Counted from the first letter of the stretch, positions 1 to 64,000 are shown. The stretch: DNA of 64,000 nucleotides from a candidate division WOR-3 bacterium (GCA_965649295.1 CBFGKH010000011.1:1-64000), one strand, 5' to 3'. A program made the numbers and translations. The notes: generated from the sequence alone by a model not told the origin.

Positions 1-3000
1 GACCGGGTTGTACTGCCAGAACTCATTCGTCTTGCCGCCCTTGATGGCATACATCAAGCCTTTGTCGGCGTTGTAGGTGATACCGCCGCCGTCACGGACT
101 GGGGCGCCAATCATTGTGTCAGGACGAGCGGTCCAGCCGGATACTGGTGGCTGGTAGGCAACGGTCGTGAATCGCCAGATTGAGGATGGAGTTGTGCCGC
201 CCGCATTCCGTGCCACAACCCGCCAGTAGTACGGAGTGCTGCCGAGCAGGCCGGAGTAGTTGAAGGTGGTGTCAGTCTGTCCGGTCGCAACAGTTGCCAC
301 TGGAGGGTTGGCAACATCAAGGTAAACGTCGTAGGTTTCTGCGCCTTCGGCCCTGTTCCAGATGAGTGTCCCGCTGATCGGAACGTCGGTGGCGTTATTG
401 GCGGGCGATACCAGGGTTGGCGCAGATGGGGCTGGGATACCGTAATAGAACTGCCAGGCCGGAGTGTAGGCGCTCCAGCTTTCGCCGCCGTCCGTTGACG
501 CGCGAACACGCCAGTAGTAGTTGCCGTATTCGAGGGTTGTTGGTGTGTAGGTGAGGCCGGGTTGTTGGATATCAATCACGCAGGGGCTAGGGAAGCTTGC
601 AGAGGACGAGACCTGGAGCTGGTACATGTTGTCGCCAGCATGGCCAGTCCACTCAAACGTCGGGATTGTCTGCCAGTTTGTTCCGTTGCCTGGCGCAACT
701 AGAGTCGGTGCTGCAGGTGCAGCAGCGAGTTCGAGCGTACCGTAGTACGACGGGTCCCGCCAGTTGAGGATATTCATGGTGGTCAACCACCAGCCAAACC
801 AGTCACCGTAGGACTCAGCCAGAACGAATGTCCAGAGGCCAAGGCCACAGGCACCGTAGGGGTCAACGTTGAGCGAGCCTTTGGCAGTGCCGATGGGGAT
901 GCGAATCTCCATCTGCATATGGCCGGAGGCAGCGCTGGCTGCGCAACGGGCCGCAGTTGGGATGACACCGGCTGTTCCGGTGCCGCCGGGGAGTATGTAG
1001 CGATATTGGATGGTGTCAGCGGTACGGTGCATGGCCCAGTAGTTGCCTTCACTTGAGTCTTCGGCCCACAGGCCGTCCTGGTCCTCGTCGAAGTAGAGTC
1101 CAACCTGCAGGCTCTCATTGAATGGTATGTAAGGAGCGTCAATGCCGATGTAGAGGTTTTCGTGGTCGCGCTTCAGTGCCATGTAGGCGACTGTCGGCGG
1201 ATAGAGGTAGATGTCGTTCCAGCCATAGATGTTCGAGATATCGTAGCGGTTGGCATTGGCCCACTCAGCAGGGTTCATCACTCCGTCGAGCGTGACGCCA
1301 GCGCCATAAGGGGCGACTATCGGGTTGTTGAGGTGGAACCCGAAGAACCAGCGGAACTGCTCGTCGTTGGTTGGGTTGCCGTCGTCGGTCAAGACGGTCT
1401 TCATCGAGACGCTGTAGACCGTGCTACCGGCAGGTACGTTCCAGTCCGGGAAGCTGACGGTCTTGGATTCACCAAGCCCGAGGTTTGTCGTGACTGCGCC
1501 AGAATAGACGATGGCATCGGTCAGAGTGTCGCGAACCACGCAGGAGCAGAGCACGGTTGGCTCAGCCGCCGGTCCGAAGTTCCGGATGACGCCGGCAGGG
1601 GTAACGGTCGTACCGGGCTCGACGTAGTTCAGCGGCGTTGTGATGCTGGTGAAGCCGGCGTCGTGCGCGGCCGGCGTCCAAGTGACAAAGGACTGGATAT
1701 GGAACTCGCCGCCTCCGGATGTTTCGTCATAGTTTGGCTCCCACCAGCTAGAGTCCGCATTGTAATACCAGCTATGGCCGGTCCAAACGTCGTCAGAAGT
1801 CGGACACGGTCCAGCACCTGGCGTGACCGGTTCGATAGCTACGAGATAGCCAGTGGAGGGAACCGTAAGCGGAGTCGTGAGCGCGTGCTGGACCAAGAAT
1901 GCAGTGCTGACTCCGGGCGGGACTGCTTCGAGAATCGGAGACGTATAGAGCACTTGCGTGCCGGTGCTGTCGAAGATCTTGAAAACAAAGGAGCTGTCGG
2001 TCCAAGGGTCGCTTGCGTAGACATAGAACCGGGCCTTCAGACTTTCTACTGTAACGGGCATCACAACACCGAAGTCATTGGGCTCGAAATAGGTGCCGAG
2101 ACGCGGATAGCTGGCGCTCGTTCGGTAGTTGACCCAGTAGGTGCGCAGCCAGTTTGAGTAGTTCAGCCAGTTTGTTACATCCACGAGCTGCATGCAGGTA
2201 TCGTTCGCTCGGGCCTGGTCGCCGGGGAGATCAGTGATGACGCGAACCGTGCAGATGCCGGTTGTGGCCGGGGTGCGCCAGCTCTGGCCGAAGGTGATCT
2301 GAGCCCACTGACCGGGTTGCAGGGTGCCCGTGGTCACGATGTCGTCGGCATAGGTGTAACCGCCCGGACCAGAGATGCGCAATCGCACCGGCACACCGGC
2401 TGGGCGCGGATTCAGGCCGACGTTCTTGATGGTGGCCTTGATCTGCTGCCACTGGTTAGGTTGAATCGTGCCGGGCACATCATCAATTGACAGCACCGCC
2501 ATATCGTCATTGAACGGAATGTTGTCAACGATGACGTGGGTCATGAAGCTGCCGTATACGTTCAGCTCGGTCCATCCCGAGGTGGCTGTACGGTAGTAGT
2601 GACGTCCAGGAACAACGGGCACGATGTTGTCGACGCCCATCCAGTACTCTGCGGCAGGCTGAACTCGTTTGACCACAACCCAGAAGTCCTGACCACCGGT
2701 TCTGATGGATGAACTTAGACCGAGGGGAACTGGCACAGAGACTCGCCCAGGCGATGTGTGCGGACCCCACGGGAATGAGTCGAGAATGGTGCCCGGCAGG
2801 TTGGTAATTGGGTCATGGGCGTGCACAAAGACCCACCCGCTGCGCGTGGCGTGATTTGGCTCACCCGGATAACCGTGCCAGAACTCAATGGTGCGAAGTG
2901 TACAAGTCTGCGCCGGTGTGAAGCGTGTTGCCAAGAACGCTGTCACAGCACCGTTGAAGCCGAGCGCGTTGGCAGCGTTTCCGTTAGATGGGAGGCGATG

Positions 3001-3273
3001 ATAGTAGAGCGTCTCTCTTGGAGCGTCGGTAGACCTAGCAGGTGTTGGCGTGAAGGCGCTTTTCGCATCAGATTTCTGCTTGGCTGCTTCGATCGTCACT
3101 ATGGACTGTGCAGTTGAGCTCGTCAGCCGATGGTCGCTGAACGCGCTCTTGTGGCTTGCCTGTTTGACCGGAATGTTCCCGTCGGCCATTGCCGCCGGGT
3201 TCGGTCCAATCCAAGTTCCTCCGGCAATGGCGAGCGCCACGATACCGAGGAGGATTGGCACGGTTTTCCGCAT
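1..3273 (-). CDS. Large secreted multidomain protein (>1090 aa; CARDB/Ig-like, CBM9/DOMON-like and Kelch-like repeats), 3' end outside the window
   Basis: Translated by hand. ATG at 3273 with SD GGAGGT. Signal peptide MRKTVPILLGIVALAIAG, then CARDB-like 'IKATIKNVGLN...DQARANDT', 'TLDGVMNPAEW', and Kelch-like 'GGGITYNADKGLMYAIKGGKTNEFWQYNP' at the window edge. No stop in the segments read, and the ORF track lists no terminated ORF in this frame. Confidence 0.9.
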   Translation of the reverse strand, partial: MRKTVPILLGIVALAIAGGTWIGPNPAAMADGNIPVKQASHKSAFSDHRLTSSTAQSIVTIEAAKQKSDAKSAFTPTPARSTDAPRETLYYHRLPSNGNAANALGFNGAVTAFLATRFTPAQTCTLRTIEFWHGYPGEPNHATRSGWVFVHAHDPITNLPGTILDSFPWGPHTSPGRVSVPVPLGLSSSIRTGGQDFWVVVKRVQPAAEYWMGVDNIVPVVPGRHYYRTATSGWTELNVYGSFMTHVIVDNIPFNDDMAVLSIDDVPGTIQPNQWQQIKATIKNVGLNPRPAGVPVRLRISGPGGYTYADDIVTTGTLQPGQWAQITFGQSWRTPATTGICTVRVITDLPGDQARANDTCMQLVDVTNWLNYSNWLRTYWVNYRTSASYPRLGTYFEPNDFGVVMPVTVESLKARFYVYASDPWTDSSFVFKIFDSTGTQVLYTSPILEAVPPGVSTAFLVQHALTTPLTVPSTGYLVAIEPVTPGAGPCPTSDDVWTGHSWYYNADSSWWEPNYDETSGGGEFHIQSFVTWTPAAHDAGFTSITTPLNYVEPGTTVTPAGVIRNFGPAAEPTVLCSCVVRDTLTDAIVYSGAVTTNLGLGESKTVSFPDWNVPAGSTVYSVSMKTVLTDDGNPTNDEQFRWFFGFHLNNPIVAPYGAGVTLDGVMNPAEWANANRYDISNIYGWNDIYLYPPTVAYMALKRDHENLYIGIDAPYIPFNESLQVGLYFDEDQDGLWAEDSSEGNYWAMHRTADTIQYRYILPGGTGTAGVIPTAARCAASAASGHMQMEIRIPIGTAKGSLNVDPYGACGLGLWTFVLAESYGDWFGWWLTTMNILNWRDPSYYGTLELAAAPAAPTLVAPGNGTNWQTIPTFEWTGHAGDNMYQLQVSSSASFPSPCVIDIQQPGLTYTPTTLEYGNYYWRVRASTDGGESWSAYTPAWQFYYGIPAPSAPTLVSPANNATDVPISGTLIWNRAEGAETYDVYLDVANPPVATVATGQTDTTFNYSGLLGSTPYYWRVVARNAGGTTPSSIWRFTTVAYQPPVSGWTARPDTMIGAPVRDGGGITYNADKGLMYAIKGGKTNEFWQYNPV

Positions 3274-3435
3274 ACTTACCTCCTTAGGATGAAACAGGGG
3301 CTAGTTTTGGCAGCATCGGCGTCTGCCCTTGGACGCCAGTGCTGTCGGCCGCGGCAGCTAGTAATGACGGGGTAGCTGCTACGACCCTAGACGGCCTTCG
3401 GCCGCGCAGAATCTTAGTAATTGGCGCTCAGCAAG

Positions 3436-3879
3436 TCAAGACTTTTCATTTTTCAGGAGCAGGCGCAGGGCAGGTATCAATGTCTCGATTGATGGATGCT
3501 GTTGGCTTAGCCTTTCGAGTGGACAGACAGCAGTATTTGTTCGGTTCCGAATTTCAGGGACCAGCAGTTCGTATTCGAACGGTATTGCTCCTTCGTGGAG
3601 ACAACGGGCAGCGCCGATGGAACCGACAAGAGCAAAGACTTCTGCCACCCGGAGATGGACGAACACCCTTGCCGCGCAGACTCCAACAACGCGGTCAGCC
3701 ACAATCATTCCGTCCAAGCCGGCTGGGAACCAGTCAATGAGTTCGAGTAGTGGACGCGGCCCAGAGCCGAATGACTGGTGGATGATGGTATGGTCCTGAA
3801 TGACGAGCAAGGACGCTTTAGAGTTGGCAAGGTCGCGGAGAGGCTGAAAGGAATCAAGAAAGTAATCGTAGTCGTCCAT
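3436..3879 (-). CDS. DUF1893 (TM1506-like) family protein
   Basis: Motifs 'GPRPLL', 'VADRVVGVCAA' and 'IRNRTNTAVCPLE' match the family. ATG 3879 chosen because it lies 8 nt after a TTGACT-16-CAGAAT promoter. Confidence 0.75.
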   Translation of the reverse strand: MDDYDYFLDSFQPLRDLANSKASLLVIQDHTIIHQSFGSGPRPLLELIDWFPAGLDGMIVADRVVGVCAARVFVHLRVAEVFALVGSIGAARCLHEGAIPFEYELLVPEIRNRTNTAVCPLERLSQQHPSIETLIPALRLLLKNEKS

Positions 3880-3976
3880 GATGGCTGATTCTGCTCTTTC
3901 ATCGCCGGTAGTCAAGCCAACGAGTGTCTTCGCTAGATGCGGTTGACTCAATCAGCAACAAGATTAGCATAGACAC

Positions 3977-4717
3977 GTGAGGTTCGTGCTCGAGCTGCTC
4001 GACTACCTCGGCTTCGCAGTTCGCAGTCTGACCGGTTCGTGGGACCTGAACCGGTCCTGGCCACGGCTAAGTGAGCAACTGCTACGGCACGGAGCTGGTG
4101 CCTTGCCGGTAACGGCGCTGGCTGCAGCTTTCATTGGCTTGACGGTTGCAGTGCAGACCAACTATCAGCTAGTGGGTGTCGTCCCGAAGTTCTTTGTGGG
4201 GATGGGGGTCGGCAGGATGGTGCTTATTGAGTTTGCGCCGGTTTTTGCAGCATTCATAGTGGCTGGTCGGTCTGCCTCGGCGATGGCCGCTGAGCTGGGG
4301 GCGATGCGGGTTTCAGAGCAGGTTGATGCTCTGGAGGTGATGGGCATTGACGCGCACCGTTATCTCTGTCAGCCACGGATTCTGGCGACGGCGTTGGGCC
4401 TGCCAATTCTTGTGGTCGTGACTGAGGTGATTGCGTTAGGCACGGCACTAGTTATTTCGAGCCGGTGGCTGGGCGTGCCTGAGCAAACCTTTATGTATGG
4501 TTTGACTAGGTTCTTTCTTGCCAAGGACTTTTTCGGTGGCCTGGCCAAGGCAGTATTGTTCGGGTTCATTATTGGCATCAATGGCTGCTATCAGGGTTTT
4601 CATGTGACGGGTGGGTCCGAGGCAGTGGGCAGGGCCACAACCAAGGCGGTTGTGACATCAGCGTTGATGATTTTGGCGACCGATTTCCTGGTAGCGGTTC
4701 TCTTTTTCTCAGCATGA
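3977..4717 (+). CDS. mlaE: MlaE-family ABC transporter permease
   Basis: Motifs 'GRSASAMAAELGAMRVSEQVDALEVMG' and 'GGSEAVGRATTKAVV'. Confidence 0.92.
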   Translation: MRFVLELLDYLGFAVRSLTGSWDLNRSWPRLSEQLLRHGAGALPVTALAAAFIGLTVAVQTNYQLVGVVPKFFVGMGVGRMVLIEFAPVFAAFIVAGRSASAMAAELGAMRVSEQVDALEVMGIDAHRYLCQPRILATALGLPILVVVTEVIALGTALVISSRWLGVPEQTFMYGLTRFFLAKDFFGGLAKAVLFGFIIGINGCYQGFHVTGGSEAVGRATTKAVVTSALMILATDFLVAVLFFSA

Positions 4718-5406
4718 TTCGCGTTGATGGCATCAGCAAACGGTTCGGTCAAACTGTCGTGCTTGAGGATGTCAGTTTGACAGTGCCGGATGGCAGTCTG
4801 GTCGTGATTCTGGGGCCGTCAGGCATCGGCAAGACCGTGTTACTGCGAATAATGGCCGGACTCTTGCCGCCGGACAAAGGGCAGGTGCTCTATGATGGTC
4901 GGCCGATGCACTGGGGGATTTTCGCTGACAATCGGAAAGTGATTGGCGGGCTTGGTTATGTGTTTCAGGGCGGGGCGTTACTCGATTCAATGACAGTAGC
5001 TCAAAATGTTGCTCTGCCGCTGGAAGAGACATTGCACCTAGGTAAGAGCGAGGTCCGGCAACGGGTGACAGCAGCGCTTGCTCTTGTTGGGATGGAAGGG
5101 TGCGCAGAGTTGTACCCCAAGGCACTTTCAGGCGGAATGATGCGACTCGTAGCGATTGCCAGAGCTGTCGTGACCGAGCCGCGGTATCTGTTCTACGACG
5201 AGCCGACTACCGGTCTTGACCCGGCATTGCGCGAGAGAATATTGGGGCTGATATTGAAGTTGAAACAGCACAGGACGCAACTGGTGGTAACGCACGACCT
5301 TGACGCTGCGCAGCGTCTTGGCGACGAGATGTATCTGTTGCGGCGTGCCAGGCTCGTAGCCGCTAGTGGAATCTGTAAGGAGGATTATGAACCGGCGCTT
5401 ACGTGA
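4714..5406 (+). CDS. mlaF: MlaF-family ABC transporter ATP-binding protein
   Basis: Walker A GPSGIGKT, signature LSGGM, Walker B YDEPTTGLDP; overlaps the mlaE stop. Confidence 0.9.
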   Translation: MIRVDGISKRFGQTVVLEDVSLTVPDGSLVVILGPSGIGKTVLLRIMAGLLPPDKGQVLYDGRPMHWGIFADNRKVIGGLGYVFQGGALLDSMTVAQNVALPLEETLHLGKSEVRQRVTAALALVGMEGCAELYPKALSGGMMRLVAIARAVVTEPRYLFYDEPTTGLDPALRERILGLILKLKQHRTQLVVTHDLDAAQRLGDEMYLLRRARLVAASGICKEDYEPALT

Positions 5407-6136
5407 TTCGCTGGTTGGCCTGTTCCTGCTGGCCGGAGTTGCTCTGGCGGTATGGGCGTTCTTCTGGTTCTCAGGTCGGATTGAACGTGACCGACATCGA
5501 GAGGTGACTGTCCATTTTCCGAGTGTCTCTGGGCTTAGGGTCGGTGACGCGGTCGAAGTGCTTGGCATCCAGAAGGGTAGAGTCAGTGCCTTGGAGCTTG
5601 GTGACGGCAGAGTGAAAGCGACGTTGCAGATCAAAGCTGATGTCAGACTAACAGAGGATACGAGATTCGCTGTCCGTTCGATGAGCTATCTGGGCAGCGA
5701 CCGTTACTTGCTGGTTACGCCCGGCACCGGGCCGACAGCTACGACCACTGAGTTTGTCGGCACGAACGAGGCGCTGGATTTGGAGGAGACGTTCTTGAGA
5801 CTTGACCGCGTGCTGGCAACCCTTGACCCGCGCGAGCTGGCCGATGAGTTGCGGCGGACGCGAGACGAGTTGCTCAAGATACTTACAACCGGACTGGCTG
5901 GTTTGAGTTCTGACTTCGCAGTATCGGCTGGGCACATTGAGAATATATCGGCCCATGTGGATACGGTGGCGGCGCTGTTGAGCCCAAGCTCGCCGGCCGG
6001 CAAAGCGCTGCAGGCACCTGAGCTATACGATGAGTTGCGCAAGACCAATAGCGACCTGCAGGCGCTGATTGCTGACATCAGAGCTAATCCTGAGCGATAT
6101 CTGAAACTGCGCTTCAGCCTGTTTGGTGGGAAATAG
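5387..6136 (+). CDS. mlaD: MlaD/MCE family protein
   Basis: N-terminal TM helix, MCE motif 'SVSGLRVGDAVEVLGIQKGRV', C-terminal 'LIADIRANPERY'; SD AGGAGG before ATG 5387. Confidence 0.88.
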   Translation: MNRRLRDSLVGLFLLAGVALAVWAFFWFSGRIERDRHREVTVHFPSVSGLRVGDAVEVLGIQKGRVSALELGDGRVKATLQIKADVRLTEDTRFAVRSMSYLGSDRYLLVTPGTGPTATTTEFVGTNEALDLEETFLRLDRVLATLDPRELADELRRTRDELLKILTTGLAGLSSDFAVSAGHIENISAHVDTVAALLSPSSPAGKALQAPELYDELRKTNSDLQALIADIRANPERYLKLRFSLFGGK

Positions 6137-6145
6137 CCCATAAGC

Positions 6146-6173
6146 GCAGTCCCAGCAGAAATGCTGGGACTGC
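6146..6173. terminator. Hairpin between convergent genes (probable bidirectional terminator)
   Basis: GCAGTCCCAGCA-GAAA-TGCTGGGACTGC, a 12-bp perfect stem. Confidence 0.7.
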
Positions 6174-6187
6174 AGCGTTAGGACAGA

Positions 6188-6862
6188 CTACTTTCCGGAT
6201 TTCGTCTTAGGGCTGAGAGGCGAGAGTTGGGCGTACCGGGCGGAGACCTCCGCCGCGAGGTAGAGCCCTCAACATGCGCTCGTGCCAGAACAGTGGGCGA
6301 TGAGCTGAACGCGGAGCCGCCTGACTTTGGCTGGGTTCAATCCCTTCAGGTTCGTGGTCAGTTCCTCTGAGAGATTGAATGAGTAGTCGGCGTAGGTGTT
6401 GGGTTTGGCCGCGCGAATGTAATGGGCGGTCGAACTACTGTTCCAGCCGGTAGTTGGCGCGGTGTGGCCGATGGTCGTAGTGCCTAGTGGTTTGCCGACA
6501 GAGTCGAGGTAGGTCAGCACGATTGCTGCTGTTGAACGATACCGCAAGTCAGTGGTGCGGGCGTCGAACTTGGCCCGGGTCGAGAAGACGAGGTCGGTGG
6601 TTGTCAGGTTGACTTCTTGGGTTAGCGTTCGGTGCCCACACATCTCTTTGTTCAGCCGGACGCCACCGTCTTTGATGATTTCGATTTTGCCCCAGCCAAC
6701 GAAGTCCTCGGATGTTGTGGTCCAGGCAGGGGCGAGGCTAGTCGCAAAGCGGCTGTTGAGTAGGGAGTCGGTGGTGACGGCCGGTGTGGCGGCAGGTGGG
6801 GCAGCGGAAGCTAACACTAGCAGTAGTGAAATAAGCAGCGACATTCTCAGTAACGATTGCAT
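6188..6862 (-). CDS. Secreted jelly-roll (CBM-like) protein, probable selenoprotein (UGA at 6269-6271 read as Sec, 224 aa)
   Basis: Signal peptide present. The track ORF ends at ...HCSGTSAC-UGA, but the frame continues GLYLAAEVSARYAQLSPLSPKTKSGK-TAG (6188). A SECIS-like hairpin lies 14 nt after the UGA. Confidence 0.72.
6239..6254 (-). promoter_or_regulatory. Candidate bacterial SECIS element
   Basis: mRNA reads GGCGGA-GGUC-UCCGCC. The apical AGGUCU is identical to that of the E. coli fdhF SECIS, and the GGU starts 20 nt after the UGA. Confidence 0.65.
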
Positions 6863-6944
6863 AAGAAATGCTATGGGTCAGCGGCTACCCGGTCAAGCCG
6901 ACAACAGTGTTTGACAGCAGCAACTTGCTTAGTAGATTCTGACC

Positions 6945-8249
6945 ATGCAAAGGACTCTGGCGGCTGATGTCCCGCGGCACATTGGTGAACAGGTCAGGTT
7001 AGTTGGCTGGCTGCACCAGGTGCGTGAGCTTGGTTCGATATCGTTCGTGGTTGTGCGTGACCGGTCAGGCCTAGCCCAGGCGGTTATTTTAGACCCGGCC
7101 AAGCATGACCTGTCGCAATTGAAGCGTGAAAGTATTGTTGAGGTGGTCGGCACGGTGAAGGCTGAACCGCAGGCACGAGGCGGGGCCGAACTGCTCTTTG
7201 AGTCAATCAAGGTGCTGATTGAGCCGGTCGCCGAACTGCCATTCGAAGTGAATCGGTCGCGCAAGAAGCTGAACCTGAAGATTGATGCGGTGCTAGACCA
7301 CCGGGCGTTCGCCTTGCGGAATCCGGAGTTTGCTGCACCGTTTCGCGTTCAGGCTGAGATAGTCCGGACTTTTTCTGATTACCTCCGCAGTCTTGGTTTT
7401 CTCGAAGTGCACACTTCGAAGATTGTCGCGGCTGGAACTGAGGGCGGCACCGCACTCTTTCCAATCAAGTATTTCGAGCAGAATGCCTATCTGGCGCAGT
7501 CGCCACAATTCTACAAGCAGATGCTGGTTGGCGCAGGTTTTGAGCGGGTGTTCGAGGTCGGATTCGTCTATCGGGCTGAGGATCACGCAACATCGCGGCA
7601 TATCAATGAGTACCTGTCGCTTGACTTTGAGATGGGGTTTATCGAGTCCTATACCGATGTGATGGATGTTGAGCGAGGATTCCTCAAGGCGTTGATTGAG
7701 AACCTGGCAAAGAACTGTGCTGCGGAGCTGGCATTGATGCAGGCAGAATTGCCCAAGGTGGGGAACGTGCCGGAGGTGACGCTGAAGGATGCTCTGGCCA
7801 TTCTGGCCAAGGACTACGGTCGGGACACCACTGGCATGGTTGACCTTGACCCTGACGGTGAGAGACAGTTGTGCGATTATGCCCAGAAGAACCTGGGGAG
7901 CGAGTTCGTTTTCATTAGCCGCTATCCGCGTAAGGCCCGGCCCTTCTACACGATGCCGGACCCAGATGACCCGGAACAGACGCTTGGGTTCGATCTGCTC
8001 TTTCGCGGATTGGAGGTGACGACCGGCAGTCAGCGCATTCATGACTATCACATGCTGGTTGACAGCATCAAACGCATCGGCTCAAACCCTGACAGCTTCG
8101 CATTCTATCTTGAGATTTTTAAGTATGCGATGCCGCCGCACGGTGGACTGGCAATCGGTGCTGAGCGACTAACCCAGCAGTTGCTCGGGCTTGCCAACGT
8201 CCGCGAGGCCAGTTTCTTCCCACGCGACCGGTATCGGCTAACACCGTAA
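6945..8249 (+). CDS. aspS: Aspartate--tRNA(Asp/Asn) ligase, archaeal-type (short, no GAD insertion)
   Basis: OB-fold N-terminus; motifs 'AYLAQSPQFYKQ', 'YRAEDHATSRHINEY', 'MPPHGGLAIGAERL', 'FPRD'; 434 aa. Confidence 0.93.
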   Translation: MQRTLAADVPRHIGEQVRLVGWLHQVRELGSISFVVVRDRSGLAQAVILDPAKHDLSQLKRESIVEVVGTVKAEPQARGGAELLFESIKVLIEPVAELPFEVNRSRKKLNLKIDAVLDHRAFALRNPEFAAPFRVQAEIVRTFSDYLRSLGFLEVHTSKIVAAGTEGGTALFPIKYFEQNAYLAQSPQFYKQMLVGAGFERVFEVGFVYRAEDHATSRHINEYLSLDFEMGFIESYTDVMDVERGFLKALIENLAKNCAAELALMQAELPKVGNVPEVTLKDALAILAKDYGRDTTGMVDLDPDGERQLCDYAQKNLGSEFVFISRYPRKARPFYTMPDPDDPEQTLGFDLLFRGLEVTTGSQRIHDYHMLVDSIKRIGSNPDSFAFYLEIFKYAMPPHGGLAIGAERLTQQLLGLANVREASFFPRDRYRLTP

Positions 8250-8319
8250 CCGGTTTGACGGCTGGACGGGCCGGGTCTAGAATCTAGGGCAAGTGCTATT
8301 CCTTCCTAAGGAGCAGAAT

Positions 8320-10467
8320 GTGAGCAATCTATGTTTAGCTCTGCTGGTGGCTGTGGTTGCGGCCAGTGCCATGCCGATTCCTGAGGCCGGTGTGATGCCG
8401 GCGAATGCCGTGCCTTTTGCCGATGTCGAACGGGTTGCACTGAATCGGGCTAGGCGAGAGTTTCCAGACATGCTACCGGGAACGGTTGTGCCGTATGTTG
8501 ATGAGAACGGGCAGACCGTGGCCTATATGTTTCACTTTGTAGTCCCGGGCAAGACGATGGATGACTACGAGGCCGTCGCCGATGACGTGCTGGCTGGCAG
8601 GGCGACACTCGGTCCCGATACAGACCTCACTCGCTGGACTTCGCCTTATGCCCACGTGCTGGTGTCGGCACGTTATGACCGACCGCCAGTTATCAGGTTC
8701 GGGTATGGTGCTTCTGAGTTCTATGCTATCGGTCGGCAGGGGCTCGCGCGGGCACAAGCCGAATTGGGTCCCGGTGTTCGACTCTCGCGCATCTATTTTG
8801 TCTATCCGGTTACCTATCTTGAGTATGCTGATGATGCAGGGAGACAGATTGTTTTCGCGCAGCACTTCGAGCGTAGTTGGTCGTCCCGGACTGAGTTTGA
8901 GCGGTATGTGGCTGCCGGTATCAGAGCAATCGCAACTGAGCGTGGTGAAGAGGGTAATCTGGTCGCGTATCATGCGCCGGCCTGGGCGCGTGAGCTGGCT
9001 GGCGAGTATGGCTCGGATGTAGCGGTCTTTGTGCCGCAGGTGAATCGGGCACCGTTCTATGACTGGAGCTATGGCTGCACGCCGACAGCAGCAGCGATGG
9101 TGATGGGTTACATTGATAGGACTCAGGACTTCGGCCGACTTGTTGACTGGTTCTGGATGAGGCGTGACACTGCCGAACGGGAGTGGGACCATCAGGTCCC
9201 CAATGTTCAGCGGGAGTGTGCTATCGCCATGCATACGGACACGATTTCCGGCGGCACTTCGACAAACAACATCTCTTCAGGACTGCGAACGGTTGCGGCG
9301 GATAACGGCTACACTTGGTACGTCCTGCACGCAGACGGTGCGCTCTGGAACAATTACTGCTGGGATACGATCATGATGGAGATTGATGCTGGCCATGCAT
9401 TTGTCTGGTCAGCGACATGGGAGATTCATTCACTGGCTTGTTTCGGCTACCGTACAGATGACCAGTTTGTCTATGTGCACAATACTTGGTGGACTCCGGC
9501 TGAATGGTGGAATCATGCGCCTTCGAGTCCGAACTGGGCGCACGTCGGCTCTCCCTGGCCAACCGGTGGCGATCCGCACAAGGTTGAGATGGTCTATCCG
9601 CGGGGCGATACGCTCTACAACTCAACCGGCGCCGGCGAGCGACTTTTTGTTGGCGATACGGTGGTTGTCCGTTGGGACAATGGCGGGCTGCCGGCTGACT
9701 ACGTGGCCATTGATAGGTCAACGAATGCTGGGGTGACGTGGACCGAGATGGTTTCCAGCACACCGGACAACGGTGAGTATCACTGGTACCTCGACGGGTC
9801 GTATTATACCTGCGACTCGGTTCGGCTCCGGCTGAGACAATACGTGGGTTCGACGTTGGTGTCAGGGGATGGGTCATTCGGCAGCTTCCGGATTCAGCGC
9901 GAAGCACCAGCACCGACGCCACTGGCTCCGCCGGACGGGCTGCCAGTCTGGAACCCACCGGTGGTGCTGATTGTTGATTCGACCAACCGACGCATTGACA
10001 GTATCGAGTTCAAGGTGATGCTGGGTGTTGATACCATCTGGCGTCAGGTTGGTGTTGCGCCGACCTGTTCCTTGCCTGACACGCTGTTTCAGCGCAATCG
10101 TATCTACAAGTGGATTGTGCGGGGACACAACCAGTACGGCTGGGGTAACTGGGGTGCGCCGCGGACGTTTCGCATCATGTTCAGTGCGATCGCTGAATCG
10201 CTGGCAGAGCAAGCCCGATCGAGTTCACCAAAGACTACACACCACTCGCGAAGAGCTGGCGGTCTTTCTCTATCGCTGCCGGTCAGCGCTGGTCGGATGC
10301 TTTTCGTCTATGACGCGGCTGGCAAGCTGGTGGCCGAGGTACCGGTGCGAGCGGGACTCGCGTTCTGGGACCTTCGTGATAGCCGCGGCTTGCTGGCCGA
10401 AGCCGGACTCTATTTCGCCCGAGTTGATTCGACCGGACCGGTACGGAAGTTTGTGCTGGTCGAGTAG
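8320..10467 (+). CDS. Secreted papain-fold cysteine peptidase (C10/C39-like) with C-terminal secretion-tail domain
   Basis: Signal peptide; Cys 'YGCTPTAAAMVMGY', His 'IHSLACFGY', Asn 'VHNTW'; tail 'VYDAAGKLV...WDLRDSRG...GLYFAR'. GTG 8320 follows an AGGAG SD. Confidence 0.7.
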   Translation: MSNLCLALLVAVVAASAMPIPEAGVMPANAVPFADVERVALNRARREFPDMLPGTVVPYVDENGQTVAYMFHFVVPGKTMDDYEAVADDVLAGRATLGPDTDLTRWTSPYAHVLVSARYDRPPVIRFGYGASEFYAIGRQGLARAQAELGPGVRLSRIYFVYPVTYLEYADDAGRQIVFAQHFERSWSSRTEFERYVAAGIRAIATERGEEGNLVAYHAPAWARELAGEYGSDVAVFVPQVNRAPFYDWSYGCTPTAAAMVMGYIDRTQDFGRLVDWFWMRRDTAEREWDHQVPNVQRECAIAMHTDTISGGTSTNNISSGLRTVAADNGYTWYVLHADGALWNNYCWDTIMMEIDAGHAFVWSATWEIHSLACFGYRTDDQFVYVHNTWWTPAEWWNHAPSSPNWAHVGSPWPTGGDPHKVEMVYPRGDTLYNSTGAGERLFVGDTVVVRWDNGGLPADYVAIDRSTNAGVTWTEMVSSTPDNGEYHWYLDGSYYTCDSVRLRLRQYVGSTLVSGDGSFGSFRIQREAPAPTPLAPPDGLPVWNPPVVLIVDSTNRRIDSIEFKVMLGVDTIWRQVGVAPTCSLPDTLFQRNRIYKWIVRGHNQYGWGNWGAPRTFRIMFSAIAESLAEQARSSSPKTTHHSRRAGGLSLSLPVSAGRMLFVYDAAGKLVAEVPVRAGLAFWDLRDSRGLLAEAGLYFARVDSTGPVRKFVLVE

Positions 10468-10492
10468 CAGCAGGCAGAACTGCGAGAATACC

Positions 10493-10516
10493 GGGGCCCG
10501 GTTTCGGCCGGGCCCC
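10493..10516. terminator. GC-rich hairpin between convergent genes
   Basis: GGGGCCCGG-TTTCGG-CCGGGCCCC. Confidence 0.65.
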
Positions 10517-10532
10517 CAACTTTTGGGGCCGG

Positions 10533-11528
10533 TTAGTTGATGTGGAACTCGACGATGTCCTTATCCTGCAGAACGTGCGAGCGTTCGACGCGCAGGCCAT
10601 CGAGACCGGATTGATTCCAAAGTCGGGCGAACTGAAGGTTCTGGGCGAAGTCTTTGTGCAGATGGTAGGCGGCATCGGTTACAGTCGCACCAATCGGCAG
10701 CACAACCGGGTCATCCAGGTCCGGCGGCTTGCCTGGCCGCTTGGTATAGACACGCAGGATGCCGAGCAGCTCAAAGACCCGACGTTTCAGTTCCTCAAGT
10801 CCGGCATTGGTTTCGACCGAGACGAGCAGCACCGGTGTATCGGCGATGAGCTCGCGCAGGATTAATAGTCGGTCTTGGGCCTGGGGGTCGTCGCTCTTGG
10901 TACCGAGGAGCAAACCGCGTTTGGTGAGGCCAAGCGGGCCGGGAGTAGGCTCGTCGGCCTTCACTTCGGGTGGGCGAATCAGCCGATTAGCAAGGAGCAG
11001 ACCGCGGGTCTCGTCAAAGCGTTCGAGCAGCGCGTCGTCACTGAGGTCGAGCAGCCAGAGCAGGACGTCGGAAGTGCGCAGGATATGAAAGAGCCAGGGC
11101 GGTGAGTCGGGCGCGACCGGCGGTGTGTCCACAAGCTGAATCTGAATATCCTCGAACGGCATCATCCCAGCAGCCGGGGCAGTCGTGGTGTAAGGATAGG
11201 CAGCAACTTCGGTGCGCAGACCGGTGAGGCGATTGACAAGCGCGGATTTGCCCGCATTGGGAGAGCCGAAGACAACTGCCTGGCCAGCACCCTGTTTCTC
11301 GACGTGGAACCAGTCGCCCCTTCTCGCTCCAGCCTTGGTTCCGCTCATTAGCTCTTTCTTTAGCTTGGCGATGCGCGTCTTCAGGTCGGCCTGCATCTTC
11401 TCGGTGCCCTTGTGCTTGGGAATGGTCTGGAGCATCTCTTCGAGACAGAGCAGCCGTTCTTCGGGGGTTGTGGCCTGACGGTATTTCTCTTCGGCCTTTT
11501 TGAACTCAGGGGAAAGATTAGCCGGCAT
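10533..11528 (-). CDS. OBG/DRG-family GTPase with TGS domain
   Basis: 'PKHKGTEK', G1 'GSPNAGKS', 'YPYTT', G3 'LVDTP', and a TGS domain ending 'LQDKDIVEFH'. Confidence 0.9.
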   Translation of the reverse strand: MPANLSPEFKKAEEKYRQATTPEERLLCLEEMLQTIPKHKGTEKMQADLKTRIAKLKKELMSGTKAGARRGDWFHVEKQGAGQAVVFGSPNAGKSALVNRLTGLRTEVAAYPYTTTAPAAGMMPFEDIQIQLVDTPPVAPDSPPWLFHILRTSDVLLWLLDLSDDALLERFDETRGLLLANRLIRPPEVKADEPTPGPLGLTKRGLLLGTKSDDPQAQDRLLILRELIADTPVLLVSVETNAGLEELKRRVFELLGILRVYTKRPGKPPDLDDPVVLPIGATVTDAAYHLHKDFAQNLQFARLWNQSGLDGLRVERSHVLQDKDIVEFHIN

Positions 11529-11564
11529 CGGTGATATTTATAGCCTGATTTGCCTCAAAAGCAA

Positions 11565-11587
11565 GCAGCCCTGCGGAGCAGGGCTGC
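11565..11587 (-). terminator. Probable terminator after the serA-DUF1015 genes
   Basis: GCAGCCCTGC-GGA-GCAGGGCTGC, followed on the minus strand by TTGCTTTT. Confidence 0.6.
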
Positions 11588-11774
11588 CCGAATCGGTTAA
11601 CTCTTAGTCGCCGTCTTGTGACCGCTGTTCGATATCGAACTGGACCCGGTAACGGACGTCGCGGTCCCCGAACCTGCTCAAAAAATTGGTGGTGACATAG
11701 GTGATGCCCTGACCAACGGTCGGCTCGGAAACCGGGCGACCATGCTCTCGTCCATGAGACTCGGCTCAAAGGGG

Positions 11775-13055
11775 TTAGACCTTCTCGTTAGGCCCGATGT
11801 CGAAGAAGACAAGACCCGAGACGAGCTTGGGGTAGAAGTCGGTTGACTTCTGCGGCATCCGTTCACCGTGGCTCGCAACGAGTGAGACCTGTTCGGCGCG
11901 GGTGGGGTTGGTCAGTAGCGCAAGTTGGAACTCGCCGGCGTCAACCCGGGCCATTGCCGTCTCCGGCTTCCGCTCATAGGCGACGTGGTCCTCGACCTTG
12001 TCTGCAGGTACGCCAAAGACCTGGTCAATGAGCAGGGTATGGAGTACGGTTACGGCCAGACCCTTGTAGTCGGCACTCCGGTCGGTGATGAACCTGTCAA
12101 TGGCGCGGTTGTCATTCAAGCGGAGCAGCCAGGTCTTATTCCTACCGGCATGGAGTACAAAGAGATGTGTATCCGGAGTGAAGTTCTTTGCTAGCGCGGA
12201 CGGGGCTTGTTCGTCGGCGACCGGACTGACTGTAAACCACTGTCGAATCTTCTGCCAGGCAATGTCCCAGTCTATCTCGCCAAGACCGTAGAGCAGCCGG
12301 TGGGTGGGCAGAATGACCAGGCCGGGGTCGGCAATGTTGATGAAGGCGGTGGTCTTGAAGCGCAGGGCGGCATCGGCAGCAACTGGCCCGGCAGCTTCCA
12401 TCTCCTTACGATAGTTGAGTGCGGTTTCGTAGCGGTGATGGCCGTCAGCAATGAGCAGGGTTTTGGGCCGCATCAGCTCGCGAACCTGCTGGATTTTAGT
12501 TGGGTCGGTAACTGCCCAGACCCGCTGGAACACACCGTAGTCATCAGTCGCCTCCATAATCGGACTGGTGGTGGGACTGAGTAGCGCGTCCACGGCGTGC
12601 TCGGGGTCGGAATAGAGCAGGAATATCTGCTCGTAGTCTTTTTGGGTGGCGCGTAGCATGTTCAGTCGGTCAGCCTTGGGTTTGGAAAGGGTGCGCTCGT
12701 GGGCGAGAATCTCACCTTTTTCGAACTCTTCAACCCGCACCACGCCGATGAAGCCTCGCCGGGTATAGCGCTTGCCGTCGAGTTCGAACTCCTGCTCGAT
12801 GACGTAGAAGGCTGGCGCATGGTCACGGATGAGCGTCGAGTCGGCAAGCCACTTGTCCAGCGTCTGCTTCGAGGCGGCATACGGATCCTGGCCTTTGGGT
12901 AGAATGAGTCGGACGAAGCTGTGTGGATCGCGAAGGTAATACTCTTCCTGCATCTGGGGGGTTATCTTGTCGTAGGGCTGGGTGATAACGGTCGAGAGGT
13001 CAGTAATCCGGGCTGGGTTGTAGCGAATGCCCTTGAATGGTCTGATGTCTGCCAT
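11775..13055 (-). CDS. DUF1015 family protein
   Basis: 'IRPFKGIRY', 'QPYDKI', 'HERT', 'LIADGHHRYETA', 'RMPQKSTDFYPK'. Confidence 0.9.
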   Translation of the reverse strand: MADIRPFKGIRYNPARITDLSTVITQPYDKITPQMQEEYYLRDPHSFVRLILPKGQDPYAASKQTLDKWLADSTLIRDHAPAFYVIEQEFELDGKRYTRRGFIGVVRVEEFEKGEILAHERTLSKPKADRLNMLRATQKDYEQIFLLYSDPEHAVDALLSPTTSPIMEATDDYGVFQRVWAVTDPTKIQQVRELMRPKTLLIADGHHRYETALNYRKEMEAAGPVAADAALRFKTTAFINIADPGLVILPTHRLLYGLGEIDWDIAWQKIRQWFTVSPVADEQAPSALAKNFTPDTHLFVLHAGRNKTWLLRLNDNRAIDRFITDRSADYKGLAVTVLHTLLIDQVFGVPADKVEDHVAYERKPETAMARVDAGEFQLALLTNPTRAEQVSLVASHGERMPQKSTDFYPKLVSGLVFFDIGPNEKV

Positions 13056-13061
13056 TGCTGC

Positions 13062-13964
13062 TTACCTGCCAAGCAGAACCTTGCGGACTTCTTCGGCAAT
13101 GCCGATGCCGGCGCGTTCCTGACCTTCCTTAGTCTGGGCGCCGATGTGCGGCGTGCCGATGACATTGGGTAGCGAGAAGAGTTTGTAGTCCTTGAGCGGC
13201 TCGGTCTCATAGACGTCGAGCGCGGCCATTGCAACTTGGCCGGACTGCAGCGCCTCGTATAGTGCCTCTTCATCAACCACACCGCCGCGGGCACAGTTGA
13301 TGATGACTACGCCTCGCTTCATCTGAGCGATTGTCTCGCGGTTAATCATGTGATAGGTCTGTTCGGTTTTGGGGACGTGGAGCGAGATGTAGTCGGCCTG
13401 TCGGATGAGCTCAGGCAGCTCGCACAGCTTGCCGGCTTGGCATTCCTTGATGAACGGGTCAAAGACGAGCACGCTCATGCCCAAGGCCACGCAGCGCTTG
13501 GCCAGCTCAGTGCCAATGCGGCCCGAGCCGATGAGCCCAAGAGTCTTGCCATAAAGCTCAGTGCCCTTGAAAATCTTCTTTTCCCACTTGCCGACCCGTA
13601 GTGAGATTGTCGCCTGGGGAATAGAACGAGCGCAAGCGAGCATCATTCCCAGCGCGAGTTCTGCCACCGAGATTGAGGTGGCGGCGGGTGTGTTCACGAC
13701 TTTGATGCCGCGGGCCTCGGCCGCTTTCTTGTCAACATTGTCAAGGCCAACACCGGCGCGGCCAATGCACTTGAGATTGGTGCCAGCGTTGATGATATCG
13801 GCAGTCACCTTGGTGGCGCTGCGGACAATGATGGCGTCGTACTGGGGGATGACCTTGATAAGTTCTTCTGGAGGTAGGCCAGGGCTTTCGGTAACTTCGA
13901 GGCCGGCGGCTTTGAGCATCTCTACGCCTTTTGGCGAGATTGGGTCAGTGATGATGACTTTCAT
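13062..13964 (-). CDS. serA: D-3-phosphoglycerate dehydrogenase / D-2-hydroxyacid dehydrogenase (no ACT domain)
   Basis: 'IVRSATKVT', 'GRAGVGLDNVD', 'INCARGGVVDE', 'TPHIGAQT'; GAGGAG SD before ATG 13964. Confidence 0.8.
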   Translation of the reverse strand: MKVIITDPISPKGVEMLKAAGLEVTESPGLPPEELIKVIPQYDAIIVRSATKVTADIINAGTNLKCIGRAGVGLDNVDKKAAEARGIKVVNTPAATSISVAELALGMMLACARSIPQATISLRVGKWEKKIFKGTELYGKTLGLIGSGRIGTELAKRCVALGMSVLVFDPFIKECQAGKLCELPELIRQADYISLHVPKTEQTYHMINRETIAQMKRGVVIINCARGGVVDEEALYEALQSGQVAMAALDVYETEPLKDYKLFSLPNVIGTPHIGAQTKEGQERAGIGIAEEVRKVLLGR

Positions 13965-14762
13965 GCAATCTCCTCGTTGACAGTTTGCAGGTAGGTGTTT
14001 ACGCCCTATCGTAGCCGAATGAAGCCAGAAGTCAACCGGGCCAGGACAGACGGTTGCCAAGATGCGAGTTCTGCACTCCTTTGATAGCGATGGACAGCAC
14101 GTTGAAGCGATTGCTCCAGGTCGCAGCGGATGGGAGGGATGCGTTCTCGGTCACGGCATAAGGGACTTTGGGTGATAACGATGAACGATGCAAGATAGCC
14201 GGGACAGCATAAGTTGCTGGAAAGACAGGAAATGTGGGTGGGGATTAGGCCGGCATTGCTGCGGTGACAGTCAAGGGGGAGTGATTGCCGGGGTGACTTG
14301 GGACGGCAGAATCTGGGCGAATATCGTAGGGATTTGGGCTCTCACTATATGGTGTAACCTCCTAATTTGTTTGGACTTGAGTTGCCAAGATAAATGCTAC
14401 TTTAGATGGCGTGCGAGTGTGGATTGGTGCGCGGAGGCTGGTCTTGGGTTTAGGCTGGGTTTGAGGCTGGCAAGTAGTTGCGTTGCGAGTCTCTGGTGGA
14501 AGTCGGAAGGCAGGATGGTGTGCAGGGGCCGACTGGCTCGCGGCGCAGACGCCGCGGATAGGGCTGTCTGTCGGCAGCAGGGTTAGGACGGTCAGGGTGG
14601 GTGTGAGGCGCTTCACGTAGCGATAGTTGCCATGTGGCAGTGGGCGGTCAAGTACGCGATGTCAGGATGCAGATTGTAGATAGTAGATGGCAGGTCGAGG
14701 AGCCGGCCGGGACTAAATGAGCCCCGGGAGGGGGCTCTCGCAGTCGCGGGAAAGCGCCAGAA

Positions 14763-15320
14763 CTAGGTTGCCGCGTTCAGTTTCTCGAGACCGATGGCGT
14801 AGCCTTTTTCGAAGGCTTCGATGTTCTTTTGTAGCAGCCTTTCCGGCACGGTGCCGGGAATTGAGTCGAGGACGGCCTGCTTGGGGATAATCTTGGTGAT
14901 GGCGATGATGAAGCCAATCATGACGAAGTTGGCGTAGAGCCGATTGCCGAGTGCTTCGGCGATGCGGGTGGCGGGTATCGAATACTGCTTGATATTGCCG
15001 CGAACCGGATGAGGTTTGACCAGGTCTTCTTCGAGTAGCAGGATGCCGTCGTCCTTGAGTTCAGGCTCGAACTTCTCGTAGGCTTCCTGCGACATTGCTA
15101 CTAGGATGTCAGGCCGGGTGAGGTAGGGGTAGAGTATTTCGGAGTCGGATATTACAAGCTGGGCCGAGCAGGCGCCACCACGGGCCTCCGGGCCGAAGCT
15201 CTGGGTGAGGGTGGCGTTCTGACCGTTGTTGATGGCGGCAGCTTTACCCAGGGCCATGCCGATACGGATGATGCCCTGGCCGCCGAATCCGGATACTTTG
15301 ATTTCGACGTTACTTGCCAT
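14763..15320 (-). CDS. korC: 2-oxoacid:ferredoxin oxidoreductase gamma subunit
   Basis: 'SGFGGQGII' and 'SFGPEARGGAC'. Confidence 0.88.
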   Translation of the reverse strand: MASNVEIKVSGFGGQGIIRIGMALGKAAAINNGQNATLTQSFGPEARGGACSAQLVISDSEILYPYLTRPDILVAMSQEAYEKFEPELKDDGILLLEEDLVKPHPVRGNIKQYSIPATRIAEALGNRLYANFVMIGFIIAITKIIPKQAVLDSIPGTVPERLLQKNIEAFEKGYAIGLEKLNAAT

Positions 15321-16209
15321 CAGGGTTCATTGGGCCGACATAGGGCACATACTTGCTGCCGAGCACCTTGCGGAACTGCTCGTCCATGGCGTCGAGGAAG
15401 GTCGGCACTTCTTTCTGGACAAACTTGCCGACGATGATGTCCTGCTGGAAGCGAATGTCGCAGTCGCGGGTGTTGGCGAAGTTCCTGGTTATTGAGTGGT
15501 CGTGGTAGAACTTCATTAGATCGAGGCCCGAGCCGAGTCGGTTACGACGGCCATAGACGGTCGGGCAGGGGGAGATGACTTCGATGAAGGAGAAGCCGCG
15601 GTGGAGCAGCGCCTCTTTGATTGCGACAGTGAGCTGGCGGACGTGGAGTGCGGTCCAACGGGCGACGTAGGTGGCACCACAGGATTCGACCAGGAACGGG
15701 ATATTGAACGGGCGTTCGAATGCGCCGTAGGGGGTGGTTGTTGCCTGGGCGGTTTCGGGCGTGGTCGGGCCAGCTTGGCCGCCAGTCATGGCGTAGTTGA
15801 AGTTGTTGACGCAGATGACGGTCATGTCCATGTTGCGGCGGGCAGCATGAATCAGGTGGTTGCCGCCGATGGAGACGATGTCGCCGTCGCCAGAGATGAC
15901 GCAGACCTTGAGTCGAGGGTTGCCGAGCTTCAGTCCGGTGGCGAAAGGCAGGGCACGACCGTGGGTGGTGTGGAACGAGTCGAACTGGAGATAGCCGGCA
16001 GCGCGGCCGGTGCAGCCGATGCCCGAGACAACGCAAATGTCCTGGCGCGGCAGGCCGCTCTCTTTGACGGCGGCGATGAAGGCGGTCAGACAAGTTCCCA
16101 GTCCGCAGGTTGAGCACCAGATGTGGGGCATCCGATCCATCCGGAGGTAATCCTCCATTGGATGGTGGTCAGCAGTGCCGCGTTCAATAATGAGTTGATT
16201 TGGGTTCAC
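15310..16209 (-). CDS. korB: 2-oxoacid:ferredoxin oxidoreductase beta subunit (TPP-binding)
   Basis: 'WCSTCG', 'SGIGC', 'HTTHGRA', 'GDGD...GGNH', 'YAMTGGQ', 'SPCPT'. Confidence 0.9.
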   Translation of the reverse strand: MNPNQLIIERGTADHHPMEDYLRMDRMPHIWCSTCGLGTCLTAFIAAVKESGLPRQDICVVSGIGCTGRAAGYLQFDSFHTTHGRALPFATGLKLGNPRLKVCVISGDGDIVSIGGNHLIHAARRNMDMTVICVNNFNYAMTGGQAGPTTPETAQATTTPYGAFERPFNIPFLVESCGATYVARWTALHVRQLTVAIKEALLHRGFSFIEVISPCPTVYGRRNRLGSGLDLMKFYHDHSITRNFANTRDCDIRFQQDIIVGKFVQKEVPTFLDAMDEQFRKVLGSKYVPYVGPMNPDGK

Positions 16210-17366
16210 TTGGCGCCCTCGATGATGGCTTGAAGAATGTCGTCAGGATTGTGCACCCAGCCACCACAGTGGGGAACGAGTTTCGTCTGGCAGCGACCGG
16301 CCGCGGCTCGCTCAAGCTCGCGGTACATCTGGCCAATGTTAATCTCCGGCATCACTAGACACTTGACCCGGCTGGCTAGATCGCGGATGCGCTTCTCAGG
16401 GAACGGCCAGACCGTGATGAGTCGGACGAAGCCAACTTTGATGCCCTGTCTACGAGCGTCAGCAATTGCTTTGGTGGCGACGCGCGAGCTGATGCCGTAG
16501 GCGACCACAACGACGGTGGCGTCCTCGGTCTGTTCTTCTTTGAGCATTGTTATGTCGTCGGCGTTGTTGCGAATCTTGTCCACAAGGCGCGAGACGCAGA
16601 GATGCTGGCACTCGGCATTGATAATGGGATAGCCGCGTTCGTCGTGGGTGAGGCCGGTGACGTGAATGCGGTAGTCGTCGCCAGCCCGAATCATTGGCGG
16701 CACACCATCTTTGTCTGGCCGATAGGGCCGGTAGTCCTGGCGCGGGCCGTGGTACCAACGCCGGGGCAGAACTTTGATGGTGTCAGGTTCGGGAATTACG
16801 ACTTTTTCGGTCATGTGGCCGACGCATTCGTCCATCATGAACAGAACCGGCACCCGGTATTTCTCGGAGAGATTGAAACAGGTAATGGTTAAGTCGAAAC
16901 ATTCCTGGGGTGATGAGGGAGCAAGGGCGATTATCTCGTAGTCGCCGTGGGAGCCCCAGCGGGCCTGCATCATATCCTGCTGGCCAGTGAGGGTGGGCAG
17001 GCCGGTCGAGGGGCCGCCGCGCTGGACATTGACGACAACACAAGGAGTTTCGGTCATGATGCCGAGCCCAATATTCTCCATCATCAGCGAGAAGCCAGGG
17101 CCGGATGTGACAGTCATTGCCTTGGCACCAGCCCAGGCCGCGCCGAGTACGGCGGCAATCGAGGCGAGTTCGTCCTCCATCTGGATGAACGTGCCGCCAA
17201 TTTTGGGAAAGCGTTCGGCCAGCCGCTCGGCTACTTCGGTTGATGGGGTTATTGGGTAGCCGGCCATGAACCGACAGCCGGCAGCGATGGCGCCTTCGGC
17301 GCAGGCATGGTCGCCGTCGAGGTAGTGCGCACCAGTAAGGACTGGACCGCGTTTGTGGCTGCTCAT
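16206..17366 (-). CDS. korA: 2-oxoacid:ferredoxin oxidoreductase alpha subunit
   Basis: 'AGYPITPSTE', 'QMEDELAS', 'TSGPGFSLM', 'QRGGPSTGLPT'. Confidence 0.9.
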   Translation of the reverse strand: MSSHKRGPVLTGAHYLDGDHACAEGAIAAGCRFMAGYPITPSTEVAERLAERFPKIGGTFIQMEDELASIAAVLGAAWAGAKAMTVTSGPGFSLMMENIGLGIMTETPCVVVNVQRGGPSTGLPTLTGQQDMMQARWGSHGDYEIIALAPSSPQECFDLTITCFNLSEKYRVPVLFMMDECVGHMTEKVVIPEPDTIKVLPRRWYHGPRQDYRPYRPDKDGVPPMIRAGDDYRIHVTGLTHDERGYPIINAECQHLCVSRLVDKIRNNADDITMLKEEQTEDATVVVVAYGISSRVATKAIADARRQGIKVGFVRLITVWPFPEKRIRDLASRVKCLVMPEINIGQMYRELERAAAGRCQTKLVPHCGGWVHNPDDILQAIIEGAK

Positions 17367-17641
17367 GGCTGCTGTTCCACTTCTTCGCTGTCGAGTGTAT
17401 TCCAGATGGCAAACTCGGGGCAGAGGGCCTCGCAGAGTCGGCAGTTGACGCAGCGTTCGGGATGAGTCACGACCGGCGGGTGGTAGCCCTTGCGATTGAA
17501 CTCGGTCGAGACTTCCATTACCTGGCGCGGACAGTAGGCGATGCAGAAGCCACAGCCTTTGCAGCGCTCGAAGATGACGTGAACGGTGCCGTGCGGAGGC
17601 TTCTTTTTGTCGGCATCAAGTGGCTTGCGCCAGTACTTCAT
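17363..17641 (-). CDS. korD: 2x[4Fe-4S] ferredoxin, oxidoreductase delta subunit
   Basis: Two CxxCxxCxxxCP motifs; first gene of the kor operon, after a TTGACG-16-TATAAT promoter. Confidence 0.88.
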   Translation of the reverse strand: MKYWRKPLDADKKKPPHGTVHVIFERCKGCGFCIAYCPRQVMEVSTEFNRKGYHPPVVTHPERCVNCRLCEALCPEFAIWNTLDSEEVEQQP

Positions 17642-17759
17642 TGCTGGTCGGTGATTATAGGCCGCGACTTCTGGCCGTCAAGGCTGGGTAGCAAACTCGA
17701 CTGGACAATCGGCGAGTAGGGGTTAGGATAAGGCGGGCCGATAACTATAAGGAGGTCCG

Positions 17760-18920
17760 ATGACAAAATACGCGGTGCCGCTAGTGACCGTTTTGGCACT
17801 GGTGCTGACCGCCGGCTGCGACCTGAACACGCCCGGGCCGACGAATCACGAGAGTGACATCGTCGGTGGCGATTCAATCTGGTATGCAGCCGACAATCCG
17901 CATGTCGTGACCAAGACAATTCACATCCGTGAAAATGGCCGGCTGATTGTCAAGCCCGGCTGCTTGGTCAAGTTTGCGCCCGGCGCGGCCATCATCGTCG
18001 GTTACGGGTCGCCAGGCGAGCTACAGGCGGTGGGGACACCGGATTCGATTATCACGTTCACGTCGAATGCGGCGACGCCCAATCCCGGTGACTGGCATGG
18101 CTTCGACTTCTATGAGATGACACGCACGAGCACCCGCCTGAGTTACTGTGAGATTGACTACGCTTGCTGGCCAGACTATGCGGCAGTGAATATCGAATGG
18201 GACGGTAGCATCGGTATTGATCACACGACGATCAGGAATTCGTCCAAGTATGGTATCTGGTTTCACGTGGATGGCGGTTATGTCAGCGGCTTTACCGGTA
18301 ACACGATTACGGCCTGTGGCGATTACCCGATAACAATTGGGCCCAAGAATATCGCGATGCTTCAGGGTGGTAATACGCTCACCGGCAACGGCACGCCCGC
18401 CGGCAGCAAGGATGGGATCGAGGTGGCGACCGGCGACGTCGAGGCCACTGGCACTTGGCGTAACCAAGGGATTCCGTACATACTCAAGGGGAGCACCTCA
18501 ATACACGCTGACCAGGGTGCTTATCTTACTATCGAGTCAGGTACGACAGTCAAGATGGGAACTGGTTGCCACATTGCCATCGCTAACAACAGTCAGCCCG
18601 GTGGGCTGATTGCCGATAGCGTAGTGTTCACGTCGGCTGCCCTCAGTCCACAGGCTGGTGACTGGGATGGAATCTGGTTCTACAGTAACTCGACTGATGC
18701 CCAGTGCCGGTTGACGCGCTGCCGGATTGAGTACGGGGGTGGCGACGGTTACGGCAATATCTGGATTGAGGATGCGTTGCCAACGATAACCGGTTGCTAT
18801 ATTGGTCACTCTGCTTCCTATGGAATCTATCTTGAGGGCACGGTTTATCCGGCGCCGGCAGACCTGCTGGCTAATAACACTTTCGAGAGTAATCCGTCGG
18901 GTGACGTTCGGGTACCGTAG
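17760..18920 (+). CDS. Lipoprotein with right-handed parallel beta-helix repeats
   Basis: Lipobox LTAG-C; internal duplication 'FTSNAATPNPGDWHGFDF...LSYCEIDYA' / 'FTSAALSPQAGDWDGIWF...LTRCRIEYG'; SD AGGAGG. Confidence 0.78.
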   Translation: MTKYAVPLVTVLALVLTAGCDLNTPGPTNHESDIVGGDSIWYAADNPHVVTKTIHIRENGRLIVKPGCLVKFAPGAAIIVGYGSPGELQAVGTPDSIITFTSNAATPNPGDWHGFDFYEMTRTSTRLSYCEIDYACWPDYAAVNIEWDGSIGIDHTTIRNSSKYGIWFHVDGGYVSGFTGNTITACGDYPITIGPKNIAMLQGGNTLTGNGTPAGSKDGIEVATGDVEATGTWRNQGIPYILKGSTSIHADQGAYLTIESGTTVKMGTGCHIAIANNSQPGGLIADSVVFTSAALSPQAGDWDGIWFYSNSTDAQCRLTRCRIEYGGGDGYGNIWIEDALPTITGCYIGHSASYGIYLEGTVYPAPADLLANNTFESNPSGDVRVP

Positions 18921-18938
18921 CCGGTTGTTATCTATCCC

Positions 18939-18961
18939 AAGGGGCGGCAATGCCGCCCCTT
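18939..18961 (+). terminator. Rho-independent terminator
   Basis: AAGGGGCGGCA-A-TGCCGCCCCTT followed by GCTTTTT. Confidence 0.7.
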
Positions 18962-18987
18962 GCTTTTTCGGCCGCCCCGATGTGGGG

Positions 18988-20202
18988 TTAGTTAGTGGAC
19001 CGTGGTCGCCAGGAAGGCGAGATGACGCGCGGGCCGGAAATCTGTTCGCTTAGACTGGCGCGGGCAACGGCAAACTCGCGGTACTTGTCGTTCAGACTAT
19101 CCACCGCAGTGAAGAGCGATTCGGCCGGTTGGTTTTCGAACATTGCTTGCTGTCTTAAGTTTCGTACCAGGTTGGATACGCTGATGCCGAGCAGGCGGAT
19201 GAATCGCGGCGGCTGGTAGAGTTCATTGAATAGTCTCAGGCCAATTTGGTAGATGCGGTGGCCGTCGGCTAGGTAGTTGCGTAAGCTGTGCTGTTTGGTG
19301 AAGGTCGAGAAGTCAGCGTAGCGAAGCAGAAGACTGACCGTGCGGCCGGCATAGCCGTCACGACGGAGCCGGCGGCCAACCTGTTCGGATAGTTGGAGCA
19401 GGTGGCGTCGGATAAGAGCCGGGTCCCGGGTGTCCTGGGACAGCGTTAGCGAGTGGCCCATTGATTTAGTCGCGGGTTCGTGGTAGTAGGGAAGAACCGG
19501 GCTGTCGCTTCGGCCTTGGCCGATATGTTTCAACTGGGTGCCGATGATACCGAAAATGCTGACGAGGGTCTTTTCCGGAAACCGCCCCAGTTCGCCACAA
19601 GTGCGAATGCCAAGCTGGTTGAGCTTCGCTTTGGTCTTCGCGCCGATGCCGCATAGATTCTCAACAGGTAGCTTTTCGAGCAGACCGGGGATTTCTTCTT
19701 GGCGGATAATGGTCAGACCATCAGGTTTATGCATGTCGCTGATAAGCTTGGCGATGAGTTTATTCGGAGCGATGCCGATAGAACAGGTTAGACCGAAATG
19801 CTCTTTGAGCCAGACTTTGATCTGGCGGCCAATCGCCTCGGGACCACCGAAGAGATGAGCGGTTTGGGTAACATCGAGGAATGCTTCGTCAATGGAGAAG
19901 ACCTCGACGAGATCGGTGAAAGTCGTGTAGTAGGCGAGGATACGGGTTGAGGTGTCAACGTAACGGGCTGGATTGCCGCTGACAAGGATGATTTCCGGAC
20001 AGAGCCGGCGGGCCTCCGGGATGGTCATGGCGGTTTTGACTCCGCGGCGCTTGGCCTCGTAGGAGGCGGCGGCAATGACCGTTCGGCCGTTTGGGTCACC
20101 GCAGACACCGATTGGTTTCCCACGGAGGAAAGGGAAAACCTGCTGTTCGACTGACGCAAAGAATGCGTCCATATCAATGTGGAGAACAATGCGTTCAGCC
20201 AA
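18988..20202 (-). CDS. dinB: DNA polymerase IV (Y-family)
   Basis: 'HIDMDAFFASVEQ', 'AASYEAK', 'SIDEAFLD', 'SIGIAPNKLIAK'. Confidence 0.92.
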   Translation of the reverse strand: MAERIVLHIDMDAFFASVEQQVFPFLRGKPIGVCGDPNGRTVIAAASYEAKRRGVKTAMTIPEARRLCPEIILVSGNPARYVDTSTRILAYYTTFTDLVEVFSIDEAFLDVTQTAHLFGGPEAIGRQIKVWLKEHFGLTCSIGIAPNKLIAKLISDMHKPDGLTIIRQEEIPGLLEKLPVENLCGIGAKTKAKLNQLGIRTCGELGRFPEKTLVSIFGIIGTQLKHIGQGRSDSPVLPYYHEPATKSMGHSLTLSQDTRDPALIRRHLLQLSEQVGRRLRRDGYAGRTVSLLLRYADFSTFTKQHSLRNYLADGHRIYQIGLRLFNELYQPPRFIRLLGISVSNLVRNLRQQAMFENQPAESLFTAVDSLNDKYREFAVARASLSEQISGPRVISPSWRPRSTN

Positions 20203-20286
20203 TGGTTATCCCTGAGGGTTGGTTCTCAACGAAGCTGTTCAGACCCTGGGCTCGAAATTGCAAATCGGAAATCGCCGTTGGTAGAT

Positions 20287-20643
20287 TCACTCGCTGTAGG
20301 TGCCGGTCAGGGTCCAATCGAAGCTCTTGGCGTTATAGCAAAGCTCGAAGAGATTGGCGCCGTCAGAAACAGTGTAATGATAGATCTCAGCTTCGCCGCG
20401 GTTCTCACGCCAGACATAGGTGATTTCTTGAACTCGGTACTCCTGGTTACGCCAGATAAAGAGCACCGGCCGTAGCTTGTCATGGGGAAAACGGCGATCA
20501 CTGGTCTGTTTGTACACGGCATAGACTTTGATGCTTTCGTTCAAACGGATGTGAGTCATCTTGCCCTCCTTGGGGGACGCCTGGGACTTGAGGGCCGTAT
20601 TGCCGCTAGTGGGCCATAATGTGGTTTGATTGGTGACTGGCAT
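20287..20643 (-). CDS. Small beta-rich protein in the lexA-dinB cassette (DUF6504-like)
   Basis: 'PVLFIWRNQEYRVQEITYVW...YTVSDGANLFELCYN...W'. There are two SD-preceded ATGs (20643 and 20559), so the start is uncertain. Confidence 0.7.
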   Translation of the reverse strand: MPVTNQTTLWPTSGNTALKSQASPKEGKMTHIRLNESIKVYAVYKQTSDRRFPHDKLRPVLFIWRNQEYRVQEITYVWRENRGEAEIYHYTVSDGANLFELCYNAKSFDWTLTGTYSE

Positions 20644-20652
20644 TCTTACCTC

Positions 20653-21243
20653 CTATTTGTAGTTACGAAGCAGTCCAACGACGACGCCGATGATGCGGAA
20701 GTCTGCCTGGTCCGGCCGGATAACAATCGGCTCGAAACTAGGATTAGCCGGACTCAGGACAATTGCGTCGTGGTCAGACTGGAAGTATTTTACGGTAGCT
20801 TCGTTATCAATGAGTGCGGCGACGATATCGCCATTTTGGGCAGTGGCTTGGGGTCGGACGATGACCATATCGCCGTCGATTATGCCAGCGCCGGTCATGC
20901 TTTCGCCCTTCACACGGAGAAGAAAACAGCCGCGAAAGCGGTTGAGCGAGACTTGGGCTTCGACATTCTCAATGGCGAGGATGGGCGAGCCAGCAGCAAT
21001 CCGACCGATGAGGGGCAGGGTTTCGGGCTGGTGCGCGATATGAAGTGAGCGGGCCTTGTTGGCCGAGCGGCCGAGCAGACCCTGCTCGACAAGGATGTCC
21101 AAATGATACTTCACCGCTTTGGTGCTACTGATGCCGACCGCCTCGCCAATTTCGCGGACACTCGGGGCAAAACCTTGTTCCTCGGTATACTGCCGGACAA
21201 ACTCAAGGATGCGATTCCGCCGGTCGTTATCTTTAGTAAACAT
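20653..21243 (-). CDS. lexA: LexA transcriptional repressor
   Basis: wHTH 'GFAPSVREIGEAVGISS', Ala-Gly cleavage site 'GRIAAGSP', catalytic Ser 'VKGESM' and Lys 'ATVKY'. Confidence 0.93.
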   Translation of the reverse strand: MFTKDNDRRNRILEFVRQYTEEQGFAPSVREIGEAVGISSTKAVKYHLDILVEQGLLGRSANKARSLHIAHQPETLPLIGRIAAGSPILAIENVEAQVSLNRFRGCFLLRVKGESMTGAGIIDGDMVIVRPQATAQNGDIVAALIDNEATVKYFQSDHDAIVLSPANPSFEPIVIRPDQADFRIIGVVVGLLRNYK

Positions 21244-21280
21244 TTGTTTACATAGTAGCTGGTTGGGAATGTGTTGTCAA
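21236..21280 (-). promoter_or_regulatory. lexA sigma70 promoter with overlapping palindromic operator
   Basis: TTGACA (21280-21275), 17 nt, TACTAT (21257-21252), 8 nt, then ATG. The palindrome GTAAAC-ATTT-GTTTAC occupies 21236-21251. Confidence 0.8.
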
Positions 21281-21314
21281 CTATGGGCGTTACTGGTTAT
21301 AAATAATAAGAGGA

Positions 21315-21339
21315 CGCGGGGCGGCAGAGCCGCCCCGCG
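21315..21339 (-). terminator. Terminator of the thiolase/DUF35 operon
   Basis: CGCGGGGCGGC-AGA-GCCGCCCCGCG followed by a T-rich tract on the minus strand. Confidence 0.65.
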
Positions 21340-21358
21340 CTATTTTCGCTAGTTTTGT

Positions 21359-21829
21359 CTAAGCTGGACGGAAAGCGATAATATCGGTTATCGCGCCTTC
21401 GCGCTTGGCTGCCGGTTTGAGAGCCGCTTTGACTTTCATGCCGATTACTAACTTTTCCTTTGGTACTTCAAGACGGTGGATAAGAGAAGTAGTGGCGCCT
21501 TCGAGTTGAATAAGGCCAACAAGTTGTGGTTTAGCGAGCGGTTCACCGTCGAGGCCGACGAAGACTTCGGTCCATGATTCAACCGTGCCCACGCCGGGCA
21601 GTTCGACCCAATCGTCGAGTCCAGCAAGGCATTTCTCGCAGTAGAGTCGGGCCGGTACGTAGACTTCGTTGCAGCGCTGGCAGCGAGTGGCGAGGAACTG
21701 GCCTTTATCGCGGAGGGCCTTGAGGAACCGGTCGCCAGCAACGCCGGCGGTGTAGAGACTCTGGACCGGTAGTTCACCAGGCCAGGTTGCAGCCTGGTCG
21801 GGCATGGTCAATCTTTCCTTCAGTGCCAT
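21359..21829 (-). CDS. DUF35 / ChsH2-like Zn-ribbon OB-fold protein
   Basis: 'ATRCQRCNEVYVPARLYCEKC' plus OB fold 'GMKVKA'. Confidence 0.88.
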   Translation of the reverse strand: MALKERLTMPDQAATWPGELPVQSLYTAGVAGDRFLKALRDKGQFLATRCQRCNEVYVPARLYCEKCLAGLDDWVELPGVGTVESWTEVFVGLDGEPLAKPQLVGLIQLEGATTSLIHRLEVPKEKLVIGMKVKAALKPAAKREGAITDIIAFRPA

Positions 21830-22392
21830 TAGTCCTCCTCGATTGGTTGCCAGTAGCGGATGTCGGTTATCGCGCCCTCGCGTTCTTCGGCTGGCTTCCA
21901 GACCGCTTTGACTCGCATACCACGTCGGACGCGGGCCGGGTCGATTCCGCCGATTAGGTGCATGATGCCCATTCCCGGAGATGCGCCGTCAATCTCGATG
22001 ACGGCCGGTATCTGCGGTTCTTTGACGCGCCGCACATCCCAAGTGATGTAGCAGAGGGAAAAGGTGTTGATGGTACCGGTGTCCTTGACTTCCACCCAGC
22101 CGTCAGTCGGTCGGAAGCAGAGTTCACAGAATGCGCGGGGCGGTATCATTATCCGGTTACAGGTGTGGCACCGCACAGCCAGGATCTTACCCTGTTTGAG
22201 TCCGGCCAGGTAGCGGCCGATGGCGACGCCGCGATCATGGGCGTAGCGGGCATCAGCCTTCCAGAAGGTGGTGCAGACCTTGCCGGAGCGGAAGTCTTCG
22301 TCGGAAAGACCGATGGCGACAGCGTTGTACGGTGGTGCGGCAGGGGCCGGCGGTTGCTGTTTCTTTGTCGGGACTGGTTTGCGGGGCATCAT
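21829..22392 (-). CDS. DUF35 / ChsH2-like Zn-ribbon OB-fold protein
   Basis: 'RCHTCNRIMIPPRAFCELC' and 'GMRVKAVWKP...REGAITDI'; paralogue of its neighbour. Confidence 0.88.
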   Translation of the reverse strand: MMPRKPVPTKKQQPPAPAAPPYNAVAIGLSDEDFRSGKVCTTFWKADARYAHDRGVAIGRYLAGLKQGKILAVRCHTCNRIMIPPRAFCELCFRPTDGWVEVKDTGTINTFSLCYITWDVRRVKEPQIPAVIEIDGASPGMGIMHLIGGIDPARVRRGMRVKAVWKPAEEREGAITDIRYWQPIEED

Positions 22393-22398
22393 TACCTC

Positions 22399-23559
22399 CT
22401 AGATTCCGAGTACAACGACTGTGCCGACTTGCATCAAGTCTCCCCAAGCCTGGGCCACGCCGCGCTTGGCCTTACGGGCAATTTGGCGTTTACCAGCTTC
22501 ACCGCGAAGCTGCCAGAAGAGCTCGGCGACCTTCATCAGGCCGGCGGCCGCAATCGGATTACCGACCCCGAGCAGGCCACCAGAAGGACAGACTGGGAGC
22601 TCGCCGTCGCGGGCGGTGACACCGTCAGCGGTAAGCTGGGGTGCTTCGCCGCGACCGCAGAGCATGAGTCCTTCCATGTGATGCAGTTCCTTGTAGTCGA
22701 ATGGGTCGTACGGCTCGGCAACGTGAATCTGATGGCGGGGGTCGGTAATACCGGCCATCTTGTAAGCCATCCGGGCTGCTTCCTCGACATAACGCGGATA
22801 GCAGAGGTCACGATTTGTCCAGTAGGCAGTGTCGAGCGCCCAGCCGACACCTTCGATCCAGACAGGCTTGTCGGTGTAGCGTCGGGCAACCGATTCACTG
22901 GCGAGAATCACAGCCACAGCGCCATCTGATACCGGGCTGACGTCAAGGCGTTGCACAGGCCAGGCAAGAGTTTCGGACTTGAGGATGTCGTCAATGGTGA
23001 CCGGGCTGGCAATCTGGGCGGCTGGATGGTCAAGGGCGTTGTTCTTGTTCTTGACCGCAACGCGGGCGATGTCTTCCTTGCGCAGACCGTAGGTCGTCAT
23101 ATAGCGATTCATTTCAAGGGCGAATATCCAGAGCAAGTTTGGTTTGAGGGGCCGCTCGGTTGTGTGATCGAAGATCGTGAGGAATGCGGCCTGGGCATGG
23201 GGCTGGAAGGTTGACATCTTCTCTTCGCAGACGACGAGACAGGTGTCGAACATTCCGGAGGCGACATGGTACCAGCCGTGAGCGACTGCAAAGACACCGG
23301 TTCCACCGCCGACAAAGGATCGAGTGTAGGGTTTTCCCCAGCAGCCAGCACCGTCGGAGAGGTATTCACCTTTCATATGGACACCGTCGAAGGTGTCAGG
23401 AGCAGTGCCGAGCGCAACGCAATCAATCTGGTCCATTGTCATTCCGCAGGACTCGAGTGCGGCGCTCGACGCGCGCCAGGCCAGTTCTTTGCCGGTTTCA
23501 AGAGCGCGACGCACGAACTTGGTCATGCCGACGCCAACTATCGCAACTCTGTTTCCCAT
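22399..23559 (-). CDS. SCP2-type/archaeal thiolase-family protein lacking the canonical nucleophilic Cys
   Basis: 'VAIVGVGMTKF', 'SPVSDGAVAVIL', 'AEPYDPF', 'PSGGLLGVGNP'; 'FVGGGTG' where 'xACASG' is expected. Confidence 0.85.
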   Translation of the reverse strand: MGNRVAIVGVGMTKFVRRALETGKELAWRASSAALESCGMTMDQIDCVALGTAPDTFDGVHMKGEYLSDGAGCWGKPYTRSFVGGGTGVFAVAHGWYHVASGMFDTCLVVCEEKMSTFQPHAQAAFLTIFDHTTERPLKPNLLWIFALEMNRYMTTYGLRKEDIARVAVKNKNNALDHPAAQIASPVTIDDILKSETLAWPVQRLDVSPVSDGAVAVILASESVARRYTDKPVWIEGVGWALDTAYWTNRDLCYPRYVEEAARMAYKMAGITDPRHQIHVAEPYDPFDYKELHHMEGLMLCGRGEAPQLTADGVTARDGELPVCPSGGLLGVGNPIAAAGLMKVAELFWQLRGEAGKRQIARKAKRGVAQAWGDLMQVGTVVVLGI

Positions 23560-23570
23560 CTCTTGCCTCC

Positions 23571-24722
23571 TTACGCCCGAAGCACCGCGACGGCCGCACT
23601 GGCTGTTGGCACTCCGCGCCAGCTTTGGACGACAGCCGTACCCGGTTCGTCAAGTTGTAAGTGACCGGCGGTGCCGCGGAGCTGTTGTACAGCCATTGCC
23701 ATGCGCAGCAGGCCGGTTGCTTCGTACATGTAGCCCATGCCGAGCGCGCCGCCAGAGGGGTTGACCGGCAGGGAGCCGTGGATTGAAGTGCGGCCCTGTT
23801 CGGTCCAGCTGCCAGCCTCGGTTGCAGTGCAGAAGCCTAGCGCAGCGAGGTGCTGGAGTTCCTTATAGCTGTAGGTATCGTCAATTTCGGCAAAGTCGAT
23901 CTGGTCGGCTGGCGATTGAACACCAGCAGCGCGGTAGGCATGGGCAGCCGCCTTGCTGACGTATTCGGGAGTTGACCAGTTGCGTGATTCAAGGTTGGGC
24001 GAGCCGTTGCACCAACCGATGCCATCAAGCCACACTGGTCTGCCGGCTAGGCTGCGGGCGCGGGATTCGGTGGCGAGGATAAGAACTACCGCGCCATCAA
24101 CCGGCTGGGCGACATCGAGCTCGCTGAGCGGCCATGACACGGCTCTGGCAGTCTTGAAATCGGCGTCACTGAGCAGCGCGGCTTGTCCGGCGAAGGGGTT
24201 GGCGAGGGCGTTGCTGCGGTTCTTGGTGACTACTGCCTGGCACTGACAAAGGTCGATTGCGGCGTCCCGGCAGAAGCGGTTCATCTCGAGGCCGGCGACG
24301 AAGTGGGTGTTCAGAGCAAGCGGCCGTATGAAGACAGGATCTTGAGCGCAGGCGTGGATGCCATCCGGGGTCAGCATGTTCGATGCCTTGGAATGCGCTT
24401 CGACAAGCGCTGTTTCGAATTGGCCGGTGGCGAGCTGCATGAAGGCAGCGGCGACGCCATGGAGTCCATCACCAGTGATGGTGTGCATCTGGCGCAATGC
24501 CGCCCCAAGTTGGTCGGGAACGTATTCATCAAAGATGCTCACGCCTTCGATGTAGTCTTCGGCGCAGGTAACAAAGGTGTCGATGTCCTTACGCGGATTG
24601 AGACCGGCATCGGCGCAGGCCTTAGTTGCCGCCTCGAACATCAGTTCTTTGTAGGATACGTCGGGTGTTATCGACCGTAGCTGGGTTAGGCCGACGCCGA
24701 CGATAGCGACTCTCTCAGCCAT
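23571..24722 (-). CDS. Divergent SCP2-type thiolase-family protein
   Basis: 'VAIVGVGLT', 'DGAVVLIL', 'AEIDDTY', 'VNPSGGALGMGY'; GGAGG SD before ATG 24722. Confidence 0.85.
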   Translation of the reverse strand: MAERVAIVGVGLTQLRSITPDVSYKELMFEAATKACADAGLNPRKDIDTFVTCAEDYIEGVSIFDEYVPDQLGAALRQMHTITGDGLHGVAAAFMQLATGQFETALVEAHSKASNMLTPDGIHACAQDPVFIRPLALNTHFVAGLEMNRFCRDAAIDLCQCQAVVTKNRSNALANPFAGQAALLSDADFKTARAVSWPLSELDVAQPVDGAVVLILATESRARSLAGRPVWLDGIGWCNGSPNLESRNWSTPEYVSKAAAHAYRAAGVQSPADQIDFAEIDDTYSYKELQHLAALGFCTATEAGSWTEQGRTSIHGSLPVNPSGGALGMGYMYEATGLLRMAMAVQQLRGTAGHLQLDEPGTAVVQSWRGVPTASAAVAVLRA

Positions 24723-24925
24723 TGCACCTCCAATTAGCATGGACAGTCTACTTGGGTTTTGGGCATGAATCCTTCTGGCTCTGCCAGGGAGTCATTGCAA
24801 ACTGATGAGAACATAGCGTGATTGTCATTGCTGTCAACCATAGGACAGAGGACGGACTAGTGGCGCGGTGAGGTGTCCTGCGCAAGATTGGGATTGTTCC
24901 GACCGGCTCGGCATTTGGTCAGTGG

Positions 24926-27208
24926 TCAGATTGACGAAGGTGGTCGTTTCGCTGGTCCAGACTTGGGCAAGGTGAAGTAAAAGGTGCTGCCGCGTCCGTA
25001 TTCAGACTCGACGCGAATCGTTCCGCCGTGTTCGGTAATGATGCTCTTGCAGATTGACAGACCAAGACCGGTGCCGGTGACGTCGGGGGTCGCTTCCCGA
25101 TTGACGCGTTGGAAGCGACGGAATAGCTTGGGGATATCCTCGGGTCGAATGCCGATTCCCTGGTCGCTCACTGCGACCTCGATCTTGTCCCCGATGTCTC
25201 TTCCCCAGACGCGCACCCTGCCGCCATTTGGCGAGTACTTGATGGCATTGCTCAGGAGATTAGCGACGACGCGTTCAATGCGGTTAGCGTCAGCTTGGAC
25301 GTGCGGTAGATCAGCAGGTAGCTCGTTGACCAGCTCATGATTGGGGTACTGCCGGGAGAGCAGACCAATTACCGAGTCAACGATGGCACGCAGATCGGTG
25401 TCGGTCAACTGTAGTTCAAATCGGCCGGCTTCGATGCGAGATATGGTCAGAAAGTCTTCGACAAGACCGGCCATCCGGCGTCCCTCGTTGATTATGATCC
25501 GTAGAAACTCTTCTCGGTCACTAGGCGACGTGGATGCGTCCTGAAGGAGTTCGGCAAAGCCAATGATGGCGCTAAGCGGTGTCCGCAGTTCATGTGAAAC
25601 TAGCGATATCATATCGGTCTTTAGTTCGTCAATCTGCTTCTCCTGTGAGACATCGTGAAGCACGACGACGCAGCCGCGGATGCGTTCGTGTTCGTCGTAT
25701 AGCGGCGACGCAGTGTAGCTGACCGGTAGCCGATCGCCACTCTTGGTCTGGATGTAGGTATTCAAATCGCGACGCGCAATCGGTCGACGTTCAGCAAAAG
25801 CTCTCAGCGCAGGGCAATCAGTTGAGCAGATATCAGGTTTATCGGTTGAACCGGTCCAAAGGATTGACGCGCAGTGTCGGCCGATGGTCTCCTCGGCTGG
25901 GTAGCCAGTCATCGCTTCGGCAGCCCGGTTCCACAGCACGATTCGTCGTTCGGTGTCAATGACCATCAGCCCTTCGCCGAGCGCGGAGATGATGGCTTGG
26001 AGCGAGTCTTTCTCACGGGCGAGCTCGGCGGTTGCGGTTCGTACTCGATTCTCGAGACTGCGGTAGGATTCAGCCAAGCGTTCGGCCATGCGATTGAAGT
26101 CGGCAGCCAGTGTTTCGATTTCGTCTCCGGTCTTGAGGTGGATACGAGCATCGAGCTTGCCAGTACCGATGGCATGGGCGTTGTCTCGAAGTTCACGCAG
26201 CGGGCGGGTGATACCTGACGATAGCGTTGTGCCGACTACGATGACGAGAACGGCGGTCAGCAGGATGAGTAATACGGCATTGCGACCGAAGCGGTGGGTG
26301 GGAGCCAGAATATCGGCCTGGTTGCGTTCGACCCAGACTGACCATCCCTGAGGAGTCGTGTCGTTCGGGATTGATCGGCGCGTACTGGGGACAAGAGCAA
26401 TACCTGCCACCACCGATTTGCCGGTCAGGCCTGGGCCGGTGTGACTCGTTGGGTGATAGGGGGCAAGAATGTCTGTGATGCGGCTGCGGTCAAGGCGGCT
26501 GTCGCTGGGACCAACAAGAATGTCACCGCTGGCAGTCAGTAAGGCTGCAGCTCCCCCGCTGTTGAAGGCGGCGTCGTCGAGCATCTCGATGACATCGGTA
26601 AAGTCGAAGCGACCAAGCATGGCACCGACCGGACGAAGCGTCAGTTGATCGAGAACCGGTACCGCAATTTCGACTTCGACTCCGGTTGCGGTCGCGGTCG
26701 GCCGACCGATATAAACTGTACCACGTCCCCCCTGGAGCACTGATTTGAACCATTGTTCGTTTGCACACTCGGTTGTGGATAGTCCGCCAATAGCCCCGAC
26801 GACCGAACCAAGTGTATCGCAGACAATGACACCACGGAAGCTGCGCAGCGGTGGGACATTGGCAGACCGCAGGTGGGTAGTAACGGGTGAGTCCGCGATC
26901 TCACGCATTCTTGTTTCCAGGCTGGTGGTTCTGGCTGTTGGTTGTGTCCGGGCGAGGAGTGGCGCAATCTCAGAACTTACTTCGTCAATGGTGCGCAGTG
27001 CCCGGCGCAGACGGTCATTCGTGGATAAGGCGATACGTTCAGCAGAGTCGGCTAATTCCTGGCTGGCTGTCCAGAGTGCAGTTCTTGCCATCATCCAGTG
27101 GCCAATGACCGCCATCAGCCCAGCCGGTAGCATTCCAAAGGCAAGCAGCGAGGCGAGGATGCGCGTCTGGATGCCAAAACGGGTGCGCGGCTGGTGGATG
27201 GACTTCAC
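24926..27208 (-). CDS. Sensor histidine kinase (Cache-like, HAMP, PAS, HisKA, HATPase)
   Basis: Two TM segments, HAMP 'GDEIETLAADFNRM', PAS 'WNRAAEAMTGY', H-box 'VSHELRTPL', N-box 'NLLSNAIKY', 'GTGLGLSI'. Confidence 0.92.
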   Translation of the reverse strand: MKSIHQPRTRFGIQTRILASLLAFGMLPAGLMAVIGHWMMARTALWTASQELADSAERIALSTNDRLRRALRTIDEVSSEIAPLLARTQPTARTTSLETRMREIADSPVTTHLRSANVPPLRSFRGVIVCDTLGSVVGAIGGLSTTECANEQWFKSVLQGGRGTVYIGRPTATATGVEVEIAVPVLDQLTLRPVGAMLGRFDFTDVIEMLDDAAFNSGGAAALLTASGDILVGPSDSRLDRSRITDILAPYHPTSHTGPGLTGKSVVAGIALVPSTRRSIPNDTTPQGWSVWVERNQADILAPTHRFGRNAVLLILLTAVLVIVVGTTLSSGITRPLRELRDNAHAIGTGKLDARIHLKTGDEIETLAADFNRMAERLAESYRSLENRVRTATAELAREKDSLQAIISALGEGLMVIDTERRIVLWNRAAEAMTGYPAEETIGRHCASILWTGSTDKPDICSTDCPALRAFAERRPIARRDLNTYIQTKSGDRLPVSYTASPLYDEHERIRGCVVVLHDVSQEKQIDELKTDMISLVSHELRTPLSAIIGFAELLQDASTSPSDREEFLRIIINEGRRMAGLVEDFLTISRIEAGRFELQLTDTDLRAIVDSVIGLLSRQYPNHELVNELPADLPHVQADANRIERVVANLLSNAIKYSPNGGRVRVWGRDIGDKIEVAVSDQGIGIRPEDIPKLFRRFQRVNREATPDVTGTGLGLSICKSIITEHGGTIRVESEYGRGSTFYFTLPKSGPAKRPPSSI

Positions 27209-27396
27209 GCATCGGTTATAGCGTCAGGCGCTGTTATGTCAAGCGGTGGACCGATGAAGCTCAGTATGTTTGACAGCAGCGGTAGCGGGCCTACAATTTA
27301 GTCATACTGGTGACTCTCCCGGAATCGGCGTCGCGGGTTCTATTGCCGGACGGGTCAGCCCCATTTCGGAAAGCGATAACTTAGACTGGAGGACCG

Positions 27397-29643
27397 ATGA
27401 GTGTTCACCCATCCTTGCGGATGGCCATAGGCATCTTGCTATTCAGCAGCAGCGCGTTGGCCGGCAAGATGATTGTTCGTGTCAACGCCCGGAGCTATGA
27501 TGAGTTGCGTCGGGCGATTGACTTCAAAGGTACGACGATTGAAATCGTCGGGGCGCAGACTGGTGAGTCGTACGACTTGATGCTTGAACGAGGCGACTAT
27601 GGACAGGTCGCTGGCAGCGGATTGTTAGTAACCGTGATCTGTGACGACACGGACACGCGCAAATCGGAAATCGCGCATGATGGGCAGTATCAGTCCTATG
27701 ACGAGCTGAAAACGGTTATGCGCAACTGGGCTGCCAACTATCCGGAGATTGTCAGGATTGACAGCATTGGGCCGACGCATGAGGGTCGGTACATCTACAT
27801 GGTCAAGATCAGTGATAACCCGAATGTCGATGAAGACGAGCCCGAAGTCCTTCTTGACGCCCAGCATCACTCACGAGAGTGGGCGGCTGGCCAGGCGGCC
27901 CGGCACTTTGCCGACACACTGATAACCAACTACACTACTAATCAGGCGTTTCGTGATTTCGTTGACAATCATGAAGTCTGGGTAATTCCGATTGTCAACG
28001 TTGATGGCTTTGTCTATGACTATCCGGCACAGCGTTACTGGCGTAAGAATCGGCAGCCGTTCGGCAGTTCGACTGGTTGCGATCCCAATCGTGACTACAA
28101 TGGTTGCTGTAACGGTGACCGGATGGGTGACTGGGGTTCGCTGGTTCCCGGATCGCGGACGTCGCACCGGCCGAGCGACGAAACCTGGTTCGGTGCGCGT
28201 GGAGCATGGGGATTGGAGGTGAACGCGCTTGCTGAGTTCTTCAAACAGCGGACGTTCGTTGCCAATGTCTCGCTTCATTCCTATTCCGAGCTTGTGCTCT
28301 GGCCTTATGGTTACGGACCGCAGATTCCCGATAACGCGTTTATTGCCAGCTTGGGTACGCGCGCCGCAGCTCAGATGTCCACGCTCGGCGGTGGAACATA
28401 CGAGCCGGGACAGAGCGTGACGCTGTATCCGAATGCCTGCGGGTCCTGCGACTGGATGTACGGCTGGGCTCACTACGTTGGCGGGTTTCCGTGCATGTCG
28501 TATGTTTTCGAGCTTGGCACCGATTTCTATCAGCCCACCGGCGAGCTTGATGCCATCGAACGAGAGTGTTTTGATGGGCTGTGGTTCATATTCAGTCGTG
28601 CTGATTCGATTCGGCACACATTGCAGGGCATGGTGCCGCGACCAATCTTAGCGCCGATTGATACCTCGGCATCGGGTGATTTCCGTCTGCACTGGACTCC
28701 GATTCGACCGGAGTATAACCGTCCTGACGGTTGGGATGTTGAAGAACTGTCTGGTCTCACGGTTGGCGAAGACGGTTTTGAAGCTGGGCTTGGTCGCTGG
28801 GTGGCGCAGGGCGCAACTGCTTCCACTACTCAGAAGCATACTGGCAGCTACAGCGCTTATCTCGGCACCGGCAACAACATTTCGAACTTCATCATGACGG
28901 TTGACCCTTACCCGGTTCAGCCGGGTGATAGCCTGATCTACTGGATTTGGTATAACGTTGAGAGCAACTACGACGTAACAATTGCGGAGGTTTCGCTTGA
29001 GGGTAAGGAGTGGATTCAACTCCATGACCGTTTCACCGGCAATTCAAATGGGTGGCTGCGTAAGGCTTGGTCACTTGAACCGTGGGTCGGTAAGTCGGTC
29101 TATGTCCGCTTCCGTTACATGACGGACGATGGAACTACGAATGCCGGAGTTTACATCGATGACGTTCGACCCGTGCCTGCTTTCGCAAGCCGGACAGTCA
29201 TCGCGACTGGGTTGACTGACACAATCTGCGATGTGGTCGGTAAAACACCGGGCCAGTACTGGTATCGGGTCCGGGGACACAACGTGGCGTGGGGCTATGG
29301 AGACTGGGGTCCGCTGGAAGACGTCGTCGTTAGTGGAACAGGGGTGACCCAGGACCTGGAGAAGACTCGTTTGCCTTGCGAATTGCATGCTGTGCCTAAT
29401 CCGGCTTCGGGGCGGGCGCTGGTGCGTTTTGTCTTACCGCGCGCTGGTAGGGCAACAGTAGCAGTTGCCGATGCAAGTGGTCGAGTGGTGAGGGCACTGG
29501 CAGCCGGTCAGTTGCCAGCCGGCGAGTTCAGCCTTGTCTGGGACGGTCGTGATGATCAGGGCAAGGAAGTTCCGGCTGGTCTATACTACGTGAGACTGAG
29601 CGGTATTGCGACGGCGACAGCGCGACTGGCCATCATCCGCTAG
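27397..29643 (+). CDS. Secreted M14 zinc carboxypeptidase (carboxypeptidase T-like) with FlgD-Ig/secretion tail
   Basis: 'HHSREW', 'WRKNR', 'DPNRDY', 'SLHSYSE', 'FELG'; tail 'WDGRDDQGKEVPAGLYY'. Confidence 0.88.
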   Translation: MSVHPSLRMAIGILLFSSSALAGKMIVRVNARSYDELRRAIDFKGTTIEIVGAQTGESYDLMLERGDYGQVAGSGLLVTVICDDTDTRKSEIAHDGQYQSYDELKTVMRNWAANYPEIVRIDSIGPTHEGRYIYMVKISDNPNVDEDEPEVLLDAQHHSREWAAGQAARHFADTLITNYTTNQAFRDFVDNHEVWVIPIVNVDGFVYDYPAQRYWRKNRQPFGSSTGCDPNRDYNGCCNGDRMGDWGSLVPGSRTSHRPSDETWFGARGAWGLEVNALAEFFKQRTFVANVSLHSYSELVLWPYGYGPQIPDNAFIASLGTRAAAQMSTLGGGTYEPGQSVTLYPNACGSCDWMYGWAHYVGGFPCMSYVFELGTDFYQPTGELDAIERECFDGLWFIFSRADSIRHTLQGMVPRPILAPIDTSASGDFRLHWTPIRPEYNRPDGWDVEELSGLTVGEDGFEAGLGRWVAQGATASTTQKHTGSYSAYLGTGNNISNFIMTVDPYPVQPGDSLIYWIWYNVESNYDVTIAEVSLEGKEWIQLHDRFTGNSNGWLRKAWSLEPWVGKSVYVRFRYMTDDGTTNAGVYIDDVRPVPAFASRTVIATGLTDTICDVVGKTPGQYWYRVRGHNVAWGYGDWGPLEDVVVSGTGVTQDLEKTRLPCELHAVPNPASGRALVRFVLPRAGRATVAVADASGRVVRALAAGQLPAGEFSLVWDGRDDQGKEVPAGLYYVRLSGIATATARLAIIR

Positions 29644-29666
29644 CGGTTTCGAATTCGTCTGCTGAC

Positions 29667-29697
29667 GGGAGGCGCTTGTAGCGCCTCCCTTTCTTTT
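29667..29697 (+). terminator. Rho-independent terminator
   Basis: GGGAGGCGCT-TGT-AGCGCCTCCC followed by TTTCTTTT. Confidence 0.75.
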
Positions 29698-29758
29698 CTT
29701 GAGAACATGAATAGCGCGGCGGGCTTGCTCGGGCCACGTTTCCGAATAGGCTTGTCAC

Positions 29759-31672
29759 GTGATTTCACTAAGTGGTATTACAGTTGAGTTTGGCACGCAA
29801 TTGCTGTATCAGGACGTCAACCTTTTTGTCGGGCCGGACGACCGCATCGGACTGGTCGGGGCCAATGGCACGGGCAAGTCAACTATTCTCAGACTTATTG
29901 CCGGCTTGCAGGAACCATCAGCGGGTCAGGTTGACATCCGGCGGGGAACCAGGATTGCCTACCTTCCTCAGACTGGTGCGGTAGTCGGCGAACGGACAGT
30001 GCTTGAAGAGGCAATGTCGGCATTCAGTCATATTGATGAGATTCAGGCGGAGATGCATGAACTTGAGCACCGCATGACTGATCCGACAATCACTGATGAC
30101 GAAATGACGGCGGTGTTGCGCCGTTACGCTGACTTGCAGCAGCATTTCGGGACCGATGCCTATGACCGCCAGTCCCGGGCCGAGAAGATGCTCAAGGACC
30201 TGGGGTTCACCGAGGACGATTTCGCCAAGCCGGCAAAGCAGCAGAGTGGTGGATTCCAGGTGAGATTGGCACTGGCTCGGATGCTGCTTGAGGACCCGGA
30301 TGTGCTGTTGCTGGATGAGCCGACGAACTACCTTGATATCCGCTCGATTGAATGGCTGCAGGAGTATCTAAGCTCGTATTCAGGTGCGGTTGTTATGATT
30401 GCCCATGACCGTTATCTACTCGATGCTTTGGTCAGACGGATATGGGGGATAGAGGGGCGACGAGTTGTTGTCTTCCCAGGTAACTACTCGGACTATCTTG
30501 CGAACAAGGCAGAGCGTGACGATCAGCAGCAGCGCAAGTATGAGGAGCAGCAGGCTTTCATCAAGCGGACAGAACAGTTCATTGCCAAGTTCAAGGGCAG
30601 GAAAGATACAGCCAAGCGAGCAATGAGCCGGCAAAAGATGTTGGATAAGCTTGAGCTAATTGAACCGCCCGAGATAGCACCTTCTATCTTCTTTCGTTTC
30701 CCAGAGGCGGAGGAGGTGTATGGCAAGGCATTTGAGCTGGTCGGTGTTGCCAAGTCTTTTGGCGGCCGACAGGTTCTGACTGATGTCAATCTCGTCGTTG
30801 GTGGGGGTGAGCGCATCGGTCTGTTTGGTGCTAATGGTCAGGGCAAGACTACTTTGCTGCGAATGATTGCGGGCAAGATAGAACCTGATTCAGGCACAAT
30901 TTGGCGAAGCCAGAAGACAAGTATCGCTTACTACGAGCAGGGCGCGGAGGAGAAGATCAATCCAGAACTAACGGTTCTTCAGGCCGCGGCTGAGGCTGGA
31001 GCCGGTTTCACGGAGAATGAGCTTAAGGGAGTACTGGGTACGTTTCTGTTTTCGGGTGATGCTGTGGACAAGCGAGTCGCTGTGCTCTCTGGTGGCGAGC
31101 GTAGTCGGCTGGCGATTGTTCGGGCATTGCTGACTCCGTCCAATTTGCTGATTCTTGATGAGCCTACCAACCATCTTGATATTCAGTCACGGGAGATACT
31201 GTTCGAGGCTATTGCTCGCTACCGGCGAACCGTGGTGTTCGCTGCTCACGACCGATTCATGCTGGACAAGCTGGCTGACAAGACCGTTCGGGTCGAGGGT
31301 GGCGCAGCAATACTTTTCCCGGGGAATTACAGCTATGCATCCGGTCGGGCAAAGGCCACGCCGGCCCGTGTGGCGCAGCGACCGACCACCGTCGAGCGAC
31401 CAGAGATATCAGCCAGGACAAAGAATCAGCAGCCGCCTAGTGGTGCAGTGAAGCCTCCCCCTGTCCGTCAGCCGCAGCGGAAAGGCGCAGGAGGACCGGC
31501 TGACCGCATTGCCGCAATCCGAGCCAGGCTTGATCAGTTGCAGCTTGAGTACGAAAAGGCGCGGCAGTCATTGGACTTTGCCCGAGCACGCGAGTTGAAC
31601 GAGGAGCGGCGGGCGCTGGAAACCGAGCTGGCCCAACGTCAGGCTGATGAGCTGGCTGATTCGGGTGCTTGA
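29759..31672 (+). CDS. ABC-F family ribosome-associated ATPase
   Basis: Two NBDs (GANGTGKS, GANGQGKT; DEPTNYLD, DEPTNHLD), a helical linker, no TM segment, C-terminal coiled coil. Confidence 0.92.
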   Translation: MISLSGITVEFGTQLLYQDVNLFVGPDDRIGLVGANGTGKSTILRLIAGLQEPSAGQVDIRRGTRIAYLPQTGAVVGERTVLEEAMSAFSHIDEIQAEMHELEHRMTDPTITDDEMTAVLRRYADLQQHFGTDAYDRQSRAEKMLKDLGFTEDDFAKPAKQQSGGFQVRLALARMLLEDPDVLLLDEPTNYLDIRSIEWLQEYLSSYSGAVVMIAHDRYLLDALVRRIWGIEGRRVVVFPGNYSDYLANKAERDDQQQRKYEEQQAFIKRTEQFIAKFKGRKDTAKRAMSRQKMLDKLELIEPPEIAPSIFFRFPEAEEVYGKAFELVGVAKSFGGRQVLTDVNLVVGGGERIGLFGANGQGKTTLLRMIAGKIEPDSGTIWRSQKTSIAYYEQGAEEKINPELTVLQAAAEAGAGFTENELKGVLGTFLFSGDAVDKRVAVLSGGERSRLAIVRALLTPSNLLILDEPTNHLDIQSREILFEAIARYRRTVVFAAHDRFMLDKLADKTVRVEGGAAILFPGNYSYASGRAKATPARVAQRPTTVERPEISARTKNQQPPSGAVKPPPVRQPQRKGAGGPADRIAAIRARLDQLQLEYEKARQSLDFARARELNEERRALETELAQRQADELADSGA

Positions 31673-32079
31673 TGGAGTTCGGGGTTTCGGCTGGCAAAGC
31701 GAATGCGCTTGCACTACTGATGCGGCGGCTCGGTATTCGCGAGGAGGATATCGAGGAGCGGTTTGTAAGAGCAGCCGGGCCGGGCGGTCAGAATGTGAAC
31801 AAGACCGCGACCGCAGTGTTCCTGCGGCACCGGCCCAGCGGCATCGAGGTCAAGTGCCAAAAGACGCGGTCGCAGGCGTTGAACCGGTTTCTTGCTCGGC
31901 GGCTACTCTGTCACAGGCTGCAGGAGATAGTCGAAGGCCGACGTAGTGCTGAGCAGGCGCGAATCGCCCGGTTGCGGCGGCAGAAACGTCGTCGTTCGAG
32001 AAGGGCTCAGCAAAAGGTGCTGGAGAACAAGCGCCGACGCGCTTTGGTAAAGGAGCAGCGTCGGTCGCCCACCGAGTGA
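31669..32079 (+). CDS. Codon-independent peptidyl-tRNA hydrolase (ArfB-like, RF-1 domain only)
   Basis: 'FVRAAGPGGQNVNKT', 'RSQALNR', and a highly basic C-terminal tail. Confidence 0.85.
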   Translation: MMEFGVSAGKANALALLMRRLGIREEDIEERFVRAAGPGGQNVNKTATAVFLRHRPSGIEVKCQKTRSQALNRFLARRLLCHRLQEIVEGRRSAEQARIARLRRQKRRRSRRAQQKVLENKRRRALVKEQRRSPTE

Positions 32080-32313
32080 TACAGCTTGGTGAAGGCATCT
32101 AGAACGTCTTAAGAAGTCGCTATTTCTATCACTGAGGAGCGATGTCGGTTTTCATGTCAAGGAAACTATTCCAACTCACTATTCGGCGGCGGCAATGCCA
32201 ACAGCCTAGAAGAAAGAAGACCCGCCGTCGGCCGAAAACCGGGCGAGTAGCCGACTGCTGTTCAGCAGTCTCATTTGACAGCGTCAGGCCTGCGCCTAGT
32301 ATCAGTCACAAGC

Positions 32314-33153
32314 GTGCGATTCGGATTTCATGTCTCGATTGCCGGCGGGTTTGCCCTTGTCGGTGAGCGGGCGACTGCGCTCGGGTGCGAGACATTGCAA
32401 CTCTTCACATCCAATCCGCGTGGCTGGCAGGTGAGTGAACTTGCTGAGGCTGATGTCAGCGCTTTTCGCGCCGACATGAAGACCCGCGGGATTAGGCCAC
32501 TGTTTGGTCACGTTCCTTATCTTCCCAACTTGGCGGCGGCGGGAGCAACGCGCCGTCGTTCGCTGGCAGCAATTGAGGAACAGCTCCGACGTTGCGCGGT
32601 TCTTGGTCTTGACTATCTCGTGTGTCATATCGGCAAGGCTCTTGGCCAGAGCGAACGAGCAGCTCTGCAACAGGTGGCGATTAATGTCAATGAGATTCTG
32701 GGGCGGGTGCGCGGCAATCGGGTGCTACTGTTACTCGAGAATACTGCTGGAATGGGCACTGAGGTTGGCTACCGTTTTGAGCAGATTGCCAGTGTCCTTA
32801 GTGAGATCGAGCAGCGCAGCCGTGTTGGTGTTTTGCTTGACACGGCCCATGCATTTGCTGCCGGCTATGAATGGCGCACGAAGTTTGGAATTGACCAGAC
32901 GCTGCGTGAGTTCGACCGAACTATCGGCCTGGCACGACTCTATGGTCTGCACCTGAATGATTCGCGGTCCGGGCTCGGTTCACGCAAGGACCGGCACTGG
33001 CATATAGGTCAGGGCGAAATCGGTCAGGCTGGATTTCGGTTGATCATCAATCACCCATTGCTGCGGCACTTACCAGCAGTGCTGGAGACTCCCCGTAAGG
33101 ATGAACGTGATGACCAGCGCAATCTGGCGATGGTTAGGAGTCTGGCGGAATGA
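32314..33153 (+). CDS. nfo: Endonuclease IV
   Basis: 'GFHVSIAGG', 'HVPYLPNLA', 'LENTAG', 'LDTAHAF', 'HLNDS', 'DRHWHIG', 'LETP'. The track's TTG start at 32275 is actually the -35 box. Confidence 0.9.
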   Translation: MRFGFHVSIAGGFALVGERATALGCETLQLFTSNPRGWQVSELAEADVSAFRADMKTRGIRPLFGHVPYLPNLAAAGATRRRSLAAIEEQLRRCAVLGLDYLVCHIGKALGQSERAALQQVAINVNEILGRVRGNRVLLLLENTAGMGTEVGYRFEQIASVLSEIEQRSRVGVLLDTAHAFAAGYEWRTKFGIDQTLREFDRTIGLARLYGLHLNDSRSGLGSRKDRHWHIGQGEIGQAGFRLIINHPLLRHLPAVLETPRKDERDDQRNLAMVRSLAE

Positions 33154-34529
33154 AGCTACGGTTCTGGGGTGGGGTCAGAACCGTGACTGGCTCGAAACAC
33201 CTGCTTACTTCAGGCAAGCAGCGGTTGCTGTTGGAGTGCGGTTTGTTTCAGGGGCACCGGGATGAGGCCGAGTACACCAATCGTCATTTTCCGTTCAAGG
33301 CGCGAGAGATTGATAACTGCGTCATTAGCCACGCCCACATTGACCACGTTGGTAACGTTCCCAATCTGGTTAAGTTCGGGTTCCGAGGCCCAATCCTGAT
33401 GACCAAGGGCAGTGTTGCCTTGTCTCGGCTGCTGTTGCTCGATTCGGCTAAGATTCAGGAATCGGACGTCCGCTATGTGAACAGGCATATGCGCGATAAG
33501 GACGCAGCGCCGCGCACGCCGGTTTATACGACCGAAGACGCCCAGGAGTCATTACGCTACCTGGAAGGCCTGAGCTATGCCAAGCGCAAGAAGCTGAACG
33601 GTTTCACGATTACGCTTCACGATGCCGGTCATATCCTTGGTTCGGCGCTGGTTGATATTGAGTGCGAGGGTCGGCGGCTCCTTTTTACTGGTGATCTAGG
33701 CCGACGGAAGATGCCAATAATCAATGATCCGGTGCAAGTTACCGAGGCTGACTTTCTGATAATTGAGGCGACCTATGGCAACCGTCGGCACGGCGACTAC
33801 CGTGAGGTGAGTAATCGGCTGGCCGAGGTAATTAACCGGGTTGCGGCTCGCGGTGGGCGGGTCATCATTCCCGCTTTTGCTGTTGAGCGTTCGCAGGAGA
33901 TTGTCTATACGCTCAATCGTCTGCGGCAGAACAACCTGATACCGGAACTGCCGGTCTATGTTGACTCGCCGCTGGCGAGCGATGTCACTGAGGTCTATCG
34001 CAATTACCCGCAGTATTACGATGAGGAAGCGCGGCAGCTACTGAACGGGCATCAGAATCTTTTTGACTTTCCGGGGTTGCGCTACGTGCAGTCGGTCGAA
34101 GAATCAAAGGCGCTGAACGACTCCACTGAGCCATGTGTGATAATCTCGGCTTCAGGAATGTGTGAGGCCGGTAGAGTACTGCATCACCTAAAGCATGCTA
34201 TTGGTGATGAACGCAATCTGGTGCTGATCGTTTCCTACCAGGCAGAGAACACGTTGGGGCGGCGAATTGCCGAGCGACAGCCGGTTGTGCGCATCTACGG
34301 CGAGGAATACGCGTTGCGGGCTGAGGTTGTGGTGATGGATGAGTTCAGTGCCCATGCCGACCGTGATGGTTTGCTACAATATGTGGCGGCAATGAATCGG
34401 CAGCGGCTGAAGAAGGCCTTTATTGTCCATTCTGAACTTGAGGCAGCTCAGGCGATGGTTGAGCCATTGCTCAGCTTGGGCGTGCGCGAGGTTATCATTC
34501 CGGAGGTAGGCGATGAATACGAATTGTAA
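33150..34529 (+). CDS. MBL-fold beta-CASP ribonuclease-family protein
   Basis: 'SHAHIDH', 'AGHILGS', 'TGDLG', 'EATYG', 'SASGMCEAGR', 'FSAHAD'. Confidence 0.9.
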   Translation: MKLRFWGGVRTVTGSKHLLTSGKQRLLLECGLFQGHRDEAEYTNRHFPFKAREIDNCVISHAHIDHVGNVPNLVKFGFRGPILMTKGSVALSRLLLLDSAKIQESDVRYVNRHMRDKDAAPRTPVYTTEDAQESLRYLEGLSYAKRKKLNGFTITLHDAGHILGSALVDIECEGRRLLFTGDLGRRKMPIINDPVQVTEADFLIIEATYGNRRHGDYREVSNRLAEVINRVAARGGRVIIPAFAVERSQEIVYTLNRLRQNNLIPELPVYVDSPLASDVTEVYRNYPQYYDEEARQLLNGHQNLFDFPGLRYVQSVEESKALNDSTEPCVIISASGMCEAGRVLHHLKHAIGDERNLVLIVSYQAENTLGRRIAERQPVVRIYGEEYALRAEVVVMDEFSAHADRDGLLQYVAAMNRQRLKKAFIVHSELEAAQAMVEPLLSLGVREVIIPEVGDEYEL

Positions 34530-35205
34530 GGGCAGGTGGTGGCTAGTACTTGGGCTCTTGCTCGCTGTTACTGGCTGCGACTGGCTGATATCGCAGGACC
34601 ACACACCGCCAGTGTGTACCATTGTCAGTCCAGCCGACTCAACGCTCGTAAGCGGAACCGAGATAGTGCAGGCCACTGCGACCGACTCATTGGGTGTGCT
34701 CAAGGTTGACTTCTACGTAGATGATGTCCTCACCGGCACCGACACCCTCGAACCGTACACATTTGTCTGGTCAACTGCCGGACTGGCACAGAACTCCTGG
34801 CACCGGCTAGTCTGCAAGGCGACGGACTACAATAGCAATGTTGGGACAAGCAATACGGTCAACGTGCAGGTCTATGTCGGTGGGCAACGGGGCGTTGTCC
34901 ATGGCCAGTTCGACATTGATGGCGGCTACTTCCTTGGTATCGGCTTTACGGCAAATGCCGGTGATACCTTGACTGGGGATGTGCTTGTTACTGCTGGGGG
35001 TGCTTTGAGTACATTCATGTGGCTTGACCGGCAGAACTATGCAGCGTTTCGCAGCAGCAGCTCGTATTCGTCCATTCTGCGACAGGACAACTTTGCCTCA
35101 CTGTCCGTACGCCAGGCAGTGCCGGCCAGCGATTCTTTCTATCTTGTGTACCTGAACTCGGGTACCAGCACGCGTCGCGTGTGGACTCGTTTTGTACTGG
35201 AGTAA
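34513..35205 (+). CDS. Lipoprotein with bacterial Ig-like domain
   Basis: Lipobox-like 'AVTG-C'; 'DHTPPVCTIVSP...VDFYVD...EPYTFVWST'. Confidence 0.72.
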   Translation: MNTNCKGRWWLVLGLLLAVTGCDWLISQDHTPPVCTIVSPADSTLVSGTEIVQATATDSLGVLKVDFYVDDVLTGTDTLEPYTFVWSTAGLAQNSWHRLVCKATDYNSNVGTSNTVNVQVYVGGQRGVVHGQFDIDGGYFLGIGFTANAGDTLTGDVLVTAGGALSTFMWLDRQNYAAFRSSSSYSSILRQDNFASLSVRQAVPASDSFYLVYLNSGTSTRRVWTRFVLE

Positions 35206-35208
35206 GTC

Positions 35209-36669
35209 ATGACTATCCTGCTACTCTGTGTTGCTCTCTGGTCACGGCCGGCTTTGGTGCCCGTAACCGAACAGGACCTTGACCGGGCAGACCGAATTCA
35301 GACTGATTTGGCCTTGACCGACGATGCTCCGCGACTCGCTGCTAGCGGTCAAGTGCCGGGCAGGTTTGTGGTCGGATTCGAGCGCAAGGAGGTCATTGCC
35401 GATATCGTTGGTTTGATCCGGCGCATTGACGAAGCCGGGAGGTTTGCCGTAGTTGACATCGGCGACGACCCAAAGGCCGAGGCAGCGTTGCTGAGCCTGA
35501 AGAACCGGCCGGGAATTCGCTACGTCGAGCCGGATTATGAGGTGCGGGCTGCGGGCCTGCCCAATGACCCACTGTTCCTCGGATATCAATGGGACAAGTG
35601 GGTGATGTATGCTGACCAGGCTTGGGATATTACGACCGGTCAGGCCACTGTGAAGGTTGCCATCGTTGACAACGGTTCTGATTACCAGCACGTTGACCTG
35701 CAGCCGAACTTTCGCGCTGGCCAGTATGGCCGCGATTTCATCGACGGTGACGACGACCCGCGACCGGTCAATACCAGTCAGCCGGCGTCATTCCACGGTA
35801 CGCACGTTGCCGGCATCGTCGGCGCAGCAATCAACAACAATACCGGAATCGCCGGTTGGGCCCAGTGTCAGCTTGTGGCGGTGCGGGTGCTCAATGACTC
35901 GGGCTCTGGTCTAACATCAGACCTTGCTTCGGGAATCCGCTGGGCTGCCGACAATGGCTGTCGGATAATCAACATGAGTCTGACCGCCGCTTCGGCGCCG
36001 ACCGATGTGGTCGAAGCCTGCCAGTATGCTGCGAGCAGGGGTTGTTTGCTTGTGGCGGCGTCTGGTAATGATGGGGCAGCCAATATTGGGTATCCGGCCG
36101 GACTGGCGACAGTCATTGCGGTTGGCGCAATTGATCAGAACTCAGGCCGGGCCTCATACTCAAACTACGGGCCTGGTCAGGAGCTGGTTGCCTGCGGAAC
36201 CTACATCCATTCGACTGTGCCGGGTAATCTCTATATGGAATTGAGTGGGACCTCGATGGCCACGCCCCAGGTTTCGGGCATTGCGGCGCTGATGATGAGC
36301 GTTGACCAAAACCTGAGCGCAGGCCGGGTACGGGCGCTACTCGCAGCAGCGGCGATTGATATGGGAACAGAAGGTCGTGACCAGTTCTATGGCTACGGCC
36401 TGGTCAATGCGCGGCGCGCAGTTGAGCTTGCGGCGATGGACCGGCAACGTGGGTTTGGTCGTCTGTTTCCCAGGGTGACTGGAACTACAATCATCAGTCG
36501 TGAGTTCCGGTTGCCTCCGTGGGTGGAGCAGGTGACTGCATTTGACCCGAGCGGCCGCGGCCGCAGGTTGGTTGTCCAGTCCGGCACTGTTTCGCTTTGG
36601 CCCGGAGTCTGGTTTGCCCGACTCGAAGGCAAGGGGCGGGTCGAGACCAAGCGGCTGGTCGTGCGCTAG
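35209..36669 (+). CDS. Secreted S8 subtilisin/thermitase-like serine protease
   Basis: Catalytic triad motifs 'AIVDNG', 'HGTHVAG', 'SGTSMATP'. Confidence 0.92.
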   Translation: MTILLLCVALWSRPALVPVTEQDLDRADRIQTDLALTDDAPRLAASGQVPGRFVVGFERKEVIADIVGLIRRIDEAGRFAVVDIGDDPKAEAALLSLKNRPGIRYVEPDYEVRAAGLPNDPLFLGYQWDKWVMYADQAWDITTGQATVKVAIVDNGSDYQHVDLQPNFRAGQYGRDFIDGDDDPRPVNTSQPASFHGTHVAGIVGAAINNNTGIAGWAQCQLVAVRVLNDSGSGLTSDLASGIRWAADNGCRIINMSLTAASAPTDVVEACQYAASRGCLLVAASGNDGAANIGYPAGLATVIAVGAIDQNSGRASYSNYGPGQELVACGTYIHSTVPGNLYMELSGTSMATPQVSGIAALMMSVDQNLSAGRVRALLAAAAIDMGTEGRDQFYGYGLVNARRAVELAAMDRQRGFGRLFPRVTGTTIISREFRLPPWVEQVTAFDPSGRGRRLVVQSGTVSLWPGVWFARLEGKGRVETKRLVVR

Positions 36670-37007
36670 TCCGGCCGGTATTCGGCCCAAGAGTAGTCGG
36701 TTTCCCAGACCCGGACGGCTGTCACCGGATAGGCCTTACTCATCTCCTCAAAGAACCGACGGGCTAGATTCTCGGCGGTCGGATTGAAGTCATAGACCTC
36801 GTTCAGCATCTGGTGGTCAGGCAGGATACTTTCGAGCTTCGCTCCGACGGCGGTGAAGTCGGCGACCATCCCCGGTTTGCGCAAGCGTTTGGCTGCCAGT
36901 TCAACTTCCACACGATAGTTGTGGCCATGGACATTCTCGCACTTGCTGTCACTTTCGTGAATCCAGTGCGCTCCGCTGAAGGTTCGACTGACACAGATGG
37001 TGTACAT
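36666..37007 (-). CDS. queD: 6-carboxy-5,6,7,8-tetrahydropterin synthase
   Basis: 'FSGAH', 'CENVHGHNY', 'PTAEN', 'VWET'; SD AGGAGG. Confidence 0.88.
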   Translation of the reverse strand: MYTICVSRTFSGAHWIHESDSKCENVHGHNYRVEVELAAKRLRKPGMVADFTAVGAKLESILPDHQMLNEVYDFNPTAENLARRFFEEMSKAYPVTAVRVWETDYSWAEYRPD

Positions 37008-37679
37008 CTTGTCCTCCTTAGCGAATGATAGGTTGATGACAGGACGGGGTCAAGCTAGGACGGATGTGTCATCCTGAGGCCATAGTGGTCGAGTGGTGGT
37101 ACTCGGATAGGGAAGTGCAGTTACAGTTGCGGGGTGCGAGAGTGGTTCTGGTGGCGTGACGTTTGTCTAGTCGAATCGTGGTCGGAATGAGTTTCTTCTC
37201 AGGCAAACGTAGATACTCTTGCCGCAAGGTGTGGCAGTGAGATGAAAAAGGACAATTATGGCTAGTTCCAATGGGATACTCAGTTGGGAGCAGCTAGGCG
37301 ATGCTTGGGTGTTGATGCTATTGCAAGGTTAGTGACACAAGTGTCGAATTGTCTTTGAATTAGCCGGTGGAATGATTGTTTCTTGCTTCACCCAGGGTAT
37401 TGTCCCGGGGATGGTCTCGGTAGCCTATTGCGAGGGAGTCTCTGATGGTGATTCCTGATGAACCAGTGATTGGGCTTCGGTGTTTGTCTGCGGTTCTGTC
37501 TTGGGTGGTCTTTGTGGCAAGGTTGGATAGGGTGTGGGTGAGGGTGTTTGGCTGAGTGTCTGCTGCTGGGACTTAGCAGTGGTTTTCCAGCTTGTGACAA
37601 GGGCGGTCTCGAACGGGCTTTGTTCGGTTCTTGTCAATTAGGCTCTGGTCTGGGCTGCTACTGTTCTTCCGACTGCTTA

Positions 37680-37715
37680 TAGCGAAAGCGGCAGCAAGTG
37701 CTGCCGCTTTCGCTA
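37680..37715 (-). terminator. 16-bp hairpin downstream of the aeRF1-like gene
   Basis: TAGCGAAAGCGGCAGC-AAGT-GCTGCCGCTTTCGCTA. Confidence 0.65.
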
Positions 37716-37732
37716 GCTATCTCTTGGTGGTG

Positions 37733-38872
37733 CTAGAAGCGCAGGAAAGCGCCGAGTCCGCCGTTGCGGGCGAGTTCTTCGCCGGGTGGGCCCTTGATTA
37801 CCTCGACGGGAACGTTGTAGTTCAGCACCAATCGGGGTAGGGCTGCGGTAAGCGCTGACTTGTTTAGTTCATCGGCGCTACAACGCGGACAGGTACGGCC
37901 GTCAGCCGGAGCGACGTAGTTGCACTTCCGGCATTCGCTCATGGTTCGCTCGAAGTCGCGGGCGATGAGCAGGCGAGCAGCCCGGCCTTCCTGAATCAGT
38001 TTGACTACTGGCTCAACACCGACTGCTGCTTTGTTGGAGATTGAGGCGGCGTCGAGCAGTTCAGTGACAATGCGGGCCTGGCGGTCGGTCTCCCATTCAA
38101 CAATCTTGGGGTAGATTCTCTTGACCGCGTCAGCCGGACTGGAGAAAGTCTCAAGCGGGACCTGCGTGACGACTGCTGCGGCCAGGCTTGGGTTGAGGGA
38201 CCGGGCAAACTCGGGCAGCAGCGACTTGTTGCCGGCAAGAACCAGCCGCTTGACATGGTAGCGGTCGAGGAGCTCGGCCAGTGGCTTCTGAATCGAACGC
38301 CAGAATGCCTGAAGCCGTTCCATGTAGCGAGCGTTGAAGGCGTTGGTGTCGGCCCGACCACGGGGTTTGCCTCGGCCGCTGCCACCGGCAGCGATAGTTG
38401 GCTTGCGCCAGTCGTTGGTGTCAATCTCGATGCTGAACTCGCGGTATTCCTCGAACTCGTTCATCCGGACCGCGAGGAAACGAACGTGCTGGCGGTCAAC
38501 GATGAGGACGCCATAGGGTCGGTATTCTTCGAGCAGCCAGAGTAGCTGGCTGACGTCAGGGCGGCCCCAGTGGAGTTCGTCACGCACCGGCACACGGGAG
38601 ACGAACTGCTGCCAGGAGTTGCGGGTAGCGTACGCCAGAAACGAGTTGCCCTGGGGCTGATATTGCTTCAGGAAGTTTTCAACTCGGGCAACCGCGGCGG
38701 TGAATGCGCGGCGGTCCTGGCTCGGCACGGTTGGGTCAATTCGCCGGACGAGGTTCTTGAACCGCGTCAGCCAGGCGCTCCGCTGGTCATTGGGGCCAGT
38801 GTTGAAATAGAGCGTCAGGCACTGCTTCTCTGGGCTCTGGGCGAGTTGACGTACAGTGTCAGGTGGGATCAT
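37733..38872 (-). CDS. Bacterial aeRF1/Pelota-superfamily (baeRF) protein with Zn ribbon
   Basis: 'CLTLYFNT', 'YGVLIVDR', 'LVLAG', 'AAVGVEPV', CxxC...CxxC, and an eRF1 C-domain ending 'GGLGAFLRF'. Confidence 0.82.
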   Translation of the reverse strand: MIPPDTVRQLAQSPEKQCLTLYFNTGPNDQRSAWLTRFKNLVRRIDPTVPSQDRRAFTAAVARVENFLKQYQPQGNSFLAYATRNSWQQFVSRVPVRDELHWGRPDVSQLLWLLEEYRPYGVLIVDRQHVRFLAVRMNEFEEYREFSIEIDTNDWRKPTIAAGGSGRGKPRGRADTNAFNARYMERLQAFWRSIQKPLAELLDRYHVKRLVLAGNKSLLPEFARSLNPSLAAAVVTQVPLETFSSPADAVKRIYPKIVEWETDRQARIVTELLDAASISNKAAVGVEPVVKLIQEGRAARLLIARDFERTMSECRKCNYVAPADGRTCPRCSADELNKSALTAALPRLVLNYNVPVEVIKGPPGEELARNGGLGAFLRF

Positions 38873-39024
38873 TGGTGCTCCTTGTGATTCAAGCAGCTTG
38901 TTGGGTTATGGTAGCAGGGGAGCGGCCAAAGTCAAATGCAGCCGGCCCGGATACTGGTTATGCGGCTGGGGTTGACAGCCCAAACGGGGATTCTAGAATC
39001 TGTCACAGCTTCGCGGCTCGGTCA

Positions 39025-40197
39025 ATGTTGTTCACACTTCTGATTGTTCTGCTGTGCATCGGGTTCGGCGTAGCAGAATACAGCCTGCATCGGCGACGGC
39101 TGATGGCCATACCGGTGCGCATCCAGGTTAACGGTACTCGGGGAAAGTCTTCAGTAACGCGCTTGATAGCTGCCGGTTTGCGGGCAAGTGGCCGACGGGT
39201 CGTCGCCAAAGTGACGGGCACTAAGCCGCGGTTCATTATTAGCGATACCGAAGAGCATCCGGTGCGGCGGCTGGGCAAGGCGAACATCAGCGAGGAGATG
39301 CGAATCGTGCGGCTGGCTTGGGAGCGACGAGCCGAGGCACTGGTGATTGAGTGTATGGCCTTGGTGCCGCATTATCAGGAACTGGAACGGCGCATGCTCA
39401 TCCGGCCAACCCACGGTGTCATCACTAATGTGCGGGCTGACCATCTCGATGTGATGGGGCCGACCGTGACTGATGTCGGCAAGGCGTTGGCTAACACGAT
39501 CCCTGACAAAGGAATGTTTTTCACTGCCGAGCGCGGGCCGCTACAGGCTGTGTTGCGGGAGCGGGTGCCGGCCGGTACCAAGATGATTGTCAGTGACCCG
39601 GCCACGGTGAGCGATGAGGAGATGCAGGGCTTTTCCTACATTGAACATAAGGAGAATGTTGCGTTAGCCCTGGCTGTTTGTGAGAGTTTCGGTATTGACC
39701 GGGCAACGGCTTTGGCTGGAATGAAGCGAACTCGACCCGACTCGGGAGTTATGCGCATCATCCGGGTAGAGGACCGCGGCAAGGTGATTGAGCTCGTGAA
39801 TACTTTGGCAGCCAACGACCCGGATTCGATCCGGATGCTCTGGCAGATGATGGTTAGTCGGGCGAGCGATCGGATAGTACTGGTGAACTGTCGGCGTGAT
39901 CGCCTGGACCGGTCGCGGCAACTGGCCGAACTGGTTGCGGGCTGGGACTGTCGGGTAATCGTGGCGACCGGCGGACTGCCGAGGGTGTTTATCCAGCGCG
40001 GTCGCGAGTTGGGCATTCCGGCAGCCAAGCTCGTTGACCTTGGTGATGAGCGGCCGCCAGCCGAAGTTTATGAGCGGGTTCACGAACTAGCCGGCAATCA
40101 GACCATGGTCTTTGCTACTGGTAACACAGTTGGGTATGGTGACAGCCTGATCGCTTTTTTCGAACAGCGTTCGCAAACAGGGAGTACTAACCGGTGA
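39025..40197 (+). CDS. pgsB: Poly-gamma-glutamate synthase PgsB/CapB
   Basis: 'RIQVNGTRGKSSVTRLIAAGL', 'ECMAL', 'ITNVRADHLDVMG', 'AANDPDS'; TTGACA-16-TAGAAT promoter at 38972-38999. Confidence 0.92.
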   Translation: MLFTLLIVLLCIGFGVAEYSLHRRRLMAIPVRIQVNGTRGKSSVTRLIAAGLRASGRRVVAKVTGTKPRFIISDTEEHPVRRLGKANISEEMRIVRLAWERRAEALVIECMALVPHYQELERRMLIRPTHGVITNVRADHLDVMGPTVTDVGKALANTIPDKGMFFTAERGPLQAVLRERVPAGTKMIVSDPATVSDEEMQGFSYIEHKENVALALAVCESFGIDRATALAGMKRTRPDSGVMRIIRVEDRGKVIELVNTLAANDPDSIRMLWQMMVSRASDRIVLVNCRRDRLDRSRQLAELVAGWDCRVIVATGGLPRVFIQRGRELGIPAAKLVDLGDERPPAEVYERVHELAGNQTMVFATGNTVGYGDSLIAFFEQRSQTGSTNR

Positions 40198-40637
40198 TTG
40201 TTGAAGCGATTGGTCTAGGAATGGTTGCGTCTTTTGCTCTCACTGAGACGGTCGGCCTGGCGGCTGGTGGTATCGTTGTGCCCGGGTACTTTGCCTTGAC
40301 CCTGACCGAACCGGTGCGAGTGGTGGTGACTCTGCTGGTTGCGCTTGGAGTACTGGTTGTTCTGAAGATATTGGACCGTTATACTTTACTCTTTGGACGC
40401 CGTTTGCTGCTTATCAGCGTGCTCGTCGGTTACCTGCTTGGCTACGCTACTAAAACGGTCCAACCGGTGAGCTTCAACGGGGCTCATTTCGAGCTGAGTG
40501 TTATCGGTTATGCAATTCCTGGGCTGGTAGCCTACTGGATGCATCGGCAGGGAGTTATTGAGACCGTGGCGACGATGTTCATCGCTGCGGTGCTAACGCG
40601 GCTGGTGATAACCGTGATTTCGGGCGGAGCGTTCTGA
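40194..40637 (+). CDS. pgsC: Poly-gamma-glutamate biosynthesis protein PgsC/CapC
   Basis: 'GLAAGGIVVPGYFAL', 'LFGRR', 'IGYAIPGLVAYW'. Confidence 0.92.
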   Translation: MIVEAIGLGMVASFALTETVGLAAGGIVVPGYFALTLTEPVRVVVTLLVALGVLVVLKILDRYTLLFGRRLLLISVLVGYLLGYATKTVQPVSFNGAHFELSVIGYAIPGLVAYWMHRQGVIETVATMFIAAVLTRLVITVISGGAF

Positions 40638-41731
40638 TGCGACGCCGGCAGGGACGGGTTAATCGCTGGGTGCTGGTAGGACTAGCCTTGATAGCACTCG
40701 CTTCTTTCTACGTTGTCACCCGAACCACGCGGACGATTCGCAGCCGAGGTTTTGAGGCCAAACAGACAGCGGCGCGACTGGCAGCTCAGGCGCTGAAGGC
40801 AGTCGGTCAGTATCGGCAGCAACTCGGTGTGCCGGTTGATAGCGTCAACGATCCGAACGGGACCGGTCTCATTGGTCTGCAGTTCAGCCAGCTAACTTAC
40901 GGGCGCAGCGACTTGAGTGCGGCTTTGACTACGACTAACCCGAACGTTGCCGCAGCCTTGGTGGAGATGCTGTTGCGGGCTGGGGCAAGGGCTGGGGACA
41001 CGGTCGGCGTAAGCTGGGACGGAACCTATCCGGCGCTGAACATTGAGTTTTTGGCAGCCTGCCAAGCCCTGCGACTAGTGCCAGTGATTGTGACCGCGCA
41101 AAGCGCGGGGATGTGGGGAGCCAACTACCCCGGGCTTTCATGGCTTGATATCGAGCGACTGCTGGTGCGTCAGGGTATTTGGAACTATCGTAGTCAACTG
41201 GCCACGCTTGGCGGTGAGGATGACAATGGTCGCGGACTTTCACCTGAAGGTAGAGACTTGCTGGCAATTGCCGCTGAGTCGGCAGGTGTGCGGTTGGTTG
41301 AACCGGAGTCGCTGGCCGATGGCGTGGCCTTGCGAACCGCTGTCTATTGCCGACCGCGGGTTTTTGTTTCGCTCGGCCGGGCGGTTGTTGATATCGGCGA
41401 TCCGCTGGCCAGGGTACCATCGGGACTGATCAGCGGTCGGCTGCGGCGCGACCGATATCAGGGCTTGATTGGCCGAATGCGGCAGCAGAACGTGCCGGTT
41501 ATTCACATCGCCAACCCCAATCGGATTGCTCTTGACTACCGGCTGCCGATAGCGCCGGTGCCGTTGCCAGAGCCGGGGCGAGGCCGGTTGTTCTTTGAGC
41601 GTCGCTATTCAGTGCCACTGGCCGCGGCTTTTGCTCTGCTATTGGCGGTGTTGCTCTTTCTGGTTGTGCGCTACGACATTGAATCATATTTCGGCGTGAA
41701 GCGCGAGCCGACAGAGAAGGAGGCAGTTTGA
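40637..41731 (+). CDS. pgsW: Poly-gamma-glutamate system protein (PgsW-like)
   Basis: 'DPNGTGLIG', 'TTTNPN', 'GTYPALN', 'WGAN', and a C-terminal TM helix; directly follows pgsBC. Confidence 0.82.
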   Translation: MRRRQGRVNRWVLVGLALIALASFYVVTRTTRTIRSRGFEAKQTAARLAAQALKAVGQYRQQLGVPVDSVNDPNGTGLIGLQFSQLTYGRSDLSAALTTTNPNVAAALVEMLLRAGARAGDTVGVSWDGTYPALNIEFLAACQALRLVPVIVTAQSAGMWGANYPGLSWLDIERLLVRQGIWNYRSQLATLGGEDDNGRGLSPEGRDLLAIAAESAGVRLVEPESLADGVALRTAVYCRPRVFVSLGRAVVDIGDPLARVPSGLISGRLRRDRYQGLIGRMRQQNVPVIHIANPNRIALDYRLPIAPVPLPEPGRGRLFFERRYSVPLAAAFALLLAVLLFLVVRYDIESYFGVKREPTEKEAV

Positions 41732-42660
41732 GAATAGTGCGAGGAGAGAGGTGTGGAGTGCAGTGTGGTCGTTGTCTCGCAATCATCGACGGCAAAAAGC
41801 TTTGGGGTAGCTGTCTAGTTGTCCTGGTGCTAATGGTGAGTGGTGCAATAGCTCTGCCGGTGCAGGTGGCAGGTGATGCTAGGACTGTCAATATCAGCAT
41901 CGTTCGGCGGGTCGAGGTGCCATACTACGTCATAACCAAGGCTCGGCCACTTGAGTTTGAAGCTACTGGACCAGCCTGGCTGCGAATCTACACTCGGGCG
42001 TGGTGGCCGCAGGGCAAGACCGGCGATATTCACATCAAGCTGGCGTTGTGGCAGGACGATGTTGAGCGACCGATCCAGTTTGATATGCCAGCCTCAAGTT
42101 CGAGCTTTGGCCCGGGTCGGCGGCCGCTCAGTGCCTGGCGTTCGTTCTTTATCCAAGTTCCGGCCGGCGCGAATCGGTATCGGTTGGCACTCGAAGAAGG
42201 GCCAACCGATACGGTTGGCGTGAGGATTGTCGAGCAGCAGCCCAGGGCCTGGGAAGAAGTGCCAATCAGCGATGGCCAGGCTTTGACCCTGATAGAAGGA
42301 GCTGATACGAGCCGTTTCTTTGCGATTGCCAAAGGCATACCGCAGCCAGTCGCGATTGACGGACCCTGCCGGGTACGAGTGCGGGTCCGACTTGGATTTG
42401 AGCCAAGCATGGACGGAGCGCAGAGCTTTGTGCTGACGGTGTCGCAGCGTGGACGTCAGTTGGCGCGACGCAGTTTCCGGACGACACGGTCATTGGCAGC
42501 GGCGTTTCGTGAGCGGCCAGGAGTTGTGCCAGCGGTGGAGCGTACCTTGCAGTTCAATCTGTCCGAGGGTAGGCAGCAGCTTGAGCTGCTGCTTTCCGGT
42601 ACGCTCGCACGCACCGCCGGCGTCCGAGTTGAGCGGTTGACTGGTGAAAAGTATGAGTAG
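41728..42660 (+). CDS. Hypothetical exported beta-rich protein (two related halves)
   Basis: Hydrophobic signal-like segment; repeated 'GPAWLRIYTR' / 'GPCRVRVRVR'. The true start may be downstream. Confidence 0.6.
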   Translation: MRIVRGERCGVQCGRCLAIIDGKKLWGSCLVVLVLMVSGAIALPVQVAGDARTVNISIVRRVEVPYYVITKARPLEFEATGPAWLRIYTRAWWPQGKTGDIHIKLALWQDDVERPIQFDMPASSSSFGPGRRPLSAWRSFFIQVPAGANRYRLALEEGPTDTVGVRIVEQQPRAWEEVPISDGQALTLIEGADTSRFFAIAKGIPQPVAIDGPCRVRVRVRLGFEPSMDGAQSFVLTVSQRGRQLARRSFRTTRSLAAAFRERPGVVPAVERTLQFNLSEGRQQLELLLSGTLARTAGVRVERLTGEKYE

Positions 42661-42663
42661 CCG

Positions 42664-43704
42664 ATGAACTGGACCATAGCCACCAGCGATCGCGTCGGTA
42701 ATGCTGTCGTTCTAACGTGGCTAGTAGTGGCTGTCCTCTTTTCGGCTACGCCGGCAGTCGAGCTATCGTGGCAGGCGCAGCTCGGCGCAACCTACGATGA
42801 CAACCTTTTCTGCTACTCAGCCACTGATATTGATCGGTTTGAGCGGCGGGTTGCGCCAGAGCAATTCCCGATTCAGACTATTGACGACGTTGACCTGAAT
42901 ACGGTCTTCGTACTCACGGCCCGCTACCGTCTTCAGTCGCGCGCCGGTTCGGTTCGGGTCAGAACCACCGTTCATCACTACGTGGCGAACACGCCGAAGA
43001 GTTATTCGCTCGGCGAGGTTGGTGTTAGGCAGGAGTTCTGGCGCGACGGTGTGGTGAATCTGGAGTATCGCTATCTGCCCAACTACTTGCTGCGCTTCTA
43101 TCGGCGACGGGACGGCATGGCGAGTGACTATGCAGCCTGCCGTTTTGCCGAGCACCTTGCTCGGATTCGTTTGCGGCAGCGGTTGGGTCGGTTTGCCGTT
43201 GTTCCGTCATACGGGTTCGAGATTGATGATTACGTGGCAGTTTTCGATTACTACGATACGAGAGCACACCGACCGGCATTGGGTCTGGAGTGGGAGGTGT
43301 CCTGGGGAGTTGTCTTTTCGGCTGGTTATGAGCTGAAGTTGGCTCGGGCAGCAGGGCCGATTCCAGATATCTCCTATCGGCAGCACGAGGGTCGGCTAGA
43401 GCTTGAGTATCGGCCCTGGCAGCTCCGACGGTTGAGCGTGGCGACCGAGTTTACGCTGGCCAAGCGTCAATTCACGACGAAAGAGGTTGCGATAGACCCG
43501 GCGCACGCCGGTCGAACCGACCTGATTGGTGGCGTTGGCGTAGAAGTAAGGTATCGAATCGGACAGGCAGCAGTTGTTGCTGCTTATCAATATGAGAATC
43601 GCTCGACCGACTCACCTAACAAAGCAACGGTTGAAGAGATCAAGCAGTATGCGGCCAACCGTTTCAGTCTAGGCGTAGTGGTTGAGTCGCGAAAGGTGAA
43701 CTAG
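42664..43704 (+). CDS. Putative outer-membrane beta-barrel protein
   Basis: Signal peptide, 'QLGATYDDNLF', and many amphipathic strands rich in aromatic residues. Confidence 0.6.
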   Translation: MNWTIATSDRVGNAVVLTWLVVAVLFSATPAVELSWQAQLGATYDDNLFCYSATDIDRFERRVAPEQFPIQTIDDVDLNTVFVLTARYRLQSRAGSVRVRTTVHHYVANTPKSYSLGEVGVRQEFWRDGVVNLEYRYLPNYLLRFYRRRDGMASDYAACRFAEHLARIRLRQRLGRFAVVPSYGFEIDDYVAVFDYYDTRAHRPALGLEWEVSWGVVFSAGYELKLARAAGPIPDISYRQHEGRLELEYRPWQLRRLSVATEFTLAKRQFTTKEVAIDPAHAGRTDLIGGVGVEVRYRIGQAAVVAAYQYENRSTDSPNKATVEEIKQYAANRFSLGVVVESRKVN

Positions 43705-43707
43705 AAT

Positions 43708-44925
43708 ATGAGGCGTCGCTTGGTCTGGTTTGTGGTGCTCGCTGTGGTTTTGAGATGCCATCGGCCCTTGCCGTTGCCAGCGAATGTTGAACTGGTAGCG
43801 CCAGCAGATGGAGCGGTAGTGCGGCGGACAATGCTTCTGCTCCAGTGGCGGACAACAGAGCCGCAATCGCAGGTCCAGGTGAGTACGAGCAGCCGTTTCA
43901 CGACCATGCTGTTCGATACTTTGGTCACTGACGAGTCGGTGCAGGTCAGACTTCCGACTGACGGCAGCTACTTCTGGCGGGTGCGGCCCGTGTCGGCTGA
44001 CAGCGTTAGGGGGGAGTGGTCGGACGCGCGGAGCCTGCGGCTGGAGCGCTTTCGAATTCTTACTAGTGTACGAACTCAGGGTTATCCGCACGATGTGGCG
44101 GTTGTCGGCAATCGGGCGTATGTCGCCGACGGCGAGGCCGGGCTGGCAGTTTTTGATGTCAGCAACCCGGAGCTGCCAGTGTTGCTGGGAAGTAAGCTTG
44201 ATTCGTTGAACGTGGCTTGGGGAGTGGCTGCCCGCGATAGTCTTGCCTATATTGCCTATGGCTACAAGGAGTTGATGATTGTCAATGCCGCTCGACCTGA
44301 GAGCATGGTGACGCTCGGAGTGCTCGAGTATCCGCAGCCCGGAACCGGCTATGACGTTGCCCTGGCTGATTCATTTGCTTTTGTCGCAGCCGGTGCCCAG
44401 TTCCTCAAGGTTGGCATCAGTGATCCGCGTTACCCCAATCTTGTGTATCAAGGATACTACCCACGCGACTGCTACGGTGTGAGCATAGTTGGCCCAGTTG
44501 CTTGCGTTGCGCTTGGTCAGCTGGGAATGGCCTGCTGGCGTATTGATACTGTTCCACCGATGCAAGTTGGCTGGCTCGATACTCAGGGCAAGGCACGGGC
44601 GATCGCGGCAGCCGGCCGATTTGCCTTTGTCGCAGATGGGCTGAACGGCTTGGTAGTTGTTGATATCTCGAATCCGACGCAACCAAGCTTTGTTGCCAAG
44701 TTGGCGCTCAAAGGCTATGCCAATGGGGTAGCGGTTCAGGATACACTTGTCTATGTTACTTGTGGAGCCGGGGGCATTGCTGTGGTCAATATTGCTGACC
44801 GAGCAAGGCCGCAGCTCGTCACCCAGTTGCCAGGCGGCTACGCAATGGGCGTCTGTCCCGCTGGTCAGTACGTTTTTGCGGGCGACCGTGACTTTGGTCT
44901 GGTCGTTCTCAAGCAGGAGGAATAG
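43708..44925 (+). CDS. LVIVD-repeat beta-propeller protein with N-terminal Fn3-like domain
   Basis: Repeats 'AYVADGEAGLAVFDVSNPELP' and 'AFVADGLNGLVVVDISNPTQP'. Confidence 0.85.
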   Translation: MRRRLVWFVVLAVVLRCHRPLPLPANVELVAPADGAVVRRTMLLLQWRTTEPQSQVQVSTSSRFTTMLFDTLVTDESVQVRLPTDGSYFWRVRPVSADSVRGEWSDARSLRLERFRILTSVRTQGYPHDVAVVGNRAYVADGEAGLAVFDVSNPELPVLLGSKLDSLNVAWGVAARDSLAYIAYGYKELMIVNAARPESMVTLGVLEYPQPGTGYDVALADSFAFVAAGAQFLKVGISDPRYPNLVYQGYYPRDCYGVSIVGPVACVALGQLGMACWRIDTVPPMQVGWLDTQGKARAIAAAGRFAFVADGLNGLVVVDISNPTQPSFVAKLALKGYANGVAVQDTLVYVTCGAGGIAVVNIADRARPQLVTQLPGGYAMGVCPAGQYVFAGDRDFGLVVLKQEE

Positions 44926-47900
44926 TTGCGTTTTCTGCTCATTGTACTTGCCGGATTTGCCGTAGCCCACGCTGGGGTTAGCATAGCCTCAGGCCCGCGT
45001 CAACTCGAGCTTACCTACGACTTCGCGGTTGAGGATGAGTCGGTGACTGCATTGGCCCAGCTTGTGCCCGTTTGCCAAGGGCAGCTGCCTCTGGTGTTAG
45101 CGAGCGATGGTGCGCCTGAGTTCGGTTCGATCGTTAGAGCAGCTGGACTGGAGCTTGTGCCGCTTGTCGTAAAGAGAGAACAGACGGACCGCAGCCAGAT
45201 GGTTGTCAAGCTGAACTATCCGACCGGGCTAGAGCCGCCGGCACGGCTGAATGCTATGGGACGTTTCATGGCTAGACGCTGCGGTTTGCCGACGACTGGC
45301 CATGCCGATGCTGATGTTTATCTGATTGTTGTACCGGATGAGTTCTATAGTAATGTTCTGCCACTGGCAGCCTGGAAAGAGCGGATGGGATATCGGGTGC
45401 TGGTACGACGGACCTCGCAGATTGGCGGCACGCGTGATCAGATTCGTGCTTACATCCAGCGACTCTATCAGCAGCCTGATTCGATGCCCAGCTTCGTCTT
45501 GTTGGTGGGTGCGGTCAACAAGATACCGGCCTTTGTCAATGTCGGGACACCCTGTGTTACTGACCATCCGTATGCCTGCGTTGACGGCAACGACTTTCTG
45601 GCTGACCTTTTTGTTGGTCGGTTTCCGGCAGCCAATGCTTCGGAGCTGGATGTGATGGTTGCGAAGACGGTTGGGTACGAGTCATCGCCGCTGCTGACCG
45701 ATACTTCGTGGTATCGGCGGGCATTGATGGTCGGGACATCCTATCAGGAAGGCGGCACACCGGCGGTGACTGCACTGGTGACCAAACGGCTGATTCGCGA
45801 GCGCATGCTCGGCCACGGATTTGTCCAGATAGACACGGTTTTCTATCCGCCAACAGCTGGCGGCCGGGGAACAGTTGACACAGCCGTGAACCGTGGCGTG
45901 CTTTTTGTTAACGGTCGGGGCTGGGGTAACTACGAGGGCTGGCGTTATCCTTCGTTTCTCATTAGCGATGTTGCCGCGTTGCGCAATGGTTGGAAGTTGC
46001 CGGTGGTTACGAGCATCTACTGTGGTACGGGCAACTATCAGGCCAACCCGTGTTTCGGCGAGATGTGGTTGCGAGCCGGGGTGCCGACTGATCCGCGAGG
46101 CGGAGTCGCTTTTTGGGGCAGTTCATACACCGGGACATCCACCCGTTGGAACAACAGTATGGACTACGGGATCTACGAGGAAATCTTCAACCGGGGCGAG
46201 CACGGGTGTGGGGCAGCAATGTACGCTGGCAAGCTGACACAGTATGAGAATTTCCCACTGCCTGAGGACTCAGTTGAGCTGCGCAATTACTTCCATGTCT
46301 ATAATCTGCTCGGTGACCCGGCGTTGCGGATGTGGACCGGCGTACCGCGGCCCCTTGCGGTCAGTTACAATTCGTGGGTGCACGAGGGGTCAAGCTTGTT
46401 TGAGGTGACGGTGCGTGACAATCATGGTCAGCCGGTGCCGAACGCCCTTGTCTGTCTTTCGCGTACCCCAGAGGTCCACGCGGTCACTGTTACAGACAAC
46501 TGGGGTACAGCTCGGTTTCGCCTGGCGCCGACGGGGCCGGGCGCAATCCTTGTTACTGTGACTGGCGACAACTTGGCAACTCACCTCGGGCAGATTGTTG
46601 TGGGACAGTCTGAGATATTCGTTGGCTACAATACGCACCAGCCGACAGCAGTTGGGCCTGGCCAGAATGTTGTTCTTGATGTGACCGTCCGTAATTTCGG
46701 TGTGAGCCAGACTGCGACCGGTGTTTCGGCAGTGTTACGCTCTGCAAGCAGTGCGGCGATTGTGACTGACTCGGTATGTGCACTTGGCGACATCGGACCA
46801 GGAGCCGTCAGTACGGCAAGCTTTGGGGTTCGGACAGTACCGTCATGTGTTGGCGGACAGCGCCTGCCGATGGTGTTGGTGACAAGGTCTGCTCAGGGAG
46901 AGTGGTATTCAGGATTTGACCTGGTGGTTGACGGGCCGATGCTCGAGTACCGACGCTATGCGGTGCACGACGCGAATGGCTGGCTTGACCCGGGTGAGGC
47001 AGCTGAACTGTCGGTTGTGGTACGTAATCACGGCAGCGCTGCTGCTGGGCTTGTTGCAGTCCTGAGATCGCTCAATCCTCAGGCAGTCACAGTGCTTGAC
47101 TCATTCGGCACTTTCGGTGACCTGGCCCCAGGCGAATCGGCGTCGAACGGGACCGATCGATTTCGTGTCCAAGCGGCTGCTGGGATTGGTGTTGGTCGGC
47201 AGTTTTCATTACGGCTCGTGCTGCGATGCACGGGCGGGTTCGAGCAGTACTGGGACTTCGTTCTGACCGTGGGGCAGCCAGTGACGAGTGCACCGCTTGG
47301 GCCGGATCGGCATGGCTACTATGCCTACGACGACACCGACGTAGGTTATCCGGAACGGCCGAGTTACGACTGGGTTGAGATTGACCCGAACTTCGGTGGC
47401 AGTGGCAGCAGACTGAGCGTTGGCAACGATACCTGTGTTCCGGTCAGCTTGCCATTTGTGTTTCGTTTCTATGGCCGCGATTACAGCGTCGTATCAGTGA
47501 GCGATAATGGGTTCATCGCGCCTGGCACGCAGTGGATAGGCGATATTTACAACTGGCGCATTCCATCGCCTTCTGGCACAGATGGTGTGATTGCGCCGTT
47601 CTGGGATGATTTCCGAACGGACACGCTAGGTGCGTCCGGTGTCTACACCTGGCACGATGTCGCGAATCATCGGTTCATCATCGAATGGAGCCGGTGCGTT
47701 CACGTGCATGGTTACCGACCGCCCTATCTGGGTGAACAGCAGACATTCCAACTGCACCTCTGTGACCCAGCGTTCCACGCGACACCGACTGGTGACGGTC
47801 CGATTCTTTTTCAATACCATACGGTGTTCAATGACGACACTCTGTTCGAGAACAATCACAACTTCGCGACGGTCGGCATCGAGTCGCCGGACAATGCTTT

Positions 47901-48297
47901 TGGCCTAGAGTACACCTATGCCAATTCCTACCCGGCTGCGGCAGCGCCGGTTGTCGCGGGACGGGCGATTCGTCTCACAACAGTGGCACCGGACACATTT
48001 GTGGCGATTCATGAGACCAATCCAGTCCGACGAAGTGAGGCATTGCAAGTTCGGCCGCAACCAGCACGCAAGCGAGTGAAGATTGTGCTGCCTTATGTTC
48101 ATGGGGAGATACTGGCGGTGTTTGATATTGGCGGCCGGCTAGTACGGCGAATTCGATTGGAGAGGGACGCCGGTGTTGCCGAGTGGGACTTGCGTGATAA
48201 CGTCGGGCAGCGAGTTCCGGCCGGTATCTACAATGTGGCTTTGACTTCTGTTGCTGGGCGGGGTACGATTTCTTGTCTCATTCGAGTACTTGACTAG
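44926..48297 (+). CDS. C25 (gingipain-like) peptidase-family protein with secretion tail
   Basis: 'LAAWKERMGY', 'FVLLVG', 'VGRFPA', 'SIYCGTG', 'YNLLGDP', 'IAPFWDD'; tail 'VFDIGGRLVR...WDLRDNVG'. Confidence 0.85.
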   Translation: MRFLLIVLAGFAVAHAGVSIASGPRQLELTYDFAVEDESVTALAQLVPVCQGQLPLVLASDGAPEFGSIVRAAGLELVPLVVKREQTDRSQMVVKLNYPTGLEPPARLNAMGRFMARRCGLPTTGHADADVYLIVVPDEFYSNVLPLAAWKERMGYRVLVRRTSQIGGTRDQIRAYIQRLYQQPDSMPSFVLLVGAVNKIPAFVNVGTPCVTDHPYACVDGNDFLADLFVGRFPAANASELDVMVAKTVGYESSPLLTDTSWYRRALMVGTSYQEGGTPAVTALVTKRLIRERMLGHGFVQIDTVFYPPTAGGRGTVDTAVNRGVLFVNGRGWGNYEGWRYPSFLISDVAALRNGWKLPVVTSIYCGTGNYQANPCFGEMWLRAGVPTDPRGGVAFWGSSYTGTSTRWNNSMDYGIYEEIFNRGEHGCGAAMYAGKLTQYENFPLPEDSVELRNYFHVYNLLGDPALRMWTGVPRPLAVSYNSWVHEGSSLFEVTVRDNHGQPVPNALVCLSRTPEVHAVTVTDNWGTARFRLAPTGPGAILVTVTGDNLATHLGQIVVGQSEIFVGYNTHQPTAVGPGQNVVLDVTVRNFGVSQTATGVSAVLRSASSAAIVTDSVCALGDIGPGAVSTASFGVRTVPSCVGGQRLPMVLVTRSAQGEWYSGFDLVVDGPMLEYRRYAVHDANGWLDPGEAAELSVVVRNHGSAAAGLVAVLRSLNPQAVTVLDSFGTFGDLAPGESASNGTDRFRVQAAAGIGVGRQFSLRLVLRCTGGFEQYWDFVLTVGQPVTSAPLGPDRHGYYAYDDTDVGYPERPSYDWVEIDPNFGGSGSRLSVGNDTCVPVSLPFVFRFYGRDYSVVSVSDNGFIAPGTQWIGDIYNWRIPSPSGTDGVIAPFWDDFRTDTLGASGVYTWHDVANHRFIIEWSRCVHVHGYRPPYLGEQQTFQLHLCDPAFHATPTGDGPILFQYHTVFNDDTLFENNHNFATVGIESPDNAFGLEYTYANSYPAAAAPVVAGRAIRLTTVAPDTFVAIHETNPVRRSEALQVRPQPARKRVKIVLPYVHGEILAVFDIGGRLVRRIRLERDAGVAEWDLRDNVGQRVPAGIYNVALTSVAGRGTISCLIRVLD

Positions 48298-48312
48298 CTG
48301 TAAGGAGAAAGC

Positions 48313-49590
48313 GTGAGCAGACGATGTTTGGTCTTGTTAGTTGCGCTGGTTTGTTCTGGAAGCGCTACAGCGTTGATCTATCATGGCGTGGCGTTGGCAC
48401 CGGACGGTCAGAACGGTTGGGTGGTGACAATTGAGACGACGGCAGTATATCACACGACAGACGGCGGTGCCAGTTGGGAGCCACAGAACGTACCGACCGT
48501 GAGAGATTTCTTTGATGTGTTCTTTCTTGACGGGCTTTCCGGTTGGACTTGCGGCCGAATCGGTGACATCTGGCATACGACAAACGGTGGCAATGACTGG
48601 TATCGGCAGAATCTTGGTGGTCCCAAGTTTGCAACGCGAATGCAGTTCATTGATGAGAACTTCGGTTGGGCTGCTGGCGGTGAGGCAATCCTGATGCATT
48701 CGACTAACGGTGGCTCAGAGTGGCAGCTTGAGTTTTTCCCCAACCCACCCTACCCGTCGTCAATTGTTGACTTTCAGGGCCTGTCGCTGCTCGGACCTAA
48801 CAACGGTTGGCTGGTTGCCGGCCGCTATCCGGAAGGCGACTCTTTCTGGGGCGGTCAAGGTTACATTGTCCACGTGCGAGCCGATGCTGATTCTTTCATC
48901 AAGAACTTAGTCAGGCTCGACACGATATACGATTTCTTCGGCGTTGACTTCGTGAATGAACAGACCGGTTGGGTTGTGGGTGGTTATGACCGCAACATGC
49001 GAGCAGTGGTTCTCCACACGACCGATGGCGGTGCGAACTGGACAGAGCAGTCGTTGCCGGCCTCAGCCAAGTATCTGCGGGCGGTTGACTTCGTTGACGC
49101 CGAGAACGGGTGGGCTTGTGGCCGCCATGGAACGATTATCCGTACAAGTGACGGCGGGGCAACCTGGGTGGCCCAGTATTGTCCGGCAGACACAACTCTT
49201 TTTGATATCCAATTTGTTGACGCGACGCGAGGTCTGTGTGCGGGGAACTCGCTTGTGCTGTACACAACTGATGGCGGCGAGCATTGGATTAGGAGTATGG
49301 GCGGTGTAGCAGAGCAGGTTGGACCATCCTTGCCGAGCGAAGGTCCGTTGATTGCCGTTACTCGTTCGCCGGCGCGGGGCAGAGTTGAGTTGCGTTTTGC
49401 CGGCGCGGGGCAGATTGCGATTCACAATCCGGCCGGCAGACTCGTTCGGAAGATCAGCGGCGATAACTGTGTGGTCTGGGATGGGCGTGATGATTACGGT
49501 AGGCCGGTAGAGAATGGTCTGTATGTAGCGCGGCTGACGACCACCGCTGTCGCGGCCGCGACAACTAGGTTTGTTTACCTGAAAGAGTAG
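48313..49590 (+). CDS. YCF48-like / BNR-repeat beta-propeller with secretion tail
   Basis: Repeated 'HTTDGGxxW' and 'F.D...GW' units; tail 'WDGRDDYGRPVENGLY'. Confidence 0.85.
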   Translation: MSRRCLVLLVALVCSGSATALIYHGVALAPDGQNGWVVTIETTAVYHTTDGGASWEPQNVPTVRDFFDVFFLDGLSGWTCGRIGDIWHTTNGGNDWYRQNLGGPKFATRMQFIDENFGWAAGGEAILMHSTNGGSEWQLEFFPNPPYPSSIVDFQGLSLLGPNNGWLVAGRYPEGDSFWGGQGYIVHVRADADSFIKNLVRLDTIYDFFGVDFVNEQTGWVVGGYDRNMRAVVLHTTDGGANWTEQSLPASAKYLRAVDFVDAENGWACGRHGTIIRTSDGGATWVAQYCPADTTLFDIQFVDATRGLCAGNSLVLYTTDGGEHWIRSMGGVAEQVGPSLPSEGPLIAVTRSPARGRVELRFAGAGQIAIHNPAGRLVRKISGDNCVVWDGRDDYGRPVENGLYVARLTTTAVAAATTRFVYLKE

Positions 49591-49600
49591 GGACGCACAA

Positions 49601-52600
49601 GTGAAGAAGAGAACACTGGCAGTTGTTCTGCTGCTGCTGGCAGCATACACGCTTGGCATGGCTGAGCGGGGGGCCAAGTATTTGATCATTGCCGCGGACG
49701 CATTCACCGATATTGTTCAGCCGCTGGCGCAATGGCGAACTAAGAAGGGTTTACTGGCTAAGGTTGTGTCGGTTTCGCAGGCTGGAGGTAGTGCCAGTGC
49801 CATCCAGTCGTACATCAGGAATGCTTACAACACTTGGCCGGTGCGACCAGAGTTCGTCGTGCTTGTTGGCGGCCCAGCTCAGGTCCCGCCTTACAATTCT
49901 TCAACCGACTGTCCGTACGGTGACATGACCGGTGATTACCTAATGGAGATATCGGTCGGTCGGTTGTATGCAACCACGGCCCGCGAATGCAGTCTGCAAG
50001 TGAATAAGGTGCTCGCATATGAGAAGCCGGTTTGGACTGGCGATACTCTTTGGTTCCTGCGAGGTACTACTTGTGTGCGTGAGGACAACTCAGCTGACGA
50101 CACGATCTACTGGAACGATACTCGGCTTGCGCATAGCTACTGGGTGGACCGCGGTTATGTGGCGATCGATTCGTTCAGCTCGAATAGGGGCAATAATAGC
50201 GCGCAGGTGAACGCGGCCTGCAGTGAAGGCCGCACCTTCGTGACCTACCGAGGGCAAGGAGTGTCAACTTGGTGGTCGCCATTTAGCTCGATCACGCCAT
50301 CGAGTTGGACAAACGGTGCGAGGATGCCGATTGCGGTCGGCGCGACCTGTGCGACAATGTCTCTTTCTCCGGGAGAGTCGATGTATGGAGACCAGTTCGT
50401 TCGTGCCGGCACGCCAAACGGACTGGGGGGCGCGATTGCCTACTTTGGTACGACCGGAGTAATCTCGCGCGGTGCTTTCTACCGTAGCGCAGTCTTCCGC
50501 GGGTTTTTTACGGCGCTGTTCGGGGAGAAGAACGCATGGCTGGGGCCAGCCACTGTTCGGGGGCGCTATCGAGTTGATTCACTTTACCGCGTCCAGGCTC
50601 GGTATCAGGAGTGGAATCTGTTTGGTGACCCGGGACTTTTGGTTTGGACCGGCCGACCAATGCACCCACAAATTAGCTACGACTCGGTCATTCCACTTGG
50701 ACCGCAGACGTACAATGTAGTGGTGAGGGGCAATGGAACGCCGGTGCAGGACGCGCTCGTCTGCTTGATGATGGACACAACTGTTTATGCTACCGCCTTG
50801 ACTAATGGCGCGGGTGAGGCGCAGTTGTCAATTAACCCGCCGGTTGTGGGTACACTCTATCTAACAATCACTGGTGCTAATCTACTGCCGTTTGAGACAA
50901 CTGTAAGGACGATCGTTTCGGGCGAGCCCTATCTTGTTTCAGGTGGTCTTGAAATTGACGATTTCGGTGGCAACAACGATCAGGTTGCGAACCCGGGCGA
51001 GAGACTCCGGTTGCGTGTGGGCCTCCGGAACTTGGGGACAGTGACTGCGACAGGCGTGACTGCAGTGCTGCGGATGAATCAGTCTGGCGTGACCGTTCTT
51101 GACAGCACGGCGACATACGGCACGGTGCCGGCTGAGAGTGTAGTCTTCGGTGAGAGTTTCGAACTCGTCCTCGACACGGTTCTCACCGAGGGGCAGACTT
51201 TTGCAGGTACAGTGGTGGCAAGGGACAGCGTGGGCCGAAGTTGGAACTGCTCAGTTTTGCTCGTTGTTCACGCTGGCCGGATTGTCTTCAGTGGTGTGAC
51301 CTTACTTGACGCGCCGCCGGGCGGCAACAACAATGGTCGTTTGGGGCGAGGCGAGAGTGGCCGGCTCGAACTAGCCATCACCAACAGTGGTGGTGCTGGG
51401 CTTGGGTCGGTGCGGGCGGTTGTCCGTTGTCTCAATCCGGATGTTGTTCTCACTGACTCCACCAGCTGGTATGGTACACTCAGCGCTGGCGGCTCAGCGT
51501 CTGGTGCTCAGGATCGGCTAGCGTTACAGGCTCCTCTCAATCTGGCGCGAAACCAGCCGGTGACATTTCGTGCGTTTGTCTGGGCCGATGGCGGCACCTA
51601 CCATCACTGGGATACCCTTGAGTTCCAGGTGCAAGGTGAACAGGGAGTTACAAGCGATCCGACTGGGCCAGATGCTTATGGCTACTGGTGTTATGACAAC
51701 ACCGATATCGAAACCGGGCAGGCACCGACCTATAGCTGGTTCGACATCTCTAGCATTGGGACGGTGATTCCGGCCGTGTCGGATTCAGATGCGGCCACAC
51801 GGGCCCTGACTATGCCATTCACCTTCCGGTACTACGGCCGCGCCGGCACGACAATGTCAGCCTGTTCGAATGGTTGGCTCTGTTTCGGTACAACAACTTC
51901 ACGCCGGGGTACCAACAATCCGATGCCAGACACCGGTAGTGCGGCTGCAATGATTGCGCCGTTTTGGGATGACCTCAATCCCGATGAGAACAACAATGGC
52001 TATGGCACAGCCTATCAGTACTACGACGTAGCCAACCACCGTTGGATTGTTCAGTATCAGGATTTCGCGCACATTAATCAACCCAACATCCGCGAGACAT
52101 TTCAGGCCATTTTCTATGACCCGGCCTATCACCCGACGCCGACCGGCGACGGTGAGATTGTGTTTCAGTACAACCGGGTCTCACTAAATTCCAGTTGTAC
52201 GGTTGGTATTGAGGATTCTACAGAGACGATTGGTCTGCAATACCTTTACAACAACAGTTATGCACCGACGGCTGCCTATCTGCAGGCTGGCCGGGCTCTC
52301 AAGTTCACGACCCATCCGCCAAGCAGCCTGACTCTACCATGGCTTGTGCTGAGCGGTGTCACAGTCAGCGATGCCTTATACGGAAACAACAACGGCGTTG
52401 CCGAACCTAATGAGTTGCTGACAGTAGTGGTTGATATCAGAAACTCAGGTGCCGGTGCAGCGAGTAACATCTCAGCACTGCTGCGGGCAATGGACAGCGA
52501 GGGGACGGTGGTTGATTCCGCCGCCCAGCTTGGTGACATCGCTGCCAACGGCCAAGCTGCAAATATTGCCGAACCGTTTACCTACCGGGTCGCGGCGCTG

Positions 52601-52999
52601 CCGGGTGATTCAGTAGCTGAGCTTGGGGTGGTGCTGAGCGGCAACGGTTACAGTGGTATTGCCTACTTCTCATTCGGTCTAGGAGTACCGATGGGAGTGA
52701 CGGTGTCACCGGAGCAGCTCGGTCCCGGCGCCGGACTTACGGCAATCTGGCCGAATCCAGCCGTACGGGCCGTTCGAGTAAATTACGGTCTCAGGAGAGC
52801 AGCGACTGTTGAGCTCGGTCTGTTTGATGCTACCGGGCGGCGCGTCTTGGAATTGGTTAACGGCCAGCAGCCCGCTGGTCAGTACGGGCTGCTGGTGCCG
52901 ATTGATGGACTGAGTCAGGGGGTCTATTTCTGCCGGCTCGTTGTGACCGATCGTGCGGGAAGTCAAGAGTTCGTTCGTAAGTTGCAGGTGGCAAGGTAG
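49601..52999 (+). CDS. C25 (gingipain-like) peptidase-family protein with secretion tail
   Basis: 'LAQWRTKKG', 'VGRLYA', 'GATCAT', 'WNLFGDP', 'IAPFWDDL'; tail 'WPNP...LFDATGRRV...GVYFCRL'. Confidence 0.85.
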   Translation: MKKRTLAVVLLLLAAYTLGMAERGAKYLIIAADAFTDIVQPLAQWRTKKGLLAKVVSVSQAGGSASAIQSYIRNAYNTWPVRPEFVVLVGGPAQVPPYNSSTDCPYGDMTGDYLMEISVGRLYATTARECSLQVNKVLAYEKPVWTGDTLWFLRGTTCVREDNSADDTIYWNDTRLAHSYWVDRGYVAIDSFSSNRGNNSAQVNAACSEGRTFVTYRGQGVSTWWSPFSSITPSSWTNGARMPIAVGATCATMSLSPGESMYGDQFVRAGTPNGLGGAIAYFGTTGVISRGAFYRSAVFRGFFTALFGEKNAWLGPATVRGRYRVDSLYRVQARYQEWNLFGDPGLLVWTGRPMHPQISYDSVIPLGPQTYNVVVRGNGTPVQDALVCLMMDTTVYATALTNGAGEAQLSINPPVVGTLYLTITGANLLPFETTVRTIVSGEPYLVSGGLEIDDFGGNNDQVANPGERLRLRVGLRNLGTVTATGVTAVLRMNQSGVTVLDSTATYGTVPAESVVFGESFELVLDTVLTEGQTFAGTVVARDSVGRSWNCSVLLVVHAGRIVFSGVTLLDAPPGGNNNGRLGRGESGRLELAITNSGGAGLGSVRAVVRCLNPDVVLTDSTSWYGTLSAGGSASGAQDRLALQAPLNLARNQPVTFRAFVWADGGTYHHWDTLEFQVQGEQGVTSDPTGPDAYGYWCYDNTDIETGQAPTYSWFDISSIGTVIPAVSDSDAATRALTMPFTFRYYGRAGTTMSACSNGWLCFGTTTSRRGTNNPMPDTGSAAAMIAPFWDDLNPDENNNGYGTAYQYYDVANHRWIVQYQDFAHINQPNIRETFQAIFYDPAYHPTPTGDGEIVFQYNRVSLNSSCTVGIEDSTETIGLQYLYNNSYAPTAAYLQAGRALKFTTHPPSSLTLPWLVLSGVTVSDALYGNNNGVAEPNELLTVVVDIRNSGAGAASNISALLRAMDSEGTVVDSAAQLGDIAANGQAANIAEPFTYRVAALPGDSVAELGVVLSGNGYSGIAYFSFGLGVPMGVTVSPEQLGPGAGLTAIWPNPAVRAVRVNYGLRRAATVELGLFDATGRRVLELVNGQQPAGQYGLLVPIDGLSQGVYFCRLVVTDRAGSQEFVRKLQVAR

Positions 53000-53088
53000 G
53001 TCTGGAGTTGTTTTGCTCTCTGCCGCCACCGATGGTGGGGGCAGGACCTTGACTCGTTCGGAGAAGGCAGTATTATCACAGCCCAAAG

Positions 53089-53162
53089 GCCCCAGTAGCT
53101 CAGAAGGATAGAGCGGCGGTTTCCTAAACCGCAGGTCGAGCGTTCGAATCGCTCCTGGGGTA
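53089..53162 (+). tRNA. tRNA-Arg (anticodon CCT)
   Basis: Acceptor stem GCCCCAG/CTGGGGT, D-arm TAGCTCAG..GGATAGAGC, anticodon arm GCGGT-TTCCTAA-ACCGC, T-loop GTTCGAATC; CCA not encoded. Upstream promoter TTGACT-16-TATTAT. Confidence 0.95.
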
Positions 53163-53177
53163 GAAACGAAGAGGAAC

Positions 53178-53876
53178 ATGCAATTCAAAGGCAAGCACTA
53201 TGTCCGCAAAGAGGACCTGAAAGAGGACCGGTTCCAGCTTTTCGTTGAACGGGTTATTACCGCTTACTACAAGGACCGACAGAAATTCTGGATTGGGGCC
53301 GGGGTAGCAGTGGCAGTGATAATCGGCGCCATTCTGCTCTTACAGAATCGCTCAGGCGGTGGCGTCAACCCACAGGCAGAGGTGATGTTCACCCAAGCGC
53401 TCGGCATCTATTCCACCGGCGACATGACCCAGGCTGAGGCGGCAATGAAGGAGGTTGCTGGCCGGTTCGGTCGTGACTTTGTAGGGGCTAAGGCCCGCTA
53501 CTATCTCGGTAACATATACTACAGTCAAGGCAAGTATGGCGAGGCAAAGCAGGAGTTTGGCCGGTTCCTTAGTCGGGTAAAGAAAGACCCACTACTTTCA
53601 CCAGCGGCCCAGTTTGGTATCGGCAACTGTGAGGAGCAGCTTGGCAACAGTCAGGCGGCGGCCCGGGCTTATGAAGCAGTCGCCAAGCGCTGGCCCAAGT
53701 CGCCATTGGCTTTTGATGCCTGGATGGCTGCGGCTCGTGTCTATCGCAACGCTGGTTCTTACGCTCAGGCCCAGCAGATCTACGAACGGTTGCTCAAGGA
53801 CAAAGGGATTGGGCCCAAGGGCGAGGAAGTCAAAACCCAGCTTGCCTTTGTTCAGGCTCTACAGAATAAGTTCTAG
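53178..53876 (+). CDS. Membrane-anchored tetratricopeptide-repeat protein
   Basis: One TM helix followed by TPRs 'ARYYLGNIYYSQGKYGEAKQEF' and 'AQFGIGNCEEQLG'. Confidence 0.82.
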   Translation: MQFKGKHYVRKEDLKEDRFQLFVERVITAYYKDRQKFWIGAGVAVAVIIGAILLLQNRSGGGVNPQAEVMFTQALGIYSTGDMTQAEAAMKEVAGRFGRDFVGAKARYYLGNIYYSQGKYGEAKQEFGRFLSRVKKDPLLSPAAQFGIGNCEEQLGNSQAAARAYEAVAKRWPKSPLAFDAWMAAARVYRNAGSYAQAQQIYERLLKDKGIGPKGEEVKTQLAFVQALQNKF

Positions 53877-53887
53877 CAGTAACTCAC

Positions 53888-53932
53888 AAGCCGCCTGGCA
53901 GGACTCCCTTGCTACTTCTGCCAGGCGGCTTT
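53888..53932 (+). terminator. Terminator-like hairpin
   Basis: AAGCCGCCTGGCAGGA...TTCTGCCAGGCGGCTTT. Confidence 0.65.
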
Positions 53933-54221
53933 CCATCGTTGATGCTCAAGGGGTGGCTGGCGCTGCCCCCGGTGACAGATAGTTCTGACTGGCAGCCCAG
54001 TCGGAAGTCCCGTCAGATGGTCTGCAAGACCTTAATCGACAACCAGCGCCTCACGGCTCAATGTGGTCAGCTCCAAGAACAGAGTCTGGTCTGCCGGCAA
54101 CAATCCGGCCGATGCTTTACAATCGCGGCGGACTAACTACAATTGCCAATGGCGGCGTGCACTCTCTTTAACACATTCCTGTGCCCGGATTGGCCGGCTG
54201 GTGCCGGTGCAGCGCTCATGA

Positions 54222-55694
<1,473 letters not shown>

Positions 55695-55730
55695 GGGCCT
55701 GCCAATTCTGCCGGACTCGTTTGAGTAAAG

Positions 55731-55754
55731 CGGGGCGGCCTTCTGGCCGCCCCG
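55731..55754. terminator. Hairpin between convergent guaB and malic enzyme genes
   Basis: CGGGGCGGCC-TTCT-GGCCGCCCCG. Confidence 0.65.
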
Positions 55755-55772
55755 TCTGATTGGAGCAGTGTT

Positions 55773-57125
55773 CTAGCTTGCGGGTGCCGGTGGAATGAAG
55801 CCTTCTTTCATCATCCACTGAGTTAGCTCGCGGGCTTGCTTGATTGTTGTGCTAGCCTTCTTGAACAGTTCGTCGCGACTCATAGTGATGCGGGCAACTC
55901 CCTGTTCGATGGCCTTCATCCCGACTGCTACAGCTTCGCGTGGAAATACCTCCCAGTCATCCATCGTTGGCACCAAGTAGTCCTGCCGGAGGCCGCGGTC
56001 TTCGGCAACTTTGGCCAGTTCGAGGGCAGCGGCAATACACATTTCATCGGTAATAGTGCGGGCGTTGACGTCGAGCGCGCCGCGGAAGATGCCAGGGAAT
56101 CCGAGCGAGTTGTTGACCTGATTGGGGAAGTCAGAGCGGCCAGTGGCGACAACTGCGGCTCCAGCTTCGAGAGCCTCCCATGGCCAGATTTCTGGTATCG
56201 GGTTAGCGCAAACGAAGACTATTGGGTCCTTCGCCATGGACTGAATCCATTCCGGTTTGACAACATCGGGGCCGGGCGTGGAGAGAGCGATCAGTACGTC
56301 AGCCCCTTTCATGGCATCGGCGATCGTACCACGCACGTCCCACTTGTTTGATATCTCGCACATGTGCCACTTCTCTTTGAAGTTCTCCCTGAGCTCAGTG
56401 CGGCCTTTGTGCAGGGTGCCTTTGGTATCGCACATAATGATATTCTCGGCAGTGACGCCACCCTTGATGCAGACCCGAGCGATAGCAATATTCGAGGCGC
56501 CGGCACCGAGCATTGCCACTTTGACCTTGCTGATATCCTTGCCTACGAATTTGAGGGCGTTGACAAGGCCGGCATAGGTAACAGCCGCCGTGCCCTGCTG
56601 GTCGTCGTGCCAGACGGGAACGTTCATCTCTGCCCGCAGGGTGTCGAGAATACGGAAGCACTTGGGTTGGGCGATGTCTTCGAGGTTGAAGCCGCCGAAA
56701 GATGGTTCGAGCAGCTTGGCGGTGCGGATGAATTCGTCCGGGTCTTTGGTGCGCAGGGCGATGGGCACCGCATCAACTCCGCCGAGGTACTTGAAGAGCA
56801 GGGCTTTGCCTTCCATTACGGGCATTGAAGCTTCAGGTCCAATGTCACCGAGCCCGAGCACGCGAGTGCCGTCAGTAAGAACGCAAATGGTGTTGGCTCG
56901 ATTGGTGTGCACAAACGATTTCTCGGGATGGGCTTCAATGTCTTTGCAGGGTGCAGCTACGCCGGGTGTGTACCAGATAGCAAAGTCGTTGAAGTCGCGA
57001 ATGCAGCACTTGGGCACGGTCTGGTACTTACCCTTATAGAACGGATGCAGCAGCATTGCGTCGGCAGAAGGCTTCTTTGCTTTGGCAATGAGCTGGTCAA
57101 TTTCGGCCTGTGACAGTCGTTTCAT
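55773..57125 (-). CDS. NAD(P)-dependent malic enzyme (short form, no PTA domain)
   Basis: 'YTPGVA', 'VMEGKALLFK', 'NLEDI', 'HDDQQGTA', 'ATGRSDFPNQVNN'. Confidence 0.92.
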   Translation of the reverse strand: MKRLSQAEIDQLIAKAKKPSADAMLLHPFYKGKYQTVPKCCIRDFNDFAIWYTPGVAAPCKDIEAHPEKSFVHTNRANTICVLTDGTRVLGLGDIGPEASMPVMEGKALLFKYLGGVDAVPIALRTKDPDEFIRTAKLLEPSFGGFNLEDIAQPKCFRILDTLRAEMNVPVWHDDQQGTAAVTYAGLVNALKFVGKDISKVKVAMLGAGASNIAIARVCIKGGVTAENIIMCDTKGTLHKGRTELRENFKEKWHMCEISNKWDVRGTIADAMKGADVLIALSTPGPDVVKPEWIQSMAKDPIVFVCANPIPEIWPWEALEAGAAVVATGRSDFPNQVNNSLGFPGIFRGALDVNARTITDEMCIAAALELAKVAEDRGLRQDYLVPTMDDWEVFPREAVAVGMKAIEQGVARITMSRDELFKKASTTIKQARELTQWMMKEGFIPPAPAS

Positions 57126-57146
57126 AGTCTTCTCCTTTGCCGCCGA

Positions 57147-58526
57147 TCAGGCTTTCTTCGGCGGCCTGATGAGCAATGTCAGGAATACGGCAACGACGCA
57201 CATCGCGCCCGCGACAAGGAACGCGAGACGGTAGTTGCCGACGGTGAAGGTCTCCTCAACAATGTTGCCGGCCGCGTCCGCGACCTGGTAGGGAACCGTG
57301 GCCGAAACGCGCATCAGCCTGGCGGCGAGGAACGGGCCGACGATGCCGCCGATGCCGTAGGCCGAGAACATCCAGCCGTAGTTGATGCCGTAGTGCTTGG
57401 TGCCAAAGAAGTCGGCAGTGAATGCGGGAAAGAGCGCCAGGTAGCCGCCGAAGCAGAGTCCGACGACCGAGACGCCGATGAGGTAGAGTGCGTAGGAGCG
57501 GAAGAAGTCGAGCGCGAACATCGCGGCGGCGCAGATGATGAGCATTATCACGAGCGTCGGCTTGCGGCCGATGCTGTCGGATATCTTGCCCCAGAGAATC
57601 CGGCCGAGCGAGTTGAAGATGGCGAGAATCGAGACGGCCATCGCGGCGGCCGAGCTGATGGCGCCGAATGTCGTCGGGTCGACCGGCGGCTGGCAGGCGC
57701 CGATGGCGCAGGACTGCCAGACCGGCGACGCCTTCATTATCACCTGCAGGCCGGTGGTGCAGCCGGCCAGGTAGACGAGCCAGAGCAGCCAGAACTGCGG
57801 AGTTCCGAGCATCTGGCCCGGCGTGTAGTCAATCCTGGGCGCGGTGCCGGTCTTGGGCTGCGGTGGATTCCAGCCGGCAGGCTTGTACCCGGCCGGCGGG
57901 TTGCGCAGGAGCTGGGCCGCGAGCACGACCGCCACGAGGAAGATGATGCCCAAAGTCATGAAGGTGTTGAACACGCCGAGCTTGGGCAGGCCGAACAGGC
58001 TCGCGCCGAGAATCTGGTACTTGCCGCCGGTGATGAGGCCCTTGGCCAGCGGTGCGAAGAAGAACGCGCCCGCGCCGAATCCGGCAACCGCGAGTCCGGT
58101 GATGAGACCGCGCTTGTCCGGGAACCACTTCACGCAGGTGGCAATCGGGCAGACGTAGGCCATTCCGATGCCGAGCCCGCCGAGGACCGAGAAGGTCAGG
58201 ATCAGCCAGAACAGGGCGGTGCCGGCAGGGAAGCTGCCGGTGAAGCGGGCAAGGATGAGCCCTATACCGAGCACGAGCCCGCCGATGCTCGCGATGACGC
58301 GCGGGCCGAACCGGTCCTGGAACCGGCCGCCGAAGATGACGGCGATTGCGAACGCGGCAAGGACGATCTGGGCGGGCAGGGTGACTTGCGTTTCGGTCCA
58401 GGTCGGGAAGAACGCCTTGAGCGGGCTCTGGAACACACTCCAGATGTAGACGGCGCCCAGGCTGACCTGGATTACCAGCGCACCGACGACAACCAGCCAG
58501 CGGTTGAAGACTTTCGTTTCTGCCAT
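57147..58526 (-). CDS. OFA-family (oxalate/formate antiporter-like) MFS transporter
   Basis: About 12 TM segments; 'KWFPDKRGLITGLAVAGFG', 'GRILWGKISDSIGR', 'FGTKHYGINYG'. Confidence 0.9.
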   Translation of the reverse strand: MAETKVFNRWLVVVGALVIQVSLGAVYIWSVFQSPLKAFFPTWTETQVTLPAQIVLAAFAIAVIFGGRFQDRFGPRVIASIGGLVLGIGLILARFTGSFPAGTALFWLILTFSVLGGLGIGMAYVCPIATCVKWFPDKRGLITGLAVAGFGAGAFFFAPLAKGLITGGKYQILGASLFGLPKLGVFNTFMTLGIIFLVAVVLAAQLLRNPPAGYKPAGWNPPQPKTGTAPRIDYTPGQMLGTPQFWLLWLVYLAGCTTGLQVIMKASPVWQSCAIGACQPPVDPTTFGAISSAAAMAVSILAIFNSLGRILWGKISDSIGRKPTLVIMLIICAAAMFALDFFRSYALYLIGVSVVGLCFGGYLALFPAFTADFFGTKHYGINYGWMFSAYGIGGIVGPFLAARLMRVSATVPYQVADAAGNIVEETFTVGNYRLAFLVAGAMCVVAVFLTLLIRPPKKA

Positions 58527-58547
58527 CGAGCCTCCTTGGTGCGGACA

Positions 58548-58615
58548 GGAATCAAGGAATCAAGGATTCAAGGAGTCCAGTGACCGGACCCTCGAATCCT
58601 TGAATCCCCGGATCC
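58548..58615. repeat. Inverted array of degenerate 8-bp tandem repeats
   Basis: GGAATCAA-GGAATCAA-GGATTCAA-GGAGTCCA, then GTGA, then CCGGACCC-TCGAATCC-TTGAATCC-CCGGATCC. Confidence 0.75.
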
Positions 58616-58620
58616 TCTCT

Positions 58621-60525
58621 TTACTCGTCGAGCGTCGAGATATCGCCAACTTCCTTGCCGAGGGCCTCGGCCTTGAGTAGACGGCGCATAATCTTGCCCG
58701 AACGGGTCTTGGGCAGTTTATCACGGAACTCGATTGAGTCGGGCCGGGCAATTGGCCCAATCTCACTCGCGACCCACTTCTTCAGTTCCTCTTTGAGCGC
58801 ATCGGTTTTCTCAAACCCGACCTTGAGCGTGACATAGGCCTTAGGAACGTCGCCCTTGATTGGGTCAGGAACGCCGATGACCGCAGCTTCGGCAACAGCG
58901 GGATGGGCGACGAGCGCTGATTCGATCTCAGCGGTGCCAAGCCGATGGCCGGCCACGTTGAGAACCTCGTCGGCGCGGCCGCGGAACCAGAAGTAACCGT
59001 CGGCATCCTTGGTGCAGGAATCACCGGTAAGGTATTTGCCTGGGAAGCGCGACCAGTAGGCTTCCTTGTAGCGCTCTGGGTCCTTATAGAGGGTGCGTAG
59101 CATCGCCGGCCAGGGTTTCAAGAGAACTGCAAAGCCGTTCTCCATCGCTTTGACAGGTCGGCCTTCGCCATCAACCACATCGGCTATGATGCCGGGCAGC
59201 GGCCGGGTTGCCGATCCAGCCTTGAGCGGCGTGATCGGTAGTGGCGAAATCATGAAGTTACCAGTCTCGGTCTGCCACCAGGTGTCCATGATCGGCAGCT
59301 TGTCGGCACCAATATTGGCCCGATACCAGCGCCAGGCCTCAGGGTTGATCGGTTCACCGACCGAGCCCAGTAGCCGTAGGCTGGAAAGGTCGTGCTTTCT
59401 CGGGAACTCTTCGCCAAAGCGCATGAACATTCGGATGGCTGTTGGCGAGGTATAGAGAATGGTGACCTTCTCGCGGGCGATGACGCTCCACCAGCGGTCA
59501 GGAGCCGGAAAGTCGGGTGCGCCCTCATACAGGATCGACGTCGCACCATTCATCAGTGGCGCATAGACGATGTAGGAGTGACCAGTGACCCAACCGACAT
59601 CAGCTGCACACCAGTAGATGTCCTCGGGCTTGATGTCGAAGACGAAGCGCAGAGTCGAGTACGTGCCGACCGCGTAACCGCCGTGGACGTGGACAATGCC
59701 TTTTGGTTTCCCAGTCGTGCCAGAAGTGTAGAGAATATAGAGTGGGTCCTCGGGATCGAGCTGTTCGGTCGGACATTCGTCGGACTCGTTTGCCGTGAGT
59801 TCGTGCCACCAGAGGTCGCGGCCTGGTTTCATCTCGACCGGGTTGCCGGCGCGTTTGAAGACGATGCAGTGCTGGAGTGACGGACAATCGGCGATTCCAG
59901 GGTCAGCGTTCGCCTTAAGTGTCACAATCTTGCCGCGGCGATAGCCGCCGTCAGCTGTAATCAGCAGCTTGGCTTCGGCATCGTTGATGCGGTCGCGCAA
60001 GGAGGCAGATGAGAAGCCGGAGAAGACGACTGAGTGAATGGCGCCGAGCTTGGCGCAAGCAAGCATTGCCACCGGCAGTTGTGGAATCATCGGCATGAAG
60101 ATGGTGACACGATCTCCCTTCTTGATGCCGAGTTTCTTCATTGCATTGGCCAGCTTGTTCACCTCGCGGTAGAGCATCGCGTAGGTCCAGCGCTCGACCG
60201 GTTGGTCAGTGGGCTCCGGTTCGTAGATATAGGCAACCTTGTCTTTGACGGCAGTCTTCATGTGCCGGTCGAGGCAGTTGTGGACGATGTTGAAGCTACC
60301 GCCAGTGAACCACTTATAGAAAGGGGCGTTGGAGTCGTCGAGGATTCGAGTGTAGGGTTTATACCACTCTAGTTCCTGGGCAACCTCGTTCCAATACCAG
60401 TTGTGATCTTCGGCCCGTTTGAGAAGCCCGTCAAGGTCGGCGATGCCGTGCTTCTTCATGAAGGCCATTATGTTCGATTTCTCGACCAGCTCCTGGGGGG
60501 GCTGGAATATCTGCTCATCGGCCAT
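58621..60525 (-). CDS. acs: Acetyl-CoA synthetase (AMP-forming)
   Basis: '[11 protein letters not shown]', 'DTWWQTETG', '[12 protein letters not shown]'. Confidence 0.95.
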
Positions 60526-60718
60526 CGTGGGTTCCTCCTTTAAGAGTGCTGACCAACTAAGTCGTTTCAGACTCGCTGATATTGCCAGGATATCGGTTTA
60601 AAGGTGCCCTGCAGCGAAGCAGGACGTCAGGCGGAAGTATATGGTAAAGGGTTTGGCCGGTCAAGCCTGCAGGCTAGCGTTGATTGACACTGTTGGGGCT
60701 AGTGGTATGGTTAGTTCT

Positions 60719-61516
60719 GTGACCGCTAAGTTGGATTCGGACCGGCTGGTGATTCTTGGCTCAGGAGGAGCAAGGATTGTTGTTGCTCGTCAACTGCGGG
60801 CCAGTGGCGGTCTCTGGTTCTCGCTGAACGGTACCAAGTTCCTTGTTGATCCAGGACCAGGTGCGTTGGTCAGAATGACCGGCAGTCGGCACGGGCTGCG
60901 ACCGACCGAACTCGCAGGTATCCTACTGTCGCACCGGCATCTTGACCATGCCGGCGATGTAAACAACATGATTGAGGCAATGACTCTGGGCGGGACTAGT
61001 CCCCGCGGCAGGCTCTATGCTCCGACCGATGCGTTGGAAGGAGAGGATGCGGTTGTCCTCCGCTATCTACGTAGTTTCCTAGAGGAGGTTGTGCCGCTTC
61101 GTGAAGGAGGGAAGTATCGGCTGGGGACAATTGAGTTCACCACGCCGGTTCGGCACCGTCACCGCGGTGAAGTCTATGGGTTTCGATTTAGCGCACCAGG
61201 GCTGAGCGTTGCTTACATTGCTGACACGAGTCCATTTCCGGAACTGGCGACCGCTTATCGGGCTGACGTTGTTCTGCTCAACGTGGTTCGAACCGAGCGA
61301 CTGGAACTTGACCATCTTGATGTACCGAGTGCGACCGAGCTCATCCGTCAGCTTCAGCCAAGGCTGGCCATTATTACCCATTTTGGGATGCAGGTCATCC
61401 GGGCCAAACCATGGGAGGTGGCAGCGGCGATGAGTAGGGCAAGCGGTTGTGTGGTAAGGGCGGCGAGCGACGGTATGCTCGTTGATCTGAGCGAGTATCG
61501 GCACGAAGGCTTGTGA
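60719..61516 (+). CDS. MBL-fold metallo-hydrolase
   Basis: 'ILGSGGAR', 'LVDPGPG', 'SHRHLDHAGD', 'ADT', 'THFG'. GTG 60719 lies 7 nt after TTGACA-16-TATGGT. Confidence 0.85.
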   Translation: MTAKLDSDRLVILGSGGARIVVARQLRASGGLWFSLNGTKFLVDPGPGALVRMTGSRHGLRPTELAGILLSHRHLDHAGDVNNMIEAMTLGGTSPRGRLYAPTDALEGEDAVVLRYLRSFLEEVVPLREGGKYRLGTIEFTTPVRHRHRGEVYGFRFSAPGLSVAYIADTSPFPELATAYRADVVLLNVVRTERLELDHLDVPSATELIRQLQPRLAIITHFGMQVIRAKPWEVAAAMSRASGCVVRAASDGMLVDLSEYRHEGL

Positions 61517-61539
61517 ATAGTGGCCCGCGCTAGTCTATC

Positions 61540-63156
61540 ATGGCCGAGGTGATGCGTAGGCCGGTGCGGTTACTGCCCGATGATGTTGTACGCCGGATTG
61601 CTGCCGGTGAGGTAATCGTCCGTCCGGCGAGTGCGGTCAAGGAGTTGATTGAGAATGCCCTTGATGCCGGCGCGAGTTCGATCCGAATCGAAATCAAGGC
61701 CGGCGGCAGGAACCTGATTCGAGTTTCAGACAACGGTTGTGGAATGGTGCGTGAAGACGCGCGGCTGGCAGTCGCGAGGCACGCCACAAGCAAGCTGATG
61801 CTGGTCGAAGACTTGACCAGGATTCAAAGCTACGGTTTTCGCGGCGAAGCGCTGGCCGCTATTGCGGCAGTTAGTCGGCTGACGCTTGAGACTAATGCCG
61901 ACGACTCGGGGCCGGGTACGGCGATAGATGTGGAAGGTGGAGAAATCAAGGCGGTGCGTGAAATAGCTCGGGCTCAGGGGACGACCGTGACCTGCCGCAT
62001 GCTTTTCTACAACCTGCCGGTGCGGCGGGCCTTTCTTAAGTCAGAATCCTACGAGACAAAGCTTGTAACCGAGGTTGTGCGCAGTTATGCGATCGCCTAT
62101 CCGCAGGTCGGTTTTGAGTTTCTGGCCGACGAAAGGTTAGTCGCTAAGCTCGGACCGGTGGCCAATACTCGCCAGCGGCTAGCGGCGCTTCTGGAGAAAC
62201 GGGTGGTCGAGAGTCTCGTCGAGGTGAAGGTTGACAATCCACTACTGACCCTGCGGGGATTCTGTGCTGATCCGAGTCAGGCGCGGGGTTACTATGATGT
62301 ACAGGCGGTCTATTTCAACCGCCGGCCTGTTCGTAGCACAACTGTGGTTCGAGCAATTTATGACGGCTACGGCCCAACCCTGGCCAACAACAATCCGAAC
62401 TTCATTGTTTTCATCGAGACCGATCCGGCGCGGCTTGATGTGAACATTCATCCGACAAAACAGGAAGTCAGGTTTGTTGACGAGCGGTTTCTCTTTGACT
62501 TTGTTTCAGAGGCGATTCGGCAGGGCCTTGGGATTCAGCGACCAGCCGGGACCAGTGATGCTGACTTTCTCTATCAACGTGGCTTTGCACCGGAGGATAC
62601 CGCACCACAGGATTTCTGGCAGCTTCACAATAGCTACATCTTGGCACAGGTAGCCTCAGGCTATGTGATTGTTGACCAGCATGCTGCTCACGAAAGGATC
62701 ATCTACGAGACCGTTGTTGCTGGCCGCGAACGTGCTCAGCCTCAGGGATTATTGTTTCCGATTACAGTTGAATTGAGTGCCGATGAGTTTACGGCTTTTG
62801 AGCGGGTACAGGAGCGGCTGACCCAGATGGGTATCGAGGCGCGGCCGTTCGGTGGCACCACCGTGGTTGTCGAGACGGTACCGGCCGGGACATATCTCGG
62901 TAAGGACGAGGTGCGTGAGCTTTTCGCCGAGCTGACCAAGGTTGCAGCCAAGGACGTCAGAATTGAGCACGAGCTTGCCAAACTCGTTGCCTGCAAGGCT
63001 GCGGTCAAGGCTGGACAACGGCTGGCAGCGCCAGAAATGGAGTCGCTCATCAACCGACTCTTTGCCTGTCGAGAGCCGTACTTTTGTCCGCACGGACGAC
63101 CGGCGATCATTAAAATTGCGGTTGCGGAACTCGATCGTCGCTTTGGGCGAACCTAA
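61540..63156 (+). CDS. mutL: DNA mismatch repair endonuclease MutL (short linker)
   Basis: 'IAAGEVIVRPASAVKELIENALDA', 'GFRGEALA', 'DQHAAHE', 'CPHGRP'. Confidence 0.95.
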   Translation: MAEVMRRPVRLLPDDVVRRIAAGEVIVRPASAVKELIENALDAGASSIRIEIKAGGRNLIRVSDNGCGMVREDARLAVARHATSKLMLVEDLTRIQSYGFRGEALAAIAAVSRLTLETNADDSGPGTAIDVEGGEIKAVREIARAQGTTVTCRMLFYNLPVRRAFLKSESYETKLVTEVVRSYAIAYPQVGFEFLADERLVAKLGPVANTRQRLAALLEKRVVESLVEVKVDNPLLTLRGFCADPSQARGYYDVQAVYFNRRPVRSTTVVRAIYDGYGPTLANNNPNFIVFIETDPARLDVNIHPTKQEVRFVDERFLFDFVSEAIRQGLGIQRPAGTSDADFLYQRGFAPEDTAPQDFWQLHNSYILAQVASGYVIVDQHAAHERIIYETVVAGRERAQPQGLLFPITVELSADEFTAFERVQERLTQMGIEARPFGGTTVVVETVPAGTYLGKDEVRELFAELTKVAAKDVRIEHELAKLVACKAAVKAGQRLAAPEMESLINRLFACREPYFCPHGRPAIIKIAVAELDRRFGRT

Positions 63157-63171
63157 CAAGTTGAGTCAGTT

Positions 63172-64000
63172 GTGAGGCGGGTGCTGGTTCTCTGTGGGCC
63201 AACCGGGGTTGGCAAGACCGACATTGCCGTCGCGTTGGCGCAGCGCCACAACCTCGAAATCATCTCGGCTGATTCGCGTCAGGTCTATCAGTTACTTGAC
63301 ATTGGGTCGGCCAAGCCGTCAGTAGCGATTCGTCGCAAGGTTCCGATCCACCTTGTGGATGTGGTGCTGCCAGGGCAGGTCTATTCGGCCGCTGACTATG
63401 CTCGCGACGCGCTGGCTCTGATGCGGCGTCTGAGCAGTGAAGGCAAGAGTTTCATCGTTGTCGGCGGAGCGGGTTTCTATCTGCGGGCTTTGTTTCAGCC
63501 GTTCTTCGCGGCGCCAAAGCCTGATCCGGCACTGCGGGCCCGGCTGATGGCCAAACCGGTTGCCGAGTTATATGCAAGGCTGCAGCAGGTCGATCCCGAC
63601 CGGGCGGTTAGGCTTCATCCGAATGACCGGCAGCGAATCGTCCGGGCGTTAGAGCTATACGAGCAGACCGGCAAAACCATGAGTTCGTTCTGCAGAGAAG
63701 TGGTACGGTCGGGTGAGTTCTGTCCGGTCTATGTTGTGCTGACGATGCCACGACAACTACTCTATCAGCGTATCAACGAGCGGTTCGATGCGATGCTGGC
63801 GGCTGGTTTGCTCGATGAGGTGCGCCGGTTGGCTGCAGCCGGGTATGGCAATGCGACTGGTGTGGCTGACGCCTACGGATATGCCGAACTTTTAGAGTAT
63901 CTTGCTGGCAGGCTTTCACTGGAGCAGGCAGTGGCACAGGCTAAGACCAGGACCCGCGCCTATGCCCGACGCCAGCTCACTTGGTTTCGAGCCCTGCCTG
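63172..64000 (+). CDS. miaA: tRNA dimethylallyltransferase (runs off the window end)
   Basis: Translated by hand: 'VLCGPTGVGKT', 'ISADSRQVY', 'IGSAKP', 'VGGAGFY', 'HPNDRQRIVRALE', 'YARRQLTWFR'. Confidence 0.93.
   Translation, partial: MRRVLVLCGPTGVGKTDIAVALAQRHNLEIISADSRQVYQLLDIGSAKPSVAIRRKVPIHLVDVVLPGQVYSAADYARDALALMRRLSSEGKSFIVVGGAGFYLRALFQPFFAAPKPDPALRARLMAKPVAELYARLQQVDPDRAVRLHPNDRQRIVRALELYEQTGKTMSSFCREVVRSGEFCPVYVVLTMPRQLLYQRINERFDAMLAAGLLDEVRRLAAAGYGNATGVADAYGYAELLEYLAGRLSLEQAVAQAKTRTRAYARRQLTWFRALP

Follow-up and report, generated by a model that had tools for sequence, protein, structure and literature searches.

The C-terminal redox centre of mammalian thioredoxin reductase is a Gly-Cys-Sec-Gly motif. 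In E. coli K-12 fdhF, the SECIS hairpin GCA-GGUC-UGC lies directly 3' of the UGA inside the open reading frame, with its loop 18 nt past that codon, and its stem is interrupted by an unpaired U (U17), which is important for SelB binding. Jelly-roll modules of the CBM_4_9 or CenC type (PF02018) open with the motif NGDFE..GW and end in an ADD[IV]SL strand, features that we take to be typical of the class. In Table 1 of a 2026 review, 119 selenoprotein families are listed (PMC13188914); the predicted extracytoplasmic selenoproteins that it names include DUF1573 'UGC' proteins, an FCYXU-type TonB-dependent receptor, an MtrB/PioB-type outer-membrane protein, and DsbA/DsbG-like proteins (PMC13188914), and new selenoprotein candidates from groundwater MAGs were described by Deng et al. 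2026 (Cell Rep), as cited in the same review (PMC13188914).

The window analyzed here is a stretch of 64,000 nt from a candidate division WOR-3 bacterium, located on contig C11 of a genome of 2.28 Mb in 19 contigs (G000). The minus-strand feature at 6191..6862 very probably encodes an exported selenoprotein of 224 residues, in which UGA198 is decoded as Sec through the standard bacterial route. Its hairpin resembles that of fdhF in lying directly 3' of the UGA inside the reading frame and in its apex, where an A-U pair closes a GGUC tetraloop. In contrast to fdhF, the stem is a perfect 6-bp helix in this family, with nothing seen that corresponds to the unpaired U, and the loop lies 17, 20, or 23 nt past the UGA. 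The likeness to thioredoxin reductase consists of a vicinal Cys-Sec pair followed by Gly, many members carrying exactly G-C-U-G, whereas the pair is placed in a beta-sandwich loop that precedes a strand instead of in a flexible C-terminal tail, no FAD or NADPH domain occurs in the family, and the Cys is absent from many paralogs. The jelly-roll fold and the opening and closing motifs are shared with CBM_4_9 modules; none of the CBM structures and families returned is described as a selenoprotein. As with the extracytoplasmic selenoproteins of the review, the protein is predicted to leave the cytoplasm; those proteins, however, have different folds and motifs, and none of them, as presented in the review, is CBM-like or T9SS cargo (PMC13188914). 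The NCBIfam and Pfam models of those proteins also gave no match to the Sec-containing CBM-like family.

Gene structure and the read-through frame

The gene begins with an ATG at 6862, and the minus-strand ORF at 6269..6862 comprises 197 codons, ending in ...CSGTSAC-TGA. Past this TGA (6269..6271, minus strand), which would encode selenocysteine 198, the frame stays open for 26 codons, GLYLAAEVSARYAQLSPLSPKTKSGK (6191..6268, minus strand), up to a TAG at 6190-6188 on the same strand, which is the true stop codon (6188..6190). On the minus strand, the codons of Cys75 (6638..6640), Cys191 (6290..6292), and Cys197 (6272..6274, immediately 5' of the Sec codon) were located, and Cys75 is invariant in the ortholog group within the motif K-x-M-C-G. 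The SECIS-like hairpin GGCGGA-GGUC-UCCGCC (6239..6254, minus strand) is formed by the codons of A-A-E-V-S-A; its 5' arm spans 6254-6249, its loop 6248-6245, and its 3' arm 6244-6239, so that its first nucleotide lies 14 nt past the UGA and GGU 20 nt past it.

Between this gene and the convergent mlaD gene, which ends at 6136, a GC-rich 12-bp hairpin, GCAGUCCCAGCA-UUUC-UGCUGGGACUGC (6173-6146), begins 14 nt past the TAG; it is assigned to neither strand (6146..6173). A scan with a terminator consensus returned no site at this intergenic hairpin because it has no T tract, and it is not called a terminator. A mir-1990 match, obtained when 6100-6400 was scanned against Rfam, was rejected as a spurious chance match on the same hairpin. 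The convergent mlaD neighbor is retained at 9 of the 18 loci searched, which we read as positional orthology that implies no functional link.

The initial annotation had described a 197-residue ORF followed by 26 open codons up to the TAG, Cys residues at positions 75, 191, and 197, and a GGCGGA-GGUC-UCCGCC hairpin 14 nt after the UGA, and all of these are found in the sequence at the positions given above. Its comparison with fdhF, according to which the two hairpins share the same apex at 18 nt there and 20 nt here, agrees with the E. coli K-12 record. Of the terminator hairpin that it had proposed, the 12-bp stem and the 14-nt spacing stood, while the terminator role gained no support.

Conservation of the UGA and the downstream frame

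The TGA could be a true stop at Cys197, with the open frame behind it due to chance or to a recent nonsense mutation. Gene callers end the protein at Cys197, all four close homologues in the protein database (4/4) end at the same Cys, 120 of 153 public proteins among the matches listed end at this column, and TGA is common as a stop in G000. The genomic copies nevertheless speak strongly against such a stop. A search of 60 relatives with the read-through protein gave matches in 53 of 61 genomes, mostly with exactly one TGA inside the match; rows without a stop arose because the matches ended before the loop. From the relatives, 80 loci were taken (20, and 60 more, 20 of which were mainly TGA-less rows), several tens of rows being left out. 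Six-frame translations were then scanned, with TGA read through, by means of a 204-position profile built from 20 read-through domains. The scan yielded 88 distinct instances of the domain, of which one, at the edge of a locus, is incomplete, and an in-frame TGA was found in the loop before the last strand in 84 of the 87 informative instances. In L082, one of these instances, the TGA is part of an insert and precedes the A-E-V motif conserved in the last strand by 14 codons. Among the three instances that lack TGA, L089 has Cys, L085 has Tyr, and the G000 copy at C3:200171-202201 has a loop that has diverged.

The conserved TGA and the peptide behind it are maintained among domains that share 25-45% identity, and almost every profile match extends to the last positions of the model (201-204 of 204). 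The post-UGA peptide reads GL[YW]LxAEVSARYVKL in the ortholog group and ..AKVFADDISL, ..ARVLADDVSL, or ..AEVSADDISL in paralogs. In long paralogs, the frame remains open for 200-1,478 codons past the UGA and ends in Por_Secre_tail or FlgD_ig domains, and the longest of these runs argue against a stop because they extend in frame to a T9SS tail. In addition, a jelly roll without the post-UGA segment would miss its last strand. A true stop at Cys197 can thus be regarded as so improbable as to be nearly dismissed, and the apparent stop codon is almost certainly read as selenocysteine.

Four Sec-containing copies are present in G000 (on C11, which is the window copy, and on C2, C3, and C9), together with one copy without Sec. 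Cys occupies the Sec column in P0008, P0012 (which is L089), and P0078, while P0026 has Ala there with its flanking Cys residues kept; P0026, P0039, and P0070 have neither Cys nor Sec and still belong to the family. Among 1.84 billion public cluster representatives, the profile matched 537 proteins at E <= 0.001, 275 at E <= 1e-10, and 121 at E <= 1e-30. The 153 public proteins considered, consisting of 149 of the 150 listed representatives and the four close homologues, one of which was also listed, divide among the matches listed into 120 that end at the Sec column, 25 that continue, and 8 fragments; the last residue is Cys in 88 of those 120. Cys forms are few, since just 25 of these 153 listed proteins pass the Sec column and not all of them have Cys there. 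With the window protein (P0001) as the lone query, no relative was found among the genome contigs searched. The related MAG records in an alignment of long forms (A5) are labeled Stahlbacteria, TA06, Latescibacterota, Cloacimonadota, and Eisenbacteria, and the ESM Atlas cluster nearest to the 197-residue table-11 ORF is mostly WOR-3. Judged from these comparisons, the window protein, which is short and has a single domain, belongs to a large family of paralogs in uncultured bacteria.

The SECIS-like hairpin

The hairpin behind the UGA is strongly conserved in form. In the 84 Sec-containing instances, the stem keeps a length of 6 bp, and the loop is GGUC in 79, AGUU in 3, and GGUU and GGUG in one each; the distance from the UGA to the loop is 17 nt in 33, 20 nt in 46 (the window gene included), 23 nt in 4, and 41 nt in 1. 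Pairing was assessed on an alignment of 81 sequences (A4), with 500 shuffles and slid partners as controls. Standard pairs filled 98.0% of the cells versus 85.6% in the shuffled alignments, none of which (0/500) was as high, and versus 20.7-60.6% with slid partners. Changes on both sides of the stem were seen in 68 cells versus 17.6 in the shuffles. The third pair, which joins two synonymous third codon positions, is Watson-Crick in 83 of 84 instances (G-C in 66, A-U in 12, C-G in 4, and U-A in 1), while pairs 4 and 5 are uninformative because they are fixed by the GCN codons of Ala.

The coding sequence around the loop follows the same pattern. The loop Val codon is GUC in 80 of 84 instances, comprising every GGUC loop and one other, in genomes of widely differing base composition. 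The residues that flank this Val occur as the pairs E-S (39), K-F (28), R-L (14), and Q-C (1), and these match the stem pairs GA:UC, AA:UU, AG:CU, and CA:UG, respectively. The SECIS stem thus visibly appears to constrain which residue pairs are allowed in the last strand.

The evidence beyond chance comes from the comparative data only, because the single sequence folds no better than its shuffles: a 67-nt segment gave an MFE of -21.8 kcal/mol versus -21.6 kcal/mol for shuffled sequences (z = -0.07), with the hairpin contained in the MFE structure. No SECIS family was matched in an Rfam scan of 6100-6400. Among homologues without Sec, the hairpin is lost in the G000 copy at C3:200171-202201 and weak in L085, but L089, a Cys form, retains a 5-bp stem with an AGUC loop, so that the loss of the hairpin together with Sec is not a clean control. 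A scan of G000 for TGA followed by a GGUC hairpin returned 92 candidates, and only in the four family members is the TGA flanked convincingly by long frames. One other candidate, a radical-SAM gene (C1 281901-283061), was rejected, since its TGA most plausibly terminates the frame that precedes it.

Selenocysteine machinery and phyletic distribution

The components for Sec insertion are encoded in G000. A tRNA-Sec was detected at 72.9 bits and classified by ARAGORN as type SeC with anticodon tca; SelA was matched at 500 bits and the wing-3 domain of SelB at 62 bits, the C-terminal wing domains of SelB being located on C1 near 356370-356504, and two selD genes each contain one in-frame TGA. TGA also serves as an ordinary stop in this genome, closing 430 of 1,149 (37%) stop-to-stop frames of at least 300 codons, and reassignment of the code is therefore not the explanation.

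This result bears on a further reading, in which read-through of the UGA inserts an amino acid other than Sec, either by lineage reassignment (to Trp or Gly) or by suppression with a near-cognate tRNA. A public homologue (P0073) has W near the position, which would fit such decoding but could also stem from a gene call made under another code. Besides the share of long G000 frames that TGA closes, this reading has against it that each domain contains a single TGA, for which neither the loop it occupies nor the presence of the hairpin behind it varies, that Cys, the usual stand-in for Sec, fills the column in homologues, and that the domain occurs in the phylum sample only together with SelA. 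Decoding as an amino acid other than Sec is accordingly held to be highly improbable, and insertion of Sec at UGA198 is retained as the preferred reading.

In the phylum sample of 121 genomes, SelA was found in 37 and not in 84. The domain is present in 26 of the 121, all of which (26/26) are also SelA-positive, and in none of the 84 SelA-less genomes. Of 61 match rows in the phylum profile search, 59 contain exactly one TGA, the two remaining ones being a non-Sec paralog and a partial match. At the family level, 8 of the 12 SelA-bearing families contain the domain, and none of the SelA-less families does. Because the genomes are related and hence not independent, these counts are given as a pattern and not as a statistic. 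In the set of close relatives, 57 of 61 genomes gave a SelA match. In two of the others (G013 and G039), SelA, SelB, a true SelD, and the domain are all missing. G022 (92% complete) has members but no SelA match, with tRNA-Sec, SelB, and two TGA-bearing selD genes present; G058 (76% complete) also has members, with SelA, SelB, and SelD below the cut-off and a tRNA-Sec at 45 bits against a 47-bit threshold. Up to 8 copies occur per genome. Together with the confinement to SelA-bearing lineages and the few Cys forms, this copy number suggests a family that seems to be dependent on Sec.

Predicted fold and export

AlphaFold, supplied with the 80-sequence alignment, predicted a beta-sandwich preceded by a signal-like helix that spans residues 2-18 (pLDDT 93.2, pTM 0.85). 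The post-UGA segment was modeled as a strand at residues 202-215 followed by a short tail, with pLDDT 98 for the block 201-210 and 92 for the block 211-220. The best structural match is the C-terminal domain of a phage tailspike (5w6h_A, Z 13.2, rmsd 2.4, 136 residues aligned), followed by a porphyran-binding CBM (8xmz_B, Z 12.1), CBM70 (4d0q_A, Z 12.0), and CBM4 (1gui_A, Z 9.9). Overall, the model matches CBMs at Z 9.7-12.1, in agreement with Foldseek, and the alignments extend to residues 216-221, which places the post-UGA segment within the aligned core of the CBM structures.

Sequence matches to known CBMs are weaker. PF02018 was matched by 9 of 80 members, at best with E 3.2e-4, and the window protein itself (P0001) gave no match to PF02018 and thus remained below its gathering score; one PDB chain was matched by sequence at E 0.0012. 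The ESM Atlas neighbors of the 197-residue table-11 ORF are unnamed or are named CBM-cenC or CBM_4_9, and the family shows the opening motif NGDFE..GW and the closing strand ..ADD[IV]SL. On these grounds the domain is predicted to be a CBM_4_9-like jelly roll, with its closing strand supplied by the post-UGA segment.

The N-terminal segment of residues 1-20, MQSLLRMSLLISLLLVLASA (6803..6862, minus strand), resembles a signal peptide, as judged by eye from the sequence and by the helix in the AlphaFold model. Its hydrophobic helix, together with a visually identified ASA-type site, suggests that the window protein would be exported, and a similar hydrophobic leader occurs at the N-terminus of all homologues. 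The window protein ends 26 residues past Sec, without a C-terminal Por_Secre_tail, and so does not have the form of T9SS cargo. The long members, at about 620-1,670 residues, are surface proteins in which the Sec domain is N-terminal and a T9SS sorting domain comes last. For Por_Secre_tail, the Pfam cut-off of 27 bits is exceeded in two of the four long copies scanned from relatives (L033 with 28.2 and L036 with 37.0 bits), while L034 (20.9 bits), L037 (20.5 bits), and one G000 copy (24.5 bits) remain below it.

Recoding of the UGA thus draws support from the conservation of this codon and of the frame behind it, from covariation in the hairpin, from the Sec machinery encoded in the genome, from homologues with Cys, from the confinement of the domain to genomes with SelA, and from the predicted fold. 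The initial annotation had proposed a Cys-UGA-Gly selenoprotein of no classical family and a jelly roll closed by a post-UGA strand, and had suggested looking for selA, selB, selC, and selD, for TGA or Cys at the same position in homologues together with the downstream strand, and for conservation of the hairpin. The selenoprotein reading gains support from the conserved UGA, frame, and hairpin and from selABCD, all four of which are present in G000. At the Sec position the homologues have TGA and, in rare cases, Cys; they keep the strand, and the hairpin is kept with covariation (loop GGUC in 79 of 84, 98.0% of cells paired). The strand at 202-215 and the CBM structure matches bear out the fold, and neither Pfam nor NCBIfam contains a matching selenoprotein family.

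Proposed mechanism and possible role of selenocysteine

Based on these data, a possible sequence of events was proposed for the decoding of UGA198. The 6-bp hairpin with its GGUC tetraloop, located 14-29 nt past the UGA within the coding sequence, would recruit SelB and Sec-tRNA(Sec), and translation could then proceed through the last beta-strand of the CBM_4_9-like jelly-roll domain. Sec, usually within a (G)C-U-G or C-U-x-G-H-C loop, would just precede this strand, and the extracytoplasmic Sec loop may, as a best guess, act on a soft metal, metalloid, or chalcogen, either by binding it or by redox chemistry. The mechanism of UGA decoding appears well supported by the sequence comparisons, and the proposals for the role of Sec are more tentative.

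In an alignment of 80 sequences (A2), Cys occurs at position -1 of Sec in 36 and at the Cys75 column in 17. In other subfamilies, Cys is found at positions equivalent to residues 75, 108, 138, or 202, so that the position of the partner Cys differs between subfamilies, and one or more further Cys residues occur within the domain in all but 2 of the 79 sequences that reach the Sec column. A-C-U-G and G-C-U-G are frequent motifs, and one subfamily has C-U-x-G-H-C. Many members, however, have no Cys beside Sec, as in YSG-U-GT and NGT-U-GGG.

The 'CU' families in Table 1 of the review are mostly metal or organometal proteins, including HgcA, SaoL, MbdU, and CopZ-type proteins (PMC13188914). For this reason, a site for a soft metal, metalloid, or chalcogen is taken as the first guess and redox catalysis of the thioredoxin reductase type as the second. 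Binding of a metal or metalloid by Sec is a candidate role whose likelihood we place a little short of even. In the redox alternative, Sec would form a catalytic center in which a Cys-Sec selenenylsulfide trades electrons with extracytoplasmic substrates, as GCUG does in thioredoxin reductase. Such a center would accord with the frequent A-C-U-G and G-C-U-G motifs, with the Cys at -1, with the Cys that ends most of the shortened public proteins (88 of 120 among the matches listed), and with the statement in the review that most known selenoproteins are redox enzymes (PMC13188914). It is harder to reconcile with the many members that lack a neighboring Cys and with the metal-protein character of the 'CU' families in Table 1 (PMC13188914). 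Moreover, neither an oxidoreductase domain nor a cofactor site accompanies the Sec domain: although the Cys-Sec pair of a GCUG oxidoreductase tail is present, its host is a beta-sandwich without an oxidoreductase domain. Redox catalysis through a selenenylsulfide is therefore considered a possible but rather unlikely role.

Sec could also serve mainly as a structural cross-link, its Se-S bond resisting reduction better than a disulfide would in anoxic, sulfidic habitats. The predicted extracytoplasmic location and the near-universal second Cys, with at least one other Cys in all but 2 of 79 domains, would allow such a bond, its position varying by subfamily. However, structural selenoproteins are absent from Table 1 of the review (PMC13188914), Sec is costly, and homologues with neither Cys nor Sec (P0026 with Ala, P0039, and P0070) adopt the same family fold. 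A mainly structural role is consequently judged improbable, and what likelihood the metal-binding and redox candidates leave would fall to structural or other roles. The soft-metal, metalloid, or chalcogen site is kept as the working guess.

Novelty and implications

No model in Pfam or NCBIfam (release 20, June 2026) covers the domain. Nothing in Table 1 of the review resembles a Sec-containing CBM-like family (PMC13188914), and no mention of such a family was found in the parts consulted of the reports on deep-Sep (PMC12013277) and BSepDB (PMC13326102). The literature searched contained no description of such a family, though a prior listing may exist. The sequence data thus point to a large and apparently unlisted family of CBM-like selenoproteins that would be exported or secreted by the T9SS and whose SECIS element is of the standard, fdhF-like kind.

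Because public sets cut proteins at the UGA, hundreds of family members annotated as hypothetical proteins of about 190 residues would really be longer, and some of them would be surface proteins of about 620-1,670 residues. The combination of the UGA, a spacer of 17-23 nt, and a GCNNN-GGUC-NNNGC hairpin provides a usable pattern for the re-annotation of genomes. The constraint that the SECIS stem would place on the residues of the last strand represents a case of RNA shaping protein. The family would also place Sec on a fold and in a compartment in which it has hardly been described, and it offers a target for investigation of the role of selenium outside the cytoplasm of anaerobes. It is conceivable, at rather less than an even chance, that this is the first surface-displayed selenoprotein family, in which Sec in an exposed loop, often within C-U-G or C-U-x-G-H-C, in the periplasm or on T9SS-secreted proteins of the cell surface, may enable uncultured anaerobes to capture or transform soft metals, metalloids, and chalcogens such as sulfur and selenium.

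Genomic Context of the Selenoprotein Gene

The selenoprotein gene (positions 6191–6862, reverse strand) is preceded by a sigma-70-like promoter match, which consists of TTGACC, a 17-nt spacer, and TAGCAT (positions 6868–6896, reverse strand). Only 5 nt separate the end of this match from the selenoprotein ATG at 6862. The match could reflect a leaderless transcript, translation starting at Met7, or chance; homologues P0002 and P0003 both start at the position equivalent to Met7. An operon encoding MlaE, an ABC-ATPase, and MlaD (positions 3977–6136, forward strand; Pfam MlaE, ABC_tran, and MlaD) is convergent with the selenoprotein gene, and mlaD adjoins the selenoprotein orthologue in 9 of the 18 related loci searched. 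The window also contains an ORF of 724 codons (positions 8293–10467, forward strand) whose N-terminus is signal-like. This ORF gave no Pfam match at E ≤ 1e-5, and its C-terminal end, judged by eye, resembles a T9SS-type tail.

Family Members in Related Genomes

Read-through protein searches of the relatives' genomes revealed that family members frequently occur as tandem pairs located 1–2 kb apart, as noted at G047:C6, G022:C44, G050:C37, G058:C202, G059:C11, G019:C22, and G021:C44 (genome:contig). In addition, selA lies approximately 4–9 kb from a family member in G050:C37, G030:C14, G034:C133, and G052:C59. In the distant family member L082 (G060:C8), the TGA, a candidate Sec codon, is situated inside a 12-residue insert; the hairpin that follows 41 nt downstream is degenerate, and its apex is of the GUG type.

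selD Genes and Paralogs in the Source Genome

The source genome, G000, possesses two selD genes (C1:355394–356504 and C1:318451–319377), each of which contains one in-frame TGA, and therefore SelD is itself a selenoprotein in this genome. One of the two is directly adjoined by selB.

Three long Sec-containing paralogs are encoded in the same genome, namely L133 (C2:194854–196818, 655 codons), L134 (C3:248660–253666, 1669 codons), and L136 (C9:82012–84015, 648 codons). They have in common a middle region (..ICSNGW..WDDL..) without a Pfam match, and the 1669-codon paralog additionally carries a T9SS tail together with Kelch-like and Ig/fn3-like repeats. A further paralog of the same domain, L135 (C3:200171–202201), is a non-Sec form with neither Sec nor Cys at the loop and with the hairpin absent too, and may represent a natural loss of Sec.
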